IMG/VR virus record: IMGVR_UViG_3300044267_002770
Coordinates: 1 to 27,174 of that record
From: a virus
Taxonomy: Duplodnaviria; Caudoviricetes
Reading direction: 5' to 3' (one strand)
DNA length: 27,174 nt
Below the pieces are notes generated by a model. It searched no databases and was not told where the DNA came from. It saw only the letters and a list, made by a program, of their open reading frames with translations. Position 1 is the stretch's first letter. Every line of letters begins with the position of its first letter. The position numbers were made by a program, and so were the translations under genes. Below, in pieces: positions 1 to 27,174 of this stretch.

Positions 1-3000
1 AGGAGTGAGATTATAGGATCTCTTATTGCCATAGCTCACTCAGCAAGTCAAGATGATATTGATCAAGCTTTTATTAATGGATATGACTTTGCTCAGCAAA
101 GTTTTAATCTTATTACTGAATCAGATCTAGATACTGCTTATGCAGAAGGTGTTGCTTCGGTAGATGTTACAATAGATAACCAAGATGCATACGATCTTGG
201 ATTTAGTGTAGGTGCTGCTTCAGTAACACCTGAAGACGGAATAACGCAAGATGATGTAGATGCAGCAGTAGCACTTGTGCAGGTACAATTTGAACAAGCA
301 CAAGATAACCTACAGATTAGTAGTGCTGATAATGAAAAACTTACTCAAGATATTTTTTCTTTATTAGGTTTGCTTATTAACCTTACTTCAAGCATTCAAA
401 ACTTTTCAGCTGGATCTTTATCTGACGCTTTAAGTAATTTAGAATTAATATCAACTACTTCAGATGCATCTATTGCTGAATATAACGATACTCATAATAC
501 AAATGTAGAGAACCTTAACGATATTATATCTTCTATACAGACACAGCTGTCAAGTGTACAGCAGCTAGAAGAATCTCAAGAAGATAATAACATTTACGAG
601 GAACATAGTTTTGTTATATATGGAGATGTAGCTCCAGGTTTTAACCCAGAAGATGGCCCAAATATTCGTCTTTCTTTTCAAAATGAAAACATTGGGTTCA
701 TTACAGGTGGATCCCAACTTGGAATGACTGATTCAAATAGTAACATAAAAATTTATAATGGTGGTCCAAGTTATTATGCTTATCATGGAAATACTCCAGC
801 TGAGACTATATATCGTCATTGTCATACTTTTGATGATTCTGAATCACACTCTAATGGCTACGCTGGAGGTGTTGGTCATGAACACATTAAAGTAATACAA
901 AACGATTCTGGTGGCTCAACAATATTAAAGCTTAAATTAGAAAACTTTAATTCAACTAGTCCAATGTCTTCTACTGAATCACCACTTATAGGTGAGGGAT
1001 ACGGGTTTATTGATGAGAGTGGGAATACTATAGATAGAGGACTTCATTTTACTATATCTGTTATATCTGGAGACCCTAATTGGGTATTTTATTTAGGTAA
1101 TCCTGAGTCAATTAGTGGAACTCCTCAGAGTATTATTGCTAATTTTAATTCTAACTTTAACGGGGCAAAACAAATTCATGATTTACTAATCTCTAGCCCT
1201 AGCCGTAACTCTAGCCCTAACTTAGGTGCAAGAACTATTAGAGCCTCTAGTACAAACTTACTAAATGGTGGTCCTGGTCCTGATGGGCAGGATTCAGGTT
1301 GGGTATCAGTAAATACTGTTGGAGGAGGTCATCCAGCATCCTGGTCTTGGAGCGGTTATTGGCAGAATACTTCTGGTAGAATAATATGGGCTGAGGATAT
1401 TGTATCAAAATCTGTAGATTTAGAGCCTGGAACTGTTTATGAGGTTACCTTTGAATCCTGGGGTCGATTTGGTACAAATGAAAGTGGTGTATTTGATCAT
1501 ACAGGGGGAAATAGGCAAGGTAGACGACTTACAGTTGATTTAGGTGATAATACTCTTGGTGCTAGCTCTGAAAACACAGTTATTTTTCCTTCAGATCTAC
1601 TTAGTGCTGGTGAAAGTTACAATCAAAACTTACAATATTACGAACTTAACGCTGAGGGAGGTAGAGCTTTTCGGGTATGGGGTCCTAGTGCACCTGGAGA
1701 GAATACTGCAATTATAGATGATTATGCTCATGGTGCTAATAAATGGCATAAAATTTATATAAGGACTGGAGATTCTTACACAGCAGATACTATAAGGCTT
1801 ACTAGTCCTGACAATGACCCTAATCCAAGTCAGGATGACGAAGCTAAAACAATGGGTCAAGGTTTTGTTGGCTGGGTAGATGATATATCTATAAAAGTTG
1901 TCGATGGTTTAGATGTTGACACAACCACTCAAGCGACCCAAGACTCTGTGTTAAAAATCTTATACGAAAGAACTGTTTCTGCACAAGGTAGATCTAACTA
2001 CTTAGATCCTTTGTATAGCAAGTCAAGGATAATGAATGGTTCTGCTAAAAGAATTTTAAAGAATAAGTTGACTGGTGTTGTAAGAGAGGTTCCTATTGTT
2101 GCTGGTGGATATAAATGTATTGGAGCTTACGAGGATAAACCTAAAAATAAGATTTATTATTTTGTACACAATCAGCACTTAAATAATAAAAAGTATGACT
2201 GCATACTAGAGTTCGATCTAATAGCTGACTCTGTTGCAACTATTTATCAAGATGGTAGAACTTCTAGTGACAACTCTAATAACCGTATATTAAACTTTCG
2301 TGATGACTACCCTATAACAGGTATAAGTAAAGTTGATGATATTCTTTATTTTACAGACAACTGGCAGAGACCTAAAAAAATAAACGTTGAGCTTGCAAAA
2401 CAAAACGAGAAAAACATAAACAACCCTAAGTTTGTATTTAAAGATGCTTACTATAGAAGTGCTACATCAACTGTATATATAGGTGTTGGCTCAAATAATC
2501 ACGACCTTTTAGCGGAGGATGATATTTATGCTCAACTTGGTGCGACCTCAGGTCTTGAGGCTACAGGGATAAACGGATACTCTAAGATTATAGGGGTAGT
2601 TAGAAAACCTAAAGTAGGTGTTACATATTCAGTTTCTTTTAATAGTCCTACTGTAACAACTAATGTTAGTAATAATGGTTTAGAGGACTTTGAAGGTGAC
2701 TGGATAGGTATAGAGGATGCTAATAATAACAACTTCCCTTTCTACTATCAAATATCTACTGTAATTGGAAATACCATTACTTTAGCTTCTCCATACGAGC
2801 AAGCTACAAATTCTAATGCTACTCCTATTTCTTTTCAGGGGCAAAATGCTGTAGGTATAATTACAGACTCCCCTTGGCCAGGATCTTTTACCGCTGTTGA
2901 TGGTGTTATATTGTACTCTGATCCTTATTCTGATAACAGAGAACATATTTTAGACGCCTATTCTCCTCTTATTAGTTTTGGAACTTACGAGGATAAGATG

Positions 3001-6000
3001 AAGTATTTTGATGTTGTAAAACATCAACCTACTCATCAGCCTCTTACAGATCTAAGGTTAGACCCTTCATTTGCTACTAACAATATTCTTGATAACGTAT
3101 TTCAGTTTAAATACAGATATATTCATGTAGACAACGAGCAAACATCTTATAGCCCTATATCGGATATTACAATAGATCCTGTATTTGGTTTAAATTCTGC
3201 TATTGACGCTTCAGGTTACAACTCTATATCAAACGTAATAGATATAGGATATGAAGATGGTATTGGCGATGTTAAAGATGTAGAGATTGTCGCTAGAAAA
3301 GGTAACACTGGTGAGTTTTTCTTAATTGACACTGTAACAAATAACTTTATAAATTACCTTAAAAAAGCAAAGAACAAGTACTTGCCAGAATATCAATATC
3401 CTATATTGGGAGAGGAAGCAGCCTTAGTTACTTCAAAAGTAAGTTTTTACAATAACGGTACTTATCCTTTTATTGACAAGAGAGATTCTGATAAACTTTT
3501 TGATGCTGTACCAAAGCTTGCTAAAGCACAAACTATATTATCAAACAATAGACTTGCTTATGGTAACGTTTTAGAGGGGTATGATAACACTAAGCTTATA
3601 GCTAGTTCAAGGTTTGCTTTTGATGAAGATAGTGATGCTTCCACCGTACAAGATGGAACTACTCAAATTCTAACTTCAACTGAGTCAGGTCAAGGTGGGT
3701 TTTCAAGTTTACAAACAACGGATCCAGATTTTGAGTTATTTAACCCTGACCTTGGAGGAGGAGAGGGCCCTTTTGGTCAAAATGGTGGACGTACTAAACA
3801 TCGTCAAGCTTGGGACCTAGGTAGTCTAAACCTATCCTCTGGTGGAACACAAATGGTTTACATAAGCTACTCTTGGAAGTATAATAAAAAACCTGATACT
3901 GGTAGTAGACAAAAAAGACTTGGTACTTTTTCTCTTTCAGGTGTAAACGTTACTGGAATCGCAGATGTTAACGAGCTAGGTCAGTTTCTTGCTGACGCTA
4001 TAAACCAAGGTCTTGGAGTGACTACTACAGAGTTTGGTCATGGTAGTGAAGTTGGACCTTGTGGTAACGAAACTGTAGCGACATTTAACCCGAATTATGA
4101 TAACACTGGAGCTAAACTTTTAATAGTTACTTTTAAGTACAATAAAAATAATGAGTTTTCATTTACATTAAATGGTGCTGGATGGGGTCAGGATAACCCT
4201 TTTGAGTCAGCTAATGAATCTGTATTTGTTTCTGGTGACGGAGGAACGTCTTCTTATAAATCAGGAGCTTTCCATAACTTTGGTATATCTTACTTTGACG
4301 AAACTAATAGATGTTCGTTTGTTAACGCTGCTGTTGACTACTCAGGAGTGCAAGGTGCAGAGGCCGCTGGTGGTGTTGTTTTAAACGGTACTAGACCTTA
4401 CAATAAGTTTTTTACAGAGTCTGCAGGACCACCTTTAAATCAAGGGGCTGCTGCCGAAATCAATATATATAGTAGACCTCCTGTATGGGCAACTCATTAT
4501 CAGATTTGTTACACAGGTAATACAACTATTGATAACGACCCAGATAGTGACTTCCCAGGATTTATTCAAATGATGTTTGTTGGTGCTAAAATAGCAGAAG
4601 ACAGTAACGACAAGCAGATATACCTAAACATGGGTGCGTTAAAAGGTCAAGACTGGAGTTATAATCAAGCTAACAACTCTAAGCTAAACTACAATTATGT
4701 TGCTGGAGATAGAATTAGATTTATAAGTTTTGATAAGAGTGGTTCTAGATATAAGTTCTCACAATATATAGATTTAGAAATTGCTGGGATGGATCTTTAC
4801 CTTGACGTTGAAGAGCCACCAATAAGTGTTAACGAAACAACAGAAGGCTTTTACTTAAGGATAAATGATCCTGGTGAATCTTCTGTTACTTACGAGGGAT
4901 CTGGAGCAGGAAACACTATTAGTATAGCTCACTCAGGTTTTAACCTTGCAACTAGTGGTTACAATAAGCTTATAGCAGAGATATACAGACCTAAGAAAGA
5001 TTTAGATTCAGACCTTATGGTTTACTACGAAGTAGGGCCAAAGTTTCCTATAATGAATGCTGGGTCACCTAACAGAAACCATGGAGGATTTTCTGTTCAA
5101 GGTCATGACTTTACTTTTAATAGAGCAATTGGTGATTACATATCTAGTATTCCATCTACTATAAAAATGACGAGTGGAGATGTATACTTAAAGCCTAGAA
5201 GTATGGCTAACGTAACTGATGGAAGTGAAAAAGAAGTATTCTTCCCTGAAGACTACTACCTTAATGACTTCCATAGAACAAACCACTACAGTAGAGGTAG
5301 GATAAATATTATTAATAACAACTCCGCTCAGAGAAGACTAGGGGCATCTGTATACTACTCAGAGACATATTCTAGCACAGGATCTTCTAACGGGTTATCT
5401 TCTTTTAACCTTGCTAACGTTCCTTACTTTGACTATAACAAAGACTTTGGATCTATACAGTCTCTACAAACTAGAGATAATGACTTAATTATATTCCACG
5501 AAAATAAAGTCGGTAGAGTATTAGTTGAAAAAGACATCCTTAACACTGCATCTGGAGAAGGGCTGGTTTCTCTATCTAAAGATATTATAGGGAACTATGT
5601 AAACCTTTATAAAGGTGATTATGGTTGTGGTTACCACCCTGAAAGTATTGTTAAGTTTGCTAATATATTTTATTTTGTTGACATCAAAAGAGGTGCTGTT
5701 TTAAGGTTGTCAGCTGATGGCTTGACAGTTATTTCAGATAACGGAATGAGAGATTACTTTAGGGATCTTGGTGAGATGTATGTCATACATAATGCTGATA
5801 CTAGTGAGAGTCCTTCTGGTGAAGTCTTTAATATTGTTGCAGGATACGACCCTAAATATGACGAGTATATTGTATCATTCCCTAACGTTTATGGAAAACT
5901 AGGTGAAGGTTTATGGGAAGGTAGTAGAACGTTCTGGGATTCTTCTTTTGATAAGTATCAAAATAGACGTAGAGAGCAGGTTTATGAAGCTAAGACTCTA

Positions 6001-7353
6001 GCTTTTAATGAGAGAATAAATAGATGGACATCATTCTATGATATTTATCCAGAGTTTTATAGTAGAGTTGGTAGACAGTTTATTAGTTTTAAAGATGGTA
6101 GACTCTATAGACACAACATGACTGATAGGTTTTATCAAAACATGTATGGTATTACTGAGGAATACTACCTTACTAGAATTAATAGACACTACAATAGTTT
6201 TTATGGCGACCAGTTTGATTCTCACATACAGTTTCCATTTAACGCAGATCCTTCTTCTGTAAAATCTTTTAACGCTCTTAGTCTGGAGAGTGATGTTAAG
6301 TTACTTGCGTCTATGTATACTAATATAGGTCAGGTTATTGAAGGTGTTGATCTAGAGGATGGTTACGAAAGAGGTATATCTACTAACATTGCATTTAAAA
6401 AAGTTAGTGGTTTAATTTCTGATACAAACTCCCCTACTTTTTCCCAATATGGAAGTAATGTCATTTTAGGTCAAGGTGTTAAGTTTTTTGAAGAGGTAAG
6501 GGTAGGAGACTTAGTTAGAATTTTTGGAAAGAATGCATCAGGAGAATACGCTTTTATAAACAGAATTGTTACGTCTGTTATTTCAAATAATATCATTGCT
6601 TTATCAGGTGGTGTTACTATTGATGTTTTCAATAATCACATGGAGGTTATAGATTATAAAACAAAAGAAGGTGTGCACTACACTAATATTCCTTTTGTTT
6701 CTTCTGAATTAATGGATAAAGCTTCAGGTTATGGTGGTGCTTATGGTGCTGGGCAGGGTGACGGATCAGAGTTTACTGGTATTGGGTTAGTTTCAACCAT
6801 GATTTCTAATAATTCTGTTTTTAAAACTATAAGAGGAACTTTTAACAACTTTATAAACAACTCTATAGGATCAGATCAAATGGTTGTTGGTGCTGAATAT
6901 GTATACATTTCAGGTGATGGATTTGATATAAGTAACTTTAGTAATCAGTATGATTCAACAGCATTCCTTAAAGGTTCTGTATTTGTTTGTCAACAAGTTC
7001 CAAGTCAATCTCTTTCACCATCACAAGTTCTTAGTACTAACGTTAAACTATATGCTAGAAGATCTGCAAAGTATGGATCGCAAGTTGTATTCCTTGGGTA
7101 CCCTTATTCTTCAGGTAGAGAAGAAATTAGTTTTGTAGCTAATTTTGGTTACAGCCAACCATCGCATAATGAGCTTGAAAGTTTCTTGTTTATAGTTAAA
7201 GATGGCCACGTAGAAGGTGAAAAAATGAAGGGTCAGTATATGATGACAACTTTAACGACTGAACATCCAGGGGCTGCAGAATTGTCTAAATACAAGTTTA
7301 ACTTATACGCTGCTAACGTAGATGTAGACAAGAGTGAGCTTAGTAATAAATAA
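1..7353 (+). CDS. Tail stabilization / nozzle protein (crAss-like, P22 gp10-type) with large inserted domains; 5'-truncated (>2450 aa)
   Basis: Frame 1 is open from base 1 (RSEIIGSLIAIAHSASQDD...), so the GTG at 277 is not the real start. Family motifs: CIGAYEDKPKNKIYYFV, LNF..DYPITGISKVDDILYFTDN..RPKKIN, FQFKYRY..DNEQTSYSP, FDAVPKLAKAQ..NRLAYGN, NGLSSFN..FGSIQ, YGCGYHPES..YFVDIKRGAVLRLSADGLTVIS..GMRDYF, GYDPKYDEY, GEKMKGQY. It sits directly before three ejection-type genes. Confidence 0.8.
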   Translation, partial: RSEIIGSLIAIAHSASQDDIDQAFINGYDFAQQSFNLITESDLDTAYAEGVASVDVTIDNQDAYDLGFSVGAASVTPEDGITQDDVDAAVALVQVQFEQAQDNLQISSADNEKLTQDIFSLLGLLINLTSSIQNFSAGSLSDALSNLELISTTSDASIAEYNDTHNTNVENLNDIISSIQTQLSSVQQLEESQEDNNIYEEHSFVIYGDVAPGFNPEDGPNIRLSFQNENIGFITGGSQLGMTDSNSNIKIYNGGPSYYAYHGNTPAETIYRHCHTFDDSESHSNGYAGGVGHEHIKVIQNDSGGSTILKLKLENFNSTSPMSSTESPLIGEGYGFIDESGNTIDRGLHFTISVISGDPNWVFYLGNPESISGTPQSIIANFNSNFNGAKQIHDLLISSPSRNSSPNLGARTIRASSTNLLNGGPGPDGQDSGWVSVNTVGGGHPASWSWSGYWQNTSGRIIWAEDIVSKSVDLEPGTVYEVTFESWGRFGTNESGVFDHTGGNRQGRRLTVDLGDNTLGASSENTVIFPSDLLSAGESYNQNLQYYELNAEGGRAFRVWGPSAPGENTAIIDDYAHGANKWHKIYIRTGDSYTADTIRLTSPDNDPNPSQDDEAKTMGQGFVGWVDDISIKVVDGLDVDTTTQATQDSVLKILYERTVSAQGRSNYLDPLYSKSRIMNGSAKRILKNKLTGVVREVPIVAGGYKCIGAYEDKPKNKIYYFVHNQHLNNKKYDCILEFDLIADSVATIYQDGRTSSDNSNNRILNFRDDYPITGISKVDDILYFTDNWQRPKKINVELAKQNEKNINNPKFVFKDAYYRSATSTVYIGVGSNNHDLLAEDDIYAQLGATSGLEATGINGYSKIIGVVRKPKVGVTYSVSFNSPTVTTNVSNNGLEDFEGDWIGIEDANNNNFPFYYQISTVIGNTITLASPYEQATNSNATPISFQGQNAVGIITDSPWPGSFTAVDGVILYSDPYSDNREHILDAYSPLISFGTYEDKMKYFDVVKHQPTHQPLTDLRLDPSFATNNILDNVFQFKYRYIHVDNEQTSYSPISDITIDPVFGLNSAIDASGYNSISNVIDIGYEDGIGDVKDVEIVARKGNTGEFFLIDTVTNNFINYLKKAKNKYLPEYQYPILGEEAALVTSKVSFYNNGTYPFIDKRDSDKLFDAVPKLAKAQTILSNNRLAYGNVLEGYDNTKLIASSRFAFDEDSDASTVQDGTTQILTSTESGQGGFSSLQTTDPDFELFNPDLGGGEGPFGQNGGRTKHRQAWDLGSLNLSSGGTQMVYISYSWKYNKKPDTGSRQKRLGTFSLSGVNVTGIADVNELGQFLADAINQGLGVTTTEFGHGSEVGPCGNETVATFNPNYDNTGAKLLIVTFKYNKNNEFSFTLNGAGWGQDNPFESANESVFVSGDGGTSSYKSGAFHNFGISYFDETNRCSFVNAAVDYSGVQGAEAAGGVVLNGTRPYNKFFTESAGPPLNQGAAAEINIYSRPPVWATHYQICYTGNTTIDNDPDSDFPGFIQMMFVGAKIAEDSNDKQIYLNMGALKGQDWSYNQANNSKLNYNYVAGDRIRFISFDKSGSRYKFSQYIDLEIAGMDLYLDVEEPPISVNETTEGFYLRINDPGESSVTYEGSGAGNTISIAHSGFNLATSGYNKLIAEIYRPKKDLDSDLMVYYEVGPKFPIMNAGSPNRNHGGFSVQGHDFTFNRAIGDYISSIPSTIKMTSGDVYLKPRSMANVTDGSEKEVFFPEDYYLNDFHRTNHYSRGRINIINNNSAQRRLGASVYYSETYSSTGSSNGLSSFNLANVPYFDYNKDFGSIQSLQTRDNDLIIFHENKVGRVLVEKDILNTASGEGLVSLSKDIIGNYVNLYKGDYGCGYHPESIVKFANIFYFVDIKRGAVLRLSADGLTVISDNGMRDYFRDLGEMYVIHNADTSESPSGEVFNIVAGYDPKYDEYIVSFPNVYGKLGEGLWEGSRTFWDSSFDKYQNRRREQVYEAKTLAFNERINRWTSFYDIYPEFYSRVGRQFISFKDGRLYRHNMTDRFYQNMYGITEEYYLTRINRHYNSFYGDQFDSHIQFPFNADPSSVKSFNALSLESDVKLLASMYTNIGQVIEGVDLEDGYERGISTNIAFKKVSGLISDTNSPTFSQYGSNVILGQGVKFFEEVRVGDLVRIFGKNASGEYAFINRIVTSVISNNIIALSGGVTIDVFNNHMEVIDYKTKEGVHYTNIPFVSSELMDKASGYGGAYGAGQGDGSEFTGIGLVSTMISNNSVFKTIRGTFNNFINNSIGSDQMVVGAEYVYISGDGFDISNFSNQYDSTAFLKGSVFVCQQVPSQSLSPSQVLSTNVKLYARRSAKYGSQVVFLGYPYSSGREEISFVANFGYSQPSHNELESFLFIVKDGHVEGEKMKGQYMMTTLTTEHPGAAELSKYKFNLYAANVDVDKSELSNK

Positions 7354-7368
7354 TAAGAAAAAAAATAG

Positions 7369-7376
7369 TACATTTG
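7369..7376 (+). promoter_or_regulatory. Bacteroidota-type -7 promoter element (TACATTTG)
   Basis: Exact TAnnTTTG match in the 38-nt intergenic gap, 15 nt before the ATG at 7392, with an A-tract upstream. Confidence 0.65.
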
Positions 7377-7391
7377 TAAAAATTCAATAAC

Positions 7392-8579
7392 ATGGCACGT
7401 AGAGTAAAACCTAAGATAAAATATAATAAGAAAAAGAAAACACCTAAGGCTTTTGTTGGAGCTGCAACTGCAGCCCTTGGTGCAGGTAAAATGATTTATG
7501 GTGCTGTTCAAGGTAGAAAAGCTAGAAAGGAACAAGAGGCTTTTGATCAAGATAGGTTGAAAGGACAGGTTAGCTCAGCCACTCAAAAGATGGCAGACGA
7601 GCCTATAGACCAAAGCTATATAGAACAGATGCAAGGTCAGCAAGCTGCTGATAGGGCTTCTGCTATGGGTGCTTTAGCTAAAGATCCTAGAAACGCTCTA
7701 GCAGGGGTTCAAGCTTTAGAGAGTCAAGCTGCAAAGCAACGTACAGATTTATTAGGCATGCAACAAAGAGCTAAAACTTCAGCTATGCAGAACTTAGCTA
7801 GAGAACAGCAAGCTGTAGAGAAGCAGAGGTTGGATGTTGCTGGGGCAGAGTTGGAAGGTATTAGAGGTCAAAAAGCTGCTGCTGAACAGAATATATTTGG
7901 AGGTCTTGAAGATGTGTCTGCTGGAATTGGAGAAGGTGCTTTAACGGAACTTGGATTAGTAAAATCAGAAAAAGGCGGAAAGATAGGTGAAGATGGTGGA
8001 GTAACTCCTGGAGAGTTTGATCATAGTACTAATAAAATAGATATGGTTCAAGATGGAGAGAAGATTGGTGAGGCTACAGGTGGGGAGTTAATACTACCTC
8101 CTGATGATGTTAATGATATTAGATCTGCATTAAAAAATGGAGATAAAGAAGCAGCTTTTAAGCTAATGGAGGATTTGGTAGCTAAATACGATAGCAACGT
8201 TATAGGTGATGATGATGATAGTGAAGCACAGGAAGGTGCTAAAATGAAAGAGCCTACTGTACCGCCTTTAGATGGCGATAGAGCTAACGAAATTGTGAAA
8301 GTTATGAAAAGTAACGCTGATCAGGTTAGAAACGTTGGAGAGCTTCCTTTCGATGAGGATCCAACAAATCCTGCAGGACTTGTTAAGTACGTTGGTGACA
8401 AACTTTCTTTCGATATAGATTCAACCAATAAAGCTGAGATTGACTTTATTAAAAACTACAGAGACTTTCTTATTAAAGATAAAGGAAGAGTTGACGCACC
8501 TAAAAAAGAAATGATGGGTGGTGGATATTTAGCTAAAGTAAAAGCTAGAATGGGTTCTTACATAAAATCAAAAATGTAA
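7392..8579 (+). CDS. Putative ejection/pilot (internal virion) protein, 395 aa
   Basis: Basic N-terminus, then a Gly/Ala hydrophobic stretch (FVGAATAALGAGKMIYGAVQG) and Gln/Ala helical region as in P22 gp7/T7 gp14-type proteins. Contains a PGEFDH..GEATGGE module. First gene after the nozzle gene. Confidence 0.6.
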   Translation: MARRVKPKIKYNKKKKTPKAFVGAATAALGAGKMIYGAVQGRKARKEQEAFDQDRLKGQVSSATQKMADEPIDQSYIEQMQGQQAADRASAMGALAKDPRNALAGVQALESQAAKQRTDLLGMQQRAKTSAMQNLAREQQAVEKQRLDVAGAELEGIRGQKAAAEQNIFGGLEDVSAGIGEGALTELGLVKSEKGGKIGEDGGVTPGEFDHSTNKIDMVQDGEKIGEATGGELILPPDDVNDIRSALKNGDKEAAFKLMEDLVAKYDSNVIGDDDDSEAQEGAKMKEPTVPPLDGDRANEIVKVMKSNADQVRNVGELPFDEDPTNPAGLVKYVGDKLSFDIDSTNKAEIDFIKNYRDFLIKDKGRVDAPKKEMMGGGYLAKVKARMGSYIKSKM

Positions 8580-8582
8580 AAC

Positions 8583-10061
8583 ATGGCTGGAGAAGGTTTA
8601 TTTTTCACAGGAGTTGTTTTAAAGAATAATCGTAACTTATTGCAAGAGCAGGCTACTCGTGATTCTTTGCAGATTCAAAAGGATGAACTTAAGTTGCGAC
8701 AAGATGAGGCTGCTGCTAGGAGGAGAAAAGAAAGAGAGGAAGGTAGTAAAGCAATATCTTATTCTGGAGACGACATAAATGCAAGGCTTCAAGATCCCTA
8801 TAGAACTAATTACGATGAGTATAGAAATTATATGGAGCAAAACTCTTTAGATGTCTATGACTTAGTTCCTGACGCTGTTCAAAAAAGAGGTGATTTTGAA
8901 TCTAACCTTGTTACAGATGGTGAAAAACTAAAGAAAATATCTTTAGACTATAAAATTATAAAAGATAAAATATCTTCTGGGGAAATTGATACTTCAAAAT
9001 TATTAACAAATCCAGAGACGGGGAATTTTATTTTTGAAGAAAACTTCGATAGTATAGTAAATGGTTATAGTGGTGGCGAATCTTTAGATACTTTGATGAG
9101 TGATTTTTCATTAGAGTATAATGACGTTGTAGATGTTGTTGACTTTATAGATCCTAGTAATGGTTTGCTAGATGATATATTAGCAAAGGATGAAAATAAA
9201 CCTAAGGTTGATCAATTTCAAAAAGATGGTAGAGTTACAACTACCACGAATGTTCTTACAGATAATGTTTTAAATCAATTTAAACAAGAATTAAGAGAGA
9301 GCCTTAGGTTAGATAAAGATGGTAACTATGATGTTTTAGAGTTTCAAAGCTTATTACAAGGTCAACAAGATTTTGTTTTTGTTGACGGTTCTTCTGGAGA
9401 TGCTAGAAGAGCTTTTGCTAATACTAGTAAAGAAAATGGTGGTGCTGGTATGGCTGGTAATGTTGGAGACACTTTTTTAAATAAATTAGATCCTAAAAAT
9501 CAAGCGTTTGATCAAGACCTTTACAACCAATATGTAGAGTTTATAATTAGTGAGGAAACGAAGAAAGCTCAAAGTAAATACAAACCACAAGTAAGTGTAA
9601 CTCAAAAACCTTTGGGTGATGCACAAGAAGGTTTATCTCAAGAGGATATTGATTTTCTTACGGGCCCTTCTAAGTCTAAATTATCTTATGGTAATGTTCA
9701 ACTTAAGTTTGATGCAGGAATGTATGATGATGTTACAGATAGGAATATAGAAGTTAACATAGTACCTGAATCTTTGTTGCCAGGTCAAGGTGAGCTTCAA
9801 GAGTTTTTTGAAAAACAATACAAAGATGAGGTAGGAGATACTAACAAAAGTGTTAAAGGTCAAGTTACTAGACTTGGACTGACAGTTGACAATGTTAAAG
9901 TTGCCTCAGTTAAGTTTGGTAAAAAAGAATATTTAATACCTTACGAGTCTATAAGTAGTGAAATAGCAGAACTTAAAAAGACTTCTGTAGGATATAAGAT
10001 AGGTCAATTTGAATCTGAGTCTACCTCTCAAGGTATAGATACCTCAAAATATAATAAATAA
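8583..10061 (+). CDS. Putative ejection (internal virion) protein, 492 aa
   Basis: Acidic and helical with an N-terminal coiled coil. Middle of three genes of increasing size (gp14/gp15/gp16-like arrangement). Stop overlaps the next start (TAATG). Function inferred from position only. Confidence 0.5.
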   Translation: MAGEGLFFTGVVLKNNRNLLQEQATRDSLQIQKDELKLRQDEAAARRRKEREEGSKAISYSGDDINARLQDPYRTNYDEYRNYMEQNSLDVYDLVPDAVQKRGDFESNLVTDGEKLKKISLDYKIIKDKISSGEIDTSKLLTNPETGNFIFEENFDSIVNGYSGGESLDTLMSDFSLEYNDVVDVVDFIDPSNGLLDDILAKDENKPKVDQFQKDGRVTTTTNVLTDNVLNQFKQELRESLRLDKDGNYDVLEFQSLLQGQQDFVFVDGSSGDARRAFANTSKENGGAGMAGNVGDTFLNKLDPKNQAFDQDLYNQYVEFIISEETKKAQSKYKPQVSVTQKPLGDAQEGLSQEDIDFLTGPSKSKLSYGNVQLKFDAGMYDDVTDRNIEVNIVPESLLPGQGELQEFFEKQYKDEVGDTNKSVKGQVTRLGLTVDNVKVASVKFGKKEYLIPYESISSEIAELKKTSVGYKIGQFESESTSQGIDTSKYNK

Positions 10062-13000
10062 TGAATGAAGAAGCATTAAAAGATGCCTACGGTCTTTTTA
10101 CACAATCAGGCTATAATGGCACACAAGATGAGTTTTACACTTTATTATCTGAAAACGCTGAGGCATTTGCAGACTCTTATGGTTTATTTAAGGGATCTGG
10201 ATATAATGGTTCTGAAGATGACTACAAACAACTGCTTGGTTTAAAAAAAAAAGATTCTTCAGTATTGCAAGATGCAGCTGCTCCGAAGGATTCAGGGGTG
10301 TCTCCATCAGTATCTCAAGATGGTCAATCTTCTTTGGAACAAGACGTTCAAGTTAGTTTAGAAGAAAGACTAGCTAAAAGAAAAAACCTACCTATAGAAG
10401 AGCAAATCGCTCTAGCAAAACAAGACGAGTTAAGACCTTTTTACGAAGCTCAAGGATTAAACTTAGATGATAAGTTAAACTTTGAGGCTATAAAAAAATC
10501 TAAAGCTGAAAAGGAAAAGAAAGAAAAAGAAGCTGAGCAGGATCTTAGTTTCTTCTCTAAGTTATATAACAGAATAACTAGCACTGAAGATTTGGAGGAA
10601 GACTTTCAAACTACAGATGAAGATAGAGCTGACTTATACCTTTCTAATAACGAGGAGAATATATTTGAAGCAGAGAAGCAGTACAACATTGCTAAAGCTA
10701 AAGAGATAACTGAGGTATTTTCCCCAGATCAAAGAAAAGAACAATTTGAAGAGCAAGGTATAGACTTAGGTTATATGCCTACAAATTTTATAAAGGTTAA
10801 TGGAGAAGACTTTAGTGTAAAAGAACTTCAAAAGAATTTATACGATAGCGAGTTTATAGATAAACTACAATCTGAAGAGGTTAATGTAGATATTGACAAC
10901 TCTATTGAGGATGAGACCCTTCAATCTTTAATTGACCTCAGGGACAGACAAAAAGAGTCTGGTGGACAGTGGGGTGATATAGCTCAATCTTTCTATGCTG
11001 GTGCTTTGGATCTTTTAGTTGCTGGTCCTACAGAATTTTTAGAGTCAACTTTTGCTACAAACCCTTATCAAAGATCCATAGTTAATGCTATGGGAGGTAG
11101 ACTAGCTTCAAAAGTTAGAAATGAAGCTAACAGGGTAAGAGAAAAAACTAGGGTGTATCAGGAAGATGGGATGACTAAATCTTTACTTAAAGGTAACTTT
11201 TCTGACGCTATGTTCCAAACTGGTAACGCCCTATCTGAGTCTGCTCCTTTAATATTATCTATGTATGCTTCCGCACCTTTAGGAATATCTCAAAAGGCTA
11301 CACTAGCTTTTGCAGGAGTTTCTGCAGGTGGTTTAAAATCCCTTGAACTCAAAGAACAAAGGCTGAAAGGTGAGATAGATATGTCTGATGCTCAAATATT
11401 GTTAAACTCTGTTTTAACTGGTGGTGCTGAATCTTTCTTTGAAAGGTACACCTTAGATGCTGTTAACGCTAGTAGAAAGGTTTTTGCTTTAGGTAAAATA
11501 ACTCCAGGTGAGATTGCTGAAGGGTTTACTAAAGGCTTCCTTAGACAAGCCAGAGTAGAGGGATTATCTGAGGGTGCAACAGAGTTGTCTAACATGTTTA
11601 CAGACCTTATAACAAGAGATATTGACTACGAGAAGGGTGAACTAAAAGAGACTGCTATTGGTCTTGAAGAGGTTGCTGTAAGATTTTCTGATGCAGCTAT
11701 GATTGGATCTATCATGGGTGGTGGTATTCACACTGTACCTTACATGGCTAAGTCTATGTCTAAGTTTAAAATATTAGATGAGAATATAGCCGTTCTATTT
11801 ACAATGGAAGATGGGTCAACTCAAAGCATGAGTAGAGCAGACGCTTTAAAGTTTGTTAAAAACCCTGAGGTTGCAGAGAGAGTTAGAAGTGGTGCAGTAA
11901 CAATGGACGCTTCTATGAATGATATTGCTAAACAACAAGTAGAAGAGATACTTTATGGTTTCTACGCACCTGACGCTGTAGCTTCAAGAGAAGTTATGCG
12001 AGAAAAAGAGAGTGGCGTTCAAAACATTCTTGATAGGATTAGAGACGCAGAAGAGGTTTCTACAGAAGACGTGAACAGTTTATCTCAAGCTGTATCTGAA
12101 ATGGAGGCTGAAGGCAAGAAATCTAAGTATAACATATCTGAAAGTACTAAAGCAACTAGAGCTAAACTAAACGCAATACTTAAACAAAAAGGTATTCAAA
12201 TAGTAGATGCTGTTGCTTCTCAAGACGTATCTATGTCTAAGGTTACTGAAACTGTAGACGCTACAAAGATAGAGAGTCAAGAGCAGTATAACTCTGTTAA
12301 GAAGCAGTTGGAGGATGGTGAGAGAAAACCAACGGTGGTTCAATCTCAAAACCAAAGTGGTATAAAGGTTAATGGTGAAACATCTCAAACGTCAGAAATA
12401 ACTCAAGGTAAATTTAAAAGTGTTGCTGCGGCTAGGAACGCTATGAAAGACTTTGAAGCTAAGAGAGATGCTGCAAAGAAAGGTGAGATATTAGACAGTG
12501 ACTTATTTCCTGTTAACAATAAAATATTTTTAAAGGCAAAGAAAGAAACTCTTGATGAGATACCTCAAGAGGTTATAGATAATAACGATTACCACGTATT
12601 AACTTCAGACAAGGAAGGTTTAACACAAGAGCAAAGAATCTCTAGAATGGAGAAACTTAAGTCTATGTTAGATAATGCTGGTGCAACTTATTATACCGTT
12701 CAGGATGTTTCCAATGGGGTTGCTAAAGAAAGCCTTGTAGTAACGGGAATAGATAACGCTACCGCTTTAAATCTAGGTAATCAGTTTCAGCAAGAGTCTA
12801 TCTTCTCATCTAAGGATGGAAAGATGTTTGGTGATGGTCGTGTAGTTCCTTTAAGTAATGACGTGGTAAAAGGTCCAGACGCTAGAAAAAAACAAGACGT
12901 AACCATAATGAATGTTAGTGGTAGAAAAGTTTCTATGCACACAGGCTTAGATAAACTTAAAACTAGTTATGGTAAAAACTTTAATTCAGATAACATTCAC

Positions 13001-16000
13001 AAGTTAGATGAGAGTAATGCTGACTATGATGCTGAGTTATTCCAAGGCTTAGATGATAGCAGAAAAAGAGCTTTAGGTTTCGCCTTTAAACTTCTTAACT
13101 CTATTGGTGGTCTCAACGTTACCGTTGTTAGAAATAGTAAGGCTATGGAAAAGCAACTAGAGGCTATAGGTCAAGATCCTTCCAACAAGAGAGGATCTTT
13201 CTTTAGAGGTTCTGACAAGACTATATATGTAAACCTTGAAACTGTTCGTGGAAATACTTTGTTCCATGAGATTATTCATCCTATGGTTGACTTCATTAAG
13301 AAGACTGACCCAGCTCTATATAAAAGAATAGAGGCTGAGGTTAAAGAGAGTGATATTAAAAGAAGAGTAATGAAGGATGGTCGTAGAATGAAGGGTTCTT
13401 ACCTTGATTGGGCTAAATCAAACTATGAAGGTTTATCTGAAGAGGCATTAATAGAAGAGGCTTTTGCTGAGATGATGGGTGACGCTGCTTATGGTCACTT
13501 TGTAAATAAGCAATCTACCTTATCTAAAATTAGAGAAGTTATAAGAGAGATACTCTCTAGGATTGGTGTTGTATCTCCTTTTGATAATGTTGAAGCTATA
13601 GATTTAAATCAAATGTCTTTGTATGATATAAGAACAAATCTAGCTGAAGCTTTAGTAAATGGTAGAAAAATTAACGTTGGAGGTGTAGAATTTGAGGTTG
13701 GAGATATACAAGCTGATAAAGATAAAGTTAACAACTCTATTAGAATGCAGGTTGATAAGTCTGACATCAACTCTGAACTTGGCGTTGTAAACATAAACAT
13801 ACCAGATAATATTCAAACTCAAGAGATAAGATTTCAGGCTCCTGAATTTTATCCAAACTTTGACGTATCAAAAGTAAAAAGAGGTAGTATAAAAGAGTTT
13901 AATGGTCAGAAGGCTTTACTTATGTTGACTGATAGATCAGCATCTGGTATGGTTGTATCGCCAACAGGAGTTAGACATGAGTTCGATGGTGGTGTATTTT
14001 ATCCTTACCAAGAAGATACAGGTGTTTGGGCATTCTCAGATAAGGCTGCAGCAACTAGAATGATTAACGCAGCTAGAGAGAGTGATGGTTTAGTTTTCTT
14101 AACTGCTATGGCTCCAGGATCTATTGATGGTAGTGTTAATATGTTTGATTACGTTATGAAAGAACTTGATCAGGCCATAAAAGACAAGAGAGCTACTAAA
14201 AAAGAAGTTGTAGAGTTCCTTAATAAAAAGATGACTATTAAGTCTTTTGATTCTAAAGCAAAAGATCAAGGCATAAAAACATCTAAAGTTAAGTCTGTAA
14301 AAGAGTTTAGTAACATAGTTTTATCTATGCCTCAGGCTTTTGGTGTTAGAAAAGATATAATAAGAAAATCTATACAGAGTAAAATATTTGAGAAGTGGGG
14401 TATCCCTTCTATGCAAGAAATATACAACACTGTTAATCAAGATATTATAAAAGACCTGAAGGGTAATCCTATAGTATCTGCTATTAGAATAGATACAGAA
14501 GCTGGATATGTGGATTCTAGAACTGATGATAAAATAAAAGATCATCCTACTTATCCATACGTTGTTAAGGGAGAACCCTTAATGATATTTGATGAGTCTG
14601 TTGACGCTTCAGAAGTTTGGGGTGAACTTAACTTAGCTGATAAGTTTTTAATAGATTCTAGAACAGGAGAAAAATTAAGTGAAGGTACGACTCAAGCTAG
14701 AAGACAAAGAAAGATTGAGATGGCTAGACCTGTTGTTGATATTAGAATGCAGGCTCCTCAAGAAGAAACAGAGAATGTAGTTTACACTTCAGGATTAACA
14801 ACAATAGCTTTTGATATTGCTAAAGCAGTTGTAGATGCTGATTACAAGGCAGGTAAATACACTACCAAAGCTATAGCTAGTATTCCTTCGCTTAAAATTG
14901 ACAAGCCTAGAAAGCAATTTGAAGGTTACGACATAAGGTTGTCTAAGTTATTAGCTAAACCATTTGGCTCTCACTCTAACGAAGAGATAAAAGAGATTAT
15001 GGTTAGAAACAGAGGTGATCTTCAAGCTGAACTTCTTAGAGTTGATGACAATCTTAAGTTATTAAAAAACGCAATAAAAGATTCTAACATAACTCCTGAG
15101 CAAGTTAATGATCTTCTACATAATGTTGAAGACATAAAAACTATGGAGAAGTCTGAACTTAGAACAGCTCTTCTAGAGATGAGAACTCATATAGATGAGT
15201 TGAGTAGAACACTTATTAGAGAGGGTCTAGTAGCGGGACAGACTATGTTTACCATTGATTCTAATATGGGATTATATGTTACAAGATCTTACAGACAGTT
15301 TGAGACTAAGAATTGGGAGCAAACAGATAACGATATAATACAAAACGCTAAAGACTTTTTATATAGAGAGGTTAAGAATCAAAACATAAGAGATGTTGAG
15401 GATGGTAAGATAGATAAAGATGGCAACCTGATAACGCTTATGTCTGAAGATGCTATTTTAAATAAAGCTCAAGAGGCTTACGATAAACTAGTTGAGGAAA
15501 AAGATTTCTTAAAGTTCTCAGGTGGATCTTCTAGCTTAGAAGGACTAACAAGGGTTAACTCTATATTTATGCAAAAGAAAGTTATCCCTGAAGAGATAAG
15601 AGAGTTGTGGGGTGAGATAGATAGTCCTTTAATAAATTATAGTAACACTATATCTAAAGTTGCTAAAACAATCTCTGCTGAGAGAATGTATAGAGAACTT
15701 AATAATATAGGTCAAGGCAAGTTTATATCAGATAACTACGATAGAACATCAACTAGAAATAAGTTAGAGGGTTATAAGTGGGGAGACTTAGATGGAAAGT
15801 ATGTGGACGATGAGATGTATGTTGTAATGAATCAAGTTAACAGAACCTTTGAGAAAAATGGTTTCCAGAGAGCTTACGATGCTTACATGCAACTTGTTTT
15901 ATTCAATAAGAAAATGAAGACTGTATGGAATCCTGGTACACATGCTAAAAATATTATAGGTAACAGCTCTTTTGCCATGATGAATGGTCATTTAAGTCCT

Positions 16001-17506
16001 GATCTTAAACAAATTTATCAAGATGGTAAGCTATCTATAGAAGCGTTTTATAACATGAAGAGTGAAGATTTTAAAGAGCTGTATGATAAACTTATAAGAC
16101 TAGGTGTTGTAAACTCTTCTGCCTCTTTAGCTGAAATTCAAAATATATCAGAAGACCTTAGAAACACTAAGTTTGATTTGACTGAGTATCTTAAAGATAA
16201 AAATGGTAAGATACAAAAAAGAATGGCTAAAGTATATGGTACGATTAGAGAGGGTATATCTTCATTTGATGAAAAACTAATGAAGGCTTATCAAGCTGAG
16301 GATGATGTATGGAAGATATTTGGATACTTATCTGAAAGAGGTAGATATATAAAGGCTGGTTTAGATGTTGCATTAGCTGAAGAAACAGCTGCTAAAAACA
16401 TTAGAAACCTTTACCCTAACTATAACGAGATACCTCGTATAATAAGACTCCTTGGTCGTTCTCCTTTAGTTGGATCATTCGTTGCCTTCCAGGCTGAATC
16501 TGTTCGTAACGCTAAGAACACTGTGATGCTGGGATTTGAAGAGATGGGTAGTAACAATTCAAAAATAAGAAGAATTGGTGCTACAAGAATAGCAGGAACT
16601 ATTGCTACAATGACTCTAATGGAAGGTCTTCAGTTATATACAGCTCAATTCTTAGGTGAGTTCTTAGGTTTTGGTGGAGAAGATGATGACGATGTAGAGA
16701 GAAGAAAGATGCGTCTTTTACTACCTGAATGGGACGCACCAGGAAATATAGCCTACATGTTTAGAGGGTTTTTAGAATCTAAACAATCTGAAGATCAGAC
16801 TGAAAGAGATAGATACTTTGACTATATAAACTTCTCTAGTATATCTGGTGTTGGTTACATGAAGGATATTATGAGATTAGCATTTACAGATATAGATACA
16901 AGGCTTGGTCAAGATAGTGCTTTAAATATTCTTGAAAAAATATACGCTCCATTCTTGGGTCAAGAGATGACCTCTATAGCTGTGACAGAGGCTTTAACAA
17001 ATAAAGGTGGAAAAGTATTTAATCAGACTGATGGTCCACTTAAAGCTCTTGGAAAGATTATTATATACGTTGGTGATAAAGTTCAGCCTGGTGTTGGTAG
17101 GGTAGCTCAAAGAGGTGTTGAGTCTTTATATGATGTTGACTCTGACTTAGTTCCAGGATATGAAATGCTTGCTATATTTGGTATAAGAATTAATAGAGTT
17201 AATGTTAACAAAGGTTTAGCAATAAAATCTAACTTCTTATTTAAAGATATGGTAAGTAGAGTTGGTAAAGGAATATTAAAAGATCCTTTTGCATTAAGAG
17301 AAGAGGCAAGATCAAACTCTAGCTTTAACGAGGATCTAAATAAGTTAGCTGACCTTATAGCTGCAGCAAGATTAAATAGTATTAACGGAGAAAATGTTAA
17401 AGCTATTCTTTCTAACTCTAGAGTATCTAGACCAGTTATAGATGAAGCTTATAATAGATACCTTGACAGGTATTTAGAAGATGCTATAAGTGTTGACGAT
17501 AAATAA
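10061..17506 (+). CDS. Large polyvalent internal virion/ejection protein, 2481 aa (SAM-lyase-like domain, zincin HExxH domain, unknown cassette, conserved helical C-terminus)
   Basis: N-terminal 30-aa tandem repeat and Gly/Ala-rich membrane-type helices. TLFHEIIH at 13256-13279 with downstream EEAFAE. C-terminal KTVWNPGTHAKN / EDDVWK / YPNY..IP / FVAF motifs typical of podophage large ejection proteins. Confidence 0.7.
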   Translation: MNEEALKDAYGLFTQSGYNGTQDEFYTLLSENAEAFADSYGLFKGSGYNGSEDDYKQLLGLKKKDSSVLQDAAAPKDSGVSPSVSQDGQSSLEQDVQVSLEERLAKRKNLPIEEQIALAKQDELRPFYEAQGLNLDDKLNFEAIKKSKAEKEKKEKEAEQDLSFFSKLYNRITSTEDLEEDFQTTDEDRADLYLSNNEENIFEAEKQYNIAKAKEITEVFSPDQRKEQFEEQGIDLGYMPTNFIKVNGEDFSVKELQKNLYDSEFIDKLQSEEVNVDIDNSIEDETLQSLIDLRDRQKESGGQWGDIAQSFYAGALDLLVAGPTEFLESTFATNPYQRSIVNAMGGRLASKVRNEANRVREKTRVYQEDGMTKSLLKGNFSDAMFQTGNALSESAPLILSMYASAPLGISQKATLAFAGVSAGGLKSLELKEQRLKGEIDMSDAQILLNSVLTGGAESFFERYTLDAVNASRKVFALGKITPGEIAEGFTKGFLRQARVEGLSEGATELSNMFTDLITRDIDYEKGELKETAIGLEEVAVRFSDAAMIGSIMGGGIHTVPYMAKSMSKFKILDENIAVLFTMEDGSTQSMSRADALKFVKNPEVAERVRSGAVTMDASMNDIAKQQVEEILYGFYAPDAVASREVMREKESGVQNILDRIRDAEEVSTEDVNSLSQAVSEMEAEGKKSKYNISESTKATRAKLNAILKQKGIQIVDAVASQDVSMSKVTETVDATKIESQEQYNSVKKQLEDGERKPTVVQSQNQSGIKVNGETSQTSEITQGKFKSVAAARNAMKDFEAKRDAAKKGEILDSDLFPVNNKIFLKAKKETLDEIPQEVIDNNDYHVLTSDKEGLTQEQRISRMEKLKSMLDNAGATYYTVQDVSNGVAKESLVVTGIDNATALNLGNQFQQESIFSSKDGKMFGDGRVVPLSNDVVKGPDARKKQDVTIMNVSGRKVSMHTGLDKLKTSYGKNFNSDNIHKLDESNADYDAELFQGLDDSRKRALGFAFKLLNSIGGLNVTVVRNSKAMEKQLEAIGQDPSNKRGSFFRGSDKTIYVNLETVRGNTLFHEIIHPMVDFIKKTDPALYKRIEAEVKESDIKRRVMKDGRRMKGSYLDWAKSNYEGLSEEALIEEAFAEMMGDAAYGHFVNKQSTLSKIREVIREILSRIGVVSPFDNVEAIDLNQMSLYDIRTNLAEALVNGRKINVGGVEFEVGDIQADKDKVNNSIRMQVDKSDINSELGVVNINIPDNIQTQEIRFQAPEFYPNFDVSKVKRGSIKEFNGQKALLMLTDRSASGMVVSPTGVRHEFDGGVFYPYQEDTGVWAFSDKAAATRMINAARESDGLVFLTAMAPGSIDGSVNMFDYVMKELDQAIKDKRATKKEVVEFLNKKMTIKSFDSKAKDQGIKTSKVKSVKEFSNIVLSMPQAFGVRKDIIRKSIQSKIFEKWGIPSMQEIYNTVNQDIIKDLKGNPIVSAIRIDTEAGYVDSRTDDKIKDHPTYPYVVKGEPLMIFDESVDASEVWGELNLADKFLIDSRTGEKLSEGTTQARRQRKIEMARPVVDIRMQAPQEETENVVYTSGLTTIAFDIAKAVVDADYKAGKYTTKAIASIPSLKIDKPRKQFEGYDIRLSKLLAKPFGSHSNEEIKEIMVRNRGDLQAELLRVDDNLKLLKNAIKDSNITPEQVNDLLHNVEDIKTMEKSELRTALLEMRTHIDELSRTLIREGLVAGQTMFTIDSNMGLYVTRSYRQFETKNWEQTDNDIIQNAKDFLYREVKNQNIRDVEDGKIDKDGNLITLMSEDAILNKAQEAYDKLVEEKDFLKFSGGSSSLEGLTRVNSIFMQKKVIPEEIRELWGEIDSPLINYSNTISKVAKTISAERMYRELNNIGQGKFISDNYDRTSTRNKLEGYKWGDLDGKYVDDEMYVVMNQVNRTFEKNGFQRAYDAYMQLVLFNKKMKTVWNPGTHAKNIIGNSSFAMMNGHLSPDLKQIYQDGKLSIEAFYNMKSEDFKELYDKLIRLGVVNSSASLAEIQNISEDLRNTKFDLTEYLKDKNGKIQKRMAKVYGTIREGISSFDEKLMKAYQAEDDVWKIFGYLSERGRYIKAGLDVALAEETAAKNIRNLYPNYNEIPRIIRLLGRSPLVGSFVAFQAESVRNAKNTVMLGFEEMGSNNSKIRRIGATRIAGTIATMTLMEGLQLYTAQFLGEFLGFGGEDDDDVERRKMRLLLPEWDAPGNIAYMFRGFLESKQSEDQTERDRYFDYINFSSISGVGYMKDIMRLAFTDIDTRLGQDSALNILEKIYAPFLGQEMTSIAVTEALTNKGGKVFNQTDGPLKALGKIIIYVGDKVQPGVGRVAQRGVESLYDVDSDLVPGYEMLAIFGIRINRVNVNKGLAIKSNFLFKDMVSRVGKGILKDPFALREEARSNSSFNEDLNKLADLIAAARLNSINGENVKAILSNSRVSRPVIDEAYNRYLDRYLEDAISVDDK

Positions 17507-17540
17507 TTTGAAAACACTATATAATTAATTATTTAATTAC

Positions 17541-17548
17541 TAAATTTG
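17541..17548 (+). promoter_or_regulatory. Bacteroidota-type -7 promoter element (TAAATTTG) for a non-coding unit
   Basis: Exact TAnnTTTG downstream of an AT-only tract. No ATG on + between it and the terminator. Confidence 0.55.
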
Positions 17549-17552
17549 TAGT

Positions 17553-17656
17553 ACTTTTCTAAGGCTCCATCCTGGAGCAGTTTGCTTTTTTGTTCGCATT
17601 CATAGATTAGTTTTTGGTTGTTTAAGGAGGAGGGGTAGTTCCCTCCTTTTTTTTTT
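17553..17656 (+). ncRNA. Candidate ~100-nt small RNA (5' hairpin, U-rich single-stranded core, terminator)
   Basis: Promoter at 17541, hairpin GCTCCA-TCC-TGGAGC (17564-17578), no ATG, intrinsic terminator. The core shares TTTTTGGTTGTTTAA with the antisense strand of the start region of the gene at 22338. Confidence 0.5.
17628..17656 (+). terminator. Rho-independent terminator
   Basis: AGGAGGG-GTAGTT-CCCTCCT stem-loop running into a 10-T tract (17647-17656). Confidence 0.85.
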
Positions 17657-17658
17657 AG

Positions 17659-17666
17659 TATATTAG
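17659..17666 (+). promoter_or_regulatory. Variant -7 element (TATATTAG), probable leaderless transcript
   Basis: TAnnTTAG followed by 4 nt and then ATG (17671). Same geometry as 18547-18554. Confidence 0.45.
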
Positions 17667-17670
17667 CTGT

Positions 17671-17802
17671 ATGGAAATAGGTATACAATTAGTCAATGGA
17701 GTTACGTTTGGATTTAGATTATTTGCTCCAACAGAATCTATACCATACAACGAACTCCAGCTATTTGCTGGAGTTATATGCTTCTATGTTATTTGGGATT
17801 AA
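17671..17802 (+). CDS. Small hydrophobic protein, 43 aa (MEIGIQLVNGVTFGFRLFAPTESIPYNELQLFAGVICFYVIWD); not in the ORF track
   Basis: Translated by hand. Own promoter-like element. Stop overlaps the convergent stop at 17799-17801. Confidence 0.65.
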   Translation: MEIGIQLVNGVTFGFRLFAPTESIPYNELQLFAGVICFYVIWD

Positions 17803-17954
17803 TCCTCACGTGTAGAGCATTCGTCTTGATCTCCACAGCATTCTTCTTCTTCAGGGTCAACAAGATCTATTATCCAGGATTCAAACAAATTTTTTTTTGA
17901 TTCATCAGATCTTTTTAAAGCCTCTCTTAAAGCTTCATCTCTGTCGTGTAACAT
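17799..17954 (-). CDS. Small acidic Cys-containing protein, 51 aa (MLHDRDEALREALKRSDESKKNLFESWIIDLVDPEEEECCGDQDECSTRED); not in the ORF track
   Basis: Translated by hand. AT-rich leader. Last gene of the minus-strand arm. Confidence 0.65.
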   Translation of the reverse strand: MLHDRDEALREALKRSDESKKNLFESWIIDLVDPEEEECCGDQDECSTRED

Positions 17955-17968
17955 TACTATACTATTTT

Positions 17969-18017
17969 AAAAAGTATTGGGGGGTGCAGACGACCAAATC
18001 TTTAACCCCCCGAATAC
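17969..18017 (-). terminator. Terminator-like hairpin on the minus strand
   Basis: GTATT(C)GGGGGGT...ACCCCCCAATAC followed by TTTTT, with inner AGAT/GTCT pairing. Confidence 0.5.
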
Positions 18018-18077
18018 AAGAACAACCTAACCCGTATTGCTTGAGGCTAGGATTTAATTATGCAGCACTCACGCAGC

Positions 18078-18542
18078 TTACTCTCGTTTTTTAGAACCCC
18101 TACCTAAGATGGTATCGACTGTAATATCGACCTCCTTTTGATTTGATGGGACATATACGTCTAATCTTTGATCAGTATCATAAAGATACTTTAAAAACAG
18201 CTTGAATCGCATCTTAAACTCAGGGGTTCTTATTCCTTTTGTTTCTATGATAAAACCTTTCTCTAAATTAATAAAGTCTGGCGTATAAGATATATTTCTT
18301 ATGTTACCAGGCTTTTTCTTAAATGTTGTTTTACCTTTTGTTTTTCCCTTATCCATAAGTAGACCCTCGAACTTGAATTTTTCTACAAGCTCGAAGGTCT
18401 TTCCTTCATACTCGTGGGGGATCTTTGCTTTTTTAAGGGCTCTGTAGCAGTAAAGCTCTAGACCTGAGGCAAATGTAATTCCATCTGCGATGTGTTTCTT
18501 AGCTTTAGTTATCTGCTTTCCTTTTCTTCTCTTGAATCGCAT
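18078..18542 (-). CDS. PD-(D/E)xK endonuclease, T7 endonuclease I/DUF1064-like (probable Holliday junction resolvase)
   Basis: DGITFASGLE ... YTPDF ... IIETKG motifs. Confidence 0.8.
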   Translation of the reverse strand: MRFKRRKGKQITKAKKHIADGITFASGLELYCYRALKKAKIPHEYEGKTFELVEKFKFEGLLMDKGKTKGKTTFKKKPGNIRNISYTPDFINLEKGFIIETKGIRTPEFKMRFKLFLKYLYDTDQRLDVYVPSNQKEVDITVDTILGRGSKKRE

Positions 18543-18546
18543 TAAG

Positions 18547-18554
18547 CTAAGATA
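18547..18554 (-). promoter_or_regulatory. Variant -7 element (TATCTTAG), probable leaderless transcript
   Basis: Minus strand reads TATCTTAG-CTTA-ATG and fills the 20-nt gap between two genes. Confidence 0.5.
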
Positions 18555-18562
18555 TGAAATAA

Positions 18563-18802
18563 TTATTTCTTACCTCTATTCCTAGCCCTATTTTTAGATT
18601 GACCCTCTAATACAAGTTTACCAGATTTAGTATGAGAAGCATCCTTTTTATCGCCTTTCTTACTATTTTTTCTGTTGAATAGGTTTAGCTTAACACGATA
18701 CTTTTTTCTTTCCTCTGATGAAGAATATTCAGAGTCGTACTTTTTTTTCTTCTTATACGACTCCTTATTCTTTTTATAATGTTTAGTGCTTTTACTTGCC
18801 AT
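18563..18802 (-). CDS. Small very basic protein with HNH-like C-terminus, 79 aa
   Basis: GDKKDASH...LVLEGQSKNRARN resembles the D-x-x-H...N-R pattern of minimal phage HNH-like proteins. Lys/Tyr-rich N-terminus. Confidence 0.5.
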   Translation of the reverse strand: MASKSTKHYKKNKESYKKKKKYDSEYSSSEERKKYRVKLNLFNRKNSKKGDKKDASHTKSGKLVLEGQSKNRARNRGKK

Positions 18803-18820
18803 ATTGTAATTTTATGACAT

Positions 18821-18828
18821 GCAAGATA
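18821..18828 (-). promoter_or_regulatory. Variant -7 element (TATCTTGC)
   Basis: In the 30-nt intergenic gap, 18 nt upstream of the ATG at 18802. Confidence 0.4.
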
Positions 18829-18832
18829 CGAA

Positions 18833-19024
18833 TTATTTATTTTGTTTTGGTTGAGCTGGTATACCAAATACATACTTAGCTAACTTCTCTGAGTTTTCCA
18901 AAAGAGATTTAGCATTTTTACTTGTTGGTAAAGCTGAGGCTATCTCTAATACTTTAGCTCTCATCTCGCAGTCAAACTTTAATATTCTAATCTGCTGTTC
19001 TTTGTTTTTCTGATCTTTGTTCAT
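18833..19024 (-). CDS. Hypothetical helical protein, 63 aa
   Basis: Tightly packed in the operon, typical composition. Confidence 0.7.
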   Translation of the reverse strand: MNKDQKNKEQQIRILKFDCEMRAKVLEIASALPTSKNAKSLLENSEKLAKYVFGIPAQPKQNK

Positions 19025-19026
19025 GT

Positions 19027-19470
19027 CTAAAATTTAATTATTGTTAAATCGTTAATATCAATATAGAATAATAACTCCCTATCCCATATAGATCCTGGTC
19101 GTGGGTTCTTCATGCCACCCCACTCAACTGTGGCTTTTGTTATTTCGTGCATCCAAATATAACCAATTCCATCGAGAAATCTCCAAGCTATACATAAAGG
19201 TAACTCTTTTTGAAGGGCTTCTTTTTGACAATGCTGTATCTTCCTTACTGAAGTTCTAGCCCTTTTTACTTCAGACATATTAAGACTCATAGTCTTAATC
19301 TCGCATAGAGATACAACCTTCATAGTTTTATTATCTATAATCTCAGCGTCTACTGGAGCATACTTACCCAGTTGTTCGAATGTTAGATCTTTTCCTTCAA
19401 GAAGAATCCTAAGAGTCTCAGCCTCTCTTTCTCTATCTTGTTCACTCTCAAATCTAGGCTCCAGCCTCAT
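19027..19470 (-). CDS. Putative PD-(D/E)xK nuclease-fold protein, 147 aa (start revised to MRLEPRFE)
   Basis: YAPVD...LCEIK motif. ATG at 19470 gives a 17-nt overlap with the upstream gene rather than 59 nt. Confidence 0.55.
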   Translation of the reverse strand: MRLEPRFESEQDREREAETLRILLEGKDLTFEQLGKYAPVDAEIIDNKTMKVVSLCEIKTMSLNMSEVKRARTSVRKIQHCQKEALQKELPLCIAWRFLDGIGYIWMHEITKATVEWGGMKNPRPGSIWDRELLFYIDINDLTIIKF

Positions 19471-19807
19471 CTTTTCCGTTTGCAGACCACTCGTAAGTGA
19501 ATGGTGTTTCACCTTCTTTATATGGCTCAGCAGATTTTATAGCCTCACTCATTCTTTTATCAACCTCATCCATATGCACTTGAAGTAATATTAAGTACCC
19601 AGTTAGATCTACCAGATCATTCTCACTCATGTACGCCTCTTTACTTTTTATTCTATTTAACTTGTCGTTTATACGAGCCTGAATAGCATACATAGGATCG
19701 ACATCAAATAAAACCCCTTTATCAAATACTGAGTTTCCGTAAGACTTATTCTTTTCTATTAATAAGTCTCTAATCTCATTACACTTGTCTTTAATCTTTT
19801 GTTGCAT
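19454..19807 (-). CDS. Nucleotide modification associated domain 1 (Nmad1/DUF1599), all-alpha NTP pyrophosphatase-like
   Basis: EKNKSYGNS ... RINDKLNRI ... DLVDLTGYLILL. Confidence 0.8.
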   Translation of the reverse strand: MQQKIKDKCNEIRDLLIEKNKSYGNSVFDKGVLFDVDPMYAIQARINDKLNRIKSKEAYMSENDLVDLTGYLILLQVHMDEVDKRMSEAIKSAEPYKEGETPFTYEWSANGKDEAGA

Positions 19808-19892
19808 CTTTTCTGTTTTTATTATATTTAATTGTCTCTAAGGTTACAAATAAAACTATTGCACAAATAACCCCTAAAAATACTTTAATCAT
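19791..19892 (-). CDS. Single-TM micropeptide, 33 aa (MIKVFLGVICAIVLFVTLETIKYNKNRKDATKD); not in the ORF track
   Basis: Fills the intergenic gap, TTTAAAACA-ATG leader, hydrophobic helix plus basic tail. Confidence 0.6.
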   Translation of the reverse strand: MIKVFLGVICAIVLFVTLETIKYNKNRKDATKD

Positions 19893-19903
19893 TGTTTTAA
19901 AAT

Positions 19904-20182
19904 TTAGTTACTATTATTTTCTTCTGCTGTATTCCTGATACTATATATAAAATCAGTTACTGCATCACTTAGTTGTTCTATAACATCTTGGTTTTCTTTT
20001 AACCAATCTTCATCCATGGTCTTCTCATAACTGTTTGCTGTATTCATAAGCATGTTAAACTTTTTTTTAACCAATCCTGAGTGTTCACCTTTTAAATTGT
20101 ATAACTGCTCTGTAAAGCTTTTAAAGGTAGCTAGCAGTAATAATAAATTAACTTGACTTTCTTTTTTCATTTTAATAAACAT
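19904..20182 (-). CDS. Hypothetical helical protein, 92 aa (start may be 20170)
   Basis: Operon packing. Confidence 0.7.
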   Translation of the reverse strand: MFIKMKKESQVNLLLLLATFKSFTEQLYNLKGEHSGLVKKKFNMLMNTANSYEKTMDEDWLKENQDVIEQLSDAVTDFIYSIRNTAEENNSN

Positions 20183-20435
20183 CTTGAGATATACATATAA
20201 ACTCGTAATCAGTTACGCTATCTATCTTTATTTGTATGTCGTTAGTTGATTTATGTTTTATCTGTAAACCTCTTATAAAATACTTAACATTCTGTAATTT
20301 TTCAGGATCAAGCTCGCTAATACAAGTCCTGTGAGTTGCTTCTTTCCATTTTTTAGTGGGTTTTTCAACACCTTTGACAAACCTTAAAGTTCGCCACCTG
20401 TAATTAACTGTAGCATGATATATTTCTTTTCTCAT
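20172..20435 (-). CDS. Hypothetical protein, 87 aa
   Basis: Operon packing. Confidence 0.7.
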   Translation of the reverse strand: MRKEIYHATVNYRWRTLRFVKGVEKPTKKWKEATHRTCISELDPEKLQNVKYFIRGLQIKHKSTNDIQIKIDSVTDYEFICISQDVY

Positions 20436-20439
20436 AAAC

Positions 20440-20529
20440 CTACTTCTTATTTATAATCTTCTCTATAAACCAAAAAATAAATATGACACCCATTATAAAA
20501 TCTGTTATATTTTTAAAATTCCATTCCAT
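20440..20529 (-). CDS. Hydrophobic micropeptide, 29 aa (MEWNFKNITDFIMGVIFIFWFIEKIINKK); not in the ORF track
   Basis: Exactly fills the gap: starts 2 nt after the dnaB stop and ends 4 nt before the next ATG. Confidence 0.6.
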   Translation of the reverse strand: MEWNFKNITDFIMGVIFIFWFIEKIINKK

Positions 20530-20531
20530 AA

Positions 20532-21854
20532 CTAAAAAGATTCTGATGGTTGAGCAGATATATATTTCTCAGTATAATCCTGAGGATCTATAAATTTAGT
20601 ATATTCTTTCTTAAATTTCAAGGGTAAAGTGCCAGTACCTATATTCCTTCCTTTAGCAAAGATAAGATCCACAAGACCTTCGGTTGAACTTCCACTATCA
20701 TCATTCATGATACCATAGTATTCAGGTCTATATACTAGCATTACTATATCAGAGGCTTGCTCTATCTCACCGCTCTCACGAAGATCAGAAAGAGTAGGCC
20801 TACAACCATCCCTTCTGTCTACACCTCTACTAAGTTGAGATAGTGCCACTATAGTTATATTTAACTCTTTAGCTAAGTTCTTGAGTTCACGAGCCACCAT
20901 AGCCACCTCTTGTTCTCTGGATGAACCAGAACCTTTAACGAGTTGCAGGTAATCTACAAGTACAAACTTAACCTCTTTAGTTATAACATACTGCCTTATC
21001 TTATTAAGAAGGTATCTAAGGGATGAGTCTTTACACTCGTCTATAAACAGACTAACGCCTTCAAGTTTACCTATAGCCTTATCAACCCTTTTAAGTTCAT
21101 TGCTTTCTAAAGCACCCTTCATTATATACCTATTGTTGACTTCACTCTCTAAAGATACTAACCTCTGTAGTAGTTGGGTGTCCCCCATCTCGTAAGAAAA
21201 TACTGCAGTTGGTATACCTACCTTAGCACAATTATAACAAAAAGCTAAACCAAGTGATGTCTTACCCATAGATGAAGCACCACCAATTACAATAAAGTCT
21301 GTCTCTTGCCACCCACCAGTAAACTTATCTACTGATTGAAATCCTGTAGGCAAACCTACCATGTTATCGGAATCCATTCTTTTTCTTATATCATCATGCA
21401 ACACCTTCAATTGCTTCTTAATATCAGGTATATCACTACCTCTAATTTCAGAGATAGATTTCATCTGTTCCTCTACAAACTCTATAACATTAAACAAATC
21501 ATCACCATTATCAATCTTCTTTGTGGTAAGTTCGGCTAATTTTTTAAGTCTTATCTTCTTGTCTTCCTGAGAAAGATATAAGACCATATTCTTTGTAATG
21601 TAAGCGTAATGATCAGAACTCATACACTCAGCCACCCTAAGATCTACAAGAGGATCCTTAACAGAAGATGATATGACAATCATGTCTGCCTTATCTCCTT
21701 TGTCCAGCCTATCTGACAGTACTTTATATATTTTTCTGTTTAAGGGATCGGTAAATATTTCATCAGATATAAGACTATGGCAATCGTAGTAATCTCTTGG
21801 GTTAGACATAATCTTACCGATAAGCCTCATTTCCATCTCCATGTTATCTTTCAT
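20532..21854 (-). CDS. dnaB: Replicative DNA helicase (DnaB family)
   Basis: GLPTGF..VD..TGG, Walker A GGASSMGKT, FSYEM, VDYLQL, LSQLSR, SDLRESGEIEQ, AKGRN; N-terminal DnaB domain present. Confidence 0.95.
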   Translation of the reverse strand: MKDNMEMEMRLIGKIMSNPRDYYDCHSLISDEIFTDPLNRKIYKVLSDRLDKGDKADMIVISSSVKDPLVDLRVAECMSSDHYAYITKNMVLYLSQEDKKIRLKKLAELTTKKIDNGDDLFNVIEFVEEQMKSISEIRGSDIPDIKKQLKVLHDDIRKRMDSDNMVGLPTGFQSVDKFTGGWQETDFIVIGGASSMGKTSLGLAFCYNCAKVGIPTAVFSYEMGDTQLLQRLVSLESEVNNRYIMKGALESNELKRVDKAIGKLEGVSLFIDECKDSSLRYLLNKIRQYVITKEVKFVLVDYLQLVKGSGSSREQEVAMVARELKNLAKELNITIVALSQLSRGVDRRDGCRPTLSDLRESGEIEQASDIVMLVYRPEYYGIMNDDSGSSTEGLVDLIFAKGRNIGTGTLPLKFKKEYTKFIDPQDYTEKYISAQPSESF

Positions 21855-22338
21855 CTGTAATATATTTAGGTTTAACGTATCTGTTAGTTTTCTTTTTATT
21901 TACCTGCATTTCATTCTCCCACCCCCTAGAGTTAAGCCAAGTTCTAGGATTCTTTCTATATTTTTTATCTGGTGTTAAGTCAACGTAAGTCTTAACTGCT
22001 TTTATAGCTTCTCCCATTTCGTTAAGAGTCAATGTCATAAACGTTATTTTAGTTTGTGGTCTATCTACCTTTTTATTGTATAGATTCCAAAACATTTCAA
22101 ACGCTTTGTTTTTTCTTTCAGATTCAGTATGAGGCTTTTTAGTATCACTAAACCTGAGATCTATGATAGCAAAATGATTAACAATATTATTGAAAACGCA
22201 TTCTGATTCCATGTCATTATTATAAATGGATTGATGAACATTATCTGATGTGTGAAAATTAATAACACTACCATCAATCTCAATGAACTCTACTTTATTT
22301 ATATTAACAATGTCTGTGTTTGATACCCTGTACTTCAT
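21844..22338 (-). CDS. Phage replication initiator/helicase loader-like protein, 164 aa (start revised to MKYRVS)
   Basis: FEMFWNLYNKK...YRKNPRTWLNSRGWENE is the common C-terminal domain of phage initiators, and the gene is directly upstream of dnaB. Strong A-rich leader before the ATG at 22338. The longer ORF call runs through a structured intergenic element. Confidence 0.65.
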   Translation of the reverse strand: MKYRVSNTDIVNINKVEFIEIDGSVINFHTSDNVHQSIYNNDMESECVFNNIVNHFAIIDLRFSDTKKPHTESERKNKAFEMFWNLYNKKVDRPQTKITFMTLTLNEMGEAIKAVKTYVDLTPDKKYRKNPRTWLNSRGWENEMQVNKKKTNRYVKPKYITDER

Positions 22339-22361
22339 AGTTTTTTTTGGTTGTTTAAAAG

Positions 22362-22460
22362 TAAAAGAGGCTGACTTGCATACTGGCGGTAGACACATAA
22401 GATCTACCTCAATAGACGTATGCTTATACAAGAAAAATCTTCATACGCCAGCCTCTTTTA
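22362..22460 (-). ncRNA. Structured intergenic element (multi-stem, 12-bp closing helix)
   Basis: TAAAAGAGGCTG (22362-22373) / CAGCCTCTTTTA (22449-22460); inner GCATAC/GTATGC and GGTAGA/TCTACC. Confidence 0.55.
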
Positions 22461-22462
22461 AA

Positions 22463-22735
22463 TTAGAATGGTAAGTCGTCAGCTACTTTTTCTTTCTTAG
22501 CTTCAGGTTTCCAAGTGTCTACCTCAACGTAATGAGTTTTACCATACTCATCAGCACCATTACGTTTTTTTACAACCTTTAAAGTTATAAATTTATCACC
22601 TGTTTTACCATCGAAGATATAATCTCCAGCCTCTTGTTTTAACTTAGTTAAGTTCAAAGAGAATTGTACTAAGTCTCCGTCAAATTTCTCTACTCCGTTT
22701 CCAACGTAGATTTTTTCTGTTGTTTTGTTACTCAT
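22463..22735 (-). CDS. Single-stranded DNA-binding protein-like, 90 aa
   Basis: Beta-rich short protein with D.YGKTH and acidic DDLPF C-terminus, located in the recombination/replication cluster. Confidence 0.65.
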   Translation of the reverse strand: MSNKTTEKIYVGNGVEKFDGDLVQFSLNLTKLKQEAGDYIFDGKTGDKFITLKVVKKRNGADEYGKTHYVEVDTWKPEAKKEKVADDLPF

Positions 22736-22934
22736 AGCTATTAGCTTTAAAATAATTAATTAACGCATCCCTTTCTGTTATTTCTAAGCATTTTAAAATC
22801 CTCTTGGCGTGTTTAATTTTAAACTCGTCAGGCTTCTCTAAATACTTAAGTAAGGTAGGTCTGCTTAACCCTACTCTGTTGGCTAACCAACGTGCACTTA
22901 TTTCTTTTAATTCCATTTTATCTTTTAAAGTCAT
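22728..22934 (-). CDS. Cro/XRE-like helix-turn-helix protein, 68 aa
   Basis: SARWLANRVGLSRPTLLKYLEKP. Confidence 0.8.
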   Translation of the reverse strand: MTLKDKMELKEISARWLANRVGLSRPTLLKYLEKPDEFKIKHAKRILKCLEITERDALINYFKANSYE

Positions 22935-23698
22935 AACGTCTCCATTATTAAATGCTGTTCAACGATCTCCTCGTTGTCTATAAAGAACTTTCTGTAAACA
23001 TCTAGTAAATACTTATACTCTTGTCTACCTCTCTCTACAAACTCATCTCCAGCATAAAATATAGAAACGTTATAAGGTCTTTCTTTTTCCTGAGTTATAA
23101 ATACAAACTCATCACAACCAAACCCATCCATATAAAATGCAGACTGCCTATCGTAGCCATACTTCTTACAAGAGTTGGAGAAACCCCAGTGACTACCATC
23201 ACTAGTAGTTTTAAGGTCTATAAGGGTTGTGCCATTCCTGTAGTCAGCCTTACCCTTACAAAATACATCAGTATCATCATCCTTCCAAGCGTTAGCTATC
23301 TCCCTCTCTCCTTCTAATTGAAGAAGATCTCTAACCTCAGAATGATTAAACAACACATCCTGCATATACATAATCTTATCATACTCTTTCTGTAGTATTA
23401 TTGTAGGTGCGTTAGGGTTATCTGCCTTAAAGTCTTTGTATCCTTTAGTAGTTCTTGTAGCAGAGTTAAACACCAATACCTTATCGTTGAACTCATTAGG
23501 CTCTAACATAGCTACATGATAAGCCCTACCAAATATCATAGGTAAAGTTTCTTTGTTAAGCTCAGGATGATCTCTCATCATCTTGTAAGTTCTGACATCT
23601 TTCTTTATTAACCCTAACTGCGAGTTCGTTACAAACTCGTAGTCAGAGTAATAAAAAGAGTCATCGACTAGTTTCTTTATAAACTTATCTAAACTCAT
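22931..23698 (-). CDS. RecE/exonuclease VIII-like PD-(D/E)xK exonuclease (DUF3799-type)
   Basis: NSQL, FGRAYHVAMLEP, CKGKAD...IDLKTT, YGYDRQSAFY; adjacent to ERF. Confidence 0.85.
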   Translation of the reverse strand: MSLDKFIKKLVDDSFYYSDYEFVTNSQLGLIKKDVRTYKMMRDHPELNKETLPMIFGRAYHVAMLEPNEFNDKVLVFNSATRTTKGYKDFKADNPNAPTIILQKEYDKIMYMQDVLFNHSEVRDLLQLEGEREIANAWKDDDTDVFCKGKADYRNGTTLIDLKTTSDGSHWGFSNSCKKYGYDRQSAFYMDGFGCDEFVFITQEKERPYNVSIFYAGDEFVERGRQEYKYLLDVYRKFFIDNEEIVEQHLIMETL

Positions 23699-24264
23699 TA
23701 CACTAAGGTTTTAGATAATTTAAGAACTTTATTAAGTTTATCTTCTTGAGTCTTAGTCATAGTGTAACCAGCCATCTTTTGCTCTACCACACTACCTTTA
23801 CCATCCTCAATAGCCTTCATCATACTCTTATATTGAGAGTCTGTTAGCTTAGGTTTAGATGTAGATTTTTTAGGTGTAGCAGGTGTTCCTTTAACTGCAC
23901 CATTACCATCATCATCTCCAGTAACTACACCAACAAAAGACGCAAGTGCGTATCTCCTAGCGTAAGATATAGCAGAGCCTACACCATGTGCATCTTCCTT
24001 TGCTGGTATGTAGCAGGTCGATGCTAAGTATTCTCCACTGGAGTGTGATAGGATTGTTGTTACCCCACCTACATCTGTAGGCATTTGAATAATAGCAAGT
24101 TCGTTCTCTGCTAGTAGTTTACGAACAGAGTCCCATACTGCACCAAGATCAGCATAGCTTGACTTGAAAAAAGGGTTCTTTGAATTTTCTTTAGCAGGTC
24201 TTAATTGAGACTGCACTTTTGATAAGGCAAGGGTCAACTTGCCAATTGTTTCTGACTTTTCCAT
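23698..24264 (-). CDS. erf: ERF-family single-strand annealing protein
   Basis: KNPFFKSSYADL, TILSHSSGE, GSAISYARRYAL...GDDDGN. Confidence 0.9.
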   Translation of the reverse strand: MEKSETIGKLTLALSKVQSQLRPAKENSKNPFFKSSYADLGAVWDSVRKLLAENELAIIQMPTDVGGVTTILSHSSGEYLASTCYIPAKEDAHGVGSAISYARRYALASFVGVVTGDDDGNGAVKGTPATPKKSTSKPKLTDSQYKSMMKAIEDGKGSVVEQKMAGYTMTKTQEDKLNKVLKLSKTLV

Positions 24265-24299
24265 AGTTTTTGGTTTTTAAATTTAATTAACTTCTGATG

Positions 24300-24307
24300 C
24301 AAATATA
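24300..24307 (-). promoter_or_regulatory. Bacteroidota-type -7 promoter (TATATTTG) of the erf-recE-HTH-ssb operon
   Basis: Exact TAnnTTTG(C) in the 65-nt gap, with TTG at 24324-24326 upstream. Confidence 0.7.
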
Positions 24308-24329
24308 GTAAAAAATTTTTTTACAACTA

Positions 24330-24692
24330 CTATATTATTCCTAAAATATTATACGACAGATCATCTGGCATTATCCTGTCTAGACTTTCACTTATACCTC
24401 CCATTACTAACTCCATATCAATACTGTTATTTACCACCATTAGTATACTTATGCCATCCTCTGAAGGCATCATAAGAGTATGACATAAAGCGTTATGCTT
24501 TCCTATATCTACTTGTGTTACTGCCAGACTATCTGTCTGGTGAAAGTACATATAGTTAACGCCATGTTTTTTTAGAGCTACCTCTAAACGCTTCATGTTT
24601 GGGTGTTTATTAGGTCTTATTCTATTGTCTAACTGATGTTCAACACCAGACTCTTTAAGCAAGTTCTCCAGCATTTCTTTTTCGTATTGCAT
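24330..24692 (-). CDS. Hypothetical protein, 120 aa
   Basis: Operon packing. Confidence 0.7.
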   Translation of the reverse strand: MQYEKEMLENLLKESGVEHQLDNRIRPNKHPNMKRLEVALKKHGVNYMYFHQTDSLAVTQVDIGKHNALCHTLMMPSEDGISILMVVNNSIDMELVMGGISESLDRIMPDDLSYNILGII

Positions 24693-24993
24693 AAACCTTG
24701 TAGATAAATTCTATTAAAGATAACTCTTTTTCTAGTAATTCTTCAAGGTCTTCATTGTTAAAAGACTTATCTACTACGTTTAATATGTTATGTATTTTAC
24801 TTTTATTGGTTGAAGTATCAAAATTAAATAGCCTTTTACCCTTTAAGTTAGACTCTATAATCTTCATATCGTTAATTATAGGTTTGATATATTTCTTGTC
24901 TACTTTAGCGTATAAGACATACTTAGAACAAGGATCTTTTTTACCCCTCATCCATAATTGATCGACATCAATTGTCTTTGCTTGGTTTCTCAT
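24655..24993 (-). CDS. Hypothetical protein, 112 aa
   Basis: Operon packing. Confidence 0.65.
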   Translation of the reverse strand: MRNQAKTIDVDQLWMRGKKDPCSKYVLYAKVDKKYIKPIINDMKIIESNLKGKRLFNFDTSTNKSKIHNILNVVDKSFNNEDLEELLEKELSLIEFIYKVYAIRKRNAGELA

Positions 24994-25144
24994 CTTCTTT
25001 AAATTTATCTAGTTCTACCTCTAACTCAGTTACAATACCCCTATATCTTTCTCTCTCTAGGGTTAGTGTATCTTCAAGCTCTTTGTTTTTATTCTGCAAG
25101 TCTTTTATCTTTTGCATGTAAAATTGTTCTATCTGTATCATCAT
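24968..25144 (-). CDS. Coiled-coil protein, 58 aa (MMIQIEQFYMQKIKDLQNKNKELEDTL...); not in the ORF track
   Basis: ATGA overlap with the upstream stop, fills the gap, heptad pattern. Confidence 0.7.
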   Translation of the reverse strand: MMIQIEQFYMQKIKDLQNKNKELEDTLTLERERYRGIVTELEVELDKFKEDEKPSKDN

Positions 25145-25416
25145 TCTAGTTTTTTTATCATATCGTTAAGTTTAATCTCTACTTTTAAAGACATGTCTTT
25201 CATGTTTTTCTTAAAGTACTTTGATTTACTATTATCCAACGACTCTAGGTGTATAAAATTGGAGATGACACTTTTAATATTTTTTATAAGTTTTACATCC
25301 CTCATTTTTAGTTCTAACTCTAACATAGGTAAAGATTCAAGCGAGTTAAATTTAGATGATTCTATTTCTCTTACCATCCATAACATTCTATTTATAAATT
25401 CTTTTCTACTTTCCAT
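25141..25416 (-). CDS. Hypothetical basic helical protein, 91 aa
   Basis: Operon packing. Confidence 0.65.
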   Translation of the reverse strand: MESRKEFINRMLWMVREIESSKFNSLESLPMLELELKMRDVKLIKNIKSVISNFIHLESLDNSKSKYFKKNMKDMSLKVEIKLNDMIKKLE

Positions 25417-25420
25417 ATCT

Positions 25421-25672
25421 TTAATTATAATCTATACACCATATAGGTGTGTTCTCTCCAACATAACTATTAATAACATTGTAAGATAAATATTCTATAG
25501 CATCAATAACTTCCATTCCTTCTTCTACTACTAATATTTCAATGCACTTAGCATAGGAGTATATCAGCCTTCTTGATAGGTGACATACCCCTATGACTGC
25601 ATCATCAAAACCATCAGCCTTAAGGAACTCCTCATCATCATACCTCTCTACTATCTCTGTCAAAGTGTTCAT
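25421..25672 (-). CDS. Conserved phage hypothetical protein, 83 aa
   Basis: ADGFDDAVIG...YS..KCIEIL...AIEY..YN...YVGE.TPI pattern widespread in environmental phages; function unknown. Confidence 0.8.
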   Translation of the reverse strand: MNTLTEIVERYDDEEFLKADGFDDAVIGVCHLSRRLIYSYAKCIEILVVEEGMEVIDAIEYLSYNVINSYVGENTPIWCIDYN

Positions 25673-25910
25673 TGCTATGTATATTTAGGGTTTTGTTTAA
25701 CATGGTTTCTACCTCGTCATACCTCTCGTTATAGAAGTCTTGTGCTTCATCTTTAAATACAACACAAGAGCCATTAACTTCTTTGATTTCAGATGTTTTA
25801 CTTTTTATTTCAATAGTAGCGTTACCATGATAAGCTATCTCTGTCATCTGTGTTGCTATATCATCTATAAACTCCATATACCTTCCGTTATCTATATATA
25901 TCTTAGCCAT
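25638..25910 (-). CDS. Hypothetical protein, 90 aa
   Basis: TAATG coupling with the upstream gene. Confidence 0.7.
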   Translation of the reverse strand: MAKIYIDNGRYMEFIDDIATQMTEIAYHGNATIEIKSKTSEIKEVNGSCVVFKDEAQDFYNERYDEVETMLNKTLNIHSNEHFDRDSREV

Positions 25911-26308
25911 TACACATGCCCTCCATAGTTTTCGTTATTAACATCATACCTTGTTTCTCTATCTGATTCGGGTTCATTCATATGAGGGACTTCATCAACC
26001 CCTGTACCATACTCAAGTATAGCATCTTTAAATTTATTATCTAAAGATTGTTCCCACTTACTTGTGTTTTCATTTAACCAATCATCAGTATCTTCTAATG
26101 ATATATCTTTAGGTAGTTCGATAGTTATTTTAGCCACCTTGTGATACACTCTGCGTTCAGTTATCGTAACGCTACGCATACCAAAATGCTTTATATCGTT
26201 AGTTAGTAAGGCTCTATTAAGTTCAGCCATATCTTTAACATGATCTTTTTCTGGTCTGTTTCGATTGTATTGGTCAATCAAAAACTTTTGGTGTTCTTCA
26301 CTTCTCAT
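25910..26308 (-). CDS. Hypothetical protein, 132 aa
   Basis: A-rich leader (TAAAACTAAAAATT-ATG), operon packing. Confidence 0.75.
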   Translation of the reverse strand: MRSEEHQKFLIDQYNRNRPEKDHVKDMAELNRALLTNDIKHFGMRSVTITERRVYHKVAKITIELPKDISLEDTDDWLNENTSKWEQSLDNKFKDAILEYGTGVDEVPHMNEPESDRETRYDVNNENYGGHV

Positions 26309-26325
26309 AATTTTTAGTTTTAAGG

Positions 26326-26730
26326 TTATTGTAATTCTACAACCATGTTAATATTAAATACTTCGTAGTAATCTCCTATATCTGAATGTATAGCGTTGTC
26401 CTCTCCTATACATACCATAGTTCTTCCAAATACATTAAATTCATCATCACTACAACTATCATAAGCCATATCCCATATAAAAGAGTTTACTGCATCTACA
26501 TCCTTATACCCCTCGTGCCATTTAAGGTGGTTTCCATGATAGATAACATAATCTGTTGTCTCATCTACAAGATCATCATTATCATTATACATAACATACT
26601 TCTGCTTATAATCCTCTTTAGTAAAGGCAGGGAAATCTCCCTCAAGTAATTTGTGTTCGTTCATGATAGCATCTAATTCTTTCTCATCTCTTTTTGGTAC
26701 TGCTATATGTACCTCGCTTCTGTATCCCAT
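26326..26730 (-). CDS. Conserved phage early hypothetical protein (MGYRSEV family), 134 aa
   Basis: MGYRSEV...LKW..Y.DV...IGED motif pattern seen in many phages. Confidence 0.8.
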   Translation of the reverse strand: MGYRSEVHIAVPKRDEKELDAIMNEHKLLEGDFPAFTKEDYKQKYVMYNDNDDLVDETTDYVIYHGNHLKWHEGYKDVDAVNSFIWDMAYDSCSDDEFNVFGRTMVCIGEDNAIHSDIGDYYEVFNINMVVELQ

Positions 26731-26735
26731 AATTT

Positions 26736-27065
26736 CTAGTTGTTTTGGTTATAATCTTTAATAAATTCTACTACTGCGTCATAAGTATCACCCATCTCAG
26801 CAATTTGAAGGTGGTGCATTATATCTGACATCTGACCATCTTCAGCTACATCAAAGCATTTATGTATGACAGGCATAAGCCAATCCCAAGATACATTGTA
26901 AGATAGTTCGTGTTCTTCATACCAAACATTATTATGATTGTAGTTTAATAAACCACTATTGAACACCTCTGTATCCAATCCCATAAATTCAGCAATCAAT
27001 ATATTGTTCATAATAATATTGTCTTGCTTACTTGTTTCTATTGCATCTTTACTTCTTAAGTCCAT
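26736..27065 (-). CDS. Conserved Bacteroidota-phage hypothetical protein (LIAEFMG..SWDWLMPV..VVEFI family), 109 aa
   Basis: Motifs as named; alternative start at 27011. Confidence 0.75.
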   Translation of the reverse strand: MDLRSKDAIETSKQDNIIMNNILIAEFMGLDTEVFNSGLLNYNHNNVWYEEHELSYNVSWDWLMPVIHKCFDVAEDGQMSDIMHHLQIAEMGDTYDAVVEFIKDYNQNN

Positions 27066-27094
27066 CGTTATATTCTTTAATAAATTCTACTACT
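26748..27094. repeat. 28-bp direct repeat pair (26748-26775 and 27067-27094, 27/28 identical)
   Basis: GTTATA(A/T)TCTTTAATAAATTCTACTACT encodes the shared C-terminus of two tandem paralogs. Confidence 0.85.
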
Positions 27095-27174
27095 AAATAA
27101 TGTACTTGTTGTATGTTAGGTACTGCTAATCTAATTTCATCAAAACCCCAATAATCTAATTCGGGATTCTCAAG
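27049..27174 (-). CDS. 3' end of a paralog of the 26736-27065 gene (…VHYLVVEFIKEYNDGLKK), start outside the window
   Basis: Open frame to the window edge; shares VVEFIK(D/E)YN. Confidence 0.7.
   Translation of the reverse strand, partial: LENPELDYWGFDEIRLAVPNIQQVHYLVVEFIKEYNDGLKK

Follow-up and report, generated by a model that had tools for sequence, protein, structure and literature searches.

The question raised by this locus is whether a short unit lying behind the structural genes of a marine phage encodes a trans-acting antisense RNA aimed at the start codons of the phage’s own replication and recombination genes, as an earlier note had proposed. The window, meaning the whole stretch of DNA analyzed (27,174 nt), is an entire 27-kb phage contig with a CheckV completeness of 43%; complete relatives of the phage measure 61–64 kb. 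Structural genes occupy the + strand up to 17506, and the minus strand carries replication and recombination genes (resolvase, DnaB, initiator-like, HTH, exonuclease VIII and Erf). The initiator-like gene (ATG 22338) matches the replication initiation protein family phrog_270 (E = 3.8e-10) and its stop overlaps the dnaB start; the erf gene matches PF04404. The name ‘ssb’ for the 90-aa gene with its ATG at 22735 is a label by inference only, with no Pfam or useful PHROG match and a structure prediction that is unusable (pLDDT 45.7). No integrase was seen in the ORF list of G001, as judged by eye only. All 85 phage-collection matches of the 471-aa structural protein of G001 belong to Flavobacterium, Cellulophaga and Maribacter phages plus one uncultured record (26–29% identity), which suggests that the host of the window phage is probably a member of the Flavobacteriia.

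The elements of the unit and its neighbors on the same strand are as follows.

10061..17506, + strand: giant virion structural gene (phrog_22602); its stop precedes the RNA unit, with no terminator between
17541..17548, + strand: predicted -7 promoter box of the TAnnTTTG form, TAAATTTG, host housekeeping sigma type
17553..17656, + strand: predicted small RNA, ~103 nt, its 5’ end placed from the promoter box
17564..17578, + strand: 5’ hairpin of 5–6 bp, lineage-specific, from the predicted fold
17597..17625, + strand: predicted seed, anti-AUG (CAU at 17597–99 and 17601–03) plus the U-rich tract UUUUUGGUUGUUUAA, from matches, pairing and accessibility
17624..17656, + strand: intrinsic terminator, a GGAGGGG/CCCUCC stem plus U tract (hairpin 17624–17651, then a T run)
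17671..17802, + strand: conserved 43-aa gene with a beta-strand-like pattern, starting 14 nt past the terminator

The promoter box, 5’ hairpin, U-rich core and terminator read by the earlier note are all present, and the + strand of the unit contains no ATG. The description of a self-contained, ATG-less unit is accurate in its second half; the first half has to be qualified, in that the conserved 43-aa ORF starts on the same strand directly downstream. The predicted fold with both hairpins has a z score of -2.98, and none of 200 shuffles was equally stable.

The TAnnTTTG-type promoter consensus is that of PMC7366714. A -33 TTTG box is absent at the usual spacing from the box at 17541–17548, and PMC7366714 reports that a -33 box was likewise not identified for F. 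johnsoniae. Housekeeping-type boxes also lie in front of erf (24307, minus strand) and of the late gene at 7392 (box at 7369), and because this box type precedes both early and late genes, the timing of expression is not readable from the promoter type. An AT-rich near-palindrome (17518–17540) adjoins the promoter box upstream and is kept in close relatives; it is possibly an operator for the HTH protein at 22728–22934. The window stretch occurs in five sequencing runs, each time as an assembled contig. The contig from run X2 shows even coverage over its entire 5.5 kb, as DNA would give, and no contig begins and ends at the RNA unit; being assembled, these contigs are uninformative on expression either way.

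When the promoter–CAT/U-rich–terminator unit was sought in relatives, a UGGUU tract and a hairpin were found behind the giant virion gene in all 92 junction rows. These are the rows reaching 200 nt past the virion-gene stop; they repeat contigs, with 46 being distinct, and for ~10 of the 46 the terminator was read from separate sequence views of the same loci. A TAnnTTTR box is present at 45 of the 46 distinct junctions, which were not selected on the box, the L177 type being a variant. Among 37 distinct units that had been chosen by the TAnnTTTR pattern, the ten box variants differ only at positions 3, 4 and 8. The distance from box to terminator varies about twofold among relatives, with predicted RNA lengths of about 55–105 nt. 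Each of G000–G004 contains one true unit (single-copy in 4/4 complete relatives). UGGUU precedes 3/3 detected unit terminators (the strict detector missed the G003 unit) as compared to 0/11 other terminators in G001–G004.

The structure is maintained as well. The terminator stem covaries, with 97.7% of 216 cells paired over eight pairs and two-sided changes in five of them; this pairing percentage was reached by 0 of 500 shuffles, and the terminator pair probability is 0.88–1.0 across 17 RNA types. The 43 unit rows that matched the pattern show four stem variants of the 5’ hairpin (GCTCC, GTTCC, GCACC and TTCCC arms), each of them fully paired; the hairpin is missing from short RNA types. Predicted folds of the 17 types mostly consist of a 5’ stem-loop (often with CAU in the loop), an unpaired UGGUU and the terminator; the last UGGUU has a mean predicted unpaired probability of 0.80. 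The anti-AUG that had been read as part of the U-rich seed is present in 13 of the 17 types and missing from four, and so is not universal, unlike UGGUU (17/17). Conservation of a minus-strand peptide in place of the seed, which would have spoken against the proposal, was rejected: the minus-strand ATGs give 2 to 31 codons or none, with lengths that are unrelated. These comparisons support the reading that what is conserved is an RNA gene on the + strand and not a peptide on the minus strand.

Searches were also made beyond this group. The strict unit pattern gave 0 matches in cellular genome contigs; a looser pattern gave 12 cellular matches, of which the two from Bacteroidota are 3’ UTRs. 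Covariance model R1 gave one weak match in 121 Bacteroidota genomes, also a 3’ UTR, and no relative of the resolvase was found in genomes. No unit was detected by R1 in elemo, Calle_1, phi38:1, phi18:3, phi19:3, phi46:3, Panino and the uncultured MW202828, the seven matches in these eight phage records being all 3’ UTRs or intragenic; an R1 search would miss an unrelated RNA doing the same job.

The complementarity of the unit to minus-strand start regions was compared to shuffled controls. Predicted targets are listed with accessibility-corrected energies, computed for 17 starts by a custom IntaRNA-like script with opening energies.

22334..22359, minus strand: best predicted target, leader and AUG of the initiator-like gene (ATG 22338), -16.2 kcal/mol
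26730..26745, minus strand: predicted target, leader of a 134-aa early ORF (ATG 26730), -13.1 kcal/mol
26305..26330, minus strand: predicted target, start of a 132-aa early ORF (ATG 26308), -12.1 kcal/mol
24264..24280, minus strand: predicted target, erf leader, -11.3 kcal/mol
22723..22748, minus strand: weaker predicted target, ssb-like start, -8.9 kcal/mol

The matches reported earlier for the initiator, erf and ssb leaders were all found. The 15-mer 17611–17625 = 22344–22358 is the longest exact match of the unit elsewhere in the window, and the next named one is a 12-mer at erf (17608 = 24264). A match of at least 15 nt arose in 12 of 5000 dinucleotide shuffles for 23 minus-strand start regions and in 10 of 1000 shuffles for the entire window. 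Duplex energies of the 46-nt core against 26 start regions were tested with 1000 mononucleotide and 1000 dinucleotide shuffles, and the five named starts all fell within p = 0.001–0.03: initiator 0.002/0.001 (mono/di), 26308 0.002/0.004, 26730 0.004/0.007, ssb 0.015/0.013 and erf 0.028/0.025. Averaging over the five best sites gave p = 0.002, and the single best site alone 0.03/0.054. Nominal values were also obtained for two starts that had not been named: 0.020/0.015 for the late gene at 10061 and 0.028/0.029 for the resolvase. Of all 45-nt tiles of the window, on either strand, the one at the initiator start pairs best. After accessibility correction, the late gene at 10061 (-11.3 kcal/mol) is level with erf, and the remaining 11 starts are at -8.0 kcal/mol or weaker.

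Pairing is biased to early over late leaders. In four complete relatives, 51 of 161 leaders on the opposite strand, which is mostly early and includes a small gene block that may not be, had z < -2, as compared to 6 of 121 on the same strand (heuristic gene starts, 60 shuffles per start). Per genome, the counts were 7/39, 18/41, 17/44 and 9/37 on the opposite strand and 1/30, 4/27, 1/32 and 0/32 on the same strand. The initiator was the top-ranked start in G001, G002 and G003 and ranked tenth in G004.

Whether seed and leader change together was assessed by scoring each RNA against its own and other leaders. Among 17 automatically clustered RNA types, with relatedness ignored and the ‘operon head’ correction not in effect, own leaders fitted better for the initiator (p = 5e-5 by energy, 0.002 by longest match), ssb (0.0008 and 0.0007, unadjusted) and erf (0.003 and 0.005, unadjusted). 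None of twelve further genes remained significant once corrected, dnaB and a 147-aa gene being nominal by energy (p ~0.025), and a hand-picked set of 16 types returned the same three genes. With independent pairs taken from a DnaB tree, the literal initiator leader scored 7/10 (p = 0.17), ssb 5/9 and erf 5/8, none of which is significant. In some lineages an ORF of 34–36 codons is inserted before the initiator, and the RNA then matches the leader of that ORF, in L045 with a 14-nt exact match. When the operon-head leader was scored, i.e., that of the first gene after the ssb terminator, 9 of 10 independent pairs agreed (p = 0.011); this definition is post hoc, having been chosen once the exceptions were seen, and L045 was scored from an upstream ATG. 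With the leader shuffled instead of the RNA, p <= 0.05 was obtained in 13/17 types for the operon head, 9/14 for ssb and 8/15 for erf, as compared to 1/16, 0/16 and 2/16 for three control genes. The evidence for covariation is fairly good for the head of the initiator-dnaB operon, as defined post hoc, and suggestive for other leaders, with ssb and erf failing the tree-based control. Covariation could also arise if leaders share a style within a lineage or if the RNA was copied repeatedly from its target.

Two further observations concern this region. The inserted ORF of L014, L045, L080, L151 and L229 encodes a hydrophobic 34–36-aa product, lies between ssb and the initiator and overlaps the initiator start; it could be a translationally coupled leader peptide. 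A longer pairing between the terminator arm of the RNA and that of ssb was rejected, as no covariation was visible by eye and similar arms occur at other terminators.

Because the open stretch of a conserved unit mirrors early-gene starts, the unit likely specifies a small RNA that damps early translation. Host RNA polymerase would start near 17553 and stop near 17656. The resulting trans-acting RNA of ~100 nt would pair over the A-rich leader and AUG of the initiator, and more weakly with other early genes, thereby hiding the upstream adenines and the AUG used by Bacteroidota ribosomes and blocking translation. Repression of the initiator would likely also lower helicase output, given that the initiator stop overlaps the dnaB start. 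More genome copies, and more late-operon transcription entering the unit, would raise the level of the RNA, and the result would be a brake on replication and early genes. That the RNA blocks initiation at the head of the initiator operon and on other free-standing early leaders, as a brake growing with template number and late transcription, is considered fairly probable. A more inclusive scheme is offered tentatively and is doubtful as a whole: phages of Bacteroidota would take advantage of hosts that do without Shine–Dalgarno pairing, early genes would carry a leader of the AACC/AAACU type that late genes avoid, and one RNA, copied from the initiator’s terminator-plus-leader and inserted in the late operon, would shut off the early class, feed back on replication as genomes accumulate and double as the leader of a late gene.

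If the main reading is correct, an abundant group of marine phages would possess a switch from early to late, or a brake on copy number, in which an RNA represses replication and early genes as a class. The unit would also allow a direct test of leaders lacking a Shine–Dalgarno (SD) sequence as regulatory addresses, and the natural seed–leader pairs of the 17 RNA types are ready cognate and non-cognate reporter controls.

The nature of the target sequence bears on where such an RNA would act. Bacteroidota lack SD sequences and use upstream adenines instead (PMC6847099). In a survey of the first 80 of 120 loci, drawn from 14 of 64 collection parts and with taxa taken from record titles, the target 15-mer followed by ATG opened an ORF of at least 100 codons in 13 of 39 Bacteroidota matches and 1 of 41 other matches (Fisher p = 2.5e-4). 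The 15-mer thus appears to be a generic Bacteroidota leader motif, so that host targets and partly compositional matching are both possible. The earlier caveat that A-rich leaders resemble one another is therefore partly borne out, while the pairing exceeds that of shuffled controls. This enrichment in front of long Bacteroidota ORFs favors a reading in which the RNA is made but acts mainly on host mRNAs that have AACCAAAA-type leaders (a partial shut-off), the phage leaders imitating those of the host; with a host-type promoter, the RNA could be made at once on infection. The seed, however, tracks the phage’s own operon-head leader, and host mRNAs as the main targets are judged unlikely. Action on host mRNAs and the early-gene brake can both hold.

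The gene downstream suggests another role, and its context was examined separately. Of 47 distinct contexts, 46 have an ORF of at least 35 codons that starts no more than 70 nt past the terminator, and the 47th has a GTG; a different frame was scored in two of these 46, both of which visibly contain the 43-aa start. The 43-aa protein has no PHROG or Pfam family match; a profile search with it found 24 proteins, most of 42–64 aa. Homologs in another phage group adjoin or overlap the stop of the gene before them, a giant virion-like gene in 24 of 28 loci. Because they are coupled to a virion gene there, the RNA unit gives the impression of an insertion, most simply read as an RNA cassette placed between two genes of the late operon. 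The 43-aa gene, whose ATG lies ~20 nt or less from the U tract and so leaves no room for a promoter of its own, probably belongs to the late operon and is reached when transcription reads through the terminator.

This arrangement would also fit a unit serving mainly as an attenuator-type leader at the 5’ end of the 43-aa gene, in which an early mRNA or protein on the U-rich tract sets read-through. The unit, with its terminator on the same strand, lies directly upstream in all 51 ORF loci that have 150 nt of upstream sequence (6 of 57 loci were too short to score), the 43-aa ATG adjoins the U tract, and the seed runs up to the terminator base. Against this, G127 (99% complete) retains the RNA unit without the 43-aa gene, and the distant homologs have a terminator upstream in 0 of 28 loci. 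An antiterminator fold is not predicted and no covarying alternative helix was found among the 17 types; a helix between the RNA 5’ end and the terminator base was rejected for lack of covariation (p = 0.6). A chiefly attenuating function is accordingly improbable. A leader peptide is not encoded in the window’s unit, which has no + strand ATG. A type I toxin–antitoxin pair was rejected, since the RNA is on the same strand as the 43-aa gene and is not complementary to its mRNA; its pairing with the 43-aa ORF start is worse than that of shuffles (-7.8 vs a mean of -10.2, p = 0.82).

A similarly small chance is given to the unit being only a late-operon terminator with a U-rich 3’ UTR, or the relic of a reversed terminator-plus-leader copy, with no function in trans. 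A GGAGGGG/CCCCUCC terminator stands ahead of the initiator leader in many relatives; in reverse, this module reads as an anti-leader plus hairpin. Such hairpin-preceded early starts resemble the unit reversed, and these modules are the next-best matches of R1; the RNA gene may have begun as a copied initiator terminator-plus-leader module behind a promoter. Two Bacteroidota MAGs and phage MW202828 also have a U-rich UGGUU tract followed by a terminator, in each case a plain 3’ UTR. A mere terminator or relic does not account for a promoter box kept at nearly all junctions, for compensated variants of the 5’ hairpin or for a seed and leader that change together. In Elemovirus, moreover, the same virion gene ends with a bare terminator ~12 nt past its stop, and UGGUU precedes none of seven terminators. 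That the RNA acts as a decoy or substrate of a U-rich RNA-binding protein, with its complementarity a by-product of origin, is the least probable reading, in that the short, single-stranded invariant UGGUU and the binding of RbpB by FopS RNAs (PMC11697453) would suit it, but the early-versus-late bias and the own-leader fit are left unexplained.

The favored reading, an antisense brake on early translation, was compared to known systems. At Rfam gathering thresholds there was no match in the window nor at any unit in 12 relatives. Translation of many early and replication mRNAs of phage T4 is repressed at the start codon by RegA, and CopA of plasmid R1, a copy-number antisense RNA, holds down translation of the initiator in proportion to copy number. 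The proposed RNA would resemble both in these respects; RegA, though, is a protein, and CopA is encoded in cis with full complementarity to its target.

The closest likeness is to FopS and GibS of Bacteroides thetaiotaomicron, which repress by pairing over start regions (PMC7366714, PMC11697453). FopS/GibS and the unit share a host-sigma (sigma-ABfr type) promoter, a single-stranded seed, an intrinsic terminator and pairing over SD-less start codons, which is predicted here. FopS, as described in PMC11697453, is a chromosomal family of 12–15 copies with a 5’-end seed, termed R1/R1’ there, and host susC targets, and one FopS-like sequence occurs in a Caudovirales phage. The unit, in contrast, is single-copy and phage-borne, has its most conserved tract beside the terminator and not at the 5’ end, and matches the phage’s own early leaders. 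With the FopS model (RF04319, cut-off 56 bits), the best score in the window was 14.2 bits, off the unit, and among six loci scanned two short relatives, L092 and L126, reached 22; FopS membership was rejected on these scores and on the single copy in each of G000–G004.

Among phage RNAs, c4 antisense RNA of P1 and P7 is alike in blocking translation of the phage’s own mRNA by partial pairing near the ribosome binding site (PMC12197685). It controls an antirepressor in temperate enterophages, whereas the predicted targets here are replication and recombination genes as a class; the c4/CI antisense RNA family gave nothing at E < 5 over 17450–18100. Lambda OOP and aQ and P22 sar are likewise phage-encoded regulatory RNAs in phage development or replication, with one phage gene target each (PMC12197685), and lambda PreS/LPR1 is a phage RNA that targets host genes and enhances dnaN translation (bioRxiv 10.1101/2024.10.31.621285). 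The phage sRNAs in the available text of the review PMC12197685 come from enterobacteria and Pseudomonas phages, and the term ‘Bacteroid’ is absent from that text; PMC5335546 refers to six putative ncRNAs of phi38:1 in its Supplementary Table S4. No paper was found on the unit or on a Bacteroidota phage sRNA acting against early leaders in a search that covered few subscription journals. The claim that no such system is described in these phages thus stands for this element, and is tempered by the likeness to FopS/GibS and by the one phage-borne FopS. By analogy, the unit is an undescribed phage sRNA candidate that would work like FopS/GibS.

Several other structured or repeated elements were observed nearby. 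In the 20 gaps examined of a sister group (L553–L576), ~580–710 nt after the start of the small-gene homolog, the convergent junction contains a hairpin with a UUG-rich loop of ~30 nt together with a terminator-like hairpin on the opposite strand. No clear target of this loop RNA, possibly another antisense RNA of unrelated origin, was found within 6 kb. Between ssb and the initiator leader, the hairpin (window 22362–22460, minus strand) bears different structured inserts in several lineages (also L035, L066, L014, L045, L039, L056, L047). The window’s version folds at -37.9 kcal/mol over 135 nt, and the form in L035, L066, L014 and L045 has overlapping helices resembling a double pseudoknot. 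These inserts have no Rfam match and are possibly ribozymes or other new cis elements. Past the resolvase, positions 17955–18080 (minus strand) form a structured noncoding element of two hairpins, the second combining a long GC stem, a 21-nt loop and a U run; the element occurs in close relatives only, and a short GCTGCGTGAGTGCT motif is duplicated in L038 and L043. A 25-nt inverted repeat (18262–18286/22443–22467, 84% complementary) links the resolvase coding region to the ssb–initiator intergenic region. A weak Rfam tRNA match (35.5 bits over 144 nt) was seen at L047:3970–4113. Lastly, a 28-nt direct repeat (26748–26775/27067–27094, 96% identical) lies just upstream of two neighboring early ORF starts.
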